Made by a program: the position numbers and the translations under genes
The notes under the pieces: model-generated
What the model saw: only the letters and a program-made list of their open reading frames with translations
Databases searched by the model: none
What the model was told of the DNA's origin: nothing
Shown: piece after piece, positions 1 through 64,000 of the stretch
How the letters are laid out: each line of letters starts with the position of its first letter
Position numbering within the stretch: position 1 is the stretch's first letter
IMG/VR virus record: IMGVR_UViG_3300036390_000001
Coordinates: 10,116-74,115 of that record
Direction: 5' to 3' (one strand)
DNA length: 64,000 bases
Source of the DNA: a virus

Positions 1-28
1 AATGGAAACGAAACAATAGATATAACGA

Positions 29-64
29 CAAAAAGGTGCCTAGTAGATGCAGGCACCTTTTTGT
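29..64. terminator. Bidirectional intrinsic terminator
   Basis: AAAAAGGTGCCT-loop-AGGCACCTTTTT hairpin with A/T tails. Confidence 0.7.
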
Positions 65-304
65 TTTGAACTATTAATCGCCTACTGGCATCACAGGTAA
101 ATTAAAAGAGCGATTGAAGTCTAAACTTTAAACTTTAAAACTGCTCAACACTTTGCAGCAATCAAAGGTTGTTTTTAAATATATATCGGTGCCGCGTCCA
201 CTTGTAGGGCGCTTTAAGTTTTCTTCACGAACAGTTAAAACCACCTTCTGATAAGAAGGTATTCGCCATAGGAACTCTAAACCCGACGCAAGTAGTGGCT
301 GGGT

Positions 305-3300
305 ATGGAAGTCGGGTCAGTTTCAATTCAACTAGATTTAGAGCGCGCGGGATTTGACCGAGACATATCCTCAGTCGAGCGCACAGCCATTGACCCAATC
401 AAAGCGCCGCTTAAGTTAGAGAAAGGGGAGTTTGATAGACAGGTCAAGGGTATTGGCGATTTAATCAAACCCATAGTAGCCCCCCTCGATGCTGACACCA
501 AAGGATTGCAGCGTCAGTTATCAGGCTTAAAGCTAGATGCAATGCCCGTCCAGCTAACTCCAGACTTACAAGCTTTTAATCGCCAAATACAGAGCTACAA
601 GGCGCCAGAAGTAACCGTAAAGCTCAAAACTGACGCTTCAGAGATTAATAAAATATCTGACCAAATCACTACAGAAGTTAAAACCAAAGTAGAAGCGAAA
701 ATCAGCGTTGACGGCGGCACTAGTGGCGGTTTTAGCCCTGCGAGCATGGAAGGCGCCATTGCCAAGGGAATGCAGGGAGCGATGGAGTCTCAAGGTAGAA
801 GCTCAAAAGCTGATTCAATGGGTCAGCAGTTTACAGACTTCATGCTATCCCCTCTCAATGCTGCCTACAAGGGATTAAAAACTGTTGTTAGCGGCGCCTT
901 AGAAAATGTTGGTAAATCTTTTAGCGACTCGTTTGGTAAATCATTAGCGCAAGGGCTGGACAAAGATTTTGGCAGCGTGTTACAAAAAGCAGGTGCCAAG
1001 GTCGGAGAATCCTTCGGCTTTTTGGGCAAGGAAATAACCAGCAAAACCAAATACAAAGATTCTTTAAATAACGATACTAAAGGCAGCTTTACTGAACTAC
1101 AGCAAGACTTAAAGCCAATTGTTACCGACATCAATCAAGTAGCATCAGCATTTAAAAAAGTTGGCTTAGATATTGGTGGTTTTGCTTCCCACATTCAAAA
1201 TGCTTCTAATTCGGCACTGTCTTTAATTTCCGCATTCACTAAATTAGAAACCATTGTTTCTAAATCGTCTCTTCAACAAACGAAGTCATCAGCTACAACA
1301 GCAACACAAGGCTTTTTAACAGGCGACATTAAAAATCTCACTACAATACAAGCGCGCGGACAAGTTGACGGCGCCAGGAAGCAACTAGAATCTCAACTTA
1401 ACGAGTTAAAATCTTTACCTCAAACATCGGAAACTAGAGGCAAAGTAGCAGAGCTAATTAATCAAATATCTGAGCTTGAGCAGAAAATTGCCAATGATAT
1501 TAAAAACTCTGCAATCCCTGAATCGGTACGCAGGTCGCTAGGGAAATTAAAAGGCGCCGGAGGTAAGCTCAGTGAACTTAAGACAGAAGCCGAAAAAATG
1601 CGCTTGTCGATGGGTTCACCAACGGCGCAGCGTGATGAGTCGCAAGTTAAAGCTAGACCTAGTACGCAAAATTTAAGCTTGTACAGAGCGCAAAGTCTGC
1701 CACAGGGAGGACTCCCCGTGGCGAGCTTTGCGTCTGGTAATAGTGGCAACCGTGACAGCCTCATGGGTATTGAGCAAGAAGCAAAACTTGCTCAAGCTAA
1801 TTTCAAGCGCATTTTTAAGCAGGTTGCAAAACTCTCAGGAATGCCGTCCGAGCAATCCAAAAATGCAAACCTAGGACTGGAATTTAAAGATTTAGGCGAA
1901 GGCGTTAAAGGTGCCTATAATGCCAGAAACAACAGCGTTAGTTTAGCCAATGGCTTACAAAGTAAGCTTGCACAAGGGATTTTAAGTAAAGACGAGTTAA
2001 ATACTTTAATTCATGAAATCCGTCACGCATTACAGATTGATTTTGGGAACACGCGCGTTACAGGAATAGCAACAGGTAATCAGCGAGCAGGTGTCAAGCT
2101 ACAAGCCAAGGCGCCTGATAGCGTTAAAAAAGATGTTGATGCTTCGGTCGAAGAGTATCGACAAGCATTTAAGCAAGAGTTTGGCAAAGAACCACCACAG
2201 AAACTATTAGATACAATTCGCAAACTAGAAACTGATGCTTATGCATTTGCAGAAAAAGCGATATTCCAAATATCTCAAAACTTAGCTAAAACGCTTAAGC
2301 TTAATCCTGATAAACCAGCGCAAGCAGTTAGACCATCGCGATTACCAACTCCTCCACCTCCACCGCCAGAACTTGCAATCAATAGAAGACCTAGGGCGTC
2401 CACGTTACCTACTCCCCCTCCCCCTCCAGATTTTAAACTGCCTTTTGAATCTTCATCTAATCCGGCTCGTCGGGAACCAGAGGAATTAAAGAAAACCCTC
2501 AGATCAAACTTGCTTCGTATGAATGCAATTGCCGAACGCATTCAACAAGAGCAGCAAGAAGAATTTGGGCAATCTTACGGCATAAAAACAATAAAAGGAC
2601 TGCTCAACAATGGACAAATTCCCGACGCTGAATACAAAGCTTTAAAACGTAGCCAAGCGCAAGCAGCACAGGAATACAAAGGCGCAATTCAAGGTGGTTA
2701 CAAGCCTTTTGTTCGCTCAACGGCGATACCTATACCACCGCCACCACCAGCAATACCGCCACGTGCGCGAGAATCTATTCGACCTGAACTAGAAATTCAA
2801 AATTTACAAAATACTACCAATCAAGCAACAAAGGCATGGTGGAATGGTACTACAAACCAACTTCGCCAAATTGGTAAAGACATTAATCAAAGCTTTAATC
2901 CTAAAGTTTCTGCAAGCTCTATTAAGCTCGACAACATTAAAGCTGAAATCGAAAAAAATCAACAGTACATGGCGAAAGCCATTTCTGACCTCCAGCAAAA
3001 ACTAATAGCTGAAGGTATGAATGTTACACGCGCTAACGTCGCTAAAATGCTGCGTAGTGGACAATATTATGACCCACAATTTAATACTGCACAAGCGCGC
3101 ACTAAAGAACTTCAATTTACACGCGCGGATATTCAAAAAGGCAATCAACCCAGCATCGTTGATGGTTCTACCGGGCAGAAGCGCCTAGTAGCAGCAAACG
3201 ACCCAATATTTAAAAAGCTAGCAGATACTCAGCGCAAGCTTGACGATTCTGCTCGTAAGGCGCAAGCAGAAATACTAAAAGAGACAGGACAGCAATACAA

Positions 3301-6300
3301 GTTAACAACTGTCAAAAATTTCTTAAGGCAAGGCAAATTTGAAGGCACGTCTGCTGGAAACGAATACTCAAATTTACAACGTCAGAAACAGCAACAAATT
3401 GAAGAGTTAAACAGGCGCCGCACTGCTGCCGTTGCGCCTCCATCCCCAAGACCAGCGAACGACGCTCAAAGATTCGAGAACATGTTCCGCAGGTTGGAAG
3501 TGATGCTTTATCGCTCACCCATGCTTCGTGGAGTGCCTGCTTCATCCCGACGCTCGCTAGTCTCTGAAGCGACGGGTTTTGTGTTTAGCGGCGCCGCGAT
3601 GATTAACCCTCTCGCTACTTTTGGCGCTTTGTTGGCGCCGCTAACGCCAGCAATAGCGCCCTTAATTACTACCTTTGGCTTGCTTGGTAATGCGCTTAAA
3701 CCTTTAATTGATGTTGTTACAGAAACTATCAAAAAATTAGAGCCAGCAACAAAGCGATTAGAATTTGTTTCTGGCAGTAAAGAAGCTGCTCAAAAAGACA
3801 TTAAATTTGTTACAGACACCTCAGATAAATTAGATACTCCTCAGTTAGCTTCAATAGAAGGATTCTCTAAATTATCAGCAGCAGCCAAAGGGACATCATT
3901 AGAAGGTGGGGGAGTAAAAGAACTATTTGAAGGGATATCAACCGCATCTAAAGCGCTTCAGTTGTCGCAAGAAGATTTAAACCTTGTAATGTTTGGATTT
4001 TCGCAAAGTTTAAGTAAACAGCGTTTGACAGCAGAAGAGGTTCGTCTACAAATTGGCGAACGCTTGCCGGGCGCCATTTCTGTCTTCGCTAAATCTCTTA
4101 ACATGACAGTTCCAGAATTTAACGAAGCCTTGGAAAGCGGTAAATTAGGAATTGAATCATTAGCTAAACTTGGTAAAGGTTTTCAACAGTATTTTCAACA
4201 AGGCGCCGAAGCTGCTAGCGGTGGATTACTTGCAGCATTAACGCGCGTTGATAACGCAGTTTTGAAATTACAAAAAGGATTAGCAGATGCGTTTGGCCCA
4301 GCGCTTGCAATGTTTAATAATGGCTTTGCAAGTTTAATCAATTTTATTAGCTCTAATCTAGAAAACATTATTAAAGTCTTTAACGTTGCAGTGATTGGGA
4401 TAGCAGCGCAGTTTTTAGTCGGGATGACGGTCATCCTTCAAGGTTCAGGCATACCGCAAAAAATCGCCGCATTTTTAACGCCATTAGTAGCGCGCGCCGC
4501 CTCGACAATGACACCATTTGTCTTGGGTATTGCAGCTGACTTATTAGATGACGTATTCGGCGCCAAAGCTTCGGTCATGGACAACATGATGAAAGGCTTT
4601 TACAACATGGTATTGACCGTTATTTTAGCGGTTGACGGCGCCATCAAAAAAGTCAGAGAATTATTCAACGTAGCCGACTCTGGCATCAAGAGTCTACCTA
4701 AAATCCCAACGCAAGGAGAAAAACCAGAAGGCAACAGAATGCTTGATACTTTGGGTACAACCGTTGTCGCTGGGATATCTGGCGGTTTAATGGGTGGCGC
4801 CAAGGGTGGGGCGGTTGGAGCAGTAGCGGGAGCTATATTCGGCATCGTTGGCGGGATGGATGCACTGCGTAAAATTATGCCTAGTGTATTTGTTGAATTC
4901 GCTTCTTTGATGCTGATTTTAATGCAATCAGTAGTATTGTTGAAAATGTCGCTTGGAGTGCAGATTGCTGCATTCGTTGGCAACTTAAAAGCGATGGCGT
5001 CCGCATTTTTAATTAACGCCAAAAATGGCGGAGTCTTTAGGTCGGGTTTAAATACATTGAGTGCTGGGTTTGACAAAGCGCAATTGAAGATGGCTGCTTT
5101 TTCTGCCGCGTTTATTCTGTTCTTCGCTAAAGCTAACTTCTCTAATGAATTGGGTAGTAGCTTTGACAAATTAGGCGACCAAATGGCTAGCGCAATGCAG
5201 AAAGCTGCTTTATCGACTCAAAAGGTTGTCGATAAACAAAAAGAGCTTAAAAGTAAAACCGAACTAAAGTCTCAAGGCTTTGACCTTACTTTTGGCTTGG
5301 GTGAGTCATTTGGCATGGAGAACGGTTTTAGAACCGATGACATGATTAAAAGGTTTAGACAAAGCACGCTGGATGATATCGACGAAAGCGAATCGCGTGG
5401 ACAAATCTCTAAAGAAAGGGCTAGCCAACTTCGCCAAGAAGTTAAAGATAGCTACAGGACTTTTGCTGACAATAATTTCGATAGCAACTTATTAAAAATA
5501 GATGAGCGCAAACAAGAATTAGCTGCAATCACAGATGGTAGCGGATTATTTAGCGGGCAATTCAAAAGCACCAAGGCTGGCGAATCATTTGAAAGAGTTA
5601 AGCAAATTGACTCAGAAATCAAGAATCTGCAAAATCAAAGATTAGATTTAGTAGAAAAACCAGGCGCAACTAAAGACCCAGCAATATCTAAACAAGTTCA
5701 AGAGCTAGAAAAGCAAATAAAGGATAAGGAGAAAGAAAGGGGCGAAGCTGTTAAACCTGTACAACAGCTACGAGATTCTATATTGTCGAGTGAGAAAGTA
5801 TTTCAAGATGCGCTCGCTAAAATCAACGAAGACCCCAATCTTCCCGAAGCCAGCAAGCAACAGATGCGGGATAGGTTACAGCCTGCCATAGCTGAAGTTG
5901 ACAAGCTCAAAGAAAAACTAAAGGAGTTAGGTTTAATAGATTTATCTCCTTTAGGGAAGCAATTCTCTGAAGTTCAAAGCGCGATTGAAAAGTCTAATAT
6001 TGAGCTTGAAAATGATAAAATGCTGCGGCAAGTTGAGCTTGCCAAAAATCAACAAGTAGACTACGAAGATTACGCAGCAGGTAAAATCACTAAAGAGGAA
6101 CTTGATGTTAACCTCAAAACGAGCGAGAGAAAATCTTTACAAAAAGATGCTGACATACTCAGGGCGACTCTAGACACACGCAAAACGCAGGTGCGTGATT
6201 TGTTAGCAGTCCCTAACCCCAGCAAAGACCAAAAAGAGGTCATTGAGAAGACACAAAAAGAAATTCGTGATAAAGAGCTAGAATTAGCTAAAACTCGCAT

Positions 6301-8665
6301 TCAAATTGCTCAAAATGTCGCAGATGCCAAGCGACAATCAGAGGAAGAAGCATTGCGCGCATTCCAAGAGGCAAACGCTAAAGTTGCTTCCACTATTCAA
6401 AGGCAACAAACCGAGCAGGTTACAGGCATAAAATCTCGCTTGATGCGCGGACAAATTACTCAAGAGGAAGCAGACAAACAATTAGCGGGCAATAGCTCAA
6501 ATAGCGCATTGCAAGATATTGAAGAAGCAAAACGTCAGCTTGCTAACTTTGAAGCGAAGCGCAGCACATTCAACTCCAAAGAAGCAATTAAGCAAGAGTC
6601 TGAACTTCAAAGAAATCTTGCTGAAGCTAATTTAAAATATATTGAATCCGAATTATCAAGAATCGACCTGCGTAAAAAACAAATTATTGATGATTTAGAG
6701 CGCGCTAATCGCAAAGCCGAAGCAACAATTAATTTATCTCAAACCAACCGCACAACGGCAATTAAATCTCAATTATTAGACGGCGACATCTCTCCCGAAC
6801 AAGCGGCGCGACTACAAAACAAAATTGACCAAGACGCAACAGATGAAAGTATTGCTAATATCAAGCGTCGCATAGAAGAAAACAAGCGCCTACGCAAAGA
6901 AGGCACGCGCGACGCTAAAACAGCAGACGACATCGAAATTCAACTCAATCAAGATTTAGCAAAAGCTAACCAACAAGCGATTGACCAACAAATACAAGCA
7001 CAGGAGCAATTGCGCGACGCCATAGACAAAACTTTACAGCGCCGCAAAGCACAACTTGATTTAGAAAAGCTTGGCGCCGATATTGATTTTGAATCAACTA
7101 TTTTAGGTCAAGCGCGCACCAAAACCAATCGACTTAGTAGTAACTCCCCCAGAGATATACGCGCAACTGAATTAAGCGACCGCGCGCTTGAATTAAATAA
7201 TAAAGGCGCCGCATTATCAAGCGAGCGCACCAGTATTGAAAAGCAAGCTGCTTTAATTGATGAACAAATAGCTGGACTTGATAAACTCAATTTATCAACC
7301 GAGCAATACAATGACCGCAGAACCGCGCTAGAAAATGAATACGGTCAACTTGCGCTGCGCTATCTTAAAAACCAACAAGAGCAAGAGCAAACCAAGCAAG
7401 AGAAAATCCTTAATAATAAAGAAGTAGAAATTAATGCTATTGAGCGCGCCAAAGCAGCCGAGCAAAACCGCCATCAATTATTAGTTTCTCAACTCGACGA
7501 ACAAAAATCTAAACTTGATTTAATCAATCAAAGTTTAGAGCTAACAGGTAAACTCAATGAATCAAGGCTCAATTTAAGTAAAGCGCTTTCTGATGCGGCA
7601 GTGGCGCCACTCGAAACCAGAAAATCAAACGCTGATAGAGCATTGGAATTATCTAAGCGCCTTGATGACAAAGACTTAGACCCTCGCGTTAGTCGTGAGA
7701 TTAAAAATCAGCTTGGCTCGCTTGGTTTTGGTACTAAAGAAATTGACATACTCAATCAGCGCGCGCAGATTGAAGACGAAATCGCCGCCAAGAAATTAGA
7801 GGCATTAAAAACCGAGCAAGCCTTCCAGCGCAAGTCTTTAGAATTAGATTTACAGCGCCAAGCAATTGCTGCTCAAATGGCGATTTATGATGCGGAAGGC
7901 GCCCAGTTAGCAGCAGAAAAATCAAGAATCGAAGCCGAATCAGCGCTGCGTATTGCTCAAGCTAAAGGCGATGACTTAGGTATTAAATCAGCAGAAATTG
8001 GAATTCAATTAGCTGAGAAAGAAGCCTCAATTGCTGAGAGGAAACTAGAGGCAGCACAAAGTAGCGCCAACGCTCAAGGCGAGCTTGCAAGAAACGCAGT
8101 TCTCGCTCAAGAAGTAACCCAGCGCACAGCAATCGACCAACAACTAGCAGCAGACGGCGCCCGTAAACAAGCCAACGCGCTAGAGAAAGTTGAAACTATA
8201 GCTAAAAATAGCGCTTCTAAGAATAGTCCCGGTGCATCGAGTGGTGGAGGCGCCGATAATTGGGAAAATCCCTACATTCAAAAGAAGGGCGAAGGGATAT
8301 TTGACTACAACCTGCGCCTTAATAAAATGCGTACATTTGGGCAACTCGTTGAAACCAACAACCGCACAAGCGTAGTTGAAGACAATATCTTAGCTAGTCC
8401 CAACCCACGCACCCTACCGCCAATTGACCGCACTGCCCAAGTCGCAAACGACGCACGTATACAACCTCTTGAAAGTCCGCTTACTCAAGCAATAAACGCG
8501 CTTGAATATACCTTCTCCGCAAAGATTGATAATTTATCTGCTGCCATTATGCAAGTCGTTAACATGCCGCGCAACCTCACAGTACAAACGGCGCAACCAG
8601 TTGACGATGCGGCGAGTATTTGGAATGACTTGGCTAATCAGAAGGTTGGCGCCAGTAATTTGTAG
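305..8665 (+). CDS. Phage tail tape measure protein with an embedded zincin-like HEXXH domain
   Basis: 2786 aa, largely coiled-coil; tape-measure motif QSLSKQRLTAEEVRLQIGERLPGA; hydrophobic central segment; LIHEIRHALQ...ETDAY. Confidence 0.9.
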   Translation: MEVGSVSIQLDLERAGFDRDISSVERTAIDPIKAPLKLEKGEFDRQVKGIGDLIKPIVAPLDADTKGLQRQLSGLKLDAMPVQLTPDLQAFNRQIQSYKAPEVTVKLKTDASEINKISDQITTEVKTKVEAKISVDGGTSGGFSPASMEGAIAKGMQGAMESQGRSSKADSMGQQFTDFMLSPLNAAYKGLKTVVSGALENVGKSFSDSFGKSLAQGLDKDFGSVLQKAGAKVGESFGFLGKEITSKTKYKDSLNNDTKGSFTELQQDLKPIVTDINQVASAFKKVGLDIGGFASHIQNASNSALSLISAFTKLETIVSKSSLQQTKSSATTATQGFLTGDIKNLTTIQARGQVDGARKQLESQLNELKSLPQTSETRGKVAELINQISELEQKIANDIKNSAIPESVRRSLGKLKGAGGKLSELKTEAEKMRLSMGSPTAQRDESQVKARPSTQNLSLYRAQSLPQGGLPVASFASGNSGNRDSLMGIEQEAKLAQANFKRIFKQVAKLSGMPSEQSKNANLGLEFKDLGEGVKGAYNARNNSVSLANGLQSKLAQGILSKDELNTLIHEIRHALQIDFGNTRVTGIATGNQRAGVKLQAKAPDSVKKDVDASVEEYRQAFKQEFGKEPPQKLLDTIRKLETDAYAFAEKAIFQISQNLAKTLKLNPDKPAQAVRPSRLPTPPPPPPELAINRRPRASTLPTPPPPPDFKLPFESSSNPARREPEELKKTLRSNLLRMNAIAERIQQEQQEEFGQSYGIKTIKGLLNNGQIPDAEYKALKRSQAQAAQEYKGAIQGGYKPFVRSTAIPIPPPPPAIPPRARESIRPELEIQNLQNTTNQATKAWWNGTTNQLRQIGKDINQSFNPKVSASSIKLDNIKAEIEKNQQYMAKAISDLQQKLIAEGMNVTRANVAKMLRSGQYYDPQFNTAQARTKELQFTRADIQKGNQPSIVDGSTGQKRLVAANDPIFKKLADTQRKLDDSARKAQAEILKETGQQYKLTTVKNFLRQGKFEGTSAGNEYSNLQRQKQQQIEELNRRRTAAVAPPSPRPANDAQRFENMFRRLEVMLYRSPMLRGVPASSRRSLVSEATGFVFSGAAMINPLATFGALLAPLTPAIAPLITTFGLLGNALKPLIDVVTETIKKLEPATKRLEFVSGSKEAAQKDIKFVTDTSDKLDTPQLASIEGFSKLSAAAKGTSLEGGGVKELFEGISTASKALQLSQEDLNLVMFGFSQSLSKQRLTAEEVRLQIGERLPGAISVFAKSLNMTVPEFNEALESGKLGIESLAKLGKGFQQYFQQGAEAASGGLLAALTRVDNAVLKLQKGLADAFGPALAMFNNGFASLINFISSNLENIIKVFNVAVIGIAAQFLVGMTVILQGSGIPQKIAAFLTPLVARAASTMTPFVLGIAADLLDDVFGAKASVMDNMMKGFYNMVLTVILAVDGAIKKVRELFNVADSGIKSLPKIPTQGEKPEGNRMLDTLGTTVVAGISGGLMGGAKGGAVGAVAGAIFGIVGGMDALRKIMPSVFVEFASLMLILMQSVVLLKMSLGVQIAAFVGNLKAMASAFLINAKNGGVFRSGLNTLSAGFDKAQLKMAAFSAAFILFFAKANFSNELGSSFDKLGDQMASAMQKAALSTQKVVDKQKELKSKTELKSQGFDLTFGLGESFGMENGFRTDDMIKRFRQSTLDDIDESESRGQISKERASQLRQEVKDSYRTFADNNFDSNLLKIDERKQELAAITDGSGLFSGQFKSTKAGESFERVKQIDSEIKNLQNQRLDLVEKPGATKDPAISKQVQELEKQIKDKEKERGEAVKPVQQLRDSILSSEKVFQDALAKINEDPNLPEASKQQMRDRLQPAIAEVDKLKEKLKELGLIDLSPLGKQFSEVQSAIEKSNIELENDKMLRQVELAKNQQVDYEDYAAGKITKEELDVNLKTSERKSLQKDADILRATLDTRKTQVRDLLAVPNPSKDQKEVIEKTQKEIRDKELELAKTRIQIAQNVADAKRQSEEEALRAFQEANAKVASTIQRQQTEQVTGIKSRLMRGQITQEEADKQLAGNSSNSALQDIEEAKRQLANFEAKRSTFNSKEAIKQESELQRNLAEANLKYIESELSRIDLRKKQIIDDLERANRKAEATINLSQTNRTTAIKSQLLDGDISPEQAARLQNKIDQDATDESIANIKRRIEENKRLRKEGTRDAKTADDIEIQLNQDLAKANQQAIDQQIQAQEQLRDAIDKTLQRRKAQLDLEKLGADIDFESTILGQARTKTNRLSSNSPRDIRATELSDRALELNNKGAALSSERTSIEKQAALIDEQIAGLDKLNLSTEQYNDRRTALENEYGQLALRYLKNQQEQEQTKQEKILNNKEVEINAIERAKAAEQNRHQLLVSQLDEQKSKLDLINQSLELTGKLNESRLNLSKALSDAAVAPLETRKSNADRALELSKRLDDKDLDPRVSREIKNQLGSLGFGTKEIDILNQRAQIEDEIAAKKLEALKTEQAFQRKSLELDLQRQAIAAQMAIYDAEGAQLAAEKSRIEAESALRIAQAKGDDLGIKSAEIGIQLAEKEASIAERKLEAAQSSANAQGELARNAVLAQEVTQRTAIDQQLAADGARKQANALEKVETIAKNSASKNSPGASSGGGADNWENPYIQKKGEGIFDYNLRLNKMRTFGQLVETNNRTSVVEDNILASPNPRTLPPIDRTAQVANDARIQPLESPLTQAINALEYTFSAKIDNLSAAIMQVVNMPRNLTVQTAQPVDDAASIWNDLANQKVGASNL

Positions 8666-8822
8666 GGTGGTGCGCTAAAGCCCTCTGAAATCGCTGGAAC
8701 GTCTATGAGGCAAAGCATTGAGGGTGGTGCCCTGGAATGACAAAAAATACCTTCGGATGCGAAGGCGTGCTAACTAAAAAGGCGCCTGTTTTGAGTGGAG
8801 GCGCTTTGTTTAGTCTTACAGA

Positions 8823-9059
8823 TTACTCATTAACTCGAACTTCCTTCTCGGCTTCTACTAACTCTTCAAAAGTGCATCTGTAAACTTGCATAAGTTTTTT
8901 GATACCCATAGGCGTCATCCTGGGGGAGGTTTTGAACTGCTCCCAGTTTCTTATCGTAGAAATAGCCACGCCAAGCTCTACAGCTATTTCTTCCGCTCTT
9001 TTTCCCGTCCTGAGTCTCAACTCTTTCATGTTCATCGCTGCTAAGTACTTTATTCTCAA
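8823..9059 (-). CDS. XRE-family HTH transcriptional regulator
   Basis: LRLRTGKRAEEIAVELGVAISTIRNWE HTH. Confidence 0.85.
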   Translation of the reverse strand: MRIKYLAAMNMKELRLRTGKRAEEIAVELGVAISTIRNWEQFKTSPRMTPMGIKKLMQVYRCTFEELVEAEKEVRVNE

Positions 9060-9089
9060 ATATTATCACAACTAGTTAGTACCGTCTAG

Positions 9090-9118
9090 TTGACTTGATA
9101 CCATTTATTTAGTACTAT
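9090..9118 (+). promoter_or_regulatory. Sigma70-type promoter, divergent from the XRE gene
   Basis: TTGACT-N17-TACTAT; repeated TAGTAC motifs nearby may be operators. Confidence 0.65.
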
Positions 9119-9202
9119 AAATGCATAGAAAAGGCGCCCCAGTCTGGACAACGAAAGCGCCTCTTCTATATCCACCAATCTTCATAAGAGGACATTTTAA
9201 TT

Positions 9203-9469
9203 ATGACTCAAGCTGTCCTTGAGGCTCAATTTTTGGCGCAAGAAATTTTCCCGAGCTATGAAATCGACTCAGATATTGACCAAGATTTCGGTACTCTTTA
9301 CCGCGTTTGGAACAGCTACCACTTGTGCGGGACGTTTTATCAAGACGCTGATGGCTACTGGATTCCACAGCCAGTTAAATCAGACTTTCGTCCGCGCGTG
9401 AGAACCGAGATGCAAGCGCAACTCATCATTATCACGGTGTACGAGAACCCTTGCTTGCAAACTGAGTAA
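9203..9469 (+). CDS. Hypothetical phage protein
   Basis: AGAGGA RBS; first gene after the promoter. Confidence 0.7.
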   Translation: MTQAVLEAQFLAQEIFPSYEIDSDIDQDFGTLYRVWNSYHLCGTFYQDADGYWIPQPVKSDFRPRVRTEMQAQLIIITVYENPCLQTE

Positions 9470-9537
9470 TTGATTTTCCCATCACTTTAGCGAGGCGCAT
9501 AACTAGCGCCTCTTTCTTTCAAATATAGGACAAAATA

Positions 9538-10341
9538 ATGAGCAGCTTAACGATTTTTAACTTTGAGTCGCACGAGGTTCGCTTTGTAGGGACGGCAGAA
9601 AATCCTTGGTGGGTTGCAGTTGATATTTGCGCTGTACTCGAAATAAAGAACAACAGGGACGCAATTGCTAGGCTCGACAATGATGAAAAAGATGATGTCG
9701 CTATTACCGACACCATCGGTAGGCAACAAACAGTGACTTGCATCAACGAGTCAGGACTATATTCTCTTGTTCTCACTAGCCGCAAATCTCAGGCGAAGCG
9801 CTTCAAAAAGTGGATAACGTCAGAAGTTATTCCAGCTATACGAAAAACTGGCAAATATGAAGCGCCTCAATCTCAATCTCAACCTAAAGCGCTTGCGCCA
9901 AGCCTTGAGCAAATATCAGATTTGGTTGACTTAACTTTGGGCAAGGCAGGTATTGACCCCAAGTTACTAGCAGGTGTCAAACTCAATGCCATAGCTAAAG
10001 AATATCCAGCGCTCGCGCAAGCCGCAGAAGAAGCCAAGTCGGTTTTAGTGGTGCCAATAGAAAATCAACTACTTCCTCCCAAGCGCATTGGTGAAATCAT
10101 TGGCGAGCGCACTGGCGAGAAGAAGTGGTCAGCACAACAAGTTAATAAGAAGTTGATTGAAAAGGAGCTACAGATTGCCAATCCCGAAGGCGATAACCCT
10201 GATTACTTGCCAACAGAAGAAGGCAAGCAATACGGCGAGATAACGCTTGGCACAGCCAAAGGGCACGGCAAAACAGTGCAGCATTTACGCTGGTATGAGT
10301 CAGTGATTGATTGCCTATTGGAGGTTGACAACAATGCGTAA
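9538..10341 (+). CDS. BRO-N domain antirepressor
   Basis: FNFESHEVRFVG..PWWVAVDIC..INESGLYSLVLTSRK..AKRFKKWITSEVIPAIRKTG. Confidence 0.93.
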   Translation: MSSLTIFNFESHEVRFVGTAENPWWVAVDICAVLEIKNNRDAIARLDNDEKDDVAITDTIGRQQTVTCINESGLYSLVLTSRKSQAKRFKKWITSEVIPAIRKTGKYEAPQSQSQPKALAPSLEQISDLVDLTLGKAGIDPKLLAGVKLNAIAKEYPALAQAAEEAKSVLVVPIENQLLPPKRIGEIIGERTGEKKWSAQQVNKKLIEKELQIANPEGDNPDYLPTEEGKQYGEITLGTAKGHGKTVQHLRWYESVIDCLLEVDNNA

Positions 10342-10753
10342 AATAATTGCTTTAGCGCTTGCTTCATGTTTAGCACTGGCGCCGCAAAGAACACAAGCGA
10401 ACGGCGCCGCATTAGCGCCCGCTCTTTGCAGCACTGGCGTTGGCTGTATATTTGTCGGCGTAATCACGGTTGGTGGAATCGCTTATTATGTTTGGCAAGC
10501 CAACGGCAAACAATACCGAGCAAAGCGCAATGGTACTTTAGTCTATCCCGTGGCGCCTGCCAAGAAACCGAAGCCTTTAAGAAGCGCAAAAGAGAACCGC
10601 CATGCCGCAGCTAGCCCTGAACATTGCAGAAAGATGGCGCGCAAATATGGATGGGAGCTAAAAGATATCGAGTACACAGGTAAAGGATTGTTACCCTACG
10701 AGTGTATTTTCAAAGGAAAACAAACCAGTTTCGAGGATGCGGCTAATGAATAA
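10334..10753 (+). CDS. Secreted or membrane hypothetical protein
   Basis: Signal peptide MRKIIALALASCLALAPQRTQA plus a TM segment; GGAGG upstream of ATG 10334. Confidence 0.65.
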   Translation: MRKIIALALASCLALAPQRTQANGAALAPALCSTGVGCIFVGVITVGGIAYYVWQANGKQYRAKRNGTLVYPVAPAKKPKPLRSAKENRHAAASPEHCRKMARKYGWELKDIEYTGKGLLPYECIFKGKQTSFEDAANE

Positions 10754-11129
10754 TACAGACTATAACAACCAAGGAACGTTAATTATTTACATGGCAAAAG
10801 ACGAAGATGAATGGCTGACAATCGATGGTAATCTGTTAGCAAACGGAAGGTGTACTCAGATACTCAAAGAGTCTTACGATTATCGCCGCATAGAAAAAAG
10901 GGAGGTAGAGATTGGAGAAAGACTTTTAACTGGTATTCGCTGTAAAAATGGTACCAGAACAATCCCAACTGATTGGGTTGTAACATCAACCGAAACTTAT
11001 GCGCCATCCTCCGACATTCCCGGCTTTAGAGAAGTAACAATTGCTTACTGCGAGCGCATTCCACTATCGTTAGAAGAGTTTAGAAGCGCGATTTACGACA
11101 GCGAGGCAACAGAGCATTATGAAGCTTGA
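10737..11129 (+). CDS. Hypothetical protein
   Basis: ORF overlapping its neighbours in an operon. Confidence 0.6.
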   Translation: MRLMNNTDYNNQGTLIIYMAKDEDEWLTIDGNLLANGRCTQILKESYDYRRIEKREVEIGERLLTGIRCKNGTRTIPTDWVVTSTETYAPSSDIPGFREVTIAYCERIPLSLEEFRSAIYDSEATEHYEA

Positions 11130-11370
11130 AACCGCAAAAATCGGCTTTCACGGAACTATTGAGCAAGCCATCGACAGGATTAACGCAGAAAAGCAGTCCG
11201 GTAGATGGGAACTAGCTGGTTACGATATTTTTGAAAAAGCCAAGACTGTGGGAAGTGACAACACCTTCAAAGCCAAAGCGTTTGTCATGTGTTATTACAA
11301 GTCACATGACGGCGCCGCGCTTAATCTCACCTACGAGATTTGCGATTGGGATTTCGATGACGAAAAATAA
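11119..11370 (+). CDS. Hypothetical protein
   Basis: ORF overlapping the upstream gene. Confidence 0.55.
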   Translation: MKLETAKIGFHGTIEQAIDRINAEKQSGRWELAGYDIFEKAKTVGSDNTFKAKAFVMCYYKSHDGAALNLTYEICDWDFDDEK

Positions 11371-11458
11371 GGCGCGACCAGCGAGGAGTAAACAATCTCG
11401 TCATTCGCGCCAGACGTATTGCGAGCGCGACTTTTTGAGACTTATATTGATTGCATAA

Positions 11459-11688
11459 GGCGAAAGAGGACAAGGTTTTAACCTTGCTTTGAACTGAAAA
11501 AGCTGTCCCAATCAAGCAAGTTTAAGTACGTTGACCTTGTTGGAACAAGGCAGCAAGTAAGCGGAGTGCTGAATTAACAGCTAATCCCAAGCCCCCTGGT
11601 AAGGGTAGCATCCCGCGAACCTGGGCGCGATAGAGAAATTGTACAGAGCCGTTTGCACCACATTGTGGGAGGTGCCGAAGTCCTTTTC
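11459..11688 (+). ncRNA. Candidate structured RNA (~230 nt), family unknown
   Basis: Intergenic; closing helix AAGAGGAC/GTCCTTTT; several hairpins; long-range GTAAGCGG/CCGTTTGC pairing; TATATT -10 upstream. Confidence 0.5.
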
Positions 11689-11725
11689 TTCCAGGTTTTA
11701 ATAAACAACTTAAGAGGATTTAATT

Positions 11726-11923
11726 ATGTTAGGCTCTGTTGCTTTTGGCGATAATTTGAACGAGTGGACTAAAGAAGAGCAAATTAAGTGGTATGACGAG
11801 TTGATGGAAGTGTTAGCTAAAAATGAAAACCCTGCGCCACCTTTGACAGATGAGGAATTTTTCGCAAGGCAAGATGCAATAATTGATGAGTTAAACGCAG
11901 AATGCGGCTTTGACGAAACTTAA
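11726..11923 (+). CDS. Small acidic hypothetical protein
   Basis: GAGGA RBS; 65 aa, strongly acidic. Confidence 0.6.
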   Translation: MLGSVAFGDNLNEWTKEEQIKWYDELMEVLAKNENPAPPLTDEEFFARQDAIIDELNAECGFDET

Positions 11924-11980
11924 TAGCTAGAATAGGATTGCGACGAACTGGAAATTTGCTTCATCCCTCGTGGGATAAGC

Positions 11981-12022
11981 CGAGGCGCCTGCTGACAACA
12001 AAATTAGCAGGCGCCTCGTTTT
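11981..12022. terminator. Intrinsic terminator
   Basis: CGAGGCGCCTGCTGA...TTAGCAGGCGCCTCG followed by TTTT. Confidence 0.75.
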
Positions 12023-12073
12023 GGCTTGGACACCTTCGCATCCGAAGGTGGAGGCGCCAGGAATTATGAACAC

Positions 12074-12550
12074 ATGCCAAAAACACTCACATTATCTCTT
12101 GATGCCTACAATGTACCCATCTCCGTATTCAGCGATGGCAATGGATACGAGCGCACGCTTGCGGATACAGGCGCCACCGAATACTCAATTTGGGGCACAC
12201 CTTTAGACTCGGGACCATATTTTGAGCCAAAACACATTTGGACTATTTCGTGTTATTTGACAAAGCAGGAGTGGCTGACGTTGAAAGCTATTTTCGCGCT
12301 TAGTGATAAGAGGCGCCGCGCACAGCAAAATTACCGCATTACACTACACGACTATATTCAAGAATTTTTAGAGGACGGTGTACCAACGCGCGGTATTGCG
12401 CCTGGTGGAAGCGCTTATACTGTTGGGAGTAGCAGCTATTATCCGGCGTCGTTTTATGCGCGGATGTTTGAGCCAAAATATAATTTACAAGCGGGACTGC
12501 GCCCTTACTTTACAAGTTTTGTATTGAGAGAATTAGATAAATTTGTATAA
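12074..12550 (+). CDS. Putative distal tail / minor tail protein
   Basis: Beta-rich ~158 aa protein downstream of the TMP; ATG at 12074 follows the AGGAATTAT motif. Confidence 0.55.
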   Translation: MPKTLTLSLDAYNVPISVFSDGNGYERTLADTGATEYSIWGTPLDSGPYFEPKHIWTISCYLTKQEWLTLKAIFALSDKRRRAQQNYRITLHDYIQEFLEDGVPTRGIAPGGSAYTVGSSSYYPASFYARMFEPKYNLQAGLRPYFTSFVLRELDKFV

Positions 12551-12570
12551 TACAAGTAGTATATTTAAAC

Positions 12571-12729
12571 GCGCACATGATGGAAGCTGCCTAGCCCTTA
12601 GATGGGTAATCACCTAACATTGTGGCTTCATGCCAGATGTTAGCTCTGTATAGGCAGATAGTAGACAAAGGGTGGAACCGGGAGTCGTCCGACTAGAACT
12701 CCGTCCTCGTGCAAGTCGAGGTGTGCGCT
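12571..12729 (+). ncRNA. tRNA-like ncRNA, copy 1
   Basis: Acceptor GCGCACA/TGTGCGC; T-arm CCTCG-TGCAAGT-CGAGG; paralogue at 51973 with compensatory changes; -10 box upstream. Confidence 0.75.
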
Positions 12730-13053
12730 TTATCTAACCATCCAATCGACACTAGCACTACTGGCGCCCAGCGGCATTGTACCGCTAACCCTATCACCAA
12801 GCTTGACCAGCCCGTTCGACACAGTACGCGCGCGCACCACACTACCGCTACTTAATTGAATAAGCGCTTCTCCAGTTTTGCTATCAAATCCCGCATAAGT
12901 CCCTGTAAACTCGCGCGATAAATCTGATTTTTCCTGCGCTTCTACAATCCGTTGGGTGTAAATTGCTCGACTAGTAAGCGCGCGTTTCTCTGCGAGGCAA
13001 GAGGCGCCGCGCGGACAATTATTGTCATTACATCGACCAAGTGGACAAATCAC
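12730..13053 (-). CDS. Putative tail-tip-associated protein
   Basis: Last gene of the minus-strand tail operon; similar to the N-terminus of 13050-14315 (Y.GF...G....L..G......SNGL). Confidence 0.55.
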   Translation of the reverse strand: MICPLGRCNDNNCPRGASCLAEKRALTSRAIYTQRIVEAQEKSDLSREFTGTYAGFDSKTGEALIQLSSGSVVRARTVSNGLVKLGDRVSGTMPLGASSASVDWMVR

Positions 13054-14315
13054 AATATTTCAACCCAATCATATTTATTTATTTCATTGGCAAGCTCAAT
13101 CGAATCTTCATTGGCAAGCAAAAAATTAAATATAAGGTCATTGCGCCTATTTTCATCAAGCTTAAATAATGGCATTGCATAGGATTTTCTTACTGAATCA
13201 ATAAAGCGAAAATTCGCGCAAGCTACTAAAAATATCGGCATGTCTTCCAAAGCCAAATCTGTAAAAAAGCTGGGGCGAAGATGCATCAATACCCTATTAC
13301 TAGAAAAACTCGTAGCTGGAGGTAAGTAAGCGATGTTGCTATTTAGCGAATAGATTTCGTAAGTATTAATACATTGTATTATTCCACCATTACTTAAATC
13401 AGGCGCGCTTGGAATCAAAAGCTTGCCGTCTTCGCTTATCCTTCCGGCGCCAACTATTTCAACGTTATATTGCCGCTGAAACCCCGACTCTTTATAAGCT
13501 TGAACCGCCATCCATATTAAAGCCGATTTACATTTTTTTATTTGCTCAACATTCTGTTGACTAAACAAATTTTCGCATTTCTCTCTTTTTAAATCATTAA
13601 GAGAAATATTTTTCATAAAATCAGTTACATCTACGGTCGGGCTATTTATCAGCGCGTTATCCACCCCAATGTTATTGTATCTAAACACTGGTAAATTCAG
13701 CCTTTTAGATAAAAACCTAGGCTGACAAAAGCTGATGTATGGCTTTTTGTTTTCTGAATTCTTAAACTTTATTTCAAATTTATTACCACTTTCCTGAATC
13801 TCGCCTGATATATTGGTGAAACACGGGATATGATTTTCTGTTTGATATAAAGAGCCAATAATTTCTTCTCTATCCACCAAAAGCGTAACTTGTCTAGATT
13901 TGCTTATTTCTTTAATATATCTCCCTACTCTTGAAAGTGAATATTTTTGACTCGACGCTGATTTTATGAGCAATTGAACCGCATCAAAATTTTCTTCAAA
14001 GCTCAATACTTCTGCTATTATCTTGTCGAATTGTTCAATCTGTTCAATTTGTTCTATCTCCACTCTGGGCATAAAATCTGCCACGCCACCACTGACAGAT
14101 ATTTCTCGCCCTGGCACAATCAATCCATTGCTAATAGGTTTTAATATCTTTATGCCATTTAGCTGATTAACAATAACTCCGCCATCAACTTGAAAGCCTT
14201 GATATTGAGCAGCGCGCGGCGCCGTATCAAGCAACTTTTGCTGCTTAACGACGCGCTGAACTTGGCGAAATCTTCCTTCACTAAGGCGCTTACGGAGTAG
14301 CTCTTCGGGCGTCAT
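13050..14315 (-). CDS. Putative tail / receptor-binding protein
   Basis: In the tail operon; N-terminus shared with its neighbour, AT-rich C-terminus. Confidence 0.55.
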   Translation of the reverse strand: MTPEELLRKRLSEGRFRQVQRVVKQQKLLDTAPRAAQYQGFQVDGGVIVNQLNGIKILKPISNGLIVPGREISVSGGVADFMPRVEIEQIEQIEQFDKIIAEVLSFEENFDAVQLLIKSASSQKYSLSRVGRYIKEISKSRQVTLLVDREEIIGSLYQTENHIPCFTNISGEIQESGNKFEIKFKNSENKKPYISFCQPRFLSKRLNLPVFRYNNIGVDNALINSPTVDVTDFMKNISLNDLKREKCENLFSQQNVEQIKKCKSALIWMAVQAYKESGFQRQYNVEIVGAGRISEDGKLLIPSAPDLSNGGIIQCINTYEIYSLNSNIAYLPPATSFSSNRVLMHLRPSFFTDLALEDMPIFLVACANFRFIDSVRKSYAMPLFKLDENRRNDLIFNFLLANEDSIELANEINKYDWVEIL

Positions 14316-15046
14316 GTTCCGGCGCCGACACCAAAGCCGGCTGCATTGGCAATAAAGAAATTAAAGCTTCTTGGCGCATTTGCGGCGAGAGTTTCAATGC
14401 TGTCCTCTCTTCTATAACCAACGAGGCGCCCACGAGCGTATCTTAGTTGAAGCGATGAGCCTGCTGCGGATAAATCAAGCGCGACTCGGTTCGGGTCGCC
14501 TGGTGGGAGCGCTGATATTTGAAACTCAGTTGAGCTGAGAGATGCGAACATATAATATATTACGCTTGCATCCAGTCCCGTTGGCGCTGTACCACTTATG
14601 CCAGGGGTAATCATTAGTTCTTCGTCCTGTGATAATCCATGCGCGTCGCTTGTTGTAAAAGTCGCTGGGGTTCCAGGCGTAATTACTACAGGTTTGTTAC
14701 TTTCAGCGCGCGAGTCAGCGATTAAAACTACGGAATTGTACTGTACCGCCTCCGGGTAAGAGACAGTCCAGGTCACAACGGGCATTTGCCAGCGCTTGTT
14801 GGCGCCGTCGTAGATTGCCTCTGTCGCGAAGGGCGCGTTGAAACGGTTGTAATTATTTGTAGTCGTTTTTTCAATCTCGGCAGCAATTACAGACGCTTTG
14901 CTGCTGACATCTGTAATGTTGCCGTTACATAACAAGGCATAGAAATTGGCGCGGTCGGGGAGAGTGCGCGGGGCGCTGGAACTATTTGTAAAAATCGCTT
15001 CGATTTCGTATTCGAGCCAGCTTCTGAATTTTAGATTTGTTGGCAT
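14312..15046 (-). CDS. Putative virion structural (tail) protein
   Basis: Operon context; AHGL...YY...S.TEFQIS motif seen in phage tail proteins. Confidence 0.6.
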   Translation of the reverse strand: MPTNLKFRSWLEYEIEAIFTNSSSAPRTLPDRANFYALLCNGNITDVSSKASVIAAEIEKTTTNNYNRFNAPFATEAIYDGANKRWQMPVVTWTVSYPEAVQYNSVVLIADSRAESNKPVVITPGTPATFTTSDAHGLSQDEELMITPGISGTAPTGLDASVIYYMFASLSSTEFQISALPPGDPNRVALDLSAAGSSLQLRYARGRLVGYRREDSIETLAANAPRSFNFFIANAAGFGVGAGT

Positions 15047-15077
15047 ATTAATTTCAGATAAATTAACAAATTATACA

Positions 15078-15743
15078 TTACTGTGCGCGTAACCAAATTG
15101 CAGGCACGACACCAGCCGTTACAGAAACAAAAGATAGTGAATTTGGCAAAGGAGCATAAGCGACGTTAGCAGAAAAATGCATCCCAGTATTAGCGGTTAA
15201 ATTAGAGCCTGCAACCGTCGCATTTCCAAACAGGAAATTCTTTTGTGTAGTGTCAAAAGCGAAAATTGTAGTATTCGCATTAACATGTGAAGCTAGCCCA
15301 TACCAACCAGGTGAAAGCAGAATTCCGCCGAAGAAAGAAAAAGTTTTTGCGCCTGTGGTACTTACGCTTATTTCGCCCTGTGTCAATAATGAAAACTGAC
15401 CAGGTGACCCCATTTTGTAAACACCCAAAGACATCAACGAACCGGCGACAGAAACATTAGCATTTAATTCAGAAAAACCAGAAGCCCTTGGACACCAAAA
15501 AGGGGTAACTGCTAAATTTCGAGTTCCGACAGTAAAGGCATACGTGGAACTCGTATCAGATGCGTAATGCGGTAAGTACAGGCGCCCGCTTATGAAGCCA
15601 GGGTGAGGTATGCCAACCGCTTCAGCAATTGAAGCGACCACAATTTTTTTTTGTTCGCTGACACCGGTATCCCAGACAGGGAAAAAATCGCTACTATCAA
15701 CCCTTGATTTAACCAAAGTGTCGTTAATAGTTACATTTGTCAT
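15078..15743 (-). CDS. Putative tail fibre / minor structural protein
   Basis: Beta-rich, S/T/G/A-rich; operon context. Confidence 0.55.
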   Translation of the reverse strand: MTNVTINDTLVKSRVDSSDFFPVWDTGVSEQKKIVVASIAEAVGIPHPGFISGRLYLPHYASDTSSTYAFTVGTRNLAVTPFWCPRASGFSELNANVSVAGSLMSLGVYKMGSPGQFSLLTQGEISVSTTGAKTFSFFGGILLSPGWYGLASHVNANTTIFAFDTTQKNFLFGNATVAGSNLTANTGMHFSANVAYAPLPNSLSFVSVTAGVVPAIWLRAQ

Positions 15744-18700
15744 TTATGTTATCCTCCCTAAATACATTTGAAGCTTAAGTACGATGTTTTCAAGTAACCT
15801 AATTTCTGAGGCGTTCAATCCTTTGCCAATCGACAAGAAAGAAATTAGTCCAGGTAAATATCTGGTATGTCCATCTAGGAAGCCGCCCGCAAAAACAGGC
15901 ATCTCTCGATTAAGAGTTAAGCCTGCTGGCGTAAAATTTTGCGTCCTTTCTATTCCGATAAAACGGGCATATGCAATTCCAGACAAAGCAGAGCCACAAA
16001 GGAACCCAGGCTGCGAATAAAATTTCGCTATCGACACAAGCGCCGAATCCCCAACGGCAAAAGACAAGGAAGAAGAATTGCGAAGAAAAATCCTCTGTGT
16101 TCCTGTACTTGTAAGCCCAGTGTAGTAGCCGTCAACAGTCGAACCTCTTTCTATTTGCGGCGCCCAAGCCGAAATATGGAAATTGTTATCTGTCAGTCCA
16201 TTACTAACAGGCAAAAAACCTGTGCCTAACCTTTTGTTTAATCCATTCCCCCTTAACCCAGAAAATCTTGTGTAATCAGATTCTACAAAATTAAAATTAG
16301 TCAGCAAATTTTGAGAAGTAGAAGTTTTTAGCTTCACCCGCGCGCTTGCCAAATTGTTACCAGCAAAAGGATAAATCTCTAAGCATCTATTCCAAAGATT
16401 AGCTGCTTTCATTTCTTGAATAAAAGCATTGATTCCAATCAAATCGCCGCGCGCAATACTTCCACCATTGGCAATGATATTTTGCTGATAAAATATTGAC
16501 TCCCACTCAAGCGCCAAGTGCTTCATGTCAGGCATGAAAGCCGTCCATCGCGCGCCGTTACTACTTACTAAAAGCGCATCGCCAGCATGAGTCACTAATT
16601 CAGAATTGTATGTTTCGCTATCTATCCCAGACATTGAGCCTAATTCAATATCAATGCGAGGTGCCTGCTCAACGTCGAACCCGGAGACGGCGCCCAAATC
16701 AACCGAAGCATCAAAGCTATCAACATCAATTTTTAATTCTTGGAAAGAACCAAGCTGAACATTGAAGAAACCTGGGATGTCGGCATTGAACCCTGAGCTA
16801 GATTCAAGCTCAACAACGACATCAAAATTATTAATTCCAATATCAACACTAGAAGCGGACTGTAGGTTTATATAAAATTCCGGCGCCTGCTCAATTTCAA
16901 ATCCGGAAACACTACCAAGCTCAACAACAATATCAAAATCATCAACATTAACATCAACACCAGAAGTTGAACCTAATTGGATGCCTTCTGCCGCTAAAAC
17001 AAATATCCCAGAGGCGCTGTTAAGCGAAATGTTTATTGGAGTTGTTAATGCAAAGCCGGAAGTTGAGCCAAGTTGAACATCACAAATATCGGCATCTGTT
17101 AGCATCAAGAAGCTAGAAACAGAGCCTAACTCAATATCAAAAATATCGGCTTCTGTTAATATCCCAAAACCAGACTGACTAAAAAAACCTGCCTCAACAA
17201 AACTCAACTCAATCGAATAAGGAAACGCCTCGGATTCTAGTATCGATAACGAATCAAGTTCGACATCAAACACTTGAGAATAAGGTGGCACTAAATAATC
17301 GTACTGCTGCTCAGGCGCAATCCCCGCAGGCACCGAACCACACCAAATCCCATCAAAAGCCAGTGCCAATCGATTATTTACAAAAGCAATACTCAACCCA
17401 TCGACCATAAACAAATACGAGGCACCGCTTAAATCCTTCCACCAACAACCAACCAAAGGCGCCGCATTAAACCACTCATCGCCAACTGCGATACTACAAC
17501 TTTGTCCTTTATGGCGCCCCCACAAAATGGCGCCTTCAATCAGCCCTAACTCGCGCGCTTGTTGTTCGGAAGTTAACAACCCGCCATCAATTACTATTTC
17601 TTTCTCGCGCGGGCGGAATTGAGGATTGCCAAATAGAGCGGGCAAGCGTACTTCAACTTTTATCTGCTTTTCGATTACTTCATGCGTTGGTGGGAAGCGC
17701 TCAGGCGCCGGAGGGGTCGCTTGTCCGCTGTTGCTAACAATGGTGCGCGCGCTTCGCTCAACTAAAACTAATTTACTCGCCAAACTAATAACAACATTAG
17801 AATCAGTTGGTTCAACCAAAGAAGGGCTAACTATAGCCAAGCATTCAAAATTCGTTTCTTTGAATTCCCACTCCTCTTTGCGCTTCTCTCTCCACTGTTG
17901 CCGTTGGCGCTTTGCAGGGTAATGCGTCAGCGGGAAATTAGCATAGCTTTCGTTGGGTAAAATCTGCCCAACTGGGCGCGTTGTTTCGTTTACTATGCGC
18001 GGGATAATCGTTATTTTCTTAGTATCTTTATCCTCTTTCTGCTCGTAGCTGTAATCAATAATATTTGCTTCATCCAACCAAAAAACAAGCCCGCCACCAA
18101 TATCTGAAGGTTCAATTCCTTTCTCTTCAAGATAATCTCGAAGCACAACCACGAACGGGCGATAAATCTCAATTCCGTGCCTGCTCAATTTACCTTCGTC
18201 CGGTTCTTGGCAATTGTCCAGGGTGGCGCCTTGCGTTACTGTTCCAGTGTCAGTGGTTCCGGGAAGCTCATAATCTTTAATTTCTAATTTGTACGAAGAG
18301 TCCCAAAGCTGAGTATCTCCCTTCTTTCCTCTAGGGTCAATTATTCCAAGCGGTTCCTCTATAAAAGTTTCTATTTTTATTTGTCGGCTGAAGCGCTCAA
18401 TTTTCTCAATAGTCTTAGTCCTGCGAAGTAATATCACGCTTAGACTATTACTTTCAGGATTTACAGCAGAAACCGGGCCATATTCCTCTTCTATTGTTAC
18501 GGTTGGCTCAACTTCTTTTTTAGTTGACAATACGCCCGACACTTTTATCAATTCAACCGGAGATTCGGCGCCTGCCAACCGCTCATAGCGCGCGTCGTCA
18601 ATACCAACCTGCAAAGATTTAATTGCAGCAGGCGCCTTGCTGACTTTGCGAGTGCGTATCATCCCTAAATTATCTTGATACGCTACGAAGCAATTCACCC

Positions 18701-19346
18701 AGCACAACTTACCAAATAGCTGAATGTAGGATTCATTGCTAAGTTTAGGTAACGGCACTCTTAAAGGCGCGCCGTTTAAACTACCTGCCCATTTACCAGA
18801 GGCGCCTGCCTTATTGAGTAACTTGACCGCAATTTCATTTAATCCAACACTTTCACCCAAATCAAAACAGGCGCCATCACCTGCGGGAGTGCGGAAGTTT
18901 AATAAGTTTAAAATGCATCCAGCCTCTATTTTTAGCTGGGATATCCCATCAAATTCTGCTTTCAATATATATAGATATCCGAGAACAGGCGCCGATTGAA
19001 GAGGGACAAGGGAGGCAGGAAGGTTGGCGGACAAGGAAGAATTTTCTGCCTTGTCTTCTTGTCCTCCTGTCTTCCTAGTCTCTCCCAATGGCGCCGCCAC
19101 TAATTCACTCGAAAAATTAGCTATATATAGATTAATTAAATTGCCACGCGCCCACCTAGGGTTACTGCGGTCGTCTAAATTCTCGGTAAAATCAAGCGCG
19201 CGCCCTAGCACAAAAGACGCATTTATTAATATCAACCCTGTGCTGTCGTAGTGAGAAAATCCCCCATCAACGCTTTTTAACGCCTTGGTACAATCCAAGC
19301 CGTTTACCACTAATTGATAATTGCGCGCGCTGATATTTACAGCCAT
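15744..19346 (-). CDS. Large tail tip / baseplate-hub-like protein with internal repeats
   Basis: ~1200 aa; ~19-aa LGSxSGF repeats; C-terminal beta domain; probable start MAVNISARNY at 19346. Confidence 0.65.
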   Translation of the reverse strand: MAVNISARNYQLVVNGLDCTKALKSVDGGFSHYDSTGLILINASFVLGRALDFTENLDDRSNPRWARGNLINLYIANFSSELVAAPLGETRKTGGQEDKAENSSLSANLPASLVPLQSAPVLGYLYILKAEFDGISQLKIEAGCILNLLNFRTPAGDGACFDLGESVGLNEIAVKLLNKAGASGKWAGSLNGAPLRVPLPKLSNESYIQLFGKLCWVNCFVAYQDNLGMIRTRKVSKAPAAIKSLQVGIDDARYERLAGAESPVELIKVSGVLSTKKEVEPTVTIEEEYGPVSAVNPESNSLSVILLRRTKTIEKIERFSRQIKIETFIEEPLGIIDPRGKKGDTQLWDSSYKLEIKDYELPGTTDTGTVTQGATLDNCQEPDEGKLSRHGIEIYRPFVVVLRDYLEEKGIEPSDIGGGLVFWLDEANIIDYSYEQKEDKDTKKITIIPRIVNETTRPVGQILPNESYANFPLTHYPAKRQRQQWREKRKEEWEFKETNFECLAIVSPSLVEPTDSNVVISLASKLVLVERSARTIVSNSGQATPPAPERFPPTHEVIEKQIKVEVRLPALFGNPQFRPREKEIVIDGGLLTSEQQARELGLIEGAILWGRHKGQSCSIAVGDEWFNAAPLVGCWWKDLSGASYLFMVDGLSIAFVNNRLALAFDGIWCGSVPAGIAPEQQYDYLVPPYSQVFDVELDSLSILESEAFPYSIELSFVEAGFFSQSGFGILTEADIFDIELGSVSSFLMLTDADICDVQLGSTSGFALTTPINISLNSASGIFVLAAEGIQLGSTSGVDVNVDDFDIVVELGSVSGFEIEQAPEFYINLQSASSVDIGINNFDVVVELESSSGFNADIPGFFNVQLGSFQELKIDVDSFDASVDLGAVSGFDVEQAPRIDIELGSMSGIDSETYNSELVTHAGDALLVSSNGARWTAFMPDMKHLALEWESIFYQQNIIANGGSIARGDLIGINAFIQEMKAANLWNRCLEIYPFAGNNLASARVKLKTSTSQNLLTNFNFVESDYTRFSGLRGNGLNKRLGTGFLPVSNGLTDNNFHISAWAPQIERGSTVDGYYTGLTSTGTQRIFLRNSSSLSFAVGDSALVSIAKFYSQPGFLCGSALSGIAYARFIGIERTQNFTPAGLTLNREMPVFAGGFLDGHTRYLPGLISFLSIGKGLNASEIRLLENIVLKLQMYLGRIT
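18988..19095. mobile_element. Mini inverted-repeat element inserted in frame in the tail gene
   Basis: GACAAG/CTTGTC unit arms; flanking GGCGCC direct repeats 102 bp apart; adds 34 aa. Confidence 0.75.
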
Positions 19347-19397
19347 TCGTCCATTGGGAATTACAAACATTGTCGTGATGACAAATAACTATACCTC

Positions 19398-20120
19398 ATG
19401 GATGACATTTTAGATACACCAAAGCAGTATTCCGAAGAAGAAATTCAAAAAATACTAAATACTGCCAAGGCAACGCGCAAGGAAAGAGACGAAGTAGCAA
19501 ATAAAGCCAAGGAGCTAGAAAGCAAAGTTTCAGAGCTTTCTAAAAACCTCGAACAAATCAAAGGTATTGACCCAGCAAAATTCAAAGAATACGAACAGCT
19601 TGCTGCTAGCTACGAAGAGCGCAAGCTTGAAGAACAAAGAAACTTTGAAGAATTAAAGCAGCGCTGGACGGGCGAAAGAACTTCGTTCACTCAACAGATT
19701 CAAGAGCTACAATCGCAACTTCAAAATACCCAAGTTGTTAATGCTTTAGAAAAAGCTTTTTATAGCTGTGGTGGACGCGCGGGTAAAGATGAAGATGGCT
19801 ATAGCTACTTCGATTTAATTCAAGAGCGCGCTAAAAATTATGTGCAATTAGATGAAAAAGGGCGCCTTGTGGTCTTAGACCCGCGCGATAAAACACCAAT
19901 GCGCGACCCCAAAGGCAACCCCTACAGCGTTGAAGACTTGATGCTCAAGCTTCGCGCTGGTGGACCAACCGCTGCATTATTTGAAAGTGATAAAGGCGCC
20001 GGAGGTGGTATGCAGCGAAGCGCTCAGTACAACTCAGTAAATGCGACGCGCGAATCTTTGATGCAAATGGGCAACCGCGCGGAGAGATTAGCTAAAGCGC
20101 GCGAGCTTGGCATTCAATAA
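19398..20120 (+). CDS. Capsid scaffolding protein
   Basis: Coiled-coil ending LFES..GAGGG; directly upstream of the major capsid gene. Confidence 0.75.
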   Translation: MDDILDTPKQYSEEEIQKILNTAKATRKERDEVANKAKELESKVSELSKNLEQIKGIDPAKFKEYEQLAASYEERKLEEQRNFEELKQRWTGERTSFTQQIQELQSQLQNTQVVNALEKAFYSCGGRAGKDEDGYSYFDLIQERAKNYVQLDEKGRLVVLDPRDKTPMRDPKGNPYSVEDLMLKLRAGGPTAALFESDKGAGGGMQRSAQYNSVNATRESLMQMGNRAERLAKARELGIQ

Positions 20121-20294
20121 AACCTTCGGATACGAAGGTCATGGGAATAAAGAAAAAGAAAGAAGGTAAAGTGTCCAAAAATTACTGCACTTTTACCTTC
20201 TTTCATTTTTTAAAAATCGCACCAACCAGTGTGACGCTGGTTTGAATAGGCGTGATGCCAGAGCGATGTAAAAACTACAACATCGTAAACAATC

Positions 20295-21227
20295 ATGGCA
20301 ATGACTTTATTGGAATCAGCAAAGGTAGCTGATTCGATTGAAAACGCAACAATTATTGAAGAATACGCAGCCCAAAGCGACATCCTGCGCGTACTTCCTT
20401 TTGAGAATCACGACGGTACAGGCATTCACTACAACCGCGAAGATGAACTTCCTGGTGTTGGTTTCCGTGGTATCAACGAGGCTTACGAAGAATCGGTAGG
20501 TGTCCTCAATCCACAATCAGAATCTTTTAAGATTGCTGGTGGCGACTTAGACGTAGATAAATTTATTTTGGACACCCAGGGAGAGGGTGTCCGCACGGTT
20601 CATGAGCTACAGAAGGTCAAATCTTTGTCTTTAATGTGGACGCGCAACTTTATCAAAGGCGACAGTCGCGTTAACCCTCGCGCATTTGATGGCTTACAGG
20701 TTCGTCTTACTGGCTCACAACTTCTTGATAACGCACCCGCAGGCGGCGCCTTATCTCTCCTAAAACTTGATGAAACAATTGACCAAGTTGATCAACCTAC
20801 TCACGTAATGATGTCGAAGGCTATGCGGCGCCGACTTACACAAGCGGTTCGTAATGGCTTAGGTGGTCAAATCGAGTTTCGCATGGACGAGTTCGGCAAG
20901 CAAGTCATGTTCTACAATGACCTGCCAATTTTGATTGCTGACTACGATAACTTCGGTAACGATATTTTAGGCTTCACCGAAGCTTCTAGCGACGGCACCA
21001 ATGTTCAATGCACATCTATATATGTAATGTCTTTGGGTCCAATGAAACTTGTCGGGATTCAAGGGCGCGCTGATGGTCGCTACGGAATTACTACACGCGA
21101 CTTAGGAGAATTAGAAACCAAGCCCGTAAAACGCACCCGTGTTGAGTGGTACAACGCTTTGGCTTGTTACCACGGCCGCGCCGCTGCAAGGCTTCAAGGT
21201 GTCACCAACGCTCCAGCAATCGCTTAA
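20295..21227 (+). CDS. Major capsid protein (HK97-like fold)
   Basis: MAMTLLESAK..ILRVLPF..YNRE..LPGV.FRGINE.Y..GGDLDVDKFI..FDGL..RTRVEWY..AARL.GV. Confidence 0.9.
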   Translation: MAMTLLESAKVADSIENATIIEEYAAQSDILRVLPFENHDGTGIHYNREDELPGVGFRGINEAYEESVGVLNPQSESFKIAGGDLDVDKFILDTQGEGVRTVHELQKVKSLSLMWTRNFIKGDSRVNPRAFDGLQVRLTGSQLLDNAPAGGALSLLKLDETIDQVDQPTHVMMSKAMRRRLTQAVRNGLGGQIEFRMDEFGKQVMFYNDLPILIADYDNFGNDILGFTEASSDGTNVQCTSIYVMSLGPMKLVGIQGRADGRYGITTRDLGELETKPVKRTRVEWYNALACYHGRAAARLQGVTNAPAIA

Positions 21228-21281
21228 TCGCTAATCCCTTAAACCTTCATCACACCTTCGTATCCGAAGGTAAAAATATAT

Positions 21282-21692
21282 ATGCCACGCTCAACAATAT
21301 CAAACCGCCGCGCGGTTCATTTTGATAAGTCATTAGAACTACGTAACGCTTCAAACCCTGCAATCTCTAGTGGAACAGCAGAAACAGGGGTGGACTTCCC
21401 AGTTCGTAAACAAATGAAATACACAGCTGCGGTACATACCACTGGCTACACTGGCTACGTTGCTACAACCGCTGAATGGCAAGTTGCCATCGAAGTATCC
21501 GCTACTCTCGCTGGAACATATGTACAAGTAGGTATCGCGCCTCTCCCTGGAGCCGGCGGAGATGTGCTGATTCCTCTTGATGGCGCCTACGTCGAAGATA
21601 TTTTGGCGACCGCCGAATTCATCCGCGCGCGCTCAATCAAAGTTGGTAGCCCCGGCAATTTAGTCTACGGAGCATACGTTTCGCCATGCTAG
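21282..21692 (+). CDS. Putative capsid decoration / cement protein
   Basis: Beta-rich 136 aa protein immediately after the capsid gene. Confidence 0.55.
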   Translation: MPRSTISNRRAVHFDKSLELRNASNPAISSGTAETGVDFPVRKQMKYTAAVHTTGYTGYVATTAEWQVAIEVSATLAGTYVQVGIAPLPGAGGDVLIPLDGAYVEDILATAEFIRARSIKVGSPGNLVYGAYVSPC

Positions 21693-21931
21693 ACCCCGTG
21701 ACTTTATATAAAGACGGCGCCTGCAAAAAAATTCCAGCAATTGACCATCGCGCTTGGATAAATGCAGGGTGGTCACTGACTGAAACTTCACTTACCTTCT
21801 TATCAGAAGGTGGTTCGCTAGAAGAAGGCGCCTCTATGACTGAAGGCGAGGAAGTTTTATCAGAAGAAATATCCAACCCACCTTCTGACAAGAAGGTAGA
21901 AACAAATAAGCGCAAATCCCTCAATCAATAA
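21686..21931 (+). CDS. Small head-associated hypothetical protein
   Basis: D.RAWINAGW motif; coupled to neighbours. Confidence 0.55.
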   Translation: MLDPVTLYKDGACKKIPAIDHRAWINAGWSLTETSLTFLSEGGSLEEGASMTEGEEVLSEEISNPPSDKKVETNKRKSLNQ

Positions 21932-21936
21932 TAGCT

Positions 21937-23694
21937 ATGGCAGAGCCGCTACAAAGCCCTTACAGCAAAGTCAATATTGTTGACGCTGAAGGCAATTTAG
22001 TTAACCTTGGCGGCGGCAGTGGCGATAGTGGTACTACTATTGGTGGCGCCACTGCCGCAAACCAAGTAACCCAAACTCAAGTACTCCAAAATATTGATGC
22101 CGACTTAGGCACCGACATTACTGGCGCCGTGATGCCTGCTGGTGGCGCCGGAGTTAGAGGCTGGTTGTCGGCAATTTATAATTTCTTATCATCGAGGCTT
22201 CCTGCGCTTGTTAGTGGGCGCGTACCTGTTGATGTTGCTTCGCTATCAGTAACGGTTAATAACGCGCAGTTAGAAATTGCCAATGATGCCGGCAATCCGA
22301 TTCCTGTCGATGGCTCGGTTAGTGTAAGCAATTTTCCAGCCACTCAGCCAGTAAGCGGCGCCGTCAGTATTTCTAATTTTCCAGTTACTCAGCCAGTAAG
22401 CGGTGCCGTAAGTATCTCTAATTTCCCCGTTACTCAGCCAGTAAGTGGGACAATTGCTTTTAGTAATACATCAATTGGTGTATCTTCATTGCCTGCTTTA
22501 CCCGCTGGCAATAATGCGATAGGCTCGGTTAGTATTTCTAATTTTCCAGCTACTCAACCAATAAGCGGCGCTGTCAGTATTTCTAATTTTCCAGCCACTC
22601 AACCAATAAGCGGAACCGTAGCAATAAGCAATTCTTCAATCGAAATTGCTAACGACGTGGGCAGCCCGATTCCTGTTAATGGCAGTGTAAATATTGGTAA
22701 CTTTCCTACTACCCAAGTAGTTAGTGGAACTGTCGCTATTAGTAATTCTTCAATTGAAATTGCTAATGATGTTGGCAGCCCTATTTCAATCGGCGGTGTT
22801 TACAATGTGACGTCGCCGACTTTAACCAATGGACAGGGCAGCAATATTCAGCTTAGTGTTCGCGGGAATGTATTAATTGATTGTGTTGATTATGTTAGCT
22901 CGCCAACAAACATTCAAGCCGTTGACACTAATTCCACAACATCAATAGGGCAAGATAATCAAGTAATTATTAGAGGCAATCCTAGCAATAATAGTTTTGC
23001 TTCTTATGCCTCTTCTGGTAACAGCAGCTTTGCAATATTAATTGAAAATCAACCTGCCGCAACTCCTTTTGTTGGAACACTACAAATCGAGCGTAGCTTA
23101 GACGGAAACATCTGGACTTCTATCGGCGCCTTTGTTGCTGGTTCGCGGTTTGTGCGCTCACAAATTACAGCCGAAGCAGTATTGCATGGTAATTGTTCAA
23201 GCAGCCAATTTCTAAGAGTTCGTGCTATTGCGTGGACTTCAGGAATCGCGCGAGTTACCTTTTTAGCTGGACAAGGGACAGGCACGACAACAGTTGGAAA
23301 CCCGCTGAGAATATTTGACCAAGTTAGCGGCGCCGAGCTAACGATTAAAGCGGCAAATGTATCTGCTACTTCGGCAGACCCCGCTGTTGTTGTCACTAGT
23401 AGAGATAAACCCTCAACGATTAATACTAATATTCCAAATTCTTTTCCAGTTAGCAGTACCGCCAGTGTGATTGCTTTGAATAACGACAGAAAAGGATTAA
23501 CTATTTCTAACCCCCTAGCCTTTGATATTTTCGTAGGGTTTCAATCAACCGTTTCATCCACTTCTTACGCCGTGAAAATTCCTCCTTCTGATAGCTATGG
23601 CTATTGGGAAGCGCCATACAATTACGTAGGAATTATCTCTATCGCAACCGCCACTGGCAATAGTGGAAATATTTTTGTCAGGGAGCTAATTTAA
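21937..23694 (+). CDS. Fibre-like virion protein with 14-aa tandem repeats
   Basis: VSISNFPxTQPxSG and IEIANDxGxPI repeats. Confidence 0.7.
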   Translation: MAEPLQSPYSKVNIVDAEGNLVNLGGGSGDSGTTIGGATAANQVTQTQVLQNIDADLGTDITGAVMPAGGAGVRGWLSAIYNFLSSRLPALVSGRVPVDVASLSVTVNNAQLEIANDAGNPIPVDGSVSVSNFPATQPVSGAVSISNFPVTQPVSGAVSISNFPVTQPVSGTIAFSNTSIGVSSLPALPAGNNAIGSVSISNFPATQPISGAVSISNFPATQPISGTVAISNSSIEIANDVGSPIPVNGSVNIGNFPTTQVVSGTVAISNSSIEIANDVGSPISIGGVYNVTSPTLTNGQGSNIQLSVRGNVLIDCVDYVSSPTNIQAVDTNSTTSIGQDNQVIIRGNPSNNSFASYASSGNSSFAILIENQPAATPFVGTLQIERSLDGNIWTSIGAFVAGSRFVRSQITAEAVLHGNCSSSQFLRVRAIAWTSGIARVTFLAGQGTGTTTVGNPLRIFDQVSGAELTIKAANVSATSADPAVVVTSRDKPSTINTNIPNSFPVSSTASVIALNNDRKGLTISNPLAFDIFVGFQSTVSSTSYAVKIPPSDSYGYWEAPYNYVGIISIATATGNSGNIFVRELI

Positions 23695-24614
23695 TGCCGT
23701 TATATAGATACAATTCAACAGCAGTAAAACCACTTATTTACAGATACACAACAACCGGAACCTTTGTATTAAATTACCCCAAAACTTACACTTTTTGCAG
23801 GATGATTTTATGCGGTGGTGGCGGTGGCGGTGGGAGCGGAAGGCGCGGCGCCGCAGCTTCTGCTCGTTGGGGTGGTGGCGGTGGTGGAGGCGCCGGAATC
23901 AGCGACTGGATATTTAATTTAGAAAACGTCAATAACACGACTTTTCCAAATTTTAGTATCACTGTTGGCGCAGGTGGAGCGGGTGGCGCCGTTACAACAA
24001 CAAACGATACGAATGGTAACAACGGCGTAACAGGGAACGATTCAAGTATTTCGCTTGCAAGCTCCGACGGCACCGCGCAACAAATTATTATTTACGCGCC
24101 TGGAGGATTACTAGGTCAGAGCGGTAGCGCATCTGCCGGAAACGGTGGGGCAGGTGGTAGCGCTTGTGTTTATCCTGGCGCCTCTGGAGGAAACAGCGGA
24201 CTTGCGGCTACAGCAAATAGCGGAGGGTCGGGCAATACAGGGATAGCCGGTGGCGGCGGAGGTGGCGGAATAAGTACAGGTAACGTCGCTTATACGGGCG
24301 GTTCTTGCGGTGTTAGTCAAAGATTTAGACTAAACACTACTGCATTTAATACTGCATCCCAAGCAGGAGGCGCCGCATCTCAAGTAGCCGACGCATCTAA
24401 TGGTATATCGGCATCTGTCCCAACAAACTATACAGATTTTATCTTTGGAAATTCTGGCTCTGGTGGCGGCGCGTCAAGCGCTGGGGCTGGTGGTAGAGGA
24501 GGGGATGGAATCTTTGGTAGTGGTGGAGGAGGAGGAGGCGCTAGTCTAAATGGCTTCAATTCTGGCGCTGGGGGTAAGGGTGGGGACGGCGCCGTTTATT
24601 TAGTTTTTTACTAA
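23694..24614 (+). CDS. Glycine-rich phage tail-fibre-type protein
   Basis: GGGGGGG, ITVGAGGAGG and GGKGGDGAV motifs. Confidence 0.75.
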   Translation: MPLYRYNSTAVKPLIYRYTTTGTFVLNYPKTYTFCRMILCGGGGGGGSGRRGAAASARWGGGGGGGAGISDWIFNLENVNNTTFPNFSITVGAGGAGGAVTTTNDTNGNNGVTGNDSSISLASSDGTAQQIIIYAPGGLLGQSGSASAGNGGAGGSACVYPGASGGNSGLAATANSGGSGNTGIAGGGGGGGISTGNVAYTGGSCGVSQRFRLNTTAFNTASQAGGAASQVADASNGISASVPTNYTDFIFGNSGSGGGASSAGAGGRGGDGIFGSGGGGGGASLNGFNSGAGGKGGDGAVYLVFY

Positions 24615-24621
24615 CTAATTA

Positions 24622-24677
24622 AGGAAGAAGAAAGAAGGCAGAAGGCAGAAGGTAAAATACTTCTTTCTTCTTTCTTC
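24622..24677. repeat. Inverted heptamer tandem repeat (STRR-like); possible terminator
   Basis: GAAGAAA/GAAGGCA units facing CTTCTTT units. Confidence 0.6.
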
Positions 24678-24856
24678 GTTTAGTTACAATTTTAAGCGCG
24701 CAAAAACATTTAATCGCTTAAAACTTTACCCTACAGAGCTTTTGTTGCCTGAAAAAAGGTATATTGTACCTATTAGATAAAAGAATGAAGAAAGCAGAAG
24801 CGCTGACATATCTAGCTTCTGCTTTTTCGTTGGCGCATCCTTTTAATCTCTGCGTC

Positions 24857-24903
24857 GTGCCAAATCATGCCAAATGATGCCAAGACATGCCAGGATAAGG
24901 CAC
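24857..24903. repeat. Four tandem 10-bp repeats upstream of the integrase (putative att arm sites)
   Basis: RTGCCARRNN x4 plus an inverted GGCAC. Confidence 0.6.
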
Positions 24904-24904
24904 A

Positions 24905-26041
24905 ATGTTAGTTACATTATTAGCACGCGGCGCCGACATCATGACTGATTTTGACAAGAAGCTAGAAGAAGTCAACGCTCGATTACGAGGCGCCAAGTTA
25001 AGAGTTTCTATATTCCAGCGTCAAAACAAACTATGGCTGCGGGCAACTCTCCCACCCAAACCCCACATCAGGCGAGAGGGAAATTACCAGCAAGCAGTAA
25101 GTATCAACTGTAATGCCACAATTGCTGGATTGAAATACGCCGAGCAAAAAGCCAAGCAGATGGCGGTCGAACTAGATACAGGCGCATTTGATTGGGCGCG
25201 CTGGATTGAAGTCAAGCCCGACAATGAAGAGCCAAAAATAATTCATGAATGGATAAATAAATTTCATGAGCATAAAGCTTCCACTTCCGCGCTCGCTTCT
25301 TCTACATGGAAGTTTGATTATTTAGGGGTTGGGCGCAAACTGCCTCAACAGGAAGAACTATCAGTAGAAGTGTTAATAAAGTTTATTTTTGCTAATAGTA
25401 AACCTGACACGCGCACTCGCAAGCGCCTTGTTGGCTACTGCGCGCAGCTGGCAGAGTTTGCACTTCTCCCTTCTAAAGAAATTAGGACGCTAGAAGGCAG
25501 TTACTCAGCTAAATCCGTAAACCCGCGCGCGCTACCAAGTGACGAAGAAATTCAAGATTTTGTAGACAGTATCAAAGAGCCTGGATGGAAATGGATTATA
25601 GCAGCAATTGCCACTTATGGACTGAGGAGTCATGAGGCATTTTTTACAGATTTAGCGCGCTTCCCCAAAATCCGGGTAACCGAAGGCAAGACAGGCGCCC
25701 GCGTGATACAACCTCTTTATCCAGAGTGGGCGCCACGCTGGAATCTACAAAATAAAATCCTACCTTCATATCAGAAGGTAGATGCTGCCCACGAAGAATA
25801 CACTTTGAAAATTAGCGCTTGGATGTGCCGCAACAGTCCATTCAAAGCGCTTGATTTGCGTCATTGCTACGCGCGCCGATGCTTCCAATTTGGATTTGAC
25901 CCTACCCAATCAGCCAAGCTAATGGGACACTCGTGGCAAATCCACCTTCAAACCTACCGCGCGTGGATTGATGAAGAAGTTTATGATAAGGCTTATCTGG
26001 CTAAAATCAGCAACCCAAATCGACCACTACCACCAAACTAA
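24905..26041 (+). CDS. int: Tyrosine integrase
   Basis: YGLRSHE, LRHCYAR, MGHS..H...Y catalytic motifs; N-terminal arm-binding region; likely start 24941. Confidence 0.92.
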   Translation: MLVTLLARGADIMTDFDKKLEEVNARLRGAKLRVSIFQRQNKLWLRATLPPKPHIRREGNYQQAVSINCNATIAGLKYAEQKAKQMAVELDTGAFDWARWIEVKPDNEEPKIIHEWINKFHEHKASTSALASSTWKFDYLGVGRKLPQQEELSVEVLIKFIFANSKPDTRTRKRLVGYCAQLAEFALLPSKEIRTLEGSYSAKSVNPRALPSDEEIQDFVDSIKEPGWKWIIAAIATYGLRSHEAFFTDLARFPKIRVTEGKTGARVIQPLYPEWAPRWNLQNKILPSYQKVDAAHEEYTLKISAWMCRNSPFKALDLRHCYARRCFQFGFDPTQSAKLMGHSWQIHLQTYRAWIDEEVYDKAYLAKISNPNRPLPPN

Positions 26042-26106
26042 CAGTTCGCAATTCGCAGTTCGCAGTTCGCAGTTAAATTCAATTGCGACTTGCGAATTGC
26101 GAATTG
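26041..26106. repeat. Inverted heptamer repeat between convergent int and xis
   Basis: (CARTTCG)n facing (TTGCGAA)n; cyanobacterial STRR type. Confidence 0.7.
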
Positions 26107-26110
26107 GTAA

Positions 26111-26356
26111 TTATCTTTGGTGAGTAGGCGTGGCTCTAAGGCGCCGTATCGCTTCTAAATTTATTTTTATATTGCGCTTCTTGCTGCTGGGCGGCGCGTC
26201 GTTTACCCAATGAATGCCTTCGATAAAGTATTCGGCTTCGATGTACCGCAAGATACTGCGGCGACTAAAACCGCGTCCTAATATCCTGTACGCTTCGTCG
26301 ATGGGCACACAGTCTTGTTCGTTAATAGTCGCTTTCAGTAAATTAGTTTTGGGCAT
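26111..26356 (-). CDS. Excisionase-like DNA-binding protein
   Basis: Small wHTH (VPIDEAYRILG..S..IL..I...F.EGIHW) convergent with int. Confidence 0.65.
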   Translation of the reverse strand: MPKTNLLKATINEQDCVPIDEAYRILGRGFSRRSILRYIEAEYFIEGIHWVNDAPPSSKKRNIKINLEAIRRLRATPTHQR

Positions 26357-26368
26357 AATTTTATGTTA

Positions 26369-26587
26369 CTAAAAATCCTCATCGGCGCCGCTAATTTCGG
26401 CGCCATACTCGTTCATCAAGGCGCCCACCCTCTCAAGCAATACTAGAGCTTTGGCGCGCTCATCTTTTAGCTGGCTTTGCTCGTAAAACTCCTTGTCGTG
26501 CGCTTCGATTCCTCCAAGGGCAATGAAGAGAGCGTTTGCGGCGCCGTAGGCTTTAATGAGGTGGTTCCATGTTTTTACGTTTTTCAT
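26369..26587 (-). CDS. Hypothetical protein
   Basis: Coupled ORF with GAGG RBS. Confidence 0.6.
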   Translation of the reverse strand: MKNVKTWNHLIKAYGAANALFIALGGIEAHDKEFYEQSQLKDERAKALVLLERVGALMNEYGAEISGADEDF

Positions 26588-28053
26588 TCACCCTCCCAAG
26601 CATCTTTTTCAAGTTCTTGACACTGTGCTGAGATAGAACCCCAATCAATGTTATTTAAAGCATTGCTAGGCGTTGAATTAGTAGCTTTTGGTAGCGCATT
26701 TTGATTGATAAATACTTTCACAATATCTCCACTGCTATCTCTCTCAAGCCCATATCTTCTGACCATAGCAAGCTTTTGGGCTTCCTGTTTCAATACATTG
26801 CTGGCGCCATTTAACCATTCATTTAGTAATTCAACCTCTTTTTCTGGCTGATTGTAAAAGCTTCTCTGGCGCCTTAATTCAGCCTCAATATCAACTTCTT
26901 CCAATGCAGGCAATGCTTTGATAGTAGCGGCGCATTGCGCTTCTTCAAATGGCAATGCTTGAGAAGTTGGTGTGGCTGATTTAGTTGGCATCAAGACATC
27001 AGCGCCGCGCTCTACTAAGGTTGTAATATTGTTCATGAGCGCTTGAACGTTTTCTTCAGTTGCTTCGGGCAATGGCACAAAGTAACTGGGTAAAATCGCC
27101 TTTTGCCCATCATTCTGAAGCTGATTACAGGAATCAGTGGTCGTGTTCAAATACGCCAAGAACTCTTTAAAAATTTCGTTAGCGCCTTTGGGGTCTCTAT
27201 AAAACTGATTACGAGCATAGATGCGGGCGCCTGTCTCTCGATGTCCGCCTTGAGGCTTGTAATGCCTCTCTGCCCACCAAGTTAAAAACAACGGGTAAGG
27301 CTCGTCCAGCGCTATCTCCCACACATGCAATTCTCGACTATCATTTTGTGTATTCGCTATTGTTCGTTTTTTCGGCATATCCGAACAAGCGCGGGAAAGT
27401 TGATCTGAATTAGGGACTTCAGTTTTAACAAAAGACTCTTGAATTAGTCCGTTGACTTTAGAGTTTTGGGGCGCCTCTTCTTCTTGTGTTTTAAAAACCT
27501 CTTTCTCTTGCCCTTCCTCATCTGCGAGAGATAGGGTTTTTTTTGTATATATAGTAGAAAATTCACTAGCGCAGGTTGGATTCTGCATTAGTGAATCTTC
27601 CAATCTGCATTTTTGAAGATTGGCGCCCAGCAAGGATTCTGGGTCATAGCCAATCCAATCCGCGAGTTCAGCTAGCTTTGAGATGCATAGTGTCATCCAG
27701 CTGGTTTGGTTATATTCTTGGAATCCAACTGGCTTATTAATCAGGCGCCTTTTCAAGGATGAGAACGTTTCTTTGACAACGATGCCCAAACCACATAATG
27801 ACCGAATCATGCGACCAATTTGAGACTCAGACATGCAGGGGAACTGCTGGCGCCAGTGTTCGTAAGTGTTGTAAATGAATTTTTCGCCATCTTTTGTAAG
27901 ATGTCCCGACTTGGTGTTTAGCCAAAAAGCCAACTGGTTAACAAATATTGCCGCAGCGGTTGGGTTGGGGACTCCTAAGTCTTTAAGCGCGGCCGCAAGC
28001 ATGGGTGTATAGGCTTTAGGGCGGTTATCGATTTCAATCTGTCTATCGCTCAT
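26584..28053 (-). CDS. Phage replication initiator (wHTH)
   Basis: AIFVNQLAFW..DG.KFIYNTYE.W..QFP.MS...IGR...L..LG N-terminal motif. Confidence 0.75.
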   Translation of the reverse strand: MSDRQIEIDNRPKAYTPMLAAALKDLGVPNPTAAAIFVNQLAFWLNTKSGHLTKDGEKFIYNTYEHWRQQFPCMSESQIGRMIRSLCGLGIVVKETFSSLKRRLINKPVGFQEYNQTSWMTLCISKLAELADWIGYDPESLLGANLQKCRLEDSLMQNPTCASEFSTIYTKKTLSLADEEGQEKEVFKTQEEEAPQNSKVNGLIQESFVKTEVPNSDQLSRACSDMPKKRTIANTQNDSRELHVWEIALDEPYPLFLTWWAERHYKPQGGHRETGARIYARNQFYRDPKGANEIFKEFLAYLNTTTDSCNQLQNDGQKAILPSYFVPLPEATEENVQALMNNITTLVERGADVLMPTKSATPTSQALPFEEAQCAATIKALPALEEVDIEAELRRQRSFYNQPEKEVELLNEWLNGASNVLKQEAQKLAMVRRYGLERDSSGDIVKVFINQNALPKATNSTPSNALNNIDWGSISAQCQELEKDAWEGE

Positions 28054-28715
28054 TCCTCTACCTCCCCATCTAAAAAAAGTTTGTCTAAATAGCCATCTAT
28101 AAGTCCATTGATGTAATTTTCTGGGTTAACTATATAACCGTACTGCTCATACGTAAACGCAATTCGCTGAGGAATCTGCTCATAAACAAATTTGTGTATT
28201 TTTTTTATCTCGCTCAAGCTCTTCGCATTTGCAAAAATTAGAAGCAAGCTAACATTTAAGTCAAAAGACTTATCGTTTTCGCTATATATTTGATGTACTT
28301 GGGTGAGAAAATTCTTGGCAGAGCGAGCCATGTACGTAAGAGTATAAGAGCCTTTAAGGATGTAAGGCGGAGTCGCTTTGCGTCCTAAATGTGACAAAGG
28401 TTTTTTCTTCAAAGGGCTGTTTTCAGAGTCTTCTATGTTCTCGTCGAATTCAAAATATTCTCCATGAACGCGACAATGTGAAAAAAGTTTATGTAAACAC
28501 TTTTCATCGGTTACGCAATCTGGAGTCCAAAAGCAGTCTTTGACGATTAATGGGTATGGAGATTGTGTTGTTATTTTTTGACTCCTAACCAAAGGGTTGT
28601 TAGATCGACCAATCTTATATCTTGGCGTGCCTTCGGCTTTAAGCAAATAAACATATCCACTTCTACCAGACGGGATATCGTTTATTGTTGATGTGCTAAA
28701 ATTGTATTCAAGCAT
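28050..28715 (-). CDS. T5orf172/MUG113 (GIY-YIG-like) domain protein
   Basis: GYVYLL...YKIGRS..P..R...QSPY..E..LH..F...RV.GEYF. Confidence 0.85.
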   Translation of the reverse strand: MLEYNFSTSTINDIPSGRSGYVYLLKAEGTPRYKIGRSNNPLVRSQKITTQSPYPLIVKDCFWTPDCVTDEKCLHKLFSHCRVHGEYFEFDENIEDSENSPLKKKPLSHLGRKATPPYILKGSYTLTYMARSAKNFLTQVHQIYSENDKSFDLNVSLLLIFANAKSLSEIKKIHKFVYEQIPQRIAFTYEQYGYIVNPENYINGLIDGYLDKLFLDGEVEE

Positions 28716-28788
28716 TTGGTCCTTTCTTAATATTTGTTGAGATGGGAATCAATTCTCGCTTCATCTGTGCAATAGATGAGGCGAGATT

Positions 28789-29016
28789 TTAATAGCGCCC
28801 AAAGAACGGCGCCAACAAAATCTTCTTCTTCAACCTATAACAAAGCGCAGGCGTGGCGCCATCACTCCAGAAAACTTCAACCTCGCCTTCTGCAATCAAT
28901 GTACTTATCGGTTGACGTAGCGCGGGATAATCGGTGCCTGTTTCGTCTTTAATCTCCCCCAGTGTTTTATCACCATTAGTAAGCGCTTGTTTAATCCTGT
29001 CCGTAAGGTTGCTCAT
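28789..29016 (-). CDS. Small winged-helix protein
   Basis: Tandem paralogue of 29020-29211. Confidence 0.65.
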   Translation of the reverse strand: MSNLTDRIKQALTNGDKTLGEIKDETGTDYPALRQPISTLIAEGEVEVFWSDGATPALCYRLKKKILLAPFFGRY

Positions 29017-29019
29017 TTT

Positions 29020-29211
29020 TTAAACCCTCTTCAGTTTGTAATAAATTTTGCCGCTAACGAGGCGCTGCTCGATTTCACCCGCATCGACTAAGCGCGATGC
29101 CTCTGCGAATATTTCTGGGTAATAGGCGCCTTCGATTGAGTTTCTTATTTCGCCCGGTGTTTTATCACCGGTGGCGAGAGTTTTTTTAATTTGGTCTGCG
29201 AGTTTTTCCAT
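29020..29211 (-). CDS. Small winged-helix protein
   Basis: L.DQIKK.L..GDKT.GEI; paralogue of 28789-29016. Confidence 0.65.
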   Translation of the reverse strand: MEKLADQIKKTLATGDKTPGEIRNSIEGAYYPEIFAEASRLVDAGEIEQRLVSGKIYYKLKRV

Positions 29212-29234
29212 AAATGTAGATGCCCCTAATGGGC

Positions 29235-29462
29235 TTATAAATTTTCAACTAAGTATCTGTTACGGCGCCTCTTGAGAACGCCCTCGGAAGCAAGCACTTT
29301 CATACAAATAATGACTTTCTCGCGCGTCATGTTTGTTTTAGCCATGACTTCGGACACAGTACAGTCCGAAATCCTTAAGACATCTCTTACTGACTGCATT
29401 TCTAAGTCGCTGCCACTTTTGTAGCCTTTATCGCGCAAAAACATATTCTTTGGTTTATTCAT
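29235..29462 (-). CDS. Small winged-helix protein
   Basis: TVSEV...T.M.RE.V...M..L..EG.L. Confidence 0.55.
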   Translation of the reverse strand: MNKPKNMFLRDKGYKSGSDLEMQSVRDVLRISDCTVSEVMAKTNMTREKVIICMKVLASEGVLKRRRNRYLVENL

Positions 29463-30703
29463 GCCGCCTCCTTTTGAAGAAAACTGATTGCAGCTGCAAC
29501 GACGCCTGGATTACCAACGCCCAATACCTCGCCCAGCTTGCCAAGCAATCCTTGAATAATTAGCTCTTCCGGCGCCTGTTTACGCGCTTCCGCTAAGTCA
29601 ATAATTGTGCGCGCTGTACTGTCGTAAGTGTCGTGAAGGTTAACTTCTTGCCCATGAAGACTAACCTTGTAGTGGCGCGCTGCGTTTGGACCAGCTACCC
29701 ATCCACACTTCGTCCTGATTTTCTTAGGTGGTTCAGGAAGTTGGGCAATTTCTCTTACTGCGGCGCCGATATCCGCAGCTTTAACCCTACGGTTTTCGGA
29801 TTCAGCAACTTCGCAAGCCAATTCCCAAGCCTTTTTACAGTCGTGGATATTGTCGCGCAATGGGTAAAGTTCGCGCGCTTGTGTTTCTGGTAGCGTGCCA
29901 ATTTTTAATCCCATGCTGTGTTCTAGTTTGCCAGCCTGCCATTCCTTTTGGAGGGAAGAGTAGGCGCGCTTAAATAAGGAGTGGTGATTCTCTAAAAATG
30001 CGCTCATCGAATCACAGCCAAAAGCCTTGTAACCTTCGCGCGCGTCGATTTTTACAAGCGCGTAACGGGTGAAGTTCTTGGCGAATAAAGCAAAGTTCTT
30101 AAGCGCTTCGCCGTTGTCGATGATGCGCTCGATTAACTCTTCGACTTCTTCTTTAGATAGCGCGGCGCCGTCGATGTCGTTGGGGATTTGAAGGGCAACT
30201 GGCGCTTTTTCTTCTGGCGCTTTTTCTTCTGGCGCTTCAACTTCCGTTATTTCTTCCACCTTCGTATCCGAAGGTTCAGATTCAACCTTAGTTAAATGCC
30301 ATACAGGAAGCTGGCGTTCGACAGGATTGTTGTCCGGATTGGGAGAGTCCAAGCGCCGTACTTGAGCTTGTCCTTCCTCGACGTGAATAACCTTATATAT
30401 GTCGTCGAAGTCATTCGCCTTAACTTCGTCGCCCGCCTTTATGTCTGATTCAAGCGCAGGAAACGCGATTAAGTTCAAAGGGTTTATCGGCTCGGTGAGT
30501 CCCTTGTCGTCGAACTTTACCCAGGCATCAGGCATGGGTAAATCTTGATAACCGATGTAAGTCCCGCTTCTCATGAGCGGTTCGCAGAAGACTCTCGTGC
30601 CCTCAGAAAAGGAATTTAAAATTTCCAGGCGCCTCTCCCTCGTATCTTCCGGGTTCCTCTCAAACTTCTTGCATTTAGATTTACGTACAGTTGTCGCGAC
30701 CAT
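29459..30703 (-). CDS. Hypothetical early protein
   Basis: 414 aa; GAGAGG RBS; LPETQAREL motif; short APEEK tandem repeat. Confidence 0.7.
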   Translation of the reverse strand: MVATTVRKSKCKKFERNPEDTRERRLEILNSFSEGTRVFCEPLMRSGTYIGYQDLPMPDAWVKFDDKGLTEPINPLNLIAFPALESDIKAGDEVKANDFDDIYKVIHVEEGQAQVRRLDSPNPDNNPVERQLPVWHLTKVESEPSDTKVEEITEVEAPEEKAPEEKAPVALQIPNDIDGAALSKEEVEELIERIIDNGEALKNFALFAKNFTRYALVKIDAREGYKAFGCDSMSAFLENHHSLFKRAYSSLQKEWQAGKLEHSMGLKIGTLPETQARELYPLRDNIHDCKKAWELACEVAESENRRVKAADIGAAVREIAQLPEPPKKIRTKCGWVAGPNAARHYKVSLHGQEVNLHDTYDSTARTIIDLAEARKQAPEELIIQGLLGKLGEVLGVGNPGVVAAAISFLQKEAA

Positions 30704-31016
30704 AACATCCTCTCATGTGCTAATTTATCCTTCGCAATCTCAAACCAATTGAGCTTTCGTTCGAGATATGTATTCTTTGATTATCCGTACCAGATTTAAT
30801 TTTATTTTTGCTACAAACCAACAAAAAAGTAAAGCCTCAGTCGCTAAATATTCACATTGGTTGATGTTAAGTTCCTCCTTTTTTGTGCAATAATAAACAA
30901 ACAAGTTTGGGGTAGTGACCATTCCCCACATGTGCTAATTTTGCCGCTTTTGCGGCTTTGTAATTTGAGTAGAGGCGCCACCACGAGGCTGAGAATCTAG
31001 TGGGTGGCGCCTTTGT

Positions 31017-31265
31017 TTATGCGGCTAATGCTCCTTCAATTTCTAGCTGCTTTTCCGTTGATTCAAGAGTTTTTATTCTTTCGCTTAATTCTAATTTTGC
31101 AAGCCTTTCTTGCTTGTGTTTTTTAATAGCTTCATCAATCGCTATTATGCAAAAAGCTGTAACGCTTAAACCTGTCTCTTTGCAGGCCTTAAGCAACTCG
31201 CCTCCCAGTTCTAGCGGCACATTTATGCTTGTTCTGTACAAGTGTTCTTTACTACTAAGCTTCAT
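31017..31265 (-). CDS. Cro-like / ribbon-helix-helix regulator
   Basis: Small basic protein divergent from the CI-like gene. Confidence 0.55.
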   Translation of the reverse strand: MKLSSKEHLYRTSINVPLELGGELLKACKETGLSVTAFCIIAIDEAIKKHKQERLAKLELSERIKTLESTEKQLEIEGALAA

Positions 31266-31442
31266 GGCGTTTATTAAATACGTTTTTACTAAGCCGCAAG
31301 CAGCGTCAACACGACATAGCTTGAGTATGTTGTGGTGTTTTAGTTACTGTGGCTACTATACTATATCAGCAAATCAACAGATATAGTCACACCCATTTGA
31401 AAAATTTTTCACAACCGTGAATAATGTATGTTTAAAAATTAA

Positions 31443-31802
31443 GTGAGTACGGTACGGGAAATGGATAAAGATGCCAAGGCGCGCTTTGTAGAAAAGCTTA
31501 TGCAAGCGCAAGCGGAACGCTCGCAGCGACGATTCGCTAAAGACTTGGAAGTTCAGCTTGGCACGTTGCAAAATTGGTTACGTGGCGACAGCTATCCAAC
31601 TCCTGAGAATTTTAAGAAAATTGCCGCAGCTGCTGGGATGTCCCAGCTTGAATTATTTGCTTACATCTTCGACGAAGACACTAGCAACTTACCTCCGGCG
31701 CCAATTCAAGCAGAGCAGGCGCTTTCTTATTTGGCGCCTCTCTCAAAAAAAGAAAAAGTACGGCTGATAAAGCTATTGTTGGATGATGTAGCTGACGATT
31801 GA
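31443..31802 (+). CDS. CI-like XRE repressor
   Basis: SQRRFAKDLEVQLGTLQNWLRGDSYP HTH. Confidence 0.85.
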   Translation: MSTVREMDKDAKARFVEKLMQAQAERSQRRFAKDLEVQLGTLQNWLRGDSYPTPENFKKIAAAAGMSQLELFAYIFDEDTSNLPPAPIQAEQALSYLAPLSKKEKVRLIKLLLDDVADD

Positions 31803-31896
31803 CATAGACAGAACTTTTTAGGTTTATCAGCCCACGGCGCAATCGAAGCGTATGTGTGGCTGAATTAGATGCACGCTACTCATCAAACCTTAGCTT

Positions 31897-32163
31897 CTAA
31901 GACGCATTTTCTTTTTCTTGCGCTTGCGCTTCCATTTCCTCTGCTTTTTTTTGCGCTTTAATTTCAGCCTGAACCAATAAAGCATACCGTACAGAAGCTT
32001 CTAAAGCCTTAACAAGTTCGTCTTTGGCTTCAGATTGTAGATTCATGCTTGTCGCTATATCGGCAAGACGGTCAAGCACTTCGCTGAGTAAGTGTTGGTC
32101 AATATGAAATTGTAGCTCTTGTCTAAGTGTTCTCATCTTTAAGTGTGTGCAAGTAAAAATCAT
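31897..32163 (-). CDS. Hypothetical protein
   Basis: Helical ORF. Confidence 0.5.
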   Translation of the reverse strand: MIFTCTHLKMRTLRQELQFHIDQHLLSEVLDRLADIATSMNLQSEAKDELVKALEASVRYALLVQAEIKAQKKAEEMEAQAQEKENAS

Positions 32164-32474
32164 TTTTGCCTTTACTTAAAAATAGCGAAATCCCTAAAGG
32201 GAGCATTTTTAGCGGCTTTGATTTATTTTTCTATAGTTTTCGTGATGCACTTCTCGTAATCATTATCAATGTCAATGGCGCCAAAGTATTGCATAATGCG
32301 CCTAATTCAAAAGAATTTCTCGGTATTTCCCCGCAGGCGCCTTATCGACTAGTTTGTTAAAATCTGCTGACAAAGACAACAGACACAGTTGTAAAAGGGT
32401 TTTAAGTCAAGCCTCCGGCGCCGGAGGTTTTTTGCTGCTTAAATTAAGTTGCGCTTTCTTTCGGGTTTAGGTTG

Positions 32475-33014
32475 TCAGTCTATTTCTAGTCCATATTTTC
32501 GGCGCCACTCTTCAGCCCAAAGGAAGTCAATGCCAATTTCGTTAGCACAATCTTTATCTTCGGGGCGGTCGCCAACCATTAGCCTTCCTGTTACTTCGCG
32601 TTCCCCATCTTCTATAAATAGTTTTGCAAGCTCAAGCATCCCGGAATGAGGCTTGCGGTATAGCCCTATTAACTGGGGTTCTCTTGTTCCTATCTCGTGG
32701 AATTCGCTTCTAGTAACGTGCCAGCACTCTTCTCCCGCAAAGTCCGGGCAAAAGTAAATTTCTTGCAATTCAGGAAACAAGCTGAGTGTATAAAGCATTT
32801 CTTGAGACGCCGATGCAAGAGTCTTGTATCCGCTTTTGATGCCTGCTTGATTTGATATTCCTACACAATGAGCGCCGTTATCGGCAAAGTGTTTTAGCGC
32901 TTTGTCTGCACCTTGGATTATCTTGACATCGTGCGGATGCTTCTTAAACGTGGCGCCGCTTATAGTTTCAGTTAGCGTGCCATCAATATCAACAAACAAA
33001 ATTCTGCCTTCCAA
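32475..33014 (-). CDS. HAD-IIIA phosphatase (polynucleotide 3'-phosphatase / histidinol-phosphatase-like)
   Basis: DIDGTL, SNQAGI, RKP..GML, GDRPED motifs. Confidence 0.88.
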   Translation of the reverse strand: MEGRILFVDIDGTLTETISGATFKKHPHDVKIIQGADKALKHFADNGAHCVGISNQAGIKSGYKTLASASQEMLYTLSLFPELQEIYFCPDFAGEECWHVTRSEFHEIGTREPQLIGLYRKPHSGMLELAKLFIEDGEREVTGRLMVGDRPEDKDCANEIGIDFLWAEEWRRKYGLEID

Positions 33015-33348
33015 ATTTAACTTCTCCTTTAAGGATAAAATTTATTGTTTTTAATAAGGCGCCATGCATCGCCAATTGTTGAGCCGTACTGACATGTGTA
33101 CCTGCCGCGCGAAACAATTTCAATGCTGTATCTATTGCCTCGATGCCAAAAGAAATTGCTTGGTTCAAGGCTTTTCGCGCGAAGAAAGTAATCGCCAAAT
33201 CTCTTGTATTGCATCAAAAACCTTAATTGTCCGATACTTTTGTAGTTTCATCCTGCTTGATTAAAAATTTACATTAAGTTCAGGACTTACACCTATAACT
33301 ATCTTTAAAAATTTGGGATTCATAAATATAGTTACTTGAAACGTATTT

Positions 33349-33735
33349 ATGAAACTTAATTTATCAATCAAGGGTTTAATTGCTGTTGTTTTACTTGCTG
33401 CTTCCCATGCGCCTGTTATGGCGCAATCCCGCTCGCATTTAGTAAACCTTGGCGCCGATAGTCAAGGTAACAATTACTATCTTGACGCGAGGACTGTTCG
33501 TTCTTACCAACGGTTTGAGATTCGCAAACTACAAAATCAAACTATGGTGCAACTAACGATGAGCGCTAATTGTCGAGAGCGAAGGATTTGGGTTACAAAG
33601 GTTGAGCGCTTCTCCATGAATGGTCAAAGACTCGCTCAAGCTACCGACCTCATGGAAGAAATGCCATACGAAGAAGGCGCGCCTGCCACTAATGCATTGA
33701 GATACTACTGCGCTGGTGTAGGTGTTCGTTGGTAA
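33349..33735 (+). CDS. Secreted protein (moron-like)
   Basis: Signal peptide ending VMA; two Cys; opposite orientation to neighbours. Confidence 0.7.
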   Translation: MKLNLSIKGLIAVVLLAASHAPVMAQSRSHLVNLGADSQGNNYYLDARTVRSYQRFEIRKLQNQTMVQLTMSANCRERRIWVTKVERFSMNGQRLAQATDLMEEMPYEEGAPATNALRYYCAGVGVRW

Positions 33736-33788
33736 TATTTTGTTTTCAAGGTTCAGTGCGGGCGCCTTGATTAAGAGGCGCCTGTTGT

Positions 33789-34094
33789 TTAAGCGATTCC
33801 TTTGGCAAAAGTTGTGCGATACCAATTGTGGAATCCCGTTACTGCTTCGTCGCAAGAAGTCCATTGCTTAAGCATTGAACCCGAACCAGCGTAAGACTCG
33901 TAATAATGGTAGAAAAACTCGCCGTTCAGCTTAACGATTAGCCCTATGTATACTTCGGGTTCTTCGTCAAAACTTAAATCCGCGCGGTACTCTATGTCGT
34001 ACTCATTTACGGGCTGCTTTTTCACCTCAGAAAGTGAGAATTCGCTGTCTTTAAACAGTAATAAAGTCTCTAGTAGCTTCACTGGATAAGCCAT
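33789..34094 (-). CDS. Hypothetical protein
   Basis: GGAG RBS. Confidence 0.6.
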   Translation of the reverse strand: MAYPVKLLETLLLFKDSEFSLSEVKKQPVNEYDIEYRADLSFDEEPEVYIGLIVKLNGEFFYHYYESYAGSGSMLKQWTSCDEAVTGFHNWYRTTFAKGIA

Positions 34095-34214
34095 TGGTTT
34101 TCTCCGCGCATGTGTTACTTTTTAGATATCTCATTAATTTCTCTAGACTCAGTTGCAGGCGCCAGTAATTCATTGTGTTGGCCGCTTGTTGTTTTGGTTC
34201 GTGGCAAGTGGCGC

Positions 34215-34817
34215 CTAGTATCTTTTGTTGAGAGATGGCTTAAGCTCATGAATCAGATGTAGTTCTGTGTCTCGCATTGCTTGCTCTGTTCCTTCCAAAG
34301 GGAAAAGGAGGCAATAAAGGAGAAGCTCAACTCCGCTCTTTGTAAAAATTTCTAGTTCTTTGACATGGTGAGTGGTTATTCTTAAATGTATGTTCAAACT
34401 TGAACCTACATAAGCAATCCTTTTTGAGTTTTTGTTGTTGATAGCTACAATATAGACTCCAGGAGAGTCAGGAATTTTGCTTATGTCCTGGGGGATTCGG
34501 AATGGAGAACAGGAGTTAATAATTGATTGCAAAATGGGATTCTCTTGTCGAGGGACTATCTCCAACCCATCAAAGTTATGTTCTTTGTTTATGGCAAAGT
34601 TGACGATATTGTATCTGCTCGGCGTTTTGGCTTTTAAAGCCCTCCCTAGAATTTCATTGAATCTATCAACGTCGTACTCGTATAGCCAGCGTATGCAAGT
34701 CATGCAGCTTTTTTGGTGGATGATAGCGTGTCCCGTGACACCATCGGTGCAAAGGTGTTTAAGGCGCTCGCAATTTGATATTTTCTTGCCTATTGCTTCA
34801 ACAAATTCCATGTACAC
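34215..34817 (-). CDS. GIY-YIG nuclease domain protein
   Basis: PDSPGVYI...YVGSS.NI..R...H...E..LI..LKP.LN. Confidence 0.8.
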   Translation of the reverse strand: MYMEFVEAIGKKISNCERLKHLCTDGVTGHAIIHQKSCMTCIRWLYEYDVDRFNEILGRALKAKTPSRYNIVNFAINKEHNFDGLEIVPRQENPILQSIINSCSPFRIPQDISKIPDSPGVYIVAINNKNSKRIAYVGSSLNIHLRITTHHVKELEIFTKSGVELLLYCLLFPLEGTEQAMRDTELHLIHELKPSLNKRY

Positions 34818-35031
34818 TTACTAGTAAAGAGTCGGATATAGCAGGCGCCAACATCGTAAGTGTTGGCGCTTGTTGTTTAATTAGCCCGAAGGCTTAAGTA
34901 TTACGGTACCATATTCTATCCAAAATGGAATACTTTTTACCCCTAAAATCAAAACCCACCCGGACTACTTGAGTCGGGTGGGTCTTCTTTGGCTATTTGC
35001 TGTATTTGTTTCAGCTTGCGCCTCAGCGTAT

Positions 35032-35316
35032 TTATATAGTGGCTGAGGCGACTAGCTCCCCCTTGCGCGCTTCCTCTATTTGCTCAAGCCTTCTCTTTAT
35101 TAACTGCAATTCCGTCTCTAACCTCTCTACTCGACTTACTTCATCAGCATTGACAACAATTTCACCACTGAGGAACTTTTCAGCAAGAGCTGTTAGCACT
35201 TTTGCCTCATTCAGCCCTATTTCTTTTGCCTTCTCAGCAAACCTATCCTTGAAAGATTGAGTGACGCGCGTACTGATTCTGACATCTTTTACTGCTTTTT
35301 CCATTTTGGCTCCCAT
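35032..35316 (-). CDS. Ribbon-helix-helix regulator
   Basis: VRISTRVTQSFKDRF...A..IG; divergent operator-containing promoter. Confidence 0.6.
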   Translation of the reverse strand: MGAKMEKAVKDVRISTRVTQSFKDRFAEKAKEIGLNEAKVLTALAEKFLSGEIVVNADEVSRVERLETELQLIKRRLEQIEEARKGELVASATI

Positions 35317-35374
35317 TTATAAATTTCTTTGGATAAGCAAAGTCTAGCACTCTCACCCTGTAAAGGTAAATGAC

Positions 35375-35416
35375 GTATCCCAAATTATTGACATTTTGGG
35401 ATACTTGGGATACATT
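35375..35416 (+). promoter_or_regulatory. Sigma70 promoter overlapped by three 8-bp operators
   Basis: TTGACA-N17-TACATT; GTATCCCA, TGGGATAC, TGGGATAC. Confidence 0.75.
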
Positions 35417-35506
35417 TAATTCATAGGCGCCACCAACAACCGCCCAAAGAAAAACCCCTCGGCGCCAACCGAGGGAAACAATAAACTTCAACCAGGATTT
35501 TAACAA

Positions 35507-36406
35507 ATGCAAACCTATACTCAAGCGCAACTTGAAACAAAAACTCTTAAAGAACTTAAACGGCTAGCGCAAACACTCGGCGCCGAACCAACCAAAGACG
35601 CGCGCTTAAAGCAAAGTTGGGTTACAGCAATACTAGGCGCCATGCCTCAAAAGGTTGAGGAACTACCTTCGGATACGAAGGTAGAAGCTGAAGCTAAAAC
35701 TTGCGCGGATTGCCCACTGTTTCAAGCTTTCAATGACGGCAGCGGTCGCGGTTTATGTTGCGGCGCCGACCGAGTAGCGCGCGCTCATCATCAGCAGACC
35801 CAAGATTGTCTTCACTTAATTGAAGCGCACGAGGAACAACCTTCGGATACGAAGGAAGAAGAATATGTCTTGCTACCAGCAGGCGCCACTCAAATGATGA
35901 CCGCTTACCACGTAAAACATCAAGGCTTGATTGTCGGCATGATATTTAACGTGCATCGAAATAATTCTTGGCAGTGTGGTGATGGACAAAATTATAGGTA
36001 TCCAGCAGAAGCTAGAGAGGCGCTTGTAAAACTAACCGAGGCGCCGCTTTTAAAGACTCACCCACATAAATACCAGTCACCAGATGGCGCGCTAGAAGTA
36101 ACTCAGATGAGCGAGATTGGTAAACATAAGTTATGGGTGAATAACAAAGATAAATTTTATTACAGCACTTACCGCGACGCCGAAAAATCTAATCATCCAG
36201 TAGCAGTGCGCTGTGATGATGTGAAGGTGGGAGATAAGATATATATTGCTGGTTACTCGCGTATAGTATCGGACATTCTTCAAGTTCCACACTTAGGAAT
36301 AAACTGGACGAAGTTTGTGTGCGCTGACGGAATTGAAATAAAGGCGCCGTGGTATTGCCCGGTTCAAATAAGCGCTTTCCCTTCGCTTGAACTGGAGGCT
36401 GCATAA
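35507..36406 (+). CDS. Hypothetical protein with N-terminal Rho-N/HeH-like domain and Cys cluster
   Basis: LETKTLKELKRLA..LG; CADCP...C..C. Confidence 0.65.
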   Translation: MQTYTQAQLETKTLKELKRLAQTLGAEPTKDARLKQSWVTAILGAMPQKVEELPSDTKVEAEAKTCADCPLFQAFNDGSGRGLCCGADRVARAHHQQTQDCLHLIEAHEEQPSDTKEEEYVLLPAGATQMMTAYHVKHQGLIVGMIFNVHRNNSWQCGDGQNYRYPAEAREALVKLTEAPLLKTHPHKYQSPDGALEVTQMSEIGKHKLWVNNKDKFYYSTYRDAEKSNHPVAVRCDDVKVGDKIYIAGYSRIVSDILQVPHLGINWTKFVCADGIEIKAPWYCPVQISAFPSLELEAA

Positions 36407-36407
36407 A

Positions 36408-36623
36408 ATGCGTATCTTCTTAATCACTGCGCTTTTAGTTTTTCATTTACCAGCAGAGGCAATCACTTTCAAGCCACCTGCGGAACCCTCGCCCAAAGAT
36501 AGCGCTAGTGGCGCCAGTCGATGGGTTGATTCTCCAAGTTTTGAACCGCCCCCAGATAACCCGCGACCTCACTGTAAAAACTTGGGGTGCAGAAGGGGAG
36601 GCGCCGCATCTAGAGGCGCTTGA
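36408..36623 (+). CDS. Small secreted peptide precursor with two F.PP...ASR repeats
   Basis: Signal peptide ending AEA; FKPPAEPSPKDSASGASR and FEPPPDNPRP...GGAASR. Confidence 0.65.
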   Translation: MRIFLITALLVFHLPAEAITFKPPAEPSPKDSASGASRWVDSPSFEPPPDNPRPHCKNLGCRRGGAASRGA

Positions 36624-36709
36624 AGACAGGAGGACAGGAAGACAAGGCAGAAAAATCCCCCTTGTCCACGAATCCTCCTGTCCACCTTGTCTCTCCCAAG
36701 GAGGCGCTT
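36613..36709. mobile_element. Mini inverted-repeat element
   Basis: GACAGG/GACAAG arms; 9-bp direct repeat GAGGCGCTT. Confidence 0.7.
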
Positions 36710-36732
36710 AATCAAACTACCGCGCTCGTTTA

Positions 36733-36951
36733 ATGCGGGCGCCTAACAAAATGAAACCAAAACAAGCAAACAAAATCATAAGACAGTGCATCGAGAAATT
36801 AACAAAAGTTCAAGACGGAATAGAAGTTAATTTTCCTGAAGAGTTGGCGCCGAGAACTACTGACGAAAAGTTCTTTAGTCAGCTTGCAGAAGCCCTTGGT
36901 CAACTTGAAAACTGTGAATATGACTTAGACCAACTTGAGGAGGCGCCTTAA
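36733..36951 (+). CDS. Hypothetical protein
   Basis: Operonic ORF. Confidence 0.55.
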   Translation: MRAPNKMKPKQANKIIRQCIEKLTKVQDGIEVNFPEELAPRTTDEKFFSQLAEALGQLENCEYDLDQLEEAP

Positions 36952-37800
36952 ATGACACCACATCTTAACGCCGCGCTTGCAAAAGCCAAGCTAGAATTTC
37001 CTCAGATATTAGCTAACCGTAGAGTTAAAATACCGACTAAATCAGGTCGAGAAATTTCTTTTACCTATGCTGAATTGGAAGAAATAGCAGAAGCAGTAAC
37101 GCCAGTATTAAGCGCGAATGATTTGTCTTTGTCTTCTCAAATGCGCTATTTAGAGAATGGCAAATTTGTCCTCGCTACTGCGCTTCGTCATGGGTCGGGA
37201 GAGTTTATAGAATCCTTCTTTCCATTGCCTGAATCGGTTGGCGACGCCAAGGAACTAGGGATTCAAATCAGTTATGGGCGCCGTTACAACGCATTATGCT
37301 TACTAGAGATTAGTGTGGTTGAGCCAAGTAATGAGCAGCAATGGCAAGAAAAGAAGCGCAAGATAGCTGGTGAACTTAGACAGGAAGTTGAGCAGGCGCC
37401 GCAGTTATCCGCGAAGCCCAAGAGAGAAAATGGAGGATTGCTTGAGGCTGTTTCAGGAGTGGCGCCTGTTACCCCAAAGCCCTCGACTAAGCAAAATGAC
37501 CGTGTTAGGGCTGTTTGTGTTCAGATAAACTACCCTATGGAACTCGCGCGCGAGTGGTTGGCTAAATTTAGTCTAAAATCATTTGACCAGTTACCGTTGC
37601 AGGCTGTTGACGACTATATCAAAAACATATGCGCTGCTTGGGCAAGTCAAAACGGCATGAACGAACACCATGCCAAGCGCAGTTATGAAAAGCGCGTGGT
37701 TGGTCAACCTGACGAAATCAAGGCAATTGCTAGCTGGATGGAGTACGTAAGCTCTATTAATCTGGATGAGAAAGACTTAGTGGAGGCGCCTGCATCATGA
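36952..37800 (+). CDS. ERF-family ssDNA-annealing recombinase
   Basis: YAELEEI...V.PVL...L..Q; LRH.SGEFIES; G..ISYGRRY. Confidence 0.85.
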   Translation: MTPHLNAALAKAKLEFPQILANRRVKIPTKSGREISFTYAELEEIAEAVTPVLSANDLSLSSQMRYLENGKFVLATALRHGSGEFIESFFPLPESVGDAKELGIQISYGRRYNALCLLEISVVEPSNEQQWQEKKRKIAGELRQEVEQAPQLSAKPKRENGGLLEAVSGVAPVTPKPSTKQNDRVRAVCVQINYPMELAREWLAKFSLKSFDQLPLQAVDDYIKNICAAWASQNGMNEHHAKRSYEKRVVGQPDEIKAIASWMEYVSSINLDEKDLVEAPAS

Positions 37801-38270
37801 AAATCATCACTCTTCATCAGCCTTGGGCGCATCTCATCGCCATAGGTTACAAACACTACGAAACGCGCTCTTGGCACACCAAATATAGAGGTGCCTTGGC
37901 TATCCACTCAGCCAAGCGCCCGGTTTCACTTGAAGAGCTAGCGCGTATTTCTAATGAGAGCGCTGGAACTTTAGATTTAAATTTTCTGACAGCGCTTAAC
38001 TACGAATACGGAAAGATTGTCGTCGTTGCCGAGTTGACTGATTGTCTTGCAATGGTTGATAAGCATCATCCTGGGCGCCTTGACTCAACGATTAAAGTCT
38101 CCTCTGTTTCAGCGCTAGAAAAAGCCTGTGGAGATTGGCGCGCTGGGCGTTATGCTTGGGAGCTAAAGGATATCAAGAAGCTTGATGCGCCGATTCCTTA
38201 TAAAGGGCGCCAGGGCTTGATGAATGTTGATGGCGCCACTGCTGCATTGCTGTCAAAGTCTTGCGGGTGA
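37797..38270 (+). CDS. ASCH domain protein
   Basis: ITLHQPWAHLI..G.K.YETRSW..YRG.L.IH; KGRQGL. Confidence 0.9.
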   Translation: MKIITLHQPWAHLIAIGYKHYETRSWHTKYRGALAIHSAKRPVSLEELARISNESAGTLDLNFLTALNYEYGKIVVVAELTDCLAMVDKHHPGRLDSTIKVSSVSALEKACGDWRAGRYAWELKDIKKLDAPIPYKGRQGLMNVDGATAALLSKSCG

Positions 38271-38352
38271 AGCTTTACCCGCAGAGCTTTGACTGGAAGA
38301 AGAGTATTCCAGGCGCCTTGTATAATTCAAATTAAATTAAGGAGCAACAAAG

Positions 38353-38655
38353 ATGACTACTTATAACGTAAATTTTGACGAATCGACTTCAGTTTTAACA
38401 ATAGGCTTTGGCGAACCAGCTAATAACGACCAAATTGTTAAAGATGCCGTTGCAGGAATCAAGCAAATTAAAGAACAGTTGCATGGCGCGGTTCTTAAAG
38501 TCAATGGCGCCGCATCCCTTCCCGTTGGCTTTGCTCTTTCCGCTGAATTGGCGCACGTTGTCAAAGCAATTGCGGTGTTCGACCCAAAACTAAAGCAGTA
38601 TGTTGTGGCTGTAACTCATGACCCTAGTTACTCAATTGGCGCCTTGATTGACTAA
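38353..38655 (+). CDS. csx3: Csx3/Crn3-family protein (putative cA4 ring nuclease)
   Basis: GFGEPANNDQIVKDA..KVNG.ASLPV...LAH..IAVFDPKL..YVV..TH.P.Y..G; own TATAAT and AAGGAG. Confidence 0.8.
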   Translation: MTTYNVNFDESTSVLTIGFGEPANNDQIVKDAVAGIKQIKEQLHGAVLKVNGAASLPVGFALSAELAHVVKAIAVFDPKLKQYVVAVTHDPSYSIGALID

Positions 38656-38739
38656 GTAAAGCGCCTGTTCAGTTAGTAAAACAAATTCAAAAGGGATTGA
38701 AACCGCATTAAAATACTTTCAATCCCTTTTTAGTGAACT

Positions 38740-39087
38740 ATGGATAGCAAAATTTTTTATCGTATTGAAGAGTTAGCGCTATTGATTGAAAAATTCCGCG
38801 CGCTTGATGGCAAAGACCAAGAGTGGTTGCGCGATTTATTCAAAGGCGACCGCACGATTATCTCATGTTTAGAAATTCTTGATTTAATTGAGAATAAATC
38901 TTTGAGTTATTACGAATTAGCGAATATCATGGGATGCTCGCCGGAAACGGTTAAGCAGAAGCTCAATGCCATGATATCTGGGGGAATTGCTATAAATCAA
39001 TCGCGCAGGAAGTACAAGGCGCCGCGCGGTGGCAGACCAAGAAAGCTTTGTAATAAACCTTCGGATACGAAGGTGAGTGTTTTATAG
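38740..39087 (+). CDS. wHTH DNA-binding protein
   Basis: LSYYELANIMGCSPETVKQKL; GRPRK. Confidence 0.7.
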   Translation: MDSKIFYRIEELALLIEKFRALDGKDQEWLRDLFKGDRTIISCLEILDLIENKSLSYYELANIMGCSPETVKQKLNAMISGGIAINQSRRKYKAPRGGRPRKLCNKPSDTKVSVL

Positions 39088-39186
39088 CAAACCTGAATAA
39101 TATAAGCGCAAGCGCTGAAACCCTTGTAACTGCGTAGTTAAAGTGTTTTAGCACTAATTTTTGTTTGGGATGCGGGCGCCGTTGTT

Positions 39187-39522
39187 CTAATTTTGATTAT
39201 TAATACCTTCCCAGTCTTTGCAAAATATTCCAGGCGCGCCTTCTGGGTGTACCGCGCAGTTAATGCCGCATTGTCCGTGGTAAAATTTGCAACCAATACA
39301 GGCGCGCGGTTTTATCATTGAGCGCGGTGAGTCGAACTCTTCTATCAGTATTTCCAAGAGGGAGAAGCAGCCACCAACGATTAGGCAGGCGCCTCCAATA
39401 GACAGCGTGCTTACAGCGAGGTCGCGCTTAAAGTTGCTGTTTGGTAGTAGTAAGGAGATGGCGCCGATTATTGTAATTGCGGCGCCGAACCATGTCATTT
39501 TTGTAGTGGGTTCTTTGTACAT
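39187..39522 (-). CDS. Membrane protein with Cys-rich C-terminus (DUF6464-like)
   Basis: Two TM segments; C.GC..YHG..CAVHP.G...C.DW. Confidence 0.6.
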   Translation of the reverse strand: MYKEPTTKMTWFGAAITIIGAISLLLPNSNFKRDLAVSTLSIGGACLIVGGCFSLLEILIEEFDSPRSMIKPRACIGCKFYHGQCGINCAVHPEGAPGIFCKDWEGINNQN

Positions 39523-39563
39523 TGTTCTGTTTGTCCGGGGATGCGGGCACCGATGTTGTTAAC

Positions 39564-39785
39564 TCACTGATGCATTGCCCATTGTTGCGCTGCCCATTGT
39601 TTTGTTTTCTCGCTAGCATGAGCTAAAGCCTGCCACTGCTCAAGGGTAAATTCCTCTTCGCTGAATATCTTCCGCATCGTGTTGGCAATGTAGCCCGGAT
39701 GATTTTCATTGACGCGCGCCACTTCTTTCAAAACAGCGAGAGTTGTTTTAAAGTTCAGTTGCTCAAGCGCTACGATTTCACTCAT
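39564..39785 (-). CDS. Hypothetical protein
   Basis: AAGGA RBS. Confidence 0.55.
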   Translation of the reverse strand: MSEIVALEQLNFKTTLAVLKEVARVNENHPGYIANTMRKIFSEEEFTLEQWQALAHASEKTKQWAAQQWAMHQ

Positions 39786-39844
39786 ATTTTTCCTTGCGTT
39801 ACGTGGTGTTTATAACTTTGCTTGGGATACGGGGCGCCTTTGTT

Positions 39845-40135
39845 TTAAGCTGCCTCTTCACGCAGGCGCCGAATTTCCTCTTCTAGTCGCTCTTGAACTC
39901 GGCGCTCTATTATTTCATCTATTTTTTCTACTACATAGTCCGCGCGCGTGAAAGGCTTTGAAAGGAATGTATATTCTTGAAGAACATTTGTGCAATTTTC
40001 CATCAACAAGCTGTAATCGTGAAGCTCGCGCGCGACTTTGTCTAATATTAAATTGCCGCCTTCATCGCATACCAAGCGCTTCCACTCTTTTTCAAAAACT
40101 CCCATATAATCGCTCTCAGCATATTTATTTTGCAT
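39845..40135 (-). CDS. Hypothetical protein
   Basis: AAGGAG RBS. Confidence 0.6.
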   Translation of the reverse strand: MQNKYAESDYMGVFEKEWKRLVCDEGGNLILDKVARELHDYSLLMENCTNVLQEYTFLSKPFTRADYVVEKIDEIIERRVQERLEEEIRRLREEAA

Positions 40136-40481
40136 GATTAATTCTCCTTGTCCAACCTTGTTTTAATTTAGATAAATACTCTTGATTATTCGCGCTTTCA
40201 AGCACGGGATTATTAAAATCGTATTTCCAATTGCGCCTGTGATGGGCGCCTTCTTTGTGCCTGCGTGAATGATGCAATTTACACAGTGGGAAAATATGTA
40301 CTCCTGGTATTTCTCGCCCAGCTATGGCGCCGCGCTCATCAGAGTAAAGTGCGTGGTGCGCTTCGATTGCGGGAGAGTGGCAGCCAGGGTAACAGCATTT
40401 ATGGTTTGTAAGGCGCCTGCATTCCCTTGAAGTTTCGCTCCAGTTGGGCGCGTATCTTACACTGAAATCCCAAACTTTTTT
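40125..40481 (-). CDS. HNH endonuclease frame with no start codon (putative -1 frameshift extension of the ATPase)
   Basis: Hand translation RYAPNWSETSRECR...KCCYPGC...EAHH...FPLCKLHH; absent from the ORF track. Confidence 0.7.
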   Translation of the reverse strand, partial: KKVWDFSVRYAPNWSETSRECRRLTNHKCCYPGCHSPAIEAHHALYSDERGAIAGREIPGVHIFPLCKLHHSRRHKEGAHHRRNWKYDFNNPVLESANNQEYLSKLKQGWTRRINHAK

Positions 40482-41932
40482 AGTAGGTCTTTCCTGCCTC
40501 CTTGCTTTAGTGCGGTTATTATGGCGCCTTTAATTTGGTTAAAAATTTCGTCATCAGTAATATTTAAATCTTCTTTAATAAAATTATCGAGTGTTTTATT
40601 AGAGGCTTCCAACTTTGCTATTACTAGATTTGTTTGCTCATTAGTTCTTGATGTTAATTGCGCCCTTTCCTCGTCTGTAAGCGCATCGCTTTGTCCAGGT
40701 CGTTGTAAAAATTCGCGCTTATCTCTATTATAGCCAGAGTAATTTTCAAGCTCTGGGACTGGTATCCACTTATTTAATCCCCCATGAAACATGCATCTTT
40801 TTACGGGAGAGATGGCGCAAAGCTTGAGCATTTCGTTGGTGGATATTTTAGCATCTTGGGGTATTACATTTGCCTGAAGAATCAACTCTGTTTCGCTCAT
40901 TGATTCATCTTTAGCAATTAAGAAGGGAGTAAAAATTGCTTTATCCCCTCCGCTTAATTTAAGGCTATCACCGTGTCCATTTTGTGAAGCAAGGAATATT
41001 TTGATACCTGAACTATCTCCACTTGAACCATATCTTGATAATTTCCCAATCCACCATTGTATTGGCTTTGCTCCTAGTTCTTTATCCTTTGGTAACTCTG
41101 ACAAGCTAGAATTTAGTGCGGCTAATTCATTACATGCAAGGACTTTAAACCCAGTTCCCGCATCAAACTCATCATACTCTTTGATGACTTTTTTAAGCCA
41201 CTCAAAAACGTCTTTAGCGCTAGATTTGAATACTGCTTTGCGGTAGAGCTTGTCAATAACACCTTGAAAGTAACCAGTTTCTTTTGGTTCATCTTTACAG
41301 TCAAGCATGAAGATTGTTGCTTTGTCGCCATGCAATGCTTTAATGTCACGATACAAATGGGATAAGAAAAAATCTTTGCCGCTTCCAGGAACCCCATAAA
41401 CTATGATTCTGGGTGAATTTTTAGCCAAATCTTTTGTAAGGTCTGTTGGGAGTTCCTCCTTGAATTCTATTGACTCTGTATCAACAACGACTTCTAATTT
41501 ATTCGTTAATTGATTCGGCTGCTTGCTACCCTCAATTAGTTCCGGCGCCTCTACGTCCAAATAATCAAGCGCGGCATCGCTAAATTGATACTCTTCTTCT
41601 GCCGCATACTTTAATTCTTCTAGAATTGCCTCGCGCCCAACCTGTCGTGCATAGCTTCTAAAATCAGAGCCTTCCAGTACATGGGCGAGACAACCTTTGC
41701 GAACTGCCTCGAAATTATTCTCTTGGCTTCGCCCTTTCTCAAAAGCCGAAAACAGTACGTAACCAAGCACTAATGCACCAGTCAAGGGGTTGGACATAAC
41801 TCCAACCACAAGCGCGACTGCCGCGCCTCCAAAAAAATGCGCCTGTAGTCCGTTGTTGCCAACACGAGCTAAGGCGACTTGCTTCCATTCCTTTGGGTCT
41901 TTATATGTTTCCTCAACATTAAAGCTTGACAT
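40457..41932 (-). CDS. Membrane-anchored FtsK/HerA/TraD-like P-loop ATPase
   Basis: N-terminal TMs; GVPGSGKD Walker A; LDCK; LACNE Walker B variant; ASQ. Confidence 0.75.
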   Translation of the reverse strand: MSSFNVEETYKDPKEWKQVALARVGNNGLQAHFFGGAAVALVVGVMSNPLTGALVLGYVLFSAFEKGRSQENNFEAVRKGCLAHVLEGSDFRSYARQVGREAILEELKYAAEEEYQFSDAALDYLDVEAPELIEGSKQPNQLTNKLEVVVDTESIEFKEELPTDLTKDLAKNSPRIIVYGVPGSGKDFFLSHLYRDIKALHGDKATIFMLDCKDEPKETGYFQGVIDKLYRKAVFKSSAKDVFEWLKKVIKEYDEFDAGTGFKVLACNELAALNSSLSELPKDKELGAKPIQWWIGKLSRYGSSGDSSGIKIFLASQNGHGDSLKLSGGDKAIFTPFLIAKDESMSETELILQANVIPQDAKISTNEMLKLCAISPVKRCMFHGGLNKWIPVPELENYSGYNRDKREFLQRPGQSDALTDEERAQLTSRTNEQTNLVIAKLEASNKTLDNFIKEDLNITDDEIFNQIKGAIITALKQGGRKDLLKKFGISV

Positions 41933-42647
41933 TGCTAGAACCCTTCAAAAACTTGTATAACATCCAAACGCTAATCAGTACATGTACGACAATCTCTACA
42001 GCGAATAGCGTGCTGATTACTCCAAATAAATTTGCAGTGTTGATTCGGCGCCACTGCCCTAATAAAAGTAAACTTACTGCCTTATCCCAACTAACGCCAG
42101 GAATAAGTGGGTAATACCAACAACAGATAGCTAAATCGATTAAATAGGCGCCAATGCAATACAGCCACATCTGTCTCAAGAATCCATCAATAAAATTATT
42201 AAGGGTCTTCTTGGCTGATTTTATTGTTACCCCGTCGTTGTCTTTAATAGCTACATATCCATTGCTATCAGACGCGGAAACAACTGCCTCAAGAAATCCA
42301 TGATGGCGCCACAATACTCCAGGCAGGACTTCAACTATCTGAACAGGCAGCCAAATCATAAAGGCGCCTATCCACACAGTTGCATTGCCCAAAGTTCGGA
42401 AAAGGTTTCCAATTAGCGGCAACCACAGAACAAATGCCATGAAGCCATTCTTAACAAACTCGGCACCTGCGTTGTCGAGTAAAGCTTTGTATGGCGCGAT
42501 GTTCATTGCTGCGAACCAAACAAGCGCGGCGCCTGCACCCGCATAAAGGCAAAGGATAAAAATATCCAGTAGTCCAAAAGATTTACCGCGCTTGCGTTTA
42601 CTGCCAAATCCAGTTTGCATTATTGCTCCTTGATGGGTGTATTCCAA
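41919..42647 (-). CDS. Multi-pass membrane protein
   Basis: 4-5 hydrophobic helices; coupled to the ATPase gene. Confidence 0.7.
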   Translation of the reverse strand: MEYTHQGAIMQTGFGSKRKRGKSFGLLDIFILCLYAGAGAALVWFAAMNIAPYKALLDNAGAEFVKNGFMAFVLWLPLIGNLFRTLGNATVWIGAFMIWLPVQIVEVLPGVLWRHHGFLEAVVSASDSNGYVAIKDNDGVTIKSAKKTLNNFIDGFLRQMWLYCIGAYLIDLAICCWYYPLIPGVSWDKAVSLLLLGQWRRINTANLFGVISTLFAVEIVVHVLISVWMLYKFLKGSSNVKL

Positions 42648-43147
42648 TAAACGCGCGCTTTTGACCCAGCTATGCGCCGAATATTTTTATCAACTAATTC
42701 CTTTGAACCTCCCGCTGCAATATCCAGCGCCACAGGAGTTCCTTCTTGATTTTCTCTGAGTATTGCGGTTTCGCCGTTGGCACCTACTACACAAGTCCCT
42801 GCTACCAAGTACGATTTATTCGTGCGGTCACGAACTGGTGCCGCTTTTTGTAAAGGCACGAGGTTGAAGTAAGTAAACTCACCAACCTTCTTGGAGTTGG
42901 GGTCAACCACTGGAATACAACCGCGCGATAGTCGAGCATCTGCTATTTTTGCTTGCTCGGCAAGGTTATCTTCGCTCATCTCCAACATAGTTTGGTAATT
43001 GGCTTGCCTCTCTAGCTCAATACGCATGTTCTCCATATTGGTCATGTTCCGCGCAATACCTTTGTGGTTAAGTGCAAGCGAACCAACAATTAAGGTGCCG
43101 AATATTATCCTTGACTTATTGCGGCGCCAAAATCTATTCCTCATCAC
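42620..43147 (-). CDS. Single-TM protein with soluble Cys-containing domain
   Basis: N-terminal TM and coiled-coil; R..RGC, GTCVVG..G.TA. Confidence 0.65.
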   Translation of the reverse strand: MMRNRFWRRNKSRIIFGTLIVGSLALNHKGIARNMTNMENMRIELERQANYQTMLEMSEDNLAEQAKIADARLSRGCIPVVDPNSKKVGEFTYFNLVPLQKAAPVRDRTNKSYLVAGTCVVGANGETAILRENQEGTPVALDIAAGGSKELVDKNIRRIAGSKARVYWNTPIKEQ

Positions 43148-43800
43148 TACCTCCCGCTGTACTTTTGTACCAAAGCCTTTACCAACCCCTTTGAGTCTTT
43201 CGCGGTAACAGGCGCCTTACTCAATTCCTTACCCGCTGACACTTCTGCTAAAAATGCAGTTGGGTCGAAGTCTGTAATTTCTTCTTGATATGCCTTGGCG
43301 TGGTTAGCCGTTTTAAAATCATCAATACCGTACTCTGTGAGAATTTTATTTAAGGCGCCGTGGTCATTAAGTAACCTAAATAGCGCCTCTGATTGCTGAG
43401 TGTTTAACCCTGCTTGCTGCCGAAGGTAATCAAATTCCAACTGCGCGCGCGTCTTCTCTGTGGCCGCTACTTCCAATTGATGAAGCGCAACGCCTCTGGT
43501 TATGCCGCGCTCTAAAAATACTTGTACTATGTTTTCGACGGCGCCGGGGTTCACAGTAATTCCTCTTTCTTCTGCGATGTCAACTGCTAATGATGAGGTT
43601 AGCGCGCGCTGTTTATCAAACGCTTCTACCACCACCTCGAACACACTTTCTAATTGCTCGGTTATATGGTCGCTAAATTCGGCGCCTTGCGGGTTTACCG
43701 TTGTGTCATATTTAGCCAACTCGGTGAGCGCTTTTTCTACAGTTGGCGCCTCGTATCTATCCGCAAAATATTCAAATAACTCTTGGCGTGTAAAGCTCAT
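43147..43800 (-). CDS. Hypothetical helical protein
   Basis: GGGGG RBS; operonic. Confidence 0.65.
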   Translation of the reverse strand: MSFTRQELFEYFADRYEAPTVEKALTELAKYDTTVNPQGAEFSDHITEQLESVFEVVVEAFDKQRALTSSLAVDIAEERGITVNPGAVENIVQVFLERGITRGVALHQLEVAATEKTRAQLEFDYLRQQAGLNTQQSEALFRLLNDHGALNKILTEYGIDDFKTANHAKAYQEEITDFDPTAFLAEVSAGKELSKAPVTAKDSKGLVKALVQKYSGR

Positions 43801-43902
43801 TTGTCCCCCTGACTTGTGCTTGTGTCATCGATTGGCGCCTGTCCCGCTAACTGTTGAATTGCAAGTAGGAATTCTTCGTCGGTCATGTCCTGTTGTTGTT
43901 GG

Positions 43903-44268
43903 TTATTCTGATTGCTCATGGGCGTTAATCCAGTTGTTGAATTTTTCTCTCGTTAGGTTCGGCGCCTGTTTCTTTAACCAGTCCTTTGTCTCTTGGTTGT
44001 CGCGCTTCTTACCATCACACCACCCCTTCTTTAGCGCGTGAATAATCGCCAAGATAAAACGTTGATAATTGTCAAGAAACTTTGATTTTTGGTACTCCTT
44101 GAGAATTGGGAACACGAGACGAATAATCCCTGACTCCCATCTCCAGATTGAAGTGCGGTCACGACCAAGAACTAATGCCCATTCTTCGCGCGATTGGTAA
44201 AAATCCTTGAAATAGGCGCCGAGACTGCTTTTTGATTCCAATATTTCTAATATTTTTTCATGCTGCAT
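43903..44268 (-). CDS. HTH-like DNA-binding protein
   Basis: SREEWALVLGRDRTSIWRWE. Confidence 0.6.
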   Translation of the reverse strand: MQHEKILEILESKSSLGAYFKDFYQSREEWALVLGRDRTSIWRWESGIIRLVFPILKEYQKSKFLDNYQRFILAIIHALKKGWCDGKKRDNQETKDWLKKQAPNLTREKFNNWINAHEQSE

Positions 44269-44395
44269 TTTTGCTCTACTAGTGTGGAAGTTAATTACAG
44301 TGCGCTTGAATCATGTTGCTGTCGCGTTGCAATACATTGATATTAGAAAACCTCCCACTGGGAGGCTATTAACTCTGTTAATTACTTTGGAGATG

Positions 44396-44611
44396 CTATT
44401 GGTTTGATGCGGGCGGTTCTAAACCTTGCGAGCGGATAAAGTCAAGTAGCTGTACAGTTCGGCAAACAATAGGCGAGGGCTGGCGCCTGTTCTTAGTCGA
44501 TAACAAGTACATCCTATAACCCGTCTCGGTAATGCCAATTTCTACAGAAGCAGCAGTGATAGAGAGATTGTATTTGCTGCGATACTGTTCAATATCGTCG
44601 ATTTGGTTCAT
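44396..44611 (-). CDS. XRE-like HTH protein
   Basis: YR..YNLS...ASVEIGI...Y..Y...R.PS. Confidence 0.6.
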   Translation of the reverse strand: MNQIDDIEQYRSKYNLSITAASVEIGITETGYRMYLLSTKNRRQPSPIVCRTVQLLDFIRSQGLEPPASNQ

Positions 44612-44751
44612 GATGGTAACGTCCTCTAGTAGTGACGGCTACTGGCTGGAAAGTCCCCAATGTTCACAGCATTGGGGGCGCCTCAATTAAGACTGATATA
44701 TTAACCAGACTTACTAAACAATGCTACCATGAGGTTACAGACCAGTAGCAA

Positions 44752-45066
44752 GTGCAGATGTGGAATCTTGATAAATTAATTGAATCCCTGAAGTTTAGGG
44801 ACGCGCTGGACAAAATCATTGATAAGCGTCCTGGTGTTTCCCGTCTGCCGGCACAGCTATACTTACGACTTATTGTCGCGTCAATTGCTACCAACAAAGA
44901 CATTAGTGGAGTCATCTCAACCGCGCTAGAGACTTATGCTATGCGAAATGAGCAAAAGCATTTTGACGAAATAAAGATAAAAGCTGCCGCCGCAGGAATG
45001 GAGTTAGAAGAGTTCTTGGCAGAAGAAGTTGTGCGGCGCATTAAAAAGGGCACCGACACGGATTAA
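44752..45066 (+). CDS. Hypothetical regulator
   Basis: Divergent from the XRE-like gene. Confidence 0.5.
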   Translation: MQMWNLDKLIESLKFRDALDKIIDKRPGVSRLPAQLYLRLIVASIATNKDISGVISTALETYAMRNEQKHFDEIKIKAAAAGMELEEFLAEEVVRRIKKGTDTD

Positions 45067-45178
45067 CCGATTCTCCTAGCTAATAGATAACGCACCTCTC
45101 TTAGAAAACAGAGGGGTGCGCGGTTGATTTAATGATTAATTTGATTTTAGTTCATGGCTATCTTGCACAGCCGTAAAG

Positions 45179-45898
45179 TTGTTTGATCTGTTTTTGAAAT
45201 TACACTCAACGCTTATGCTATTCAGAGTATCAGAGTTAACAATACACCAAATTGATCAAAATAAAGCTGGATATGTCTACATGTTAGAAGCCCAAGGAAC
45301 CAAAAGGCTCAAAATAGGGCGCTCTAGGAATCCGCTAGAAAGGAACCAGCGAATAAACTGTCAATCCCCGTATCCATTAAAAATTGTTGACTCCTTTTGG
45401 ACTCCAGACTCTGCCGCAGACGAAAAGTATATACATGAAAAGTTAAGTAAATATAGGGTTTATGGTGAGTACTTTGAATTTGATAGAACTTTGGAGGATT
45501 TAGACGCTGATATTGAACTGTACAAAATCAGAAAATCCAAGCATGACCAAATAGGCTATCTTGAGTTTTTGATTAATTTTGTGTCTATTGATTGGTATAT
45601 CGGTGCATCCCATACACTTACTTTTTTACATTTGTACGCAAGGCAGTTCTTGTCAGACGAGTATTGTAAGTATGGCGAAATGTCTTGCAAGGAAGATTGG
45701 GATATATCATCTATATACAAAAATGCCAAAAGCATAAGTGAGCTAAAGAAAGCTCATAAGTTTATATACGAGATATTACCAAAATACATGGAATCACAAT
45801 GTCCATACACTTGCGACAATAAAACTCGTAAGCTTCTTATTCAGTCGCTGATTTTTGGTTACATAGAGAAACTGTGCCTAGACGTGACACAAGGATAG
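45179..45898 (+). CDS. T5orf172/MUG113 domain protein (paralogue of 28050-28715)
   Basis: GYVYML...KIGRS.NP..R...QSPYPL..D.FWTPD...DEK..H. Confidence 0.85.
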   Translation: MFDLFLKLHSTLMLFRVSELTIHQIDQNKAGYVYMLEAQGTKRLKIGRSRNPLERNQRINCQSPYPLKIVDSFWTPDSAADEKYIHEKLSKYRVYGEYFEFDRTLEDLDADIELYKIRKSKHDQIGYLEFLINFVSIDWYIGASHTLTFLHLYARQFLSDEYCKYGEMSCKEDWDISSIYKNAKSISELKKAHKFIYEILPKYMESQCPYTCDNKTRKLLIQSLIFGYIEKLCLDVTQG

Positions 45899-46020
45899 AT
45901 GTTAGTGGAAGCTTAGAACCGTGCCATATTCATTCCAAGGTTAACCAAGTGGTTAAGGTTAAATTGCCGGAATCCCGGTGATAAGATTATTCAAAGATTG
46001 GTACGGCGCCTCAAAAGCTT

Positions 46021-46254
46021 ATGAGTAAAAACATTAACTCCATAGAAGTACACGTAGAATATTTGTTCCACTACAAATGCGGCGCCTGCAATCAGTGGTG
46101 GACGATAGCCGACAAGCTGATAAAACTAGGCGTAGCTTGCCCAGATTGTAAAACGTTGCAAAATGTTGATAAAGTGATTGCCCATGCGGAGGCGCCTGTT
46201 GTTGATGAAATTGAGGGGGTAAGCAATGAAATTGCAGATAGGAAGCAAAGTTAG
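46021..46254 (+). CDS. Zn-ribbon protein
   Basis: CGAC...CPDC. Confidence 0.55.
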   Translation: MSKNINSIEVHVEYLFHYKCGACNQWWTIADKLIKLGVACPDCKTLQNVDKVIAHAEAPVVDEIEGVSNEIADRKQS

Positions 46255-46471
46255 GTTTTGTACACATTCTCGCGCACCCAGAGAAGCGCTGATTATTGGG
46301 GAAGTTGATGATGGGCGGGAAGCCCCAAAGTGGATAGTGAATTGCGACAATAAAGACGTAATAGGCGCTGTTTTCTATAAAGAGTCAGAAGATAACAAAC
46401 ATTATAACTTTGGAAATAGAGCTTTTTGGATTGAGGGTAATGAGTGAAATTGTATTAGAAGGCTTATACAG

Positions 46472-46696
46472 CTATCCTAAGTCCGGCGCCACTTCAGGAG
46501 ACAATAATTTGTTCTCGATTGCCACTTTCCATAGCTTCTTAATAGCGCCTGTTAAAATTGGTTGAAGCTCGTCGGAATTTCTACAAAACTGATATACGCC
46601 CTCTAAGTTTATGTTGTCAATTGCAAATAGCAACTCTTGTAGTTCGTCTCCCGTTAGCTCTATTTTGTACATCTGATTTTCTGGCGTTGTGGACAT
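46472..46696 (-). CDS. Hypothetical protein
   Basis: ORF with plausible composition. Confidence 0.45.
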   Translation of the reverse strand: MSTTPENQMYKIELTGDELQELLFAIDNINLEGVYQFCRNSDELQPILTGAIKKLWKVAIENKLLSPEVAPDLG

Positions 46697-46766
46697 GGCA
46701 AATACAATACTCGGAGTCAGGGCTTGTACAATTTTAGCGGCGCCACCTTACCTTCGTATCAGAAGG

Positions 46767-47030
46767 TTAGTAATTAGAACATGTATACCTACATACTCTA
46801 AATCCGGCGCCGATTGGCTCAACATAAATAGTGACGCGCTCGAAGAAAGTAATCCCGGCGCCTCTAAATTCAACCTGCCAGCAGTTAGCAGATTCGTTCC
46901 AGGTCGTACTGATTAAGTCAAGGGCGCCTGCGTCGAATTCTTCTATCTTCAGTTTTGCGATTGTTTCAACTGTGGTCAGGTTGGTTTCGATTGGTGTTTG
47001 CAGCATATTGGAAAATCGCCACCTACTCAT
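46767..47030 (-). CDS. Hypothetical protein
   Basis: ORF with plausible composition. Confidence 0.45.
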   Translation of the reverse strand: MSRWRFSNMLQTPIETNLTTVETIAKLKIEEFDAGALDLISTTWNESANCWQVEFRGAGITFFERVTIYVEPIGAGFRVCRYTCSNY

Positions 47031-47139
47031 AAGTAGCGATTAGGTATTAAGTATCAGTTATTTCAGGTATTAATATACACCATTTATTTGGCGGCGCCAG
47101 TTAATAGCTTTATCTGCACGACCTTCTTATCCGAAGGCG

Positions 47140-47748
47140 ATGAACCACCCCACCGCACAGGCGGATAGGGTTTCTTGTTTACTGTCTGGGTTCAGTCAGA
47201 CCTAATAGTCGTACTATCAGACAAGCTAACAGTCGTACCTTTACGTGAATCAAGTCGTCAACATTGTACAGTATCCGTTTCCGGGTTGTTGCTGCTTGTA
47301 CCGCCTTGGGACTACTTGAATCGGGGTGGTTTTGCATTCCACTCTCAACGGGGCAATTACCGTCTCAAAACTTTCATTCTGTACGCATACACTAATGTTG
47401 ACGTATATCCTTGAAGATTTTACGTACCAAAGGAAACAGCTTTTTGCTGTATTTCTTGGTACAACGCCATATCTTCAGTTTTCAAGGTTCAGATGTTAGT
47501 ATTGTATCACTTGATGCGGTACAGTACAATGGCGAAACCAAGCATTTTTATTACATTCCGTGTAGTTGAGGAGGAGAAAGAAATCTTGAAAAAGTACTGT
47601 GAGCAAACGGGGCGACAACAAAGTGATGTGCTTAGAGAGTTTATTCGTTCACTTGAAAAGAAGTTACAAAAGTAAGAGGCATTGAACCTCTGACTTTTGT
47701 GTGCTATCCATCCCCACCGTATGACGGATGGGGAATTCCGCAAGTCAG
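47140..47748 (-). mobile_element. Non-autonomous IS200/IS605-like element (RHH gene plus structured non-coding region; no tnpA/tnpB)
   Basis: Related subterminal hairpins CCC(T)ATCCG...CGGTGGGG at both ends; right end ...GGTTCA; divergent RHH gene. Confidence 0.65.
47529..47675 (+). CDS. CopG/RHH protein of the element
   Basis: ITFRV..EEKEILKKYCEQTGRQQSDVLREFIRSL. Confidence 0.8.
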   Translation: MAKPSIFITFRVVEEEKEILKKYCEQTGRQQSDVLREFIRSLEKKLQK

Positions 47749-47859
47749 TTAAAAAATAAAAACGCTGCTATAGGTGAACAGCGCTCTTTTTTCATCAGGG
47801 TGCATCTATCCAGTTGATTATAAGCGCGCTTTTTCAAAATGCCAACTCGCGTCATGTGC

Positions 47860-48462
47860 CTAAGCAGCAAGCAAATTGCCTTTATCAAGTAGAGTCAAAA
47901 CCTTCCCTTTTCTGATGCGTCCTTGGCTTTCAAGTAATTGGAATGAGCGCGTAACTGTAACGCGCGTTGCGCCAATACAAGAAGCGTACAAATCGTGAGG
48001 GGCTTTAGTAATTTCAATGCCTTCGCTGGTTACTTTGCCAATTTTTCGAGCTAAATATGTCAGCAAATTAAATAATCGCTCTTCAACTCTTGTGCCAGTT
48101 ATGCACGTAGCAAAATCAAGTGTGTCGCTAACTTGAAGTATAGGCACTGAATCAAACGAGGCGCTTTTTAACCTCACGTTATCCAGGCAAAGTAACTCAA
48201 ACTCCATGCTCGCAATAGATTTTGAAATAAAATCACCTTTGCTTAAAAAGCCGATGCATTTAAACGAATCTTTGTAGGGCGCCTCAATAGCTAAGGTGCC
48301 TTCAGTTACTTGCCAACTGCGTACTTGATGATATTGAATTAAATCTCTCTTCCGAAAACAGATTTCTAGCATAGCCATCACGGAGACACGTGAAATAAAG
48401 ATATGCGCTCTATGTAAATGTGTCGAGCGTATATTTACCGACGTACTAAAAAAAACGTACAT
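47860..48462 (-). CDS. Crp/Fnr-family regulator with NtcA-like HTH
   Basis: EERLFNLL.YLA..G...H...A..IGATRVTVTR...L...G.I; true start probably further downstream. Confidence 0.85.
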   Translation of the reverse strand: MYVFFSTSVNIRSTHLHRAHIFISRVSVMAMLEICFRKRDLIQYHQVRSWQVTEGTLAIEAPYKDSFKCIGFLSKGDFISKSIASMEFELLCLDNVRLKSASFDSVPILQVSDTLDFATCITGTRVEERLFNLLTYLARKIGKVTSEGIEITKAPHDLYASCIGATRVTVTRSFQLLESQGRIRKGKVLTLLDKGNLLAA

Positions 48463-48549
48463 AACCAGTCTCGCGTTAGGTACGTTTGGCGCGCGAAGCT
48501 CGCCGGGTGGAAGATTCCGTCCGGCAGACTTCGCCTCAATCCGAAGCTA

Positions 48550-49029
48550 TCAAGTCGCCGTAAAGTATTTCAAAAATATCTTAACATCTGGCGCCTCAAA
48601 GACAAAGCATGGCATGTCCGGCGCCGTGTCAACAATATGCACATCCTGAGCCCAGTTTTTGGTTCGTAGAAAGTTTAAGCAATCAAGCGCGCTCGCGAAG
48701 CCATTGTCTTTAATATATTTGACTGTCAGATGAGTCTTGCACCCAATTATTTTAGCAATTTCTTGACGGCGCCTTAACTCTAATTGCGTGTGACTATTTG
48801 TGCTAAGAAGCGCTTCACCTTTCTCTTTAAAAATATTGGATAACTGAACGTTGTTTTCTGCCTTTAATTTGTTACGCGCGCCGTATAGAAAACTATCTAA
48901 AGTCCTTAAAGTTATATGCATTTTCTTTGCGATTTGAAACGGGAAAAGCCCTTCTGAAATTAGCTTCGTTGCTTCAAATTCGCGCGGTGTTAAAGTTCCT
49001 AGCTCTAGCTTATGTTTGGCGATTTCCAT
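48550..49029 (-). CDS. LuxR-type HTH protein
   Basis: LTPREFE..KLISEGL...QIAKKM.IT.RT. Confidence 0.8.
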   Translation of the reverse strand: MEIAKHKLELGTLTPREFEATKLISEGLFPFQIAKKMHITLRTLDSFLYGARNKLKAENNVQLSNIFKEKGEALLSTNSHTQLELRRRQEIAKIIGCKTHLTVKYIKDNGFASALDCLNFLRTKNWAQDVHIVDTAPDMPCFVFEAPDVKIFLKYFTAT

Positions 49030-49147
49030 ATGTCGATAAAATCGCCCCTACAAGGGTAAAAGTAGTAGCGGCGAATTGTGTGTAATAAATATGAGTACAG
49101 GACGCACCTGTTTACACAAATGCGATTGTGTCAATATATCCTCAATT

Positions 49148-49663
49148 TCAAAGAGGCGCCACTTTTTTGACAACCCACCCAACCTGGCGCCCAACCTTAC
49201 CGCAGCGCTCAATCCTAAAACTCCCATACCTACATCCCAAGAGGCGCGGCTTGAATCCAATCAATACTTCTATCTCTGATGTGGTTATTATCCAGCTCTT
49301 TGCTGCTATCTCTTCCAGTTGTTCGTATTTTTGAATGATTGAAGGCGCCTGTTGTTGCGCCATGAACAACCTTTCTAGTAAACCTAGAAGCGCTTCAAAT
49401 GGTGGAGCCTCTTGTCTATCTATAACTGAACTAGACAAAGTAATCTTGTCTGGCTGGACAACTTGAGGACCATGAACAAAGTTATCAATTGTCCCCCCTC
49501 CCTTGATATGTTTGTCCAGTTGGTCCATCAGCGCTAAATCAGCGAAACTTATCTTTCCTCTCTCTGTCTGTCTGATTCTTAAGTCTTTTAGCCTGTCATA
49601 TATAGTTTGGCGCGAATTTAAGCCATAGCGCGCGCATAGCTCAGATATATTGAAGTTGTCCAT
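49148..49663 (-). CDS. HTH DNA-binding protein
   Basis: ISELCARYGLNSRQTIYDRL. Confidence 0.65.
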   Translation of the reverse strand: MDNFNISELCARYGLNSRQTIYDRLKDLRIRQTERGKISFADLALMDQLDKHIKGGGTIDNFVHGPQVVQPDKITLSSSVIDRQEAPPFEALLGLLERLFMAQQQAPSIIQKYEQLEEIAAKSWIITTSEIEVLIGFKPRLLGCRYGSFRIERCGKVGRQVGWVVKKVAPL

Positions 49664-50096
49664 CGCTTGTCCAGTTGTTAACTAGACAAATTCTACAATG
49701 ACTACGCGCGCTATAAAAATTGGGTGAAGTTTTAATTAGTTGCCTCTATCTAAAGGTAGAATTGTTGAATAACTATTAAGCGTTAAACGATGATATGGCG
49801 CCGATTACAAGCGAAGAGTTATTCTGGTTGGCGCAATCTAACGAGTGCGTCAACAGCAGCGACCTTGCTGCTTTGGTTAGATTGTTGCGCCAAGTTCGTG
49901 GCGCCGCAAAATTTGCATCCTCGCTGGATACCATCATTGTTTTGAGAAATGTTGATTTTGACGTAAGCTCTGCGATTCGTGAAAAACTCTGTTGTAGAAT
50001 GCCGCTAATTTTAAATAGCGAGTGCGTGGCGGCGCTTCCCACAAAATAAGCGCACGTTTTTGAGGCGCGCGCTTATTTTTGGTTTGTGGATAGTAA

Positions 50097-50363
50097 TTAC
50101 ACAGGAGCTTCTTCAGTAGGTGGCTCAACAGGAACAGGAAGAGATGCAGCCGCTAATTCGATTAACTGCTGAATTTTTGCGGTTGCCTCACCAACAACAG
50201 ATGCGTTTGAAGCATCTTTTGCTACCAAATCAGTCGCTTCTTGTTTGGCTGCAACTAATTCGCTTTCGGTAACTTGCTTTGACTGAATCAGCTTAGTAAC
50301 AATGTCAACTAGCTTAACAATAGCTTCAGCTTGTAAAACATTAGCTTGTTCTGTTTGAGACAT
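50097..50363 (-). CDS. Small coiled-coil protein in the lysis region
   Basis: AGAGG RBS; upstream GGGAATTAC motif. Confidence 0.6.
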   Translation of the reverse strand: MSQTEQANVLQAEAIVKLVDIVTKLIQSKQVTESELVAAKQEATDLVAKDASNASVVGEATAKIQQLIELAAASLPVPVEPPTEEAPV

Positions 50364-50472
50364 AAAACCTCTGTGTTTATCGGGATATCACTAGCCAGTC
50401 TATGCGACTAAACCCTTGGTGACAAGAATCTAGTCCTTTTTAGTAATTCCCAGAAACCTTCTTATCCGAAGG

Positions 50473-50940
50473 TCAATACGCCTTCAGAAATAATTCAGCT
50501 TCAGCGAGTCGGCGCCTCCTTAGTCCAGCTTCAACGCGCGTGCCAGGATTGCGATACAAAACAAACACATTCTTGGCTCTATCCCAGGCTTTTTCATCAA
50601 GCATTTTCCGCATTGAATCAAAATTTCCAGTGAAATAGAATGAGGCGCCGAGATTAAAACAGAAACTAAGCAAGGCGCCTTGTTGATTGATGTTTAATTC
50701 ATTCCACACTGGTATTTTTTGTAGTTGCGGCAAGTAGTCGCTCGTTAATTGGAAAATCAACAAATCATCAGCTTCTCGTCGAGTGATTTTATCTCCGAGC
50801 TTCCATTTACTGCCATCACGCTTTTTAGTTAAGCCCCAACCAATAGTAATCGGCTCGGCACCTGTTAATGGGTCGGGATAAGCTTCAAGATAACAACCTT
50901 CAAATTGTTTAATTAATTCTATTCCTGGTGATGGCAGCAT
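50473..50940 (-). CDS. Endolysin, GH24 lysozyme
   Basis: LIKQFEG..L.AYPD...TIGWG.T; ALLSF.FNLG; GL.RRR.AE..LF. Confidence 0.92.
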   Translation of the reverse strand: MLPSPGIELIKQFEGCYLEAYPDPLTGAEPITIGWGLTKKRDGSKWKLGDKITRREADDLLIFQLTSDYLPQLQKIPVWNELNINQQGALLSFCFNLGASFYFTGNFDSMRKMLDEKAWDRAKNVFVLYRNPGTRVEAGLRRRRLAEAELFLKAY

Positions 50941-51591
50941 TCAATTCTCCAACTTCGAGCCGTTAAGAATCGAAGTCCAAAAAACATAATTTTTGTTTTT
51001 TTGATAGCGCGCGTCGCTTTTAACAATGCTCATGAATTCTCTATGCCCAGAGCGCGATTGACCAACTAAGCAACCAGCAGAGGCGCCTTCAACAGTCTTC
51101 CAGTCGTAACCCCAGTGTTGGTTGACACCAATGCCAGTTTGAATAACAACTGGGTCATCGGTTCTCAATCCGTCTTTGTTTATATCACGATGACCGCGCA
51201 ATTGACCAACGCGCAAGCCATTGTCAAGCTCCTCGCCAGCTTCCCAAAGTTGGACAAGCGCTTCATGGTCTTTATGTTTACCAACTACCCAAGCTTTGTA
51301 CTGACCAAATGCAATACGAAAGGCGCCTTGTGCATTAAGTGGCTTAAGCGTGTACTTCCAGCCCGGTTCAGTTGTAGCTTTCCATGCGCCGAGTAATCTT
51401 GGTTTATCGTCGGTCACGTCATAAACTAACCGCACATCGTTCCATTCGTTCATGCGGTCGCCGTTGGCTTTGCCGTTTAAATCCACGCCTTCAATGTAGA
51501 CAATATTAACTTCGCCTTCGGTGAAAACTTTATGGTTAAGTTTCTGCTGAGTCTTGATAATTCTGCTTAAGAAGTCTGTTCCAAGTTGCAT
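50941..51591 (-). CDS. Putative peptidoglycan-active enzyme (YkuD-like H...SAGC)
   Basis: ATTEPG, GVNQHWG, SAGCLVG; adjacent to the endolysin. Confidence 0.55.
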   Translation of the reverse strand: MQLGTDFLSRIIKTQQKLNHKVFTEGEVNIVYIEGVDLNGKANGDRMNEWNDVRLVYDVTDDKPRLLGAWKATTEPGWKYTLKPLNAQGAFRIAFGQYKAWVVGKHKDHEALVQLWEAGEELDNGLRVGQLRGHRDINKDGLRTDDPVVIQTGIGVNQHWGYDWKTVEGASAGCLVGQSRSGHREFMSIVKSDARYQKNKNYVFWTSILNGSKLEN

Positions 51592-51679
51592 GTTTGTACC
51601 TGTGCTTTATAACTCAGGATTCCATCAACTTCGTATCCGAAGCTAAAATAGATGCGCCAGCAACTATAGCAATGATAAA

Positions 51680-51952
51680 ATGCCTAAATTTAGAAAGAAG
51701 CCTGTAGTAATCGAAGCTATGCAGTTTAGTGACTTAGATAGCTATTTAGAAATCCTGAAATGGATGAAAATTTGCGGCGACACTGTTGCTTTAGCGAACG
51801 AGGTTAAATACGTCACGCCTCTTATGTTAATCCCAACGCCTGAAGGTGTTATGGCGGCTAACCCTACTGATTGGATTATTAGGGGAGTAAAGAATGAATT
51901 CTATCCATGTAAGAATGACATTTTTCTTGCCACTTACGAGAAGTGCGATTAG
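51680..51952 (+). CDS. Conserved phage protein
   Basis: FRKKPVVIEAMQF...T.EG.M.A...DWIIRGV..EFYPCK.DIF..TYE. Confidence 0.8.
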   Translation: MPKFRKKPVVIEAMQFSDLDSYLEILKWMKICGDTVALANEVKYVTPLMLIPTPEGVMAANPTDWIIRGVKNEFYPCKNDIFLATYEKCD

Positions 51953-51972
51953 AGCCGTGTATAATAATACTT

Positions 51973-52115
51973 ACGCGCATGATGGAAGTTGTACAGCCTT
52001 TATAATTGTGGCTTCATGCCAAATTGTTGCTCTGATAGTACAGATAGCAGACAAAGGGTGGAACCGGAAGCCGTCCGATTAGAGCTTCGTCCAAGTGCAA
52101 GTCTTGGTGCGCGTT
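51973..52115 (+). ncRNA. tRNA-like ncRNA, copy 2
   Basis: Acceptor ACGCGCA/TGCGCGT; T-arm CCAAG-TGCAAGT-CTTGG; TATAAT at 51960. Confidence 0.75.
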
Positions 52116-52119
52116 TTAT

Positions 52120-52404
52120 TTACCTTCGGATAAGAAGGTGTTTTGTTTTCCTCAGTTTTTTATCCCGTAGATAAAGCAACCAAGTAATAAGCGCAGGCGC
52201 CGTGAACAGCAACAAAATTGCTGATGCTGATATATTGATTATCACTTGCTCACCTCCAATAACCTTCTGTTCACGTAGTGTCTCCAAAGGAGAATACGAA
52301 GGTGGTCTATGTTCATAAGAAGTCGGGCACACAGAAGTATCTTCTGATACCTCTATGGCACCTCGACATAGCTCGCGCTCAAAGTAATCACGGCGCCGCA
52401 TCAC
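52120..52404 (-). CDS. Small membrane protein
   Basis: C-terminal TM; coupled to the holin-like gene. Confidence 0.5.
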   Translation of the reverse strand: MMRRRDYFERELCRGAIEVSEDTSVCPTSYEHRPPSYSPLETLREQKVIGGEQVIINISASAILLLFTAPALITWLLYLRDKKLRKTKHLLIRR

Positions 52405-52712
52405 TCTTCCTCCTCTCGTTCGTTGGTTTCTCGGCTAGTTTCTCGTCCAAAAAGCCTGCCCACAGCGGCAGTGATAGCATCAGTATTTAGTCCCAAGATT
52501 GAGGCGATAAAAACAACCGAGGGGATGAAAACATGCGCTGGCACTTCGCGCGTCGCAATTTTTATTTGCGGGTTCTTGTCGGCACCTACATATTCAACCT
52601 GTAAGTCGAGCGCTTGAAGACTAACAAGCGCAGTCAAAAAAATTGCAAAAAGATATGAATAACCTTTGCCAATGGTTACTATTTTTTTCTCACTTTTTTC
52701 ATTCTCTTCCAT
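52401..52712 (-). CDS. Holin-like membrane protein
   Basis: Two TMs, charged termini, upstream of lysis enzymes. Confidence 0.5.
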   Translation of the reverse strand: MEENEKSEKKIVTIGKGYSYLFAIFLTALVSLQALDLQVEYVGADKNPQIKIATREVPAHVFIPSVVFIASILGLNTDAITAAVGRLFGRETSRETNEREEEE

Positions 52713-52713
52713 C

Positions 52714-53592
52714 TCAAATGCCGATTGGTTCTGTTGTTAAAAATTCCCCAAATTCCTTGATAAGTAATTCTTCGGCTTTCTTCAATTGGCTTTCAGGCAA
52801 GCGCAACACAATGCTAATTAAGCGCTGCCTATTATTTCCATCGCTTGTGATTGGCGTAACAGGTGCCTCAGTGCGCTCGTATGTGACTTCACTTATAGGC
52901 GCCTTCACATCACCTAATTCCGACTTTGCAAAAGGATAATAACTACCATCGGGCAATTTACACTGATACAAGTCGCCTGATTTGATTTCGACTAGCTCTA
53001 CTTCTTGACCGTAATATTCAGGAATGTCGGGAGAAATTACCTTGAATTTTTGCTCTGTGGTTGAGGCGCCGCCAGAACCTCTATAAGAATAGCTTTGCCC
53101 ACCGCGCGTAACTTCCTTGACTTCAGACTTCTCAATCTCGCCGCTCTGTTCAAGTTTACGGCGCCAGTCGGTAATAGTTATATCAGCCACTCCGCAGTGA
53201 CGAGCGATTTCTTTATTGCTTTTCAAATGCCCGTAAGGATGTTTTAATGCGCCTATTATCGCGCGTTGTTTATCCGCATTTGAGCGCTTTAATGCGTGGT
53301 GTTGGTTGACTGCAAAGCTGTGCCAAATGGCATCTTGTTGCGTACCTTGACGAATTTCAGCTTTGATTTTATCTAATCCGCGCCTGGTTGTGGCCGCTAA
53401 TCGATGAAAGCCATCAGTTAACCAATAATTGCTTCCATCGAAATATAAAAGTATTGGGTCAAATGAGGCGCCGTCACCAAGAGCAAGCACTAAATCTTCA
53501 ATGTGGTTTTCGTCTAATTCGGCGCGCGGTTGGGTACCACCATCGCGGCGGATATGGTGAATAGAAATTTCTATATAAGCTTCAGTGTTCAT
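52714..53592 (-). CDS. ParB/Srx N-terminal domain plus HTH protein
   Basis: TQPR...DPI..Y.DG..YWL.DGFHRL.A; SNKEIARHCGV. Confidence 0.85.
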   Translation of the reverse strand: MNTEAYIEISIHHIRRDGGTQPRAELDENHIEDLVLALGDGASFDPILLYFDGSNYWLTDGFHRLAATTRRGLDKIKAEIRQGTQQDAIWHSFAVNQHHALKRSNADKQRAIIGALKHPYGHLKSNKEIARHCGVADITITDWRRKLEQSGEIEKSEVKEVTRGGQSYSYRGSGGASTTEQKFKVISPDIPEYYGQEVELVEIKSGDLYQCKLPDGSYYPFAKSELGDVKAPISEVTYERTEAPVTPITSDGNNRQRLISIVLRLPESQLKKAEELLIKEFGEFLTTEPIGI

Positions 53593-54259
53593 AATTACTT
53601 GATAAATAAGAATTTAATAAATATAGCGCCTCGGCTATAGTTGCCTCTATTGTTATAGTCGAGGTTTTTAGATTGTTAGCAATATATTGAATTGATTTGC
53701 CTTGGAAAAAGCGCTGTGTAATACAATATCTTTGTCTTGAGTCTAGCTTTGCTAAAGCTTCATAAACAGGCGAATTATCTTCAGTACGCGCCTCGTCAAT
53801 CATTGGCTCATAAGGCAATTCATCCCAAGATACTTTAGCAGGCGCCGAATTTAGCGCCGTAATTTCCTTCCACTGCTCTTCATTAATGCCAAGCTTCTTA
53901 GCAATTTGCTCTTCTTTTAGTTCGCGCCCACTGGCTATAAATTGCTTACGAAGGCGCTTAACTTGCGCGAATTTTTCTAGGGCATGGCGCGGAACTTTTA
54001 AAGAAGGTACCTTATCACGTAAGTAGTGCTGTATTTCTCCTTCAATTTTTGGTACAGCAAAGGAGCTAAAGGCATTATTCAATTCAGGTTTGAAATTATC
54101 GCAGGCTTTCAATAGACCTATCCAACCAACTTGATATATATCGTCGTAAGGCTCATTGCATTTTTTAGTATATTTATGCGCGATTTTATGCACTAACTTC
54201 GCATTTTGTTCCGCAAACTTATTGCGCTTGCGTATTTTTATTGATGGCTGGGAATCCAT
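53582..54259 (-). CDS. Phage sigma-70-family factor (SigF/SigJ/SigB-like)
   Basis: EPYDDIYQVGWIGLLKA..F.P...AFSSFAVPKIEGEIQHYLRDK; region 4 HTH. Confidence 0.92.
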   Translation of the reverse strand: MDSQPSIKIRKRNKFAEQNAKLVHKIAHKYTKKCNEPYDDIYQVGWIGLLKACDNFKPELNNAFSSFAVPKIEGEIQHYLRDKVPSLKVPRHALEKFAQVKRLRKQFIASGRELKEEQIAKKLGINEEQWKEITALNSAPAKVSWDELPYEPMIDEARTEDNSPVYEALAKLDSRQRYCITQRFFQGKSIQYIANNLKTSTITIEATIAEALYLLNSYLSSNYEH

Positions 54260-54386
54260 AGCTTTTACAAATAAGAAATAAAATATTAATTACTTACAAG
54301 GTACGTGTGTTCTTGCCTTTTTAGTACTAGTGATAATACTTAAATAAATATGAAGAAATAGGGAAGAGACTCAACTCGTAATTCCC

Positions 54387-54498
54387 TGCGGCGCCGCTTG
54401 AAGAGAGGCAAGGTGGACAAGGGCGGAAGGTAGACAAGGAGGAGGTTTCTACCTTGTCTTCTTGTCTTCCTGTCTCCTGGTCTTTAGGTGCGGCGCCG
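54387..54498. mobile_element. Mini inverted-repeat element
   Basis: GACAAG/CTTGTC arms; 10-bp direct repeats TGCGGCGCCG, 102 bp apart. Confidence 0.75.
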
Positions 54499-54565
54499 TA
54501 CACGCGCGCGTATTTGATTGCAAATTCAGGGTTTGCAATCATTGTCACTTTGTTTGTATACTCCT

Positions 54566-56158
54566 TTACCACATGGCAGTGTTCTCACCCCACACGGATA
54601 CTTCAGGTTGAGCAAAGCAATAAACAACAGCATCTCCGCAATCAGGAGAGCGCCCAATCCGCTTTTTGATATCGTCTTTGGCTTCAACTTGAATATCGTT
54701 ACCGGGTGTAATTTTCCAACGCGGCGCCGTTAAATCTGCCAGCAATTCTTTATCGGGTGGTAGTGCTATATTGTCGCCATGTTCAGGGTCAAGCGCTTCT
54801 CTCAGGCGCCAGTACCATTCCGCGCGCTTGTTTCTAAAGCCGAACTTGCCGCTGCGGTCGCGCTCGTTTGAACCGTCGCCACCTGAACAGGCGTACACAT
54901 TTAAACCGCGCTCAACGCATCGGTCATAGGGTGAAGAACCAATGCCCGTTACGTCGATGCTGGCGTAAGCTTCGCCAAATAGGTTGACCGCTACCAAGTC
55001 AGCCACGGATTTACCATCAGGTGTTGACTTGCCTGCCTTTTTAATTAGCGTGTCAACATAGCGACCATAACGAGGCGCCAGTGTAGTTTTATCATTGCCT
55101 CCGCGCGCTGGGTCAACCCCCAAGGAAGTTAATGGTATTGAGGCGCCGCGCTCGTCAACTGGCTTTTGAGATGTCCAGCGCGCTTGTGCCGCTTCCACCC
55201 ACTCAGTTGGTATTAGCTGCCACGGGTCATCTTCGATACCTGCCGAGAAGTCACCTTTGAGCATTTGGCTGCGTAAAGGTTCGGGCAACGATGCCAAAAC
55301 CGACTTGTAATTGGTTTTAGCGTAGTAAGGATTGTCGTCAATCTTTGCTGGTATGAAGGTGCGACTACGCGGTTTAATCCACTCACCATTAATAAGTACT
55401 GGGTCGTCGTTTGGGACTTCGACATCTCGACCTTCGGGCGAATCGTCATCGCTAATTACAACAAACCAGCGCAATTCTCCAGGTATAGCAGGGTTGGGAT
55501 GCTTAGGGTCTAACCACGGCGCCCAATATTCAATCACCCATCTACCTTCGGCTGTCGTTGGTGGGTTGCCAGTGGCTAAAGTACGCGCGCGCTGGTTCTC
55601 GTCAGCTGTACGGTTCCACCCTGAAAGAAACTTATACTGAAACTTTGAGAAATGGCAAATTTCATCAAAAATTTTTAAGTCGTGAGCGCGTCCTTGGTAC
55701 TTCTCAACGTCCTCTTCGTATTGACAGGCGCCGAACTCTAATATTCTGCCATCATTTAGCGTCCAAGTCTTCTCGGTACTGTTATATTTACCGTGCTTTT
55801 TAATGATTTTCTTCGAGCGCTGGACTATGCCTTTAAGCTGCGGATACTCGCGCCGAAATATGATTGAATTCTGATGGGAAGTGAGCGCTAGACCAAGCGC
55901 GAGGTCGGTCTTACCCCCGTTAGTAGGGGTCTATTTAGAAGTGACAAATATGCTTAAATACAAGCAATAAAATATACCTAAAACGCCAGCAGCGCCTCCG
56001 TACAGTACTTCGTCCGAAAGCGAGGTGAATGCCATTGTTTGCGGGCCTGGTAACGGCGACCAGATGGGTTCGGACTGCGGTGGCGCTTTTTTCTTTGAAC
56101 CCATCCATTTGTCTAGTTTATTTAATGTCTTATCTATGTTCTGCAAGGACTCCAGCAT
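54566..56158 (-). CDS. terL: Terminase large subunit, interrupted: join(56158..55985, 55918..54566), 508 aa
   Basis: EVLYGGAAG|GGKTDL Walker A, LKIFDE Walker B, TGNP, GVDPARGGND and SPDCGDA nuclease motifs. Confidence 0.9.
55919..55984 (-). other. 66-nt intervening sequence in the terL Walker A motif
   Basis: In frame, contains TAG, ~29% GC, self-complementary. Confidence 0.88.
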
Positions 56159-57089
56159 TTACCTTTTTACTCCATCTAGGATGTGGCATCCCTTTCTTGA
56201 ATTGACCTTTGCTTTCATTTGTTGCTGCATAACTAGGTATTCCCTTTTCCCTGCGAACTCGCGCGATGACCTTTTTGCTAACACCTGCAATCTCTGCAAG
56301 TTTATAATCTGGCATTGTTCCAAGTTGCTCAACTATCTCATCACTGAGCGTTATTCTGTTCCATCCGGCAGGTATTTGAACAGGTTTGGGTTTATCGCTT
56401 CGAGTTGGGTATTGTCGTTTTAATCTGTTTTGTTCAATTCGTCTTAAGCGGTATTGGCGCTTCCTTTCTTTCATTTGCTTACAATGTTCTCTGTAAGGAG
56501 GTATGCCCATTTCGACACGAATTCTTTGTATTGTCGCGGCGCCGACACCAGCCATTTTCGCAACTTCCCTGTCAGGCAAAACTCCCATGAGTTCAATAAT
56601 ATTCTTTGGTAACTCCATGCGAGGATTCTCTTGAGGGCAAGGCGCAATACCTAGCGCTCTCCTCATTCTCGCAACAGCACTACGACTATGACCGACTTCC
56701 AACGCAACTTCAGGGTCTGACTTGGTTCCCAACTTGGAAATCATTTCTGGAGTCCAATTGATTTGATTTAATCCGACGGCGCCACCAACTCTTCCAGAGC
56801 AAACGTTAGTCAACTTACAAGTGAAGCCAAGGAAGTCAATCCATGCCTGTTCAGCGGTACATGCTTCTTCGTGCGTAGCGTTGTTAAGTGTCGCCAGAAT
56901 ACGCATTTCCGGCTTTGAGCCACGACTTATTATGTCGATTATTATTTTATTTCTGCTATTTCCTGAAGGCATAGCGCTCGCAATATGTAGAGCTAGCCTT
57001 GCTTTTGGGCGCGCTGTTCTGCCAACATAAAATATTTCATCATTCTTAGTTGGGTCTACCAGCGCGTAAATATAAATGGTATGATTCAT
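56130..57089 (-). CDS. GIY-YIG homing-endonuclease-like protein with three C-terminal HTH repeats
   Basis: YIYALVDP...FYVGRT..P..RL..H...E..WI; repeats LG..PD..VA...G....I.R.R...GIP; overlaps the terL start. Confidence 0.85.
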   Translation of the reverse strand: MNHTIYIYALVDPTKNDEIFYVGRTARPKARLALHIASAMPSGNSRNKIIIDIISRGSKPEMRILATLNNATHEEACTAEQAWIDFLGFTCKLTNVCSGRVGGAVGLNQINWTPEMISKLGTKSDPEVALEVGHSRSAVARMRRALGIAPCPQENPRMELPKNIIELMGVLPDREVAKMAGVGAATIQRIRVEMGIPPYREHCKQMKERKRQYRLRRIEQNRLKRQYPTRSDKPKPVQIPAGWNRITLSDEIVEQLGTMPDYKLAEIAGVSKKVIARVRREKGIPSYAATNESKGQFKKGMPHPRWSKKVNAGVLAEHR

Positions 57090-57239
57090 GGTGGTTGTTT
57101 ATTTCGTGTACAACTGTCCTAAATTCAAAGCTTTGACAGGAGTTGAATTTAGGATTAATAATATTTTCTCATTATTAATAACTTAAAACAAGCGCGCATT
57201 ATTAATTTAAGCGCTATCTTCAAGAGGAAAGGAAAGTCC

Positions 57240-57623
57240 ATGAGCCAAGCCAATGAGTACATCAAATTACTTAAAGAATGGAGCGCGCTAAACGAAGGGT
57301 TATTTATAGATAGTCAAGAAGTTTCTCTGAGTCTAGGTGGTGAGTCTATAACTACTTACGTCTTTGCTATGACTCCAGACATCCGGTTAAGGCTTTATGA
57401 AAATCTTGAACCAAATGCATCAGAAATTGGCTGGATACTTCAATTAATTATAGACGCGACGCAAAACTATAATTGTTCTTGGACAACGACGAATGATGAC
57501 TGTCAAATACATGGAGGCGAACATATTTCTTTTCAAAGGCGCACAGGAAAGCCAATTCTAGCAATGCTCGCCGCATGGGTTAACTGGTTAAAACTGAAAA
57601 AAGGTATTATTAAAGTCTTGTAA
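57240..57623 (+). CDS. Hypothetical protein
   Basis: AGGA RBS. Confidence 0.55.
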   Translation: MSQANEYIKLLKEWSALNEGLFIDSQEVSLSLGGESITTYVFAMTPDIRLRLYENLEPNASEIGWILQLIIDATQNYNCSWTTTNDDCQIHGGEHISFQRRTGKPILAMLAAWVNWLKLKKGIIKVL

Positions 57624-57676
57624 GTTTAACTTAAATTGAATCCAGAAAAGACAATCCAAATAATCGGCGCCTAGCA

Positions 57677-58213
57677 ATGATGCAAGAACATGAAGTTTTA
57701 ACAGTTCAAAGTATTGTCGTAGATGACAAAGTGGTAGTGGCTGAAAGTTGGAAAGATGTATGTGCTATTTACACTCCGCAAAAAGCTAGAAGTAGAGCGC
57801 TTAACATTCTACGCGCCGCTGCATATGCTGAATCAGAGGCGTCTATCTTTAAAGCGATTACGGGCGTAGGTCAGCACAAAGGCTTTGGAGAAATCTCTAA
57901 AAAAGCGCTTTCAACAGCAGTTGAGGCTCTGGAAATAATTCGCAAAGAGAGACTGCCCTTGCCTGAAGATATACGAGCAATATTTGGGTTTAATACCAAG
58001 CTTCCACTTGTTGACCTAACTTGGAAAAAAGGACATAAAATATCTTTGCGCCTTGGAGAAGCTAAAAAGCACGCAATATCTTTACTTGAATGCGCCGAGT
58101 CGGTCGAAACGGACAGCTTTCTTCTAAAGCATTTAGAACGCGACGATTGGCAATATTTAATGGATGAGTTCAGGTTAGAAAGGCAGAAAAGCTGGACAGA
58201 AGGCTTAATTTAA
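57677..58213 (+). CDS. Hypothetical protein with internal repeat
   Basis: A...A..IL.AA..AES/VET motif occurs twice. Confidence 0.6.
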   Translation: MMQEHEVLTVQSIVVDDKVVVAESWKDVCAIYTPQKARSRALNILRAAAYAESEASIFKAITGVGQHKGFGEISKKALSTAVEALEIIRKERLPLPEDIRAIFGFNTKLPLVDLTWKKGHKISLRLGEAKKHAISLLECAESVETDSFLLKHLERDDWQYLMDEFRLERQKSWTEGLI

Positions 58214-58250
58214 GCGCTATCTTAGAGCTAATATATTTACTTTTAATCAA

Positions 58251-59192
58251 ATGTTTCCAGTTAAAACGATAAGAATAAACGAAGGCGCCATCGATTATAT
58301 CTTTACTGTTTACCAAGAAATAGAAGCGCCCTTGCCAAGTACAGATAAGCTTGAAAGCGCGCTTCTCACTGCTTTAAGGATGCTGTGGGGTAGTTATCGG
58401 CGCATTAATTTTTATGTTTTACATACGCCGAGAGGGTGGCGCCTGGTTTTTACTATTAGTCCTTGCTCGGAGTCTCGGTCGATTAGCACAAACCTTGTGA
58501 TAAGCAGTACCGAATATATAACCACTGGAAGTAGCGAGCTAGGTGGAATTATTGCTGCATTTGTTAGTAGGTCAATTAATGAGCTTTTGGGTAATCAAAG
58601 ATGGAAAATTACAAGAAGGGGAAACGGCGCCTATACTTACTTGGTTGAAGTAATTGGAGGGTTAGAGTACATAAGATTTGAAACTGACGACATCAGGACA
58701 GTAATAGAATATAGCGAAGTTTCTTTTAGCTGGAGACAGGCGCCAGTCAGAGAGCAAACCTGGATTGAAATAACCGCCACAATTGAGCCAAGCGCTTGTC
58801 AAGTATCGCACAACAACCTAGTAATTAATGGGCTTAAACTCGATGCATTTACACTTGGCTTCTTTAGCTATTCGCATGTAATCGGCTTCACAATTAAGCC
58901 AAATATAATCAGCGGCACTATAAGGCATGAACCGGGCGATATAATCACTTTTGAAACGGCGCCATTATCAGAGCGCGCGGTGTCACTTGAGAATGCGCCA
59001 CTGTCAAGCTTTCCATTGAATCCAGAAGGCTTAAGCAACTTTGCGCCTTTCTCCCAAAAGAGCGCCATTGATAACAAATCATGCAAATACTTTAATGGAA
59101 GCGCCTATTTAAAATGCGCGGTCAACCCAAAAGGCGCTTGCGAAGGATGCAAAGACTACGAGCCTAATTCGAGCAATAAAACGAATACTTAG
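58251..59192 (+). CDS. Hypothetical protein with DUF6464-like Cys tail
   Basis: CKYF..S.YLKCAVNP.G.CEGC.DYE. Confidence 0.6.
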   Translation: MFPVKTIRINEGAIDYIFTVYQEIEAPLPSTDKLESALLTALRMLWGSYRRINFYVLHTPRGWRLVFTISPCSESRSISTNLVISSTEYITTGSSELGGIIAAFVSRSINELLGNQRWKITRRGNGAYTYLVEVIGGLEYIRFETDDIRTVIEYSEVSFSWRQAPVREQTWIEITATIEPSACQVSHNNLVINGLKLDAFTLGFFSYSHVIGFTIKPNIISGTIRHEPGDIITFETAPLSERAVSLENAPLSSFPLNPEGLSNFAPFSQKSAIDNKSCKYFNGSAYLKCAVNPKGACEGCKDYEPNSSNKTNT

Positions 59193-59673
59193 GATTTTGA
59201 AGTAAATCAGCAAAGTGCATTAATTCGCCAAACCAAGCGCAGTATTGCTGGCAAACCGTGACATCGGGATGGCGCCTTATCTGTAACATCTCCGGCATTT
59301 CCCCATCAAAATAATGCATCGGGATTGCAACGACCCCATCCCGGAATTGCATACTATCTTTAATACCGAAGCGACAAGTAGGGAAAAAGTCTAAGTAGTT
59401 TTTAATAAACTGGACGTATTGCGCGCCATTGAAATAGAAATAAAGCGAACTCATCTCTTCTAGGCGCCTGCTATAATCATCAACTACTTTACGGAATAGC
59501 GCGCGGTCAATATAAGGCGCATTGCTGTACGACCATTCATTACAAACATGCCAAAGCTGATGGTTAGTCCCAAAATTGTCCTCCGCCCAATCGCACAAGC
59601 CAAAAGGGTTTCTACACCAGTTCATTGATAGGATTTGCTCGTCTCCTTTGTAGAGCGCAATGTTCAAGCTCAT
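59164..59673 (-). CDS. Hypothetical protein
   Basis: Follows terS on the same strand. Confidence 0.55.
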   Translation of the reverse strand: MSLNIALYKGDEQILSMNWCRNPFGLCDWAEDNFGTNHQLWHVCNEWSYSNAPYIDRALFRKVVDDYSRRLEEMSSLYFYFNGAQYVQFIKNYLDFFPTCRFGIKDSMQFRDGVVAIPMHYFDGEMPEMLQIRRHPDVTVCQQYCAWFGELMHFADLLQNPKYSFYCSN

Positions 59674-59682
59674 GGTATATTT

Positions 59683-60051
59683 TTACTCTTCGGCAGCTAG
59701 TCTAGCATCTAACACCTGCTTGGTTAAATCAATGTCCATCAATACCTTTAAGGCGCCGACTATTGCCTTAATCGCTTCTGGGTCTGCTGGGTCAGAATGA
59801 CTAGTTGCGTCTTTGACAAATTTTAAACCAGCCTGAATAGTGTCGGGTATCTCAGACGCCCAAGACTTTTCGCGCGCTTGCTTTTTGGATTTGAACAGCG
59901 CGAGTAGTTCTTCGTCCTCCTTCAGTCTGCTTCGCCACTCCTCAATACTTCTAGTGCTTACGTCCCACTTTTCTGCGGCTGCTTTGTCGCCTGAAAAAAT
60001 GGCATCGACCAATGCGCCTGCTGCTCTTTCGTAATTAAAACTTCGGCTCAT
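59683..60051 (-). CDS. terS: Putative terminase small subunit
   Basis: N-terminal HTH AAEKWDVSTRSIEEWR plus helical region; upstream of terL. Confidence 0.55.
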   Translation of the reverse strand: MSRSFNYERAAGALVDAIFSGDKAAAEKWDVSTRSIEEWRSRLKEDEELLALFKSKKQAREKSWASEIPDTIQAGLKFVKDATSHSDPADPEAIKAIVGALKVLMDIDLTKQVLDARLAAEE

Positions 60052-60181
60052 ACTTTCCTACCTTCTGATACGAAGGTAGAATTCCGAGGTAAGTCGCGGG
60101 AAGTTGCGGGCGCCGTGTAGCTGTAATGTGGATTATTACGGGCACCGTGCGGTAGATTGTGGAAAATGCGAATAATTCCAC

Positions 60182-60418
60182 ATGGACACCTTAGAAGCAA
60201 AGCAATCCGTCTTGGAAATAGGGCAAGCCGCGTACACGGCATACAAGAAAGAAATGAATAAACCTTTGCCGGAGTGGGATGAGTTAAGCGAAGCCAGTAA
60301 ATCCGCTTTTACTGCTGCCGGATGCGCTGGGTTTGGGATAGGGCTTTTGAAGCTGAAGGGGACATTTGTAATAAATCAATCCGTTACCAGGAAAGGAAGG
60401 CAGGTCAATGAATATTGA
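60182..60418 (+). CDS. Hypothetical protein
   Basis: GQ.AY..Y...P.W..L.E; paralogue of 60408-60605. Confidence 0.6.
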   Translation: MDTLEAKQSVLEIGQAAYTAYKKEMNKPLPEWDELSEASKSAFTAAGCAGFGIGLLKLKGTFVINQSVTRKGRQVNEY

Positions 60419-60605
60419 GAGACTAGGGCAAGTTGCTTATACGACTTATGGTGAAGGCGTAGGCAATAAAACCTTTAAAGGAAACCCGTGGCCGGATTGG
60501 TCAGATTTACCAGAGTTTGTTCAAGAAGCTTGGTGTCAAGCTGCCAAAGCCGTTATTGATTCTGTGGCGCCTGTATTTTCTGATAACAAAGAGGCAGGTC
60601 AATGA
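60408..60605 (+). CDS. Hypothetical protein
   Basis: Paralogue of 60182-60418. Confidence 0.6.
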   Translation: MNIERLGQVAYTTYGEGVGNKTFKGNPWPDWSDLPEFVQEAWCQAAKAVIDSVAPVFSDNKEAGQ

Positions 60606-60862
60606 ATACAGAAGCGCGCCTGGATACCATTAAGATTATTTGCCTCGCGGTTTTTCTGTCATTATTAGCGGCGCTCGTAAGGCACGGAAGCGCGGCAATT
60701 TTGTTTTGTATCATTGTCATGGTTTGCTTTGCGTGCCTCTGGCTTTGGCAATGGGAACGGCGCCTTCAAAAGCGCGCTAATTAAGCACATAACTGAGGTA
60801 TTCGATAAAGCGGCTGCGCGCGACAACTTGAACAAACAATTAGAGGCGCCGGAAGACAACAA

Positions 60863-61614
60863 TTAGACCATTGCCAGCGCAGGCGCCTTGCTTGATTCAT
60901 GCTCGTGCAGGCGCCTTCTCCCAAGTTCGCAATATTCTTCTTCTCTCTCGAAAGCAATAAAGTTGCGCTCATTCTTCATGCAAGCCAGCGCGGTTGTTCC
61001 TGAACCGGAGAATGGGTCTAATACCAAGGCGCCTTCGTTTGTGTAAGTTAACACCAGCCAGCTAACTAAGTCTATGGGTTTACTTGTTGGGTGTCCCATT
61101 TTACTGACAGTTGGGTAATGTAGAACGCTGCGCGGATATCTGTCGCCGCTTTGATTGATTGTTGTTACGGGCTTAACGTTGCTGTAGTGATTGCTGCGCC
61201 CACTTTTCTTTGCAGCAGTGTACTTTTTACCAGGCGCCTTTTGTGGATTATATGTACTGCCGCGCCATTTCTCGCTAAACACCAAGACGTTTTCATGCGC
61301 GCGCAGTGGGCGCTTATTTGCATCGAGGAAACCCGCAGCAATTGTCTTTTCCCAGATTAATTCATAGCGGAACCAAGCGCGGTTTGACATTATCAAATCA
61401 GTAGCGAATGGTTGAGCCGCGAACATAACTACTAAGCTTGTTGGTTGCTTGAGAATGCGCTTTGCCTGCGCCCAAAATGCCGACCAATCAACAGGTTTAT
61501 CCCACTTTAAATTAGTCGTTGCATAGGGGGGTCGGTGATGATGGCGTCTATTGATTTGTCGGGGATTTCGTTCATCAAGGCGAGCGCGTCACCCTTTACA
61601 ATTTGATTAATCAA
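60863..61614 (-). pseudogene. Beta-class N6A/N4C DNA methyltransferase, frameshifted in the DPPY codons
   Basis: GDAL..M.EIPDKSIDAIITDP(P)Y needs one more C in the C6 run at 61526-61531; HPTSKP and DPFSGSGTT intact. Confidence 0.75.
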
Positions 61615-61649
61615 GGCTTTTTACTAACAACTTCGTAAATATTCTTCCT

Positions 61650-62522
61650 ATGTTCGACAAGCTTGTTTTACTATTTTTAAACCCACTCGCGCCGCAAACA
61701 AATCAAGTTGAATACTTAACTTTACTTATTTTGTACTATTCAGCTTCTTCAAAAGAAGATAGTAAGCTGGCGACAATCCTTGATAAAGTGGTAAGCGCGC
61801 GCCATTCAAAAGAACACGGCGCCAGTAAAACATCCTTCACTAAAAACTTTCAAAGACTAGTTAAAAGCTATGGGTTGAAGTGGGCGCGCAAGTCCTGTCT
61901 AAACATGCTTGGTTTTTATCTACTTGAGAATCCCGACAACAAGCATCTGGACTTTTTGTACAAGCGCGTTGATTTTAAATTAGGCGCCTATTTTAAATGG
62001 GGTAGTTTTACATACGCTTGGTTCGATGAAAACCAAATCATGGCGGAAGTGGCGCCTTTAATTATTTGCGAGATTCCCGATAGATTTGTAAGAGTTGACT
62101 TTAGCGAGTTTTATTACGATGACTCTTGGGTACAGAGAGGTTTTTGCGCGGCTGAAAATATTGCATATGATTACGACTACAAGGGGAAATCTTTAGATAT
62201 TTCCGTTGAGAGAGAAGGTCTAGAAGAGTACGGATTTGCGCGCTCGGAAGCAATACCTTTGAGGCGCCGAAGTCTCAATGGCAGTACAAAAGAGGACTTC
62301 TGGGAAGTTGTCAAGAATATAAAAGAGTTTGGCTTTTGGAATGCGTATAAATGGTGGGAGGGTTGCGAAGATTGGTACCAAGAGAAGCGCCCCGAATGGT
62401 TTGATGATAAGTTTTATGAGCGCGCGCGGTTGCATAAGGAAGAGTTGGAAGGCGGAGCGCGGCGCCTGCTATTTAAGCGTAATGCCGCGATAATTGATTC
62501 GTTTGTTTTGAAGCTCATATAA
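61650..62522 (+). CDS. Hypothetical protein
   Basis: 290-aa aromatic-rich ORF. Confidence 0.6.
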   Translation: MFDKLVLLFLNPLAPQTNQVEYLTLLILYYSASSKEDSKLATILDKVVSARHSKEHGASKTSFTKNFQRLVKSYGLKWARKSCLNMLGFYLLENPDNKHLDFLYKRVDFKLGAYFKWGSFTYAWFDENQIMAEVAPLIICEIPDRFVRVDFSEFYYDDSWVQRGFCAAENIAYDYDYKGKSLDISVEREGLEEYGFARSEAIPLRRRSLNGSTKEDFWEVVKNIKEFGFWNAYKWWEGCEDWYQEKRPEWFDDKFYERARLHKEELEGGARRLLFKRNAAIIDSFVLKLI

Positions 62523-62545
62523 CTATACTTATTTAAGCTATTAAA

Positions 62546-63511
62546 CTAAATCCCTAAATATTTACTGCTAGAATCATTCGGATTACTGGCTAAATACGCA
62601 TTGCTGATACTAATATTAGAGTGTCCAAGTGTATCACGAACTAAACTAATCGGCGCCCCTTTTAACAGAGAGTGTGAAGCATGTGAATGGCGGAAGCTAT
62701 GGGCGCTTATTTTATCACTGGCACCGACTTTAGCCGAAGCTTTCTTAATAATTAAGTGTACCATTGTTCGGTCTAGCGCTCTACCATTCTTGCTTTTAAA
62801 AACTGGCTCATCGGCGCCGCTTTCTCCACGTAAATTATCGACCTCTACCCAAGTTGACAATGGGACTAAAACCGTTCGATGCTTGTTACCTTTACCCAGG
62901 ATATTGACTTGAACTTCCCCATCTTCGCGCTCGTTGAAATCGCTCCATGCCAAGTGACACAGTTCAGAGACGCGCATACCAGTGGCATAGAGAAGGGTGA
63001 TAAGCGCTTTGTCCCTAGGATTGTCGGCGCCTTTATTAATAATCTTCACTACGTCTATTTGTCTGATTGACTTACCCGCAACACTGTATTCAGCCTTGGG
63101 AATCCGCAGCGCGGCCGCAACATTAAAGCGTATGTAATTAAGCTTCGCCGCGAAGGTAAACAGTGACTTGACCGCGTTTAATTTACGCTTTAGTGTAGCT
63201 GGTTTAAGTCCCGCGTCCTGAAGGTGTAGCGCGTACTCTTGGAGGTTTTCAAGTACGATGCTGTTTAGCGACTTGTTGACGAAGCTCGTAAATCGCTTGA
63301 TGTCGCGCATGTATTCCTGCTGGGTCAAATTTGGGCGCCCGTGCAGCCACATCTCTATAAGTTTTTGGTCGGTTGATACGCGCGAAAGTGAGTTATTCAT
63401 AATCTCAAATTTCCCGTCATCATCAAAACCAGGCTTTTGTAGAGCACGCGCCAACCCATTGATTAACAAACGCTCACGACTTCCTTGACATCCTTGATTG
63501 AATAATGCCAT
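62546..63511 (-). CDS. XerC/D-like tyrosine recombinase
   Basis: ATGMRVSEL, GKGNK.R, HSFRHSHA, LGH.NI..S.AY; true start probably further downstream. Confidence 0.92.
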   Translation of the reverse strand: MALFNQGCQGSRERLLINGLARALQKPGFDDDGKFEIMNNSLSRVSTDQKLIEMWLHGRPNLTQQEYMRDIKRFTSFVNKSLNSIVLENLQEYALHLQDAGLKPATLKRKLNAVKSLFTFAAKLNYIRFNVAAALRIPKAEYSVAGKSIRQIDVVKIINKGADNPRDKALITLLYATGMRVSELCHLAWSDFNEREDGEVQVNILGKGNKHRTVLVPLSTWVEVDNLRGESGADEPVFKSKNGRALDRTMVHLIIKKASAKVGASDKISAHSFRHSHASHSLLKGAPISLVRDTLGHSNISISNAYLASNPNDSSSKYLGI

Positions 63512-63941
63512 ACTCTATTCAAACAAGGAGAATTTTTTTATGCATCAAGAATTTCACAATTGGTTAAAAGTCCAAGACTTTCACCCTAATTACCCCGACG
63601 CTTTTAAGGTATTTGATTTTGCACAACAATTTCCAACTTTGGTAAAGCTGCCATCTCAAGATGTCAATAACTGCGCTACGTATAATCGCGCTGCGTGGCT
63701 ATACTCTCAATACGAAAGCAAGAGAGGTTATTTCCTAAAACTTGATTTTTGGAGTTTATGTCGCCAATGGAGAAGTCAATTCGGTAAAGAGTGGAAAGAG
63801 ATGTTTAGAGAAGGATATAAAAGAGGAAAGTATTTTAGCGGGAATTGGTATCCCATGCTTTTAACATTGGAAGATAAAAAAAATCCAAGCGACTATGGTT
63901 TTGCTCTTGGCAGAAATACAACTGTATGGGAAAGAAGATAG
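63498..63941 (+). CDS. Hypothetical protein
   Basis: AAGGAG RBS before ATG 63540. Confidence 0.5.
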   Translation: MNNAILYSNKENFFMHQEFHNWLKVQDFHPNYPDAFKVFDFAQQFPTLVKLPSQDVNNCATYNRAAWLYSQYESKRGYFLKLDFWSLCRQWRSQFGKEWKEMFREGYKRGKYFSGNWYPMLLTLEDKKNPSDYGFALGRNTTVWERR

Positions 63942-64000
63942 TTGTGAATCAAAAATCCAAGCGCGGAGGCGCCCGCAGAGGCACTGGACCAAAACCCAAG

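Follow-up and report, generated by a model that had tools for sequence, protein, structure and literature searches.

Two families of viral ring-nuclease anti-CRISPRs, AcrIII-1 and AcrIII-2, have been described, and it is disputed, in work cited in PMC12751052, whether natively expressed AcrIII-1 truly acts as an anti-CRISPR. Crn3 was absent from a survey of 28,114 phage genomes in which AcrIII-1, Csx20 and Csx16 turned up (PMC12409355). Enzymes of the Csx3/Crn3 type serve cells to remove cyclic tetra-adenylate (cA4), the alarm signal of type III CRISPR. AfCsx3 of Archaeoglobus fulgidus (AF_1864; PDB 3WZG, 3WZH, 3WZI, 6VJG and 6YUD) is a Mn2+-dependent cA4 ring nuclease. Its activity is killed or crippled by mutation of H60, D69, R71 or H80 (eLife 2020, PMC7371418), and its metal-site histidine H57 has been called absolutely conserved in Csx3 (PMC7371418). 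The gene analysed here lies in the window, that is, the whole stretch of 64,000 nucleotides of viral DNA that was examined, and its product is compared below with these proteins.

A Csx3/Crn3 family member in a complete phage

The features at and downstream of the gene are as follows.

38321..38326, + strand: TATAAT, a perfect -10-like hexamer upstream of csx3, read from the sequence
38339..38344, + strand: Shine-Dalgarno-like AAGGAG, 8 nt 5' of the csx3 ATG
38353..38655, + strand: csx3/crn3-like gene, 100 aa, ATG start; predicted cA4 ring nuclease (PF09620, homologues, AF2 fold)
38686-38714, + strand: weak promoter-like TTCAAA-17-TAAAAT for the HTH gene (promoter scan)
38689..38730, + strand: hairpin with a perfect 14-bp stem and a 14-nt loop, then a U-run (RNA fold)
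38690..38703, + strand: 14-nt block AAAGGGATTGAAAC, left arm of the hairpin, equal to the 3' end of several host repeats
38740..39087, + strand: HTH-like gene, 115 aa, with a basic AT-hook-like tail, RGGRPRK (sub-threshold HTH hits)

The preliminary description had reported a 100-aa Csx3-like gene with its own -10 element and ribosome-binding site, and the open reading frame, the TATAAT and the AAGGAG were all present; the H...VFDPK...TH motifs that it named were found in the protein as H68, V75-F-D-P-K79 and T88-H89. The -10 hexamer is not accompanied by a canonical, properly spaced -35, the nearest TTGACT lying 26 nt upstream, and it was absent from the list of a sigma-70 scan because there is no -35 at 16-18 nt. 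A CTGGAA-N8-TTCCAG site also lies upstream of csx3.

Family membership was assessed by sequence and by fold. A Pfam search matched the protein with PF09620 at 24.6 bits (gathering threshold, 21; E = 2.2e-5) in an alignment that spans only residues 66-99 (model positions 44-77), and the genome-wide profile search gave it 23.9 bits. The NCBIfam equivalog model TIGR02579 scored 18.8 bits, far under its cut-off of 55.4; by that model the protein is no equivalog and belongs instead to a divergent subfamily. Sixty homologues were found, among them proteins named Csx3 by PGAP or JGI at ca. 50% identity over the full length, with cellular 'Csx3' proteins at E values of ca. 1e-23, so that the resemblance to Csx3 is far beyond chance. 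A single-protein phmmer search against PDB sequences gave no match; with a family profile, the leading PDB matches were all AfCsx3 chains, at a weak E of 0.12. When the AF2 model of the protein (pLDDT 81) was used in Foldseek, AfCsx3 accounted for all of the top 11 matches (E = 1.2e-4 to 3.5e-4; TM = 0.54-0.63). Structural alignment with AfCsx3 by VIA-align gave Z = 10.8 and an rmsd of 2.1 Å over 90 aa, as against Z = 6.2 for the next unrelated fold and only 4.5 for the viral SAVED structure 9r8s. The phage protein is thus a member of the Csx3/Crn3 family by both sequence and fold, the latter a CARF/STAS-like beta-alpha core of ca. 100 aa, and, as had been stated earlier, AcrIII-1 is a different family, the fold found here being neither DUF1874 nor SAVED.

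The gene is phage-borne, on a circular contig (C13) of 73,988 bp with a 127-bp terminal overlap that carries genes for a tape measure, Ant, tail, integrase, ERF, portal and head proteins; the element is a complete tailed phage. No integrated copy of the phage was found elsewhere in the assembly. csx3 sits in the recombination (early-type) gene block of the phage and was the sole PF09620 match in a profile search of the whole genome assembly. The lack of cas genes and arrays noted earlier for the window extends to the whole phage contig, on which profile searches (the RAMP and Cas10 matches all fell on contig C80) and a k-mer CRISPR scan found none. csx3 has no type III locus as a neighbour, and the only type III locus, that on the host contig C80, is in trans.

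Downstream of csx3, the terminator-like hairpin of the preliminary description was recovered with its perfect stem and U-run, and the 90-nt region around it folds at -18.6 kcal/mol (z = -2.3); a generic terminator scan misses the hairpin because the loop limit of the scan is 8 nt. The element is either terminator-like or an inverted-repeat operator over the weak promoter-like site of the HTH gene. As for that gene, described earlier as a winged-HTH gene, 16 Pfam and nine NCBIfam HTH-type matches converge on residues ca. 44-85, all of them below cut-off, the best being HTH_Mga (E = 3.4e-4). The wing of this putative HTH protein was not confirmed, the AF2 model having five helices and no strands at an unreliable pLDDT of 46. 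Its homologues formed three clusters only, at 81-82% identity. One of them, P0064, and the Csx3 relative P0002 lie on contigs of equal size (18,599), and none is paired with the contigs of the Csx3 relatives P0003 and P0004. The proposal that the HTH gene is an Aca-like regulator draws on adjacency and on this one relative (P0002/P0064), and such a role is only weakly supported.

Predicted type III signalling in the co-assembled cyanobacterium

The phage was co-assembled with an 8.7-Mb HetR-positive filamentous cyanobacterium. Of the public sequencing runs, one DNA run, probably from the source sample, contains the stretch, and none of RNA is listed. The link between the two is one assembly, from an 'algae metagenome' run, supported by HetR, by the phage ERF, the nearest homologues of which are from Nostocales, and by a shared GGCGCC, which is 17-fold over-represented in the phage and hyper-abundant in the host too.

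The single RAMP/Cas10 locus of the host, on C80, encodes Csx10, Csx19, fused Cas7s and a TIGR03986 RAMP and is type III-Dv-like. Its Cas10 has a ...VYGGDDVTF... motif and a palm2 domain. The gene directly upstream of cas10 (C80:86709-88001) matches the nuclease domain of Card1 and, weakly, its CARF domain; it has Can2 as its best PDB match (8q3y, E = 1.6e-22) and is predicted to encode a Can2/Card1-like, cA4-activated nuclease. The III-Dv system of Synechocystis, likewise without an HD domain and with GGDD, makes cOA that activates Csx1 (PMC11026444), and by analogy the host complex would be cOA-competent. Extra 'palm2' matches on contigs C9 and C75 covered the C-terminal half only, had no RAMP neighbours and probably represent GGDEF-type cyclases.

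No Csx3 of the host's own was found in the PF09620 search of the assembly. Searches of the host for CARF/SAVED proteins with PF09651, PF09455 and PF18145 gave no match either; two of them were also silent in every control genome, and these two nulls therefore show little.

The host arrays contain three spacers that match the phage, and a GTA PAM accompanies each:

21930..21960, + strand: protospacer at the start of a 585-aa gene (21937..23694); the RNA pairs with 29 of the first 31 nt of the crRNA; GTA PAM
54972..55011, no strand assigned: protospacer, 36/40 match, GTA PAM; crRNA sense to a minus-strand ORF
61223..61254, no strand assigned: protospacer, 32/32 match, GTA PAM; crRNA sense to a minus-strand ORF

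The C80 arrays were read as transcribed on the minus strand because a conserved leader lies on the right, a degenerate repeat lies on the left and the repeats end in ...GGGACTGAAAC. With this orientation, the spacer at C80:97779-97817 yields a crRNA antisense to the start of the 585-aa gene, a tail-region (late) gene, and the flank of its protospacer is not complementary to the crRNA handle, i.e. it is a non-self flank. The crRNAs of the two best-matching spacers are sense to the local ORFs and therefore fit the neighbouring type I-D-like system, not RNA-sensing type III. The host thus has a type III system that is predicted to signal through cA4 and to be able to see the phage, with cOA synthesis expected on the model of Synechocystis III-Dv.

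Predicted function and its alternatives

Since the host has a predicted cA4 alarm system and spacers against the phage, csx3 is probably a phage anti-CRISPR, and as a candidate it would be of a new kind. We infer, with a probability of roughly 60%, that its product degrades cA4 as a ring nuclease and so counters type III signalling. The gene would give a small dimeric phosphodiesterase of the Csx3/Crn3 type that is expressed from the early-type recombination block and hydrolyses cA4. In a crRNA-loaded III-Dv complex base-paired to a phage transcript, the Cas10 palm with its GGDD motif would begin to make cOA, and cA4 would turn on the Can2/Card1-like CARF nuclease. By analogy with AfCsx3, cA4 would lie between two Csx3 dimers, gripped by the 'D face' of one (D77, K79 and G52) and the 'H face' of the next (H68, H89 and perhaps E65, in place of a missing histidine), and would be cleaved with Mn2+ to linear A2-P. 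With the effector kept off, the phage could replicate, or persist as an episome, despite the matching spacers. The reading as a candidate anti-type III CRISPR, advanced in the preliminary description, has been strengthened by the fold, the complete phage, the III-Dv-like host locus with its putative Can2/Card1 effector and the spacers.

How far the protein has kept catalysis can be judged from its residues. In the alignment, H60, D69, R71, H80 and G45 of AfCsx3 correspond to H68, D77, K79, H89 and G52 of the phage protein, and the equivalents of D77, K79 and G52 are invariant or nearly so among 206 family members. The replacement of R71 by K79 is conservative, with lysine in 206/206 relatives, and we know of no assayed member of this Lys-for-R71 subfamily. 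The equivalent of AfCsx3 H57, a histidine in 192 of the 206, is A64 in the phage protein, and throughout its clade this column holds A or S and is followed by E or Q. Two members of the clade, P0005 and P0009, have lost all three histidines, which may mean that the clade is moving away from catalysis. In a viral group from IMG/VR (L010-L012), two of the three are gone.

These losses bear on the alternative that Csx3 binds cA4, cleaves it poorly and acts mainly as a sponge, sequestering cA4 in head-to-tail filaments. We consider this unlikely. In its favour, the H57 equivalent is lost clade-wide, D77, K79, G52 and the other residues of the cA4-binding 'D face' are invariant despite the histidine losses, and the H60A variant of AfCsx3 retains cA4 binding and assembles into extended fibres (PMC7371418). 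Against this, the window protein keeps H68 and H89, the equivalents of the AfCsx3 histidines that matter most; E65, which precedes H68 by three residues, could take over from the missing ligand; and the large cOA output of type III systems is regarded in the field as unfavourable for sponges (PMC13148439). It is similarly doubtful that phage Csx3 lineages as such are evolving from ring nucleases into filament formers that sequester cA4, with the window protein as an intermediate of weakened turnover, a course suggested by the pattern of residues; if true, no sponge-type anti-type III CRISPR would precede it. Phage clades with successive losses of catalytic histidines offer a natural series for the nuclease-to-sponge question.

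A different use of the same enzyme activity can be proposed from the side of the lysogen. As the III-Dv/Can2 system of the host showed no ring nuclease of its own in a non-exhaustive search, an episomal prophage would supply one as an 'off switch' that damps autoimmunity from leaky transcripts and stabilises carriage, and would not serve as a lytic aid. The absence of another Csx3 in the host, a phage with integrase and Ant that occurs as a circular contig beside a host with matching spacers, and the late gene targeted by the antisense-compatible spacer all agree with this. However, the activity would be mechanistically the same as in the anti-CRISPR reading, differing only in when it is important; we regard a primary benefit to the lysogen as improbable.

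Phylogeny separates the phage proteins from those of the host lineage. In the tree, the phage Csx3 clade stands apart from the Nostocales cellular clade; in 200 genomes sampled in the family of the host, no Csx3 copy exceeded 56% identity; and csx3 has the GC content of the phage (43.9%), which differs from that of the host (39.1%). csx3 was thus not captured recently from the lineage of the host: the earlier suggestion of a host off-switch captured by the phage holds for a distant capture and not for a recent one. Homologues were found on seven IMG/VR viral contigs, with viral copies in at least three further places in the tree, and neither a 6-kb megablast nor a Csx3 tblastn against 50,697 deposited phage records gave a match or homologue.

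Within the clade of the window protein, the members are 68-85% identical over the full length and the binding-face residues are invariant, which argues for selection. This conservation tells against the idea that the protein has a target outside type III immunity, such as another cyclic nucleotide or the RNA 3' ends first proposed for AfCsx3, or is a functionless passenger. The lack of cas neighbours, the many relatives in CPR bacteria in varied contexts and the missed TIGR02579 model would fit such a protein. On the other hand, the specificity of Csx3 for cA4 has been demonstrated and its description as an RNA deadenylase revised (PMC7371418), and the host has a predicted cA4-type effector, so we attach little weight to this possibility.

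The left arm of the hairpin, AAAGGGATTGAAAC, which is unique in the window, was found by BLAST of the host arrays against the phage to equal the stem half and 8-nt handle of host CRISPR repeats; its 14 nt are identical to the 3' ends of the repeats in four families of the host, and it lies 35 nt past the csx3 stop. It was tried as a full 37-mer repeat and rejected, as it agrees with the host repeats at 22-23/37 positions, which is chance level and equals the best site in a shuffled genome. We regard the repeat-like arm as a weakly supported positional curiosity. That the locus is a two-part device, in which besides the protein the 3' hairpin of the transcript, with a 3' end derived from a CRISPR repeat (GGGAUUGAAAC), would serve as a decoy for Cas6 or as an RNA anti-CRISPR, is thus very improbable despite the exact match, since an exact match of at least 14 nt somewhere in the phage arose in 37/200 shuffles (18.5%), the CCC half of the repeat's stem is missing, the block is tied up in another hairpin, of 14 bp, and the phage-targeting arrays carry another handle, ACUGAAAC.

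To our knowledge, type III anti-defence in cyanobacteria is essentially unexplored. The present case is unusually testable because one assembly holds a complete phage, a host III-Dv system with a putative Can2-like effector, spacers, and no competing Csx3.

Comparison with known systems

The phage protein resembles AfCsx3 in size, in fold and in being a small stand-alone protein, and keeps the equivalents of H60, D69, H80 and G45. It differs in its low identity (ca. 17%), in having Ala for H57 and Lys for R71, in being phage-encoded without cas neighbours and in that its activity is a prediction. Cellular cyanobacterial Csx3 proteins (e.g. of Trichormus variabilis, Anabaena cylindrica and Nodularia) are closer, at 47-56% identity over all 100 residues, and have the motifs NDQIVKD, NGxxSxPV, FDPK and (T/S)H in common with it. 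However, their motif is HxxxH, against (A/S)ExxH in the phage clade, the tree places them in a clade of their own, and in many genomes a Csx3-domain paralogue of ca. 310 aa directly follows.

The neighbours of csx3 recall two other arrangements. As with Aca repressors, a small HTH-like gene lies directly downstream of a candidate acr, and the interval between the two contains a perfect inverted repeat. Unlike Aca genes, it matches no curated HTH family above cut-off, a hairpin lies between the two genes, the inverted repeat is outside the csx3 promoter, and association with the acr was seen in one relative only, via same-sized contigs. As with solitary repeat units (Racr), a host-repeat-like 3' end, GGGATTGAAAC, adjoins the anti-CRISPR candidate, but only 14 nt are contiguous, the match over the full length is no better than chance and the stem proper to the repeat is lacking.

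With AcrIII-1 (DUF1874) and AcrIII-2 (viral SAVED), the phage Csx3 shares a predicted job, that of a small virus-encoded cA4 remover. The likeness to AcrIII-2 goes further, in that a defence-derived domain is found in a virus and cA4 is predicted to be sandwiched between subunits (PMC12751052). The folds, in contrast, are unrelated, and AcrIII-1 is metal-independent. If its function holds, phage-borne Csx3 would be the third viral ring-nuclease anti-CRISPR family, derived from the cell's own off-switch.

The phage csx3 gene and its flanks

The preliminary description of a Csx3-like gene of 100 aa in the phage was confirmed: the gene forms an open reading frame, and its product matches the family and fold of AfCsx3 (Crn3/Csx3 of Archaeoglobus fulgidus). 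The -10, ribosome-binding site and hairpin attributed to it were also present, the first two as read from the sequence.

38321-38326, 5' of csx3: perfect TATAAT
38339-38344, 5' of csx3: AAGGAG
38353..38655, + strand: csx3 open reading frame, 100 aa
38689-38730, 3' of the csx3 stop: hairpin with a perfect 14-bp stem and a 14-nt loop, then a U-run

Since this TATAAT has no canonical -35, a consensus scan called no csx3 promoter. Between a TTGACT and the TATAAT lies a 6-bp palindrome, CTGGAA-N8-TTCCAG (38294-38313), a possible operator. Genes for an ERF recombinase and an ASCH-domain protein lie upstream in the same orientation as csx3, and downstream the csx3/HTH pair converges with minus-strand genes. 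The HTH gene (38740..39087, 115 aa), which had been called a wHTH gene, gave many HTH matches that converged, but all were sub-threshold; calling it Aca-like is a guess. Its homologues formed three clusters only (81-82% identity), one of them on a contig of the same size as that of the Csx3 relative P0002. An invariant APRGGRPRKL (RGGRPRK being AT-hook-like) stands at the protein's end (residues ~94-102, window 39019-39045), and the AF2 model was unreliable. The left arm of the hairpin recurs as the 14-nt 3' end of four host repeat families. The full 37-mer matched host repeats at chance level (22-23/37), and a 14-nt exact match somewhere in the genome arose in 18.5% of shuffled genomes; only the position of this arm beside csx3 is notable.

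Family, catalytic residues and origin of the phage Csx3

The phage protein passed the Pfam Cas_csx3 model (24.6, cut-off 21), with the C-terminal third alone aligned, and fell far under the NCBIfam equivalog cut-off (18.8 against 55.4). A database search gave 60 full-length homologues; several cyanobacterial ones (~50% identity, E ~1e-23) bear the name Csx3 in NCBI or JGI. When a family profile of 46 homologues was compared with the PDB, the five best matches were AfCsx3 chains (E 0.12). The 11 best Foldseek matches of the AF2 model (pLDDT 81) were likewise all AfCsx3, and VIA-align ranked AfCsx3 first (Z 10.8, rmsd 2.1 Å over 90 of the 100 residues) and the Cat1 cA4-binding domain second (Z 10.1), the remaining folds reaching Z ≤6.2. 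The core interpretation, that the protein belongs to the Csx3 family, is thus supported.

In AfCsx3, H60A and D69A are dead and R71A and H80A strongly impaired, and H57, H60 and H80 have been termed 'absolutely conserved' in Csx3 (eLife, PMC7371418). The motifs read earlier in the phage protein were all found: H68, VFDPK (75-79) and TH (88-89).

AfCsx3 residues, aligned residues of the phage protein, and column counts over 206 distinct family members
G45: G52
H57: A64 (His in 192/206)
H60: H68 (His in 200/206)
D69: D77 (Asp in 206/206)
R71: K79 (Lys in 206/206)
H80: H89 (His in 200/206)

By analogy with AfCsx3, the phage protein would cleave cA4 in a Mn2+-dependent manner between stacked dimers. 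In its clade (the phage protein and the homologues P0002-P0005 and P0009), the first His is always absent, with E or Q one residue on, and in P0005 and P0009 none of the three His is left. Given the missing H57 equivalent and the His-less relatives, a weakened enzyme or a cA4 sponge is a serious possibility. The contig that encodes P0009 (JGI, 55% identity) measures 73,986 bp, close to the 73,988 bp of the phage.

In a tree of 204 Csx3 rows, this clade fell in a well-supported set of 14 together with the IMG/VR viral locus L014, P0028, P0006 and Saccharibacteria, whereas filamentous cyanobacteria formed a separate clade of 98 rows; sequences from IMG/VR viral contigs took at least three further positions. 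Of 200 genomes sampled from the host's family, 104 had a Csx3 homologue, none of them above 56% identity to the phage protein. The GC content of csx3 (43.6%) equals that of the phage. The separate clade, the identity of ≤56% and the phage-like GC point to an old phage lineage; on this sequence evidence, csx3 would not be a recent theft from the host, and the earlier idea of a captured host off-switch is unsupported as far as recent capture is concerned.

In many related cyanobacteria, a csx3 of ~100 aa has, no more than ~50 nt downstream, a gene of ~305-330 aa (e.g. L187, G134:C1:5029443-5030110) whose product begins with another Csx3 domain of greater divergence. In the IMG/VR loci L010, L011, L012 (5484-5912, minus) and L014 (5467-5826, minus), the csx3 homologue stands in a divergently oriented pair with a 119-142-aa ORF that has a terminal Cys/His-rich motif, CLVCN...YPYCE.HKNH, which suggests a conserved two-gene unit in these phages.

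Among 28,114 phage genomes, a published survey counted AcrIII-1 (36), Csx20 (4) and Csx16 (2) and no Crn3 (PMC12409355), and a paper of late 2025 recognised just one viral ring nuclease before AcrIII-2 (PMC12751052). Our full-text literature search for Csx3 with cyanophage or prophage returned nothing relevant, and tblastn of the protein against 50,697 deposited phage records gave no homologue.

The phage, its host and the host spacers

The phage contig C13 (window, C13:10116-74115) belongs to an assembly of 8.66 Mb in 91 contigs. Since its ends overlap exactly over 127 bp, it is a circular molecule of 73,988 bp. It encodes a tape measure protein of 2,786 aa, Ant, a tail protein, an integrase, a DnaD-like replication protein, ERF, and portal and head proteins, which bears out the phage location of csx3. 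Its GC content is 43.9%, against 39.1% in the host. The host is a filamentous cyanobacterium, as HetR is present, and the closest homologues of the phage ERF are from Nostocales. The window contains 231 copies of GGCGCC (e.g. at 38206, 38232, 38312, 38506, 38638 and 39018), against 13.8 expected for 64 kb. The palindrome reaches 3.7 per kb in the phage and is also hyper-abundant in the host (1.7 per kb), which has hardly any HIP1 (GCGATCGC; 31 copies in 8.6 Mb). GGCGCC thus seems to be a lineage-specific palindrome common to both, which supports the host assignment. The assembly had no second copy of C13; the sole relative, 68-74% identical, lies at 107-119 kb of host contig C80. This stretch, a diverged related prophage or remnant, covers the region of an FtsK-like ATPase (window ~40.2-41.4 kb), lacks csx3 and directly adjoins a CRISPR super-locus.

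The super-locus (C80:54-107 kb; L008, L179, L180) holds six arrays (~135 repeats, one repeat family), each with its copy of one conserved leader. Interspersed with the arrays are a type I-D-like module (Cas1d, Cas4, Cas6, Cas7, split Cas3), a III-Dv operon and a pair of large histidine kinases. The split cas3 consists of two ORFs (212 and 683 aa) with 85 nt between them. The arrays are transcribed on the minus strand, as the leader lies right, degenerate repeats lie left and the ending is ...CGGGACTGAAAC. A further array of eight repeats at C73:48953-49500 has the repeat GTTTCAATGCCCCTTCAAGCTTTGGGCGGGTTGAAAG, probably similar to those in the transposon-associated arrays of type V-K (Cas12k) systems in cyanobacteria. 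Three host spacers matched the phage.

61223-61254: 32/32, crRNA sense to the local minus-strand ORF
54972-55011: 36/40, crRNA sense to the local minus-strand ORF
21930-21960: 29/31 over the first crRNA nt, crRNA antisense to the + strand start of a 585-aa gene

GTA lies directly 5' of all three protospacers, presumably as the type I-D GTN PAM; the two sense crRNAs are therefore compatible with the type I module targeting DNA. Despite the spacers matching 32/32 and 36/40 (C80:54316-56123) and the PAM at their targets, the assembly contains the phage as a circular contig, which leaves two options: an inactive type I-D-like system, or a phage that blocks type I interference too. Firing of a type III complex needs an antisense crRNA and a flank non-complementary to the handle, and the flank of the 21930-21960 target showed no complementarity to it. 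Trimming shortens III-Dv crRNAs to 37 nt (PMC11026444), so the paired part of this spacer (29/31) is what counts.

The type III-Dv-like locus of the host

Every RAMP match and the sole credible Cas10 of the host fell in one operon on C80, in this order.

1: WYL regulator, divergent
2: Card1/Can2-like protein, 429 aa
3: Cas10, 546 aa, without HD domain
4: a Cas7
5: Csx10 fusion
6: Csx7-like double Cas7
7: Csx19
8: TIGR03986 RAMP, 811 aa

Cas10 has VYGGDDVTF and a palm2 domain. The product of the gene upstream of cas10 matched the Card1 endonuclease domain over the cut-off and the Card1 CARF weakly, and its best PDB relatives were Can2 structures (8q3y, E 1.6e-22); Can2 is activated by cA4. A Pfam search of the assembly found no Csx3 other than the phage copy. 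These observations support a plausible, specific target of the phage csx3 in its own host; this part of the earlier interpretation stands, whereas recent capture from the host does not. The Synechocystis III-Dv complex keeps GGDD and its cOA activates Csx1, and the architecture of the C80 operon is that described for Synechocystis type III-Dv (PMC11026444).

Follow-up and report, generated by a model that had tools for sequence, protein, structure and literature searches.

The DNA analysed here is a 64,000-nucleotide stretch (the window) from a prophage of a filamentous-type cyanobacterium, and the locus we describe lies on its minus strand. A gene at 40457..41932 encodes a 491-residue membrane-anchored, FtsK/HerA-like P-loop ATPase (P0001), which terminates with a TAA at 40459-40457 and has the C-terminal residues R K D L L K K F G I S V (...RKDLLKKFGISV*). 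Overlapping its last codons in the -1 frame is a second open frame (40125..40475; P0002), 116 codons long and closed by a TAA at 40127-40125, that encodes a predicted HNH nuclease domain and has no start codon of its own. An earlier note on this DNA had proposed that the two frames are joined by a -1 frameshift at a slippery heptamer, and all of its sequence-level statements were verified, with all of its coordinates on the minus strand.

P0001 is, as judged from its sequence and predicted structure, a translocase-like ATPase of the FtsK/HerA type, which bears out the earlier proposal. It has a hydrophobic hairpin near the N-terminus (approximately residues 28-64) and a Walker A motif, GVPGSGK (approximately residues 180-186), and within the P-loop ASCE core the residues G180, G185, K186, and the acidic Walker B residue E269 are invariant in 23 homologues. 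The predicted model (pLDDT 82, with the core at about 90) matches TcpA (6o1x_A, E 1.4e-5), the FtsK motor, STIV2 B204, and EccC in Foldseek searches with E-values of 1e-5 to 2e-4, with Rho scoring as well as the FtsK-type matches, and its neighbours in a structural atlas are FtsK/SpoIIIE proteins. Comparison with natural FtsK-HNH fusion proteins by hhalign gives a probability of 97.3% and an E-value of 1.6e-11 over 177 columns, the target being an alignment that includes proteins above the Pfam FtsK_SpoIIIE threshold. This relationship is visible only by profile-profile comparison, and phmmer finds no match between P0001 and the natural fusion proteins; no Pfam FtsK_SpoIIIE or DUF87 match reaches the gathering threshold for P0001 (there are only generic, sub-threshold NTPase matches), and a PDB-sequence profile search with the ATPase family returns only generic matches at the P-loop level.

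The hidden -1 frame is, by structural modelling and residue conservation, a genuine HNH nuclease domain. The AlphaFold model of P0002 (pLDDT 95) aligns in VIA-align with Cap5 (Z 7.2) and Cas5-HNH (Z 7.0), with 31 chains at Z >= 5, and the 50 structural matches listed all contain an HNH domain except for 9hmp_C (Z 3.2, rank 34). Residues C27, C32, H40, H41, C65, H69, and H78 are invariant in 18 members of the HNH family and comprise the catalytic histidine and the zinc Cys/His residues (CCCH, His-His), consistent with the HNH/Zn domain that had been read from the letters. P0002 matches PHROG 119 (HNH endonuclease) weakly (E 1.1e-3) and one of its relatives matches DUF968 (E 0.033), and searches of Pfam, NCBIfam, and PADLOC leave P0001, P0002, and the upstream proteins described below (four in all) without an assigned family. 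Because the HNH frame has no start codon, the nuclease is missed entirely by automatic annotation here.

The ATPase-HNH pair belongs to an uncharacterised six-gene membrane DNA-pump cassette. Directly upstream, and overlapping the ATPase start, is a gene for a 242-residue multi-pass membrane protein (41919..42647, minus strand), homologues of which precede the ATPase on contigs C80 and C31. Further minus-strand genes encode proteins of 175 residues (42620-43147; 45% identity on C80), 217 residues (43147-43800; 53% identity in the N-terminal part on C80), and 121 residues (43903-44268; 79% identity on C80), and these three lie in the same order before a paralogous ATPase-HNH pair on C80. We also observe that P0091 is a natural fusion of the same HNH family with what is seemingly the same kind of membrane protein, a local resemblance noted by eye. 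Nucleotide searches of phage and plasmid collections give no match for the ATPase-HNH segment, and a downstream 96-residue open reading frame matches two Calothrix plasmids at 72%. The prophage encodes an ordinary TerL elsewhere (54566-55537), so the ATPase-HNH pair is not its packaging motor.

The junction between the two frames is compact. The -1 frame is closed upstream by a TAA at 40530..40532 (minus strand) and is open from 40529, such that a shift into the HNH frame is possible only within 40529-40475. There is no ATG, GTG, or TTG in this frame before TTG 40277, which is inside the domain, nor any near-cognate CTG, ATT, ATC, or ATA between 40529 and the conserved HNH domain, which starts two to three residues past the heptamer. 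The heptamer A_AAA_AAG (40481-40475, minus strand) is positioned five codons before the ATPase stop in the X_XXY_YYZ register, the zero-frame codons being CTA AAA AAG (40483-40475), and a -1 slip on it enters the HNH frame exactly, with the frame reading V W D F S V R Y A P N W from G40475. The fusion product predicted from such a slip contains 486 + 116 = 602 residues, with ...DLLKK followed by VWDFSVRYAPNW at the junction. A purine-rich, Shine-Dalgarno (SD)-like tract, AAGGAGGCAGGA, is situated upstream at 40492..40503 (minus strand), in which GGAGG (40501-40497) ends 15 nt and AGGA (40495-40492) ends 10 nt 5' of the heptamer. The 3' end of the 16S rRNA was sought in the assembly and not found, and the anti-SD of the host 16S is assumed to be the usual one. 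The spacing at which SD-like elements stimulate -1 shifts is reported as 9-14 nt (PMC5009743).

These features incline us, with moderate confidence, to the view that the ATPase and HNH frames constitute one recoded gene of the IS3 orfAB type, and that the locus is a new instance of IS3/dnaX-type -1 recoding. Most ribosomes would read to the ATPase TAA and produce the 491-residue membrane-anchored, FtsK/HerA-like motor subunit, and a fraction would slip -1 with the Lys tRNAs on A_AAA_AAG, probably aided by the 16S anti-SD base-pairing to the purine-rich tract that lies 10-15 nt upstream, and would continue in the HNH frame to give a fusion of ATPase and HNH 602 residues long (...DLLKK-VWDFSVRY...). 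A ring of ATPase subunits would be expected from the rest of the superfamily, and would give a membrane DNA pump carrying a nuclease on only some of its subunits; the earlier note went further and proposed that the two products would arise in a fixed ratio. That ribosomes slip here, how often they do so, what the SD-like tract contributes, and how the ATPase assembles and functions are inferred from the genes and their relatives.

The SD-like tract would also suit an initiation site, and the locus could be explained by a separate small HNH protein that arises through non-canonical initiation or re-initiation after the ATPase TAA, with GGAGG/AGGA as the ribosome-binding site; separately started, overlapping HNH genes are indeed the commonest arrangement in relatives. 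However, the region from 40529 to the conserved domain is devoid of both the canonical and the near-cognate start codons listed above, and a start at TTG 40277 would begin the protein after the first two cysteines and the His-His motif. Moreover, the HNH frame of the paralogue contains a sole near-cognate codon, an ATA, that has no counterpart in the first copy, and we regard separate initiation as unlikely.

A single recoded gene is more in keeping with the diverged paralogue on C80 of the same genome (G000:C80, L004), whose ATPase and HNH proteins share 53-56% and 75% amino acid identity with those here. The earlier note had suggested looking for conservation of the heptamer, and we find the same heptamer in this only close paralogue (L004 3024-3030, within CTA AAA AAG at 3022-3030), in the same register and also with six A's, together with the SD-like tract, of which GGGAGGA ends 10 nt 5' of the heptamer; the HNH frame is again startless and has 114 codons compared to 116 here. 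Conservation of the shift site therefore refers to two positive loci, both in one genome. The two HNH sequences have a dN of 0.18 with saturated dS, and the ATPases have a dN/dS of 0.11, and both frames are therefore under purifying selection; the synonymous-site saturation also indicates that the identical shift site does not derive from recent duplication. Just 5' of the heptamer the copies differ synonymously in the ATPase frame (GAC/GAT, CTA/TTA), where the HNH frame would change Pro/Phe, and just 3' of it the HNH-frame differences are synonymous or conservative (GAT/GAC, AGT/TCA Ser, AGA/AGG, TAC/TAT, GCG/GCC, and a 6-nt indel), with the ATPase-frame tails past the heptamer diverging (GISV* versus NLGTTQ*). 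Both copies retain AGG, the least used codon for Arg (5.3% of Arg codons), in the SD-like tract 10-11 nt upstream, within the 9-14 nt range reported for stimulation, despite the saturation of synonymous sites.

The same comparison bears on whether the HNH frame is translated at all, as it could be the silenced remnant of a separate overlapping gene, with the heptamer arising incidentally from the two lysines that the ATPase conserves. Most homologues do have a separate HNH start, the ATPases of the family share the KK pair, A_AAA_AAG occurs often in a genome as AT-rich as this one, and decaying copies of the pair are found elsewhere, as in the relative L024, which has stops in both genes. Nonetheless, a dead frame would not survive as these 116- and 114-codon frames have, with no stop and with all catalytic and zinc residues kept despite saturated synonymous divergence, and the stretch from the heptamer to the first codon that could serve as a start is under selection too. 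We consider a remnant an improbable account of the locus.

The combination of heptamer and long startless -1 frame, upon which the recoded-gene interpretation depends, is more than chance. There are 225 in-frame A_AAA_AAG heptamers genome-wide in open reading frames of at least 200 residues, followed by a median of seven open -1 codons, and 185 of the 3578 long open reading frames carry one. Five of the 225 lead to at least 100 open -1 codons, and only two, this locus and its paralogue, are startless. The three other long -1 frames, on C81, C82, and C91, were rejected as frameshift candidates because they are ordinary neighbouring genes with normal starts within 0-12 codons. In-frame A_AAA_AAG is not depleted genome-wide (4.5% of KK observed versus 4.8% expected), so that the heptamer by itself probably promotes shifting only weakly in this genome. 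ARAGORN reports three tRNA-Lys(UUU) genes and one tRNA-Lys(CUU) gene, and AAG is thus not decoded by tRNA-Lys(UUU) alone, whereas E. coli has a single tRNA-Lys, to which its high AAG slipperiness has been linked (PMC5009743).

Homologues elsewhere provide a further perspective. ATPases of the P0001 family natively end in the motif LxKKF. Where there is no startless HNH downstream it is written ATC AAG AAA, GCA AAG, GAG AAG, GAG AAA, AGC AAG, or CTC AAA AAA, and never as A_AAA_AAG, which only 4.5% of the KK dipeptides in this genome would form by chance; both loci with a startless -1 HNH have the heptamer, and at least nine homologous ATPase tails that have no startless HNH lack it. The closest outside relatives are the HNH protein P0004, at 68% identity, and the ATPases P0175 and P0177-P0182, which end ...RKDLLKKF.... 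An ordinary HNH start in homologues lacking the slippery site had been named as grounds for abandoning the frameshift, and this is what is found in most relatives, at 57% identity or less, where the HNH gene has its own ATG, GTG, or TTG overlapping the ATPase end, but not in the close paralogue. Since most of the distant relatives have an ordinary HNH start, recoding, if real, would be lineage-specific and not a family trait, and since the HNH is separately started in most relatives, fusion is not obligatory for function.

In-frame fusions, which the earlier note had also anticipated among homologues, do occur, in other cyanobacteria among others, and P0001 is related to them by homology in the ATPase core. 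Nine of the 150 top cluster representatives are proteins of 453-757 residues with the HNH domain within a longer protein (C-terminal in eight, and near the C-terminus in P0003), four of the nine pass the Pfam FtsK_SpoIIIE threshold, and the natural fusions include Trichocoleus WP_190552679.1 and a Vampirovibrionales MAG protein. In G423, a P0001-type ATPase, a TGA, and a startless HNH are arranged in one frame, which is, as read from its sequence, a second arrangement needing recoding for the same fusion, and L066/L085 contain A_AAG_GGG as a candidate -1 shift site.

The fusion could also be produced without ribosomal slippage if RNA polymerase adds one A within the A6 run to give CTA AAA AAA GTT..., and both the product and all of the comparative evidence fit this equally well; at the corresponding junction L024 carries seven A's in a row. 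Slippage during transcription of A or T runs is an established alternative to ribosomal frameshifting (PMC5009743). However, both copies conserve the final G and the register-specific CTA, which are expected for tandem slippage by the ribosome and not required for slippage by the polymerase. Appreciable transcriptional slippage is known at runs of about eight to nine A's or more, and with a run of only six it is distinctly improbable here. That the true run has seven A's, making the locus a plain in-frame fusion like those in other cyanobacteria, is very hard to credit, because although homopolymers are error-prone, six A's are found in two diverged loci of the assembly and a Logan unitig (39924-40819, k-mer depth ~16000, possibly from the same data set and thus not independent of the assembly) matches without an indel and with no indel variant listed.

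One component of the proposed ribosomal shift site does have to be discarded. A stimulatory stem had been suggested downstream of the heptamer, and a TTTCAGT/ACTGGAG pairing of 7 bp, two of them G-U, can be drawn. However, it is absent from the minimum-energy fold, the region downstream of the heptamer in both copies folds like shuffles (z about 0 in both copies; values 0.17, -0.06, 0.08, and 1.41), and the 5' arm finds no complementarity in the paralogue; no stable or conserved stem-loop or pseudoknot was found downstream of the heptamer in either copy. Efficient dnaX and IS3 sites usually do have a downstream stem-loop or pseudoknot, for which the expected position is 5-9 nt past the heptamer.

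If the -1 shift is real, it would add an example of -1 recoding from a cyanobacterial prophage that involves neither a transposon nor a tail chaperone. It would also open a simple experimental route to a cassette that is abundant on the phages and plasmids of filamentous cyanobacteria but unstudied, and that combines an FtsK-like membrane ATPase with an HNH nuclease and small membrane proteins. With the hidden nuclease, this cassette is no longer to be seen as a pump only, but as one predicted to be capable of cutting DNA as well. A literature search combining FtsK, HNH, cyanobacteria, and frameshift did not find this arrangement described. We raise as a tentative and somewhat doubtful generalization that the motor ring of the cassette needs its nuclease in a controlled amount, often a sub-stoichiometric one, and that this need could be met by interchangeable arrangements: overlapping separately initiated genes, in-frame fusion, a leaky in-frame UGA (G423), or a -1 shift at A_AAA_AAG (twice in this genome) or A_AAG_GGG (L066/L085). 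Should this be true, these would form a natural series, with the make-up of a hetero-hexameric translocase-nuclease determined by recoding. The family includes versions with separate genes, with a fusion, with an intervening stop, and with a frameshift, and comparing them offers a direct test of whether nuclease dosage per ring matters.

There are several known systems to which this locus can be compared. TcpA of Clostridium perfringens pCW3 (PDB 6o1x/6o1w) and Streptomyces TraB are, like P0001, membrane-anchored FtsK-type ATPases on mobile elements, and TcpA ranks with the top structural hits for the P0001 model, although with only 18-19% identity over the core. In contrast to these systems, no relaxase, clt-like site, or Tcp partners are recognised here, and no HNH nuclease is part of, or coupled to, either TcpA or TraB. 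An ASCE-class ring or motor ATPase acting with a dedicated nuclease on DNA, as proposed here, is seen in archaeal HerA-NurA, in the phage large terminase, where ATPase and nuclease are fused, and in the HK97-type HNH protein (gp74) with terminase, although the NurA and terminase nucleases are RNase-H-like and the nuclease here is HNH. In HerA-NurA, the nuclease is sub-stoichiometric to the ATPase ring (PMC3326311). The cyanobacterial FtsK/SpoIIIE-HNH fusions (Trichocoleus sp. FACHB-591 WP_190552679.1, and MAG proteins HEY9697057.1, HEY9699678.1, and HEY9835449.1) have the same domain order as the predicted product, namely an N-terminal membrane segment, an FtsK/HerA-type ATPase, and a C-terminal HNH of the same family, and at 542-757 residues they bracket the 602 residues predicted here; these are ordinary single open reading frames with a nuclease on every subunit, named by domain only and uncharacterised.

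As for the recoding itself, the E. coli dnaX gene, which produces tau and gamma, has the identical heptamer and an SD-like element about 10 nt upstream, and its two ATPase versions made from one gene co-assemble, a likeness that is predicted from sequence at the locus described here. It differs in that the shifted dnaX product is the shorter of the two and the one predicted here is the longer, and in that a strong downstream hairpin is essential for the ~50% efficiency of dnaX, with none detected here. The IS3 family elements (IS911, IS150, and IS3) similarly differ from this locus in that a downstream stem-loop or pseudoknot was not detected here, and in that the product is a transposase rather than a membrane motor ATPase with an HNH nuclease in a prophage cassette. 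In its organization, however, the locus closely follows IS3 orfA-orfB, with a zero-frame A_AAA_AAG a few codons before the upstream stop, a startless downstream frame, an upstream SD-like element, and, as predicted from the sequence, a shift that yields a longer fusion beside a short zero-frame product.

The HNH nuclease encoded in the window is read from a frame that overlaps the end of the preceding ATPase gene. The ATPase ORF (P0001; 41932-40457, on the minus strand like all features of this junction) has 491 codons and a tail that reads ...R K D L L K K F G I S V TAA, and its zero-frame codons CTA AAA AAG (40483-40475) contain the heptamer A_AAA_AAG (40481-40475) in the X_XXY_YYZ register. 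Upstream, a TAA at 40532-40530 closes the -1 frame, which is then open to the TAA at 40127-40125, with the HNH frame (P0002) occupying 116 codons from G40475 (VWDFSVRYAPNW...). From the first of these stops to the conserved domain, this frame contains none of ATG, GTG and TTG, nor any CTG, ATT, ATC or ATA; the earliest canonical start, TTG 40277, lies inside the domain, and separate production of the HNH protein by non-canonical initiation is in our view unlikely. Two SD-like tracts precede the heptamer, GGAGG (40501-40497) ending 15 nt and AGGA (40495-40492) ending 10 nt 5' of it. The sequence statements of the earlier note are borne out; its weak point is the downstream stem, which can be drawn but is absent from the predicted fold, folding of the region being no more stable than that of shuffled sequence (z 0.17 and 0.08).

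P0002 has no match in Pfam, NCBIfam or PADLOC, and a weak match to the PHROG 'HNH endonuclease' (E 1.1e-3). Its model, folded with an alignment of 18 relatives, has a pLDDT of 95, and the leading structural matches are all HNH domains (Cap5, Z 7.2; Cas5-HNH, Z 7.0; then McrA, the GVE2 HNH and the Cas9/IscB HNH). The zinc site residues C27, C32, C65 and H69 are invariant in the family, as are H40-H41 and H78, and the identification of an HNH domain in the hidden frame is thus upheld by model, matches and residues alike. P0001 has a hydrophobic hairpin at its N-terminus and the Walker A motif GVPGSGK, and its model (pLDDT 82) matches ASCE-class ring ATPases including TcpA (an FtsK-like coupling protein), the FtsK motor, STIV2 B204 and EccC, with Rho scoring equally. 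P0001 itself falls below every Pfam threshold, but 'DNA-translocase-like ATPase' is a fair description because of these model matches, the alignment of a profile of 23 family members to FtsK_SpoIIIE-containing proteins (probability 97%), and its Atlas neighbours, which are FtsK/SpoIIIE.

We favor -1 ribosomal frameshifting of the IS3 type at A_AAA_AAG as the best reading of this arrangement, and on the sequence we think it probable. Ribosomes staying in the zero frame would produce the 491-aa ATPase, and those slipping at the heptamer, less often, would produce a 602-aa ATPase-HNH protein (...DLLKK-VWDFSVRY...). The heptamer by itself proves little: LxKKF is the native C-terminal motif of the P0001 ATPase family, A_AAA_AAG accounts for 4.5% of KK dipeptides in this genome (39% GC), and there is no genome-wide avoidance of it (185/3578 long ORFs have it). 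The motif is encoded differently in homologues lacking a startless HNH frame behind it, as ATC AAG AAA (L033, L035), GCA AAG (L034, L110), GAG AAG (L106, L108), GAG AAA (L107) or AGC AAG (L051, L117), and L062 likewise has CTC AAA AAA; in none of these ATPase tails does the slippery form occur. Among 225 in-frame occurrences of the heptamer in ORFs of at least 200 aa in the genome carrying the window, five are followed by at least 100 open -1 codons. Three of these long frames are ordinary neighbouring genes, each with a start codon 0-12 codons on, and the remaining two belong to the HNH loci of the window and its paralogue. In the same genome but outside the window (G000:C82:100205-102918), a 235-aa ORF has A_AAA_AAG in frame two codons ahead of its stop. 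After it, in the -1 frame, comes a P-loop (NACHT-like) ORF of 671 codons with its first start, a GTG, 12 codons on, which is probably an ordinary overlap.

The conservation of the heptamer was proposed earlier as a check, and it is found in the paralogue, L004 on contig C80. The ATPase tail there reads ...R K D L L K K F N L G T T Q TAA, CTA AAA AAG (3022-3030) is in the same register, and the HNH domain is again in the -1 frame and startless ahead of the domain. The copies are old, with dS 3.5 and dN/dS 0.11 for the ATPase, and dN 0.18 with saturated dS for the HNH, which indicates purifying selection on both frames; therefore the startless HNH is not a dead remnant, and we regard an untranslated HNH frame as improbable. 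The differences between the copies switch frame at the heptamer. Just 5' of it, GAC/GAT and CTA/TTA leave the ATPase residues unchanged and give Pro/Phe in the HNH frame. Just 3' of it, GAT/GAC, AGT/TCA (Ser-Ser), AGA/AGG, TAC/TAT, GCG/GCC and a 6-nt indel have silent or conservative effects when read as HNH, whereas the tails in the ATPase frame diverge (GISV vs NLGTTQ). Both copies keep AGG, the rarest Arg codon of the genome (5.3%), creating a purine tract 10-11 nt 5' of the heptamer, within the 9-14 nt spacing reported (PMC5009743) for SD-like elements that stimulate -1 shifts.

Other or unrecognised explanations together have a small chance of being correct. Transcriptional slippage would yield the identical protein, but a run of six A's is short for it, and we consider it distinctly unlikely. 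A sequence error is most improbable, with the A6 run confirmed at high depth in DNA contigs of the one sequencing run listed for the locus. For frameshifting itself, high efficiency is argued against by the lack of downstream structure, by the presence of one tRNA-Lys(CUU) gene beside three for tRNA-Lys(UUU), by tolerance of the heptamer in many genes, and by the status of the 602-aa fusion as a predicted product only.

Of 389 genomes from the same GTDB family, 94 encode the HNH family, often in multiple copies, and it also occurs in other cyanobacteria, metagenomes and IMG/VR viral contigs; 13 IMG/VR contigs encode the ATPase family. At 72 loci, the HNH frame relative to a long upstream ORF is -1 in 22, +1 in 17 and the same in three, the other 30 having a contig end or no long upstream ORF ending nearby. 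Where examined, the upstream ORF is a P-loop ATPase, FtsK/HerA-like or P0001-like, with overlaps of ~20 to 200 nt, and the order is reversed (HNH 5' of the ATPase) at L033, L035, L106 and L108. Ordinary starts in homologues lacking the slippery site were to weigh against the earlier proposal, and most HNH genes of the family do have their own ATG, GTG or TTG, but the paralogue is startless with the same heptamer. Thus the ATPase-HNH pairing has been conserved and the mode of coupling has not. In a same-genus relative (L032 in G302:C7; L109 in IMGVR_UViG_2507262048_000001) the HNH has its own ATG in a 103-nt, -1-frame overlap, within which the ATPase end, CTA AAA AAC AAA..., places an A_AAA_AAC heptamer in register. 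L024 (G111:C132) is a decaying pair, with a stop within the ATPase, a TGA within the HNH, and an A7 run in +1 register at the junction.

In-frame fusions, also anticipated by the earlier note, occur in nine of the 150 best cluster representatives, proteins of 453-757 aa encoded by Trichocoleus spp. and by a Vampirovibrionales MAG; FtsK_SpoIIIE is above threshold in four, and the HNH is C-terminal in eight, P0003 having a further extension after it. Startless HNH frames occur at five loci, including the window and its paralogue. At L066 and L085 (G474:C3, G500:C86) an A_AAG_GGG heptamer lies in the ATPase zero frame exactly where the -1 HNH frame opens, and in sister loci (e.g. L072) there is instead an ATG, located 45 codons farther 5'. 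At L062 (G423:C13, HNH match 117131-117484, minus strand) an ATPase of the P0001 type (33% identity) ends ...RKDLLKKFGLDGT and is followed in a single frame by TGA and then LNPYAVRYAANW..., with no HNH start. The base following this TGA is C, the weakest termination context in E. coli, and L062 is a candidate for either stop-codon readthrough or a nonsense-interrupted fusion. The startless arrangements at L066, L085 and L062 suggest a recurring solution in which the HNH is occasionally added to the C-terminus of the ATPase.

The window, which is DNA of a phage or prophage, encodes Erf (36952-37800) and a TerL fragment (54566-55537), along with a sigma factor, a ParB-like protein and an endolysin. 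The ATPase-HNH pair forms the last two genes of a six-gene minus-strand cassette, preceded in order by proteins of 121 aa, 217 aa and 175 aa and a 242-aa multi-pass membrane protein; because a normal terminase is present in the window, the cassette is not the packaging motor. A second copy of the cassette lies on contig C80 of the same genome, with identities of 79, 53, 45, 29, 53 and 75% in cassette order. A third, more distant copy (L005, G000:C31:207187-208746) has an ATPase with 26-29% identity and a 242-aa-type membrane protein upstream, without the HNH; a response-regulator/GGDEF-type gene follows on the opposite strand. Judged by eye from one local stretch, P0091 (358 aa) appears to be an HNH fused N-terminally to a multi-pass membrane protein like that of the cassette (41919-42647), which, if true, would tie all three components together. 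Directly after the HNH is a 96-aa ORF (39845-40135, minus strand) whose ATG overlaps the HNH stop, and it alone in the segment matches the plasmid collection at nucleotide level, with 72% identity to hypothetical genes of two Calothrix plasmids.

The recoding signal itself is of a textbook kind; as far as our literature search showed, the ATPase-HNH gene pair, its occurrence in a prophage and the range of coupling modes across the family are undescribed. The cassette may serve to transfer DNA along filaments or to exclude incoming DNA, or it may have some other role. By analogy with HerA-NurA-like pairs (PMC3326311) and with ring ATPases, it is reasonable to picture, as the earlier note did, a pump that would carry the nuclease on only some of its subunits.
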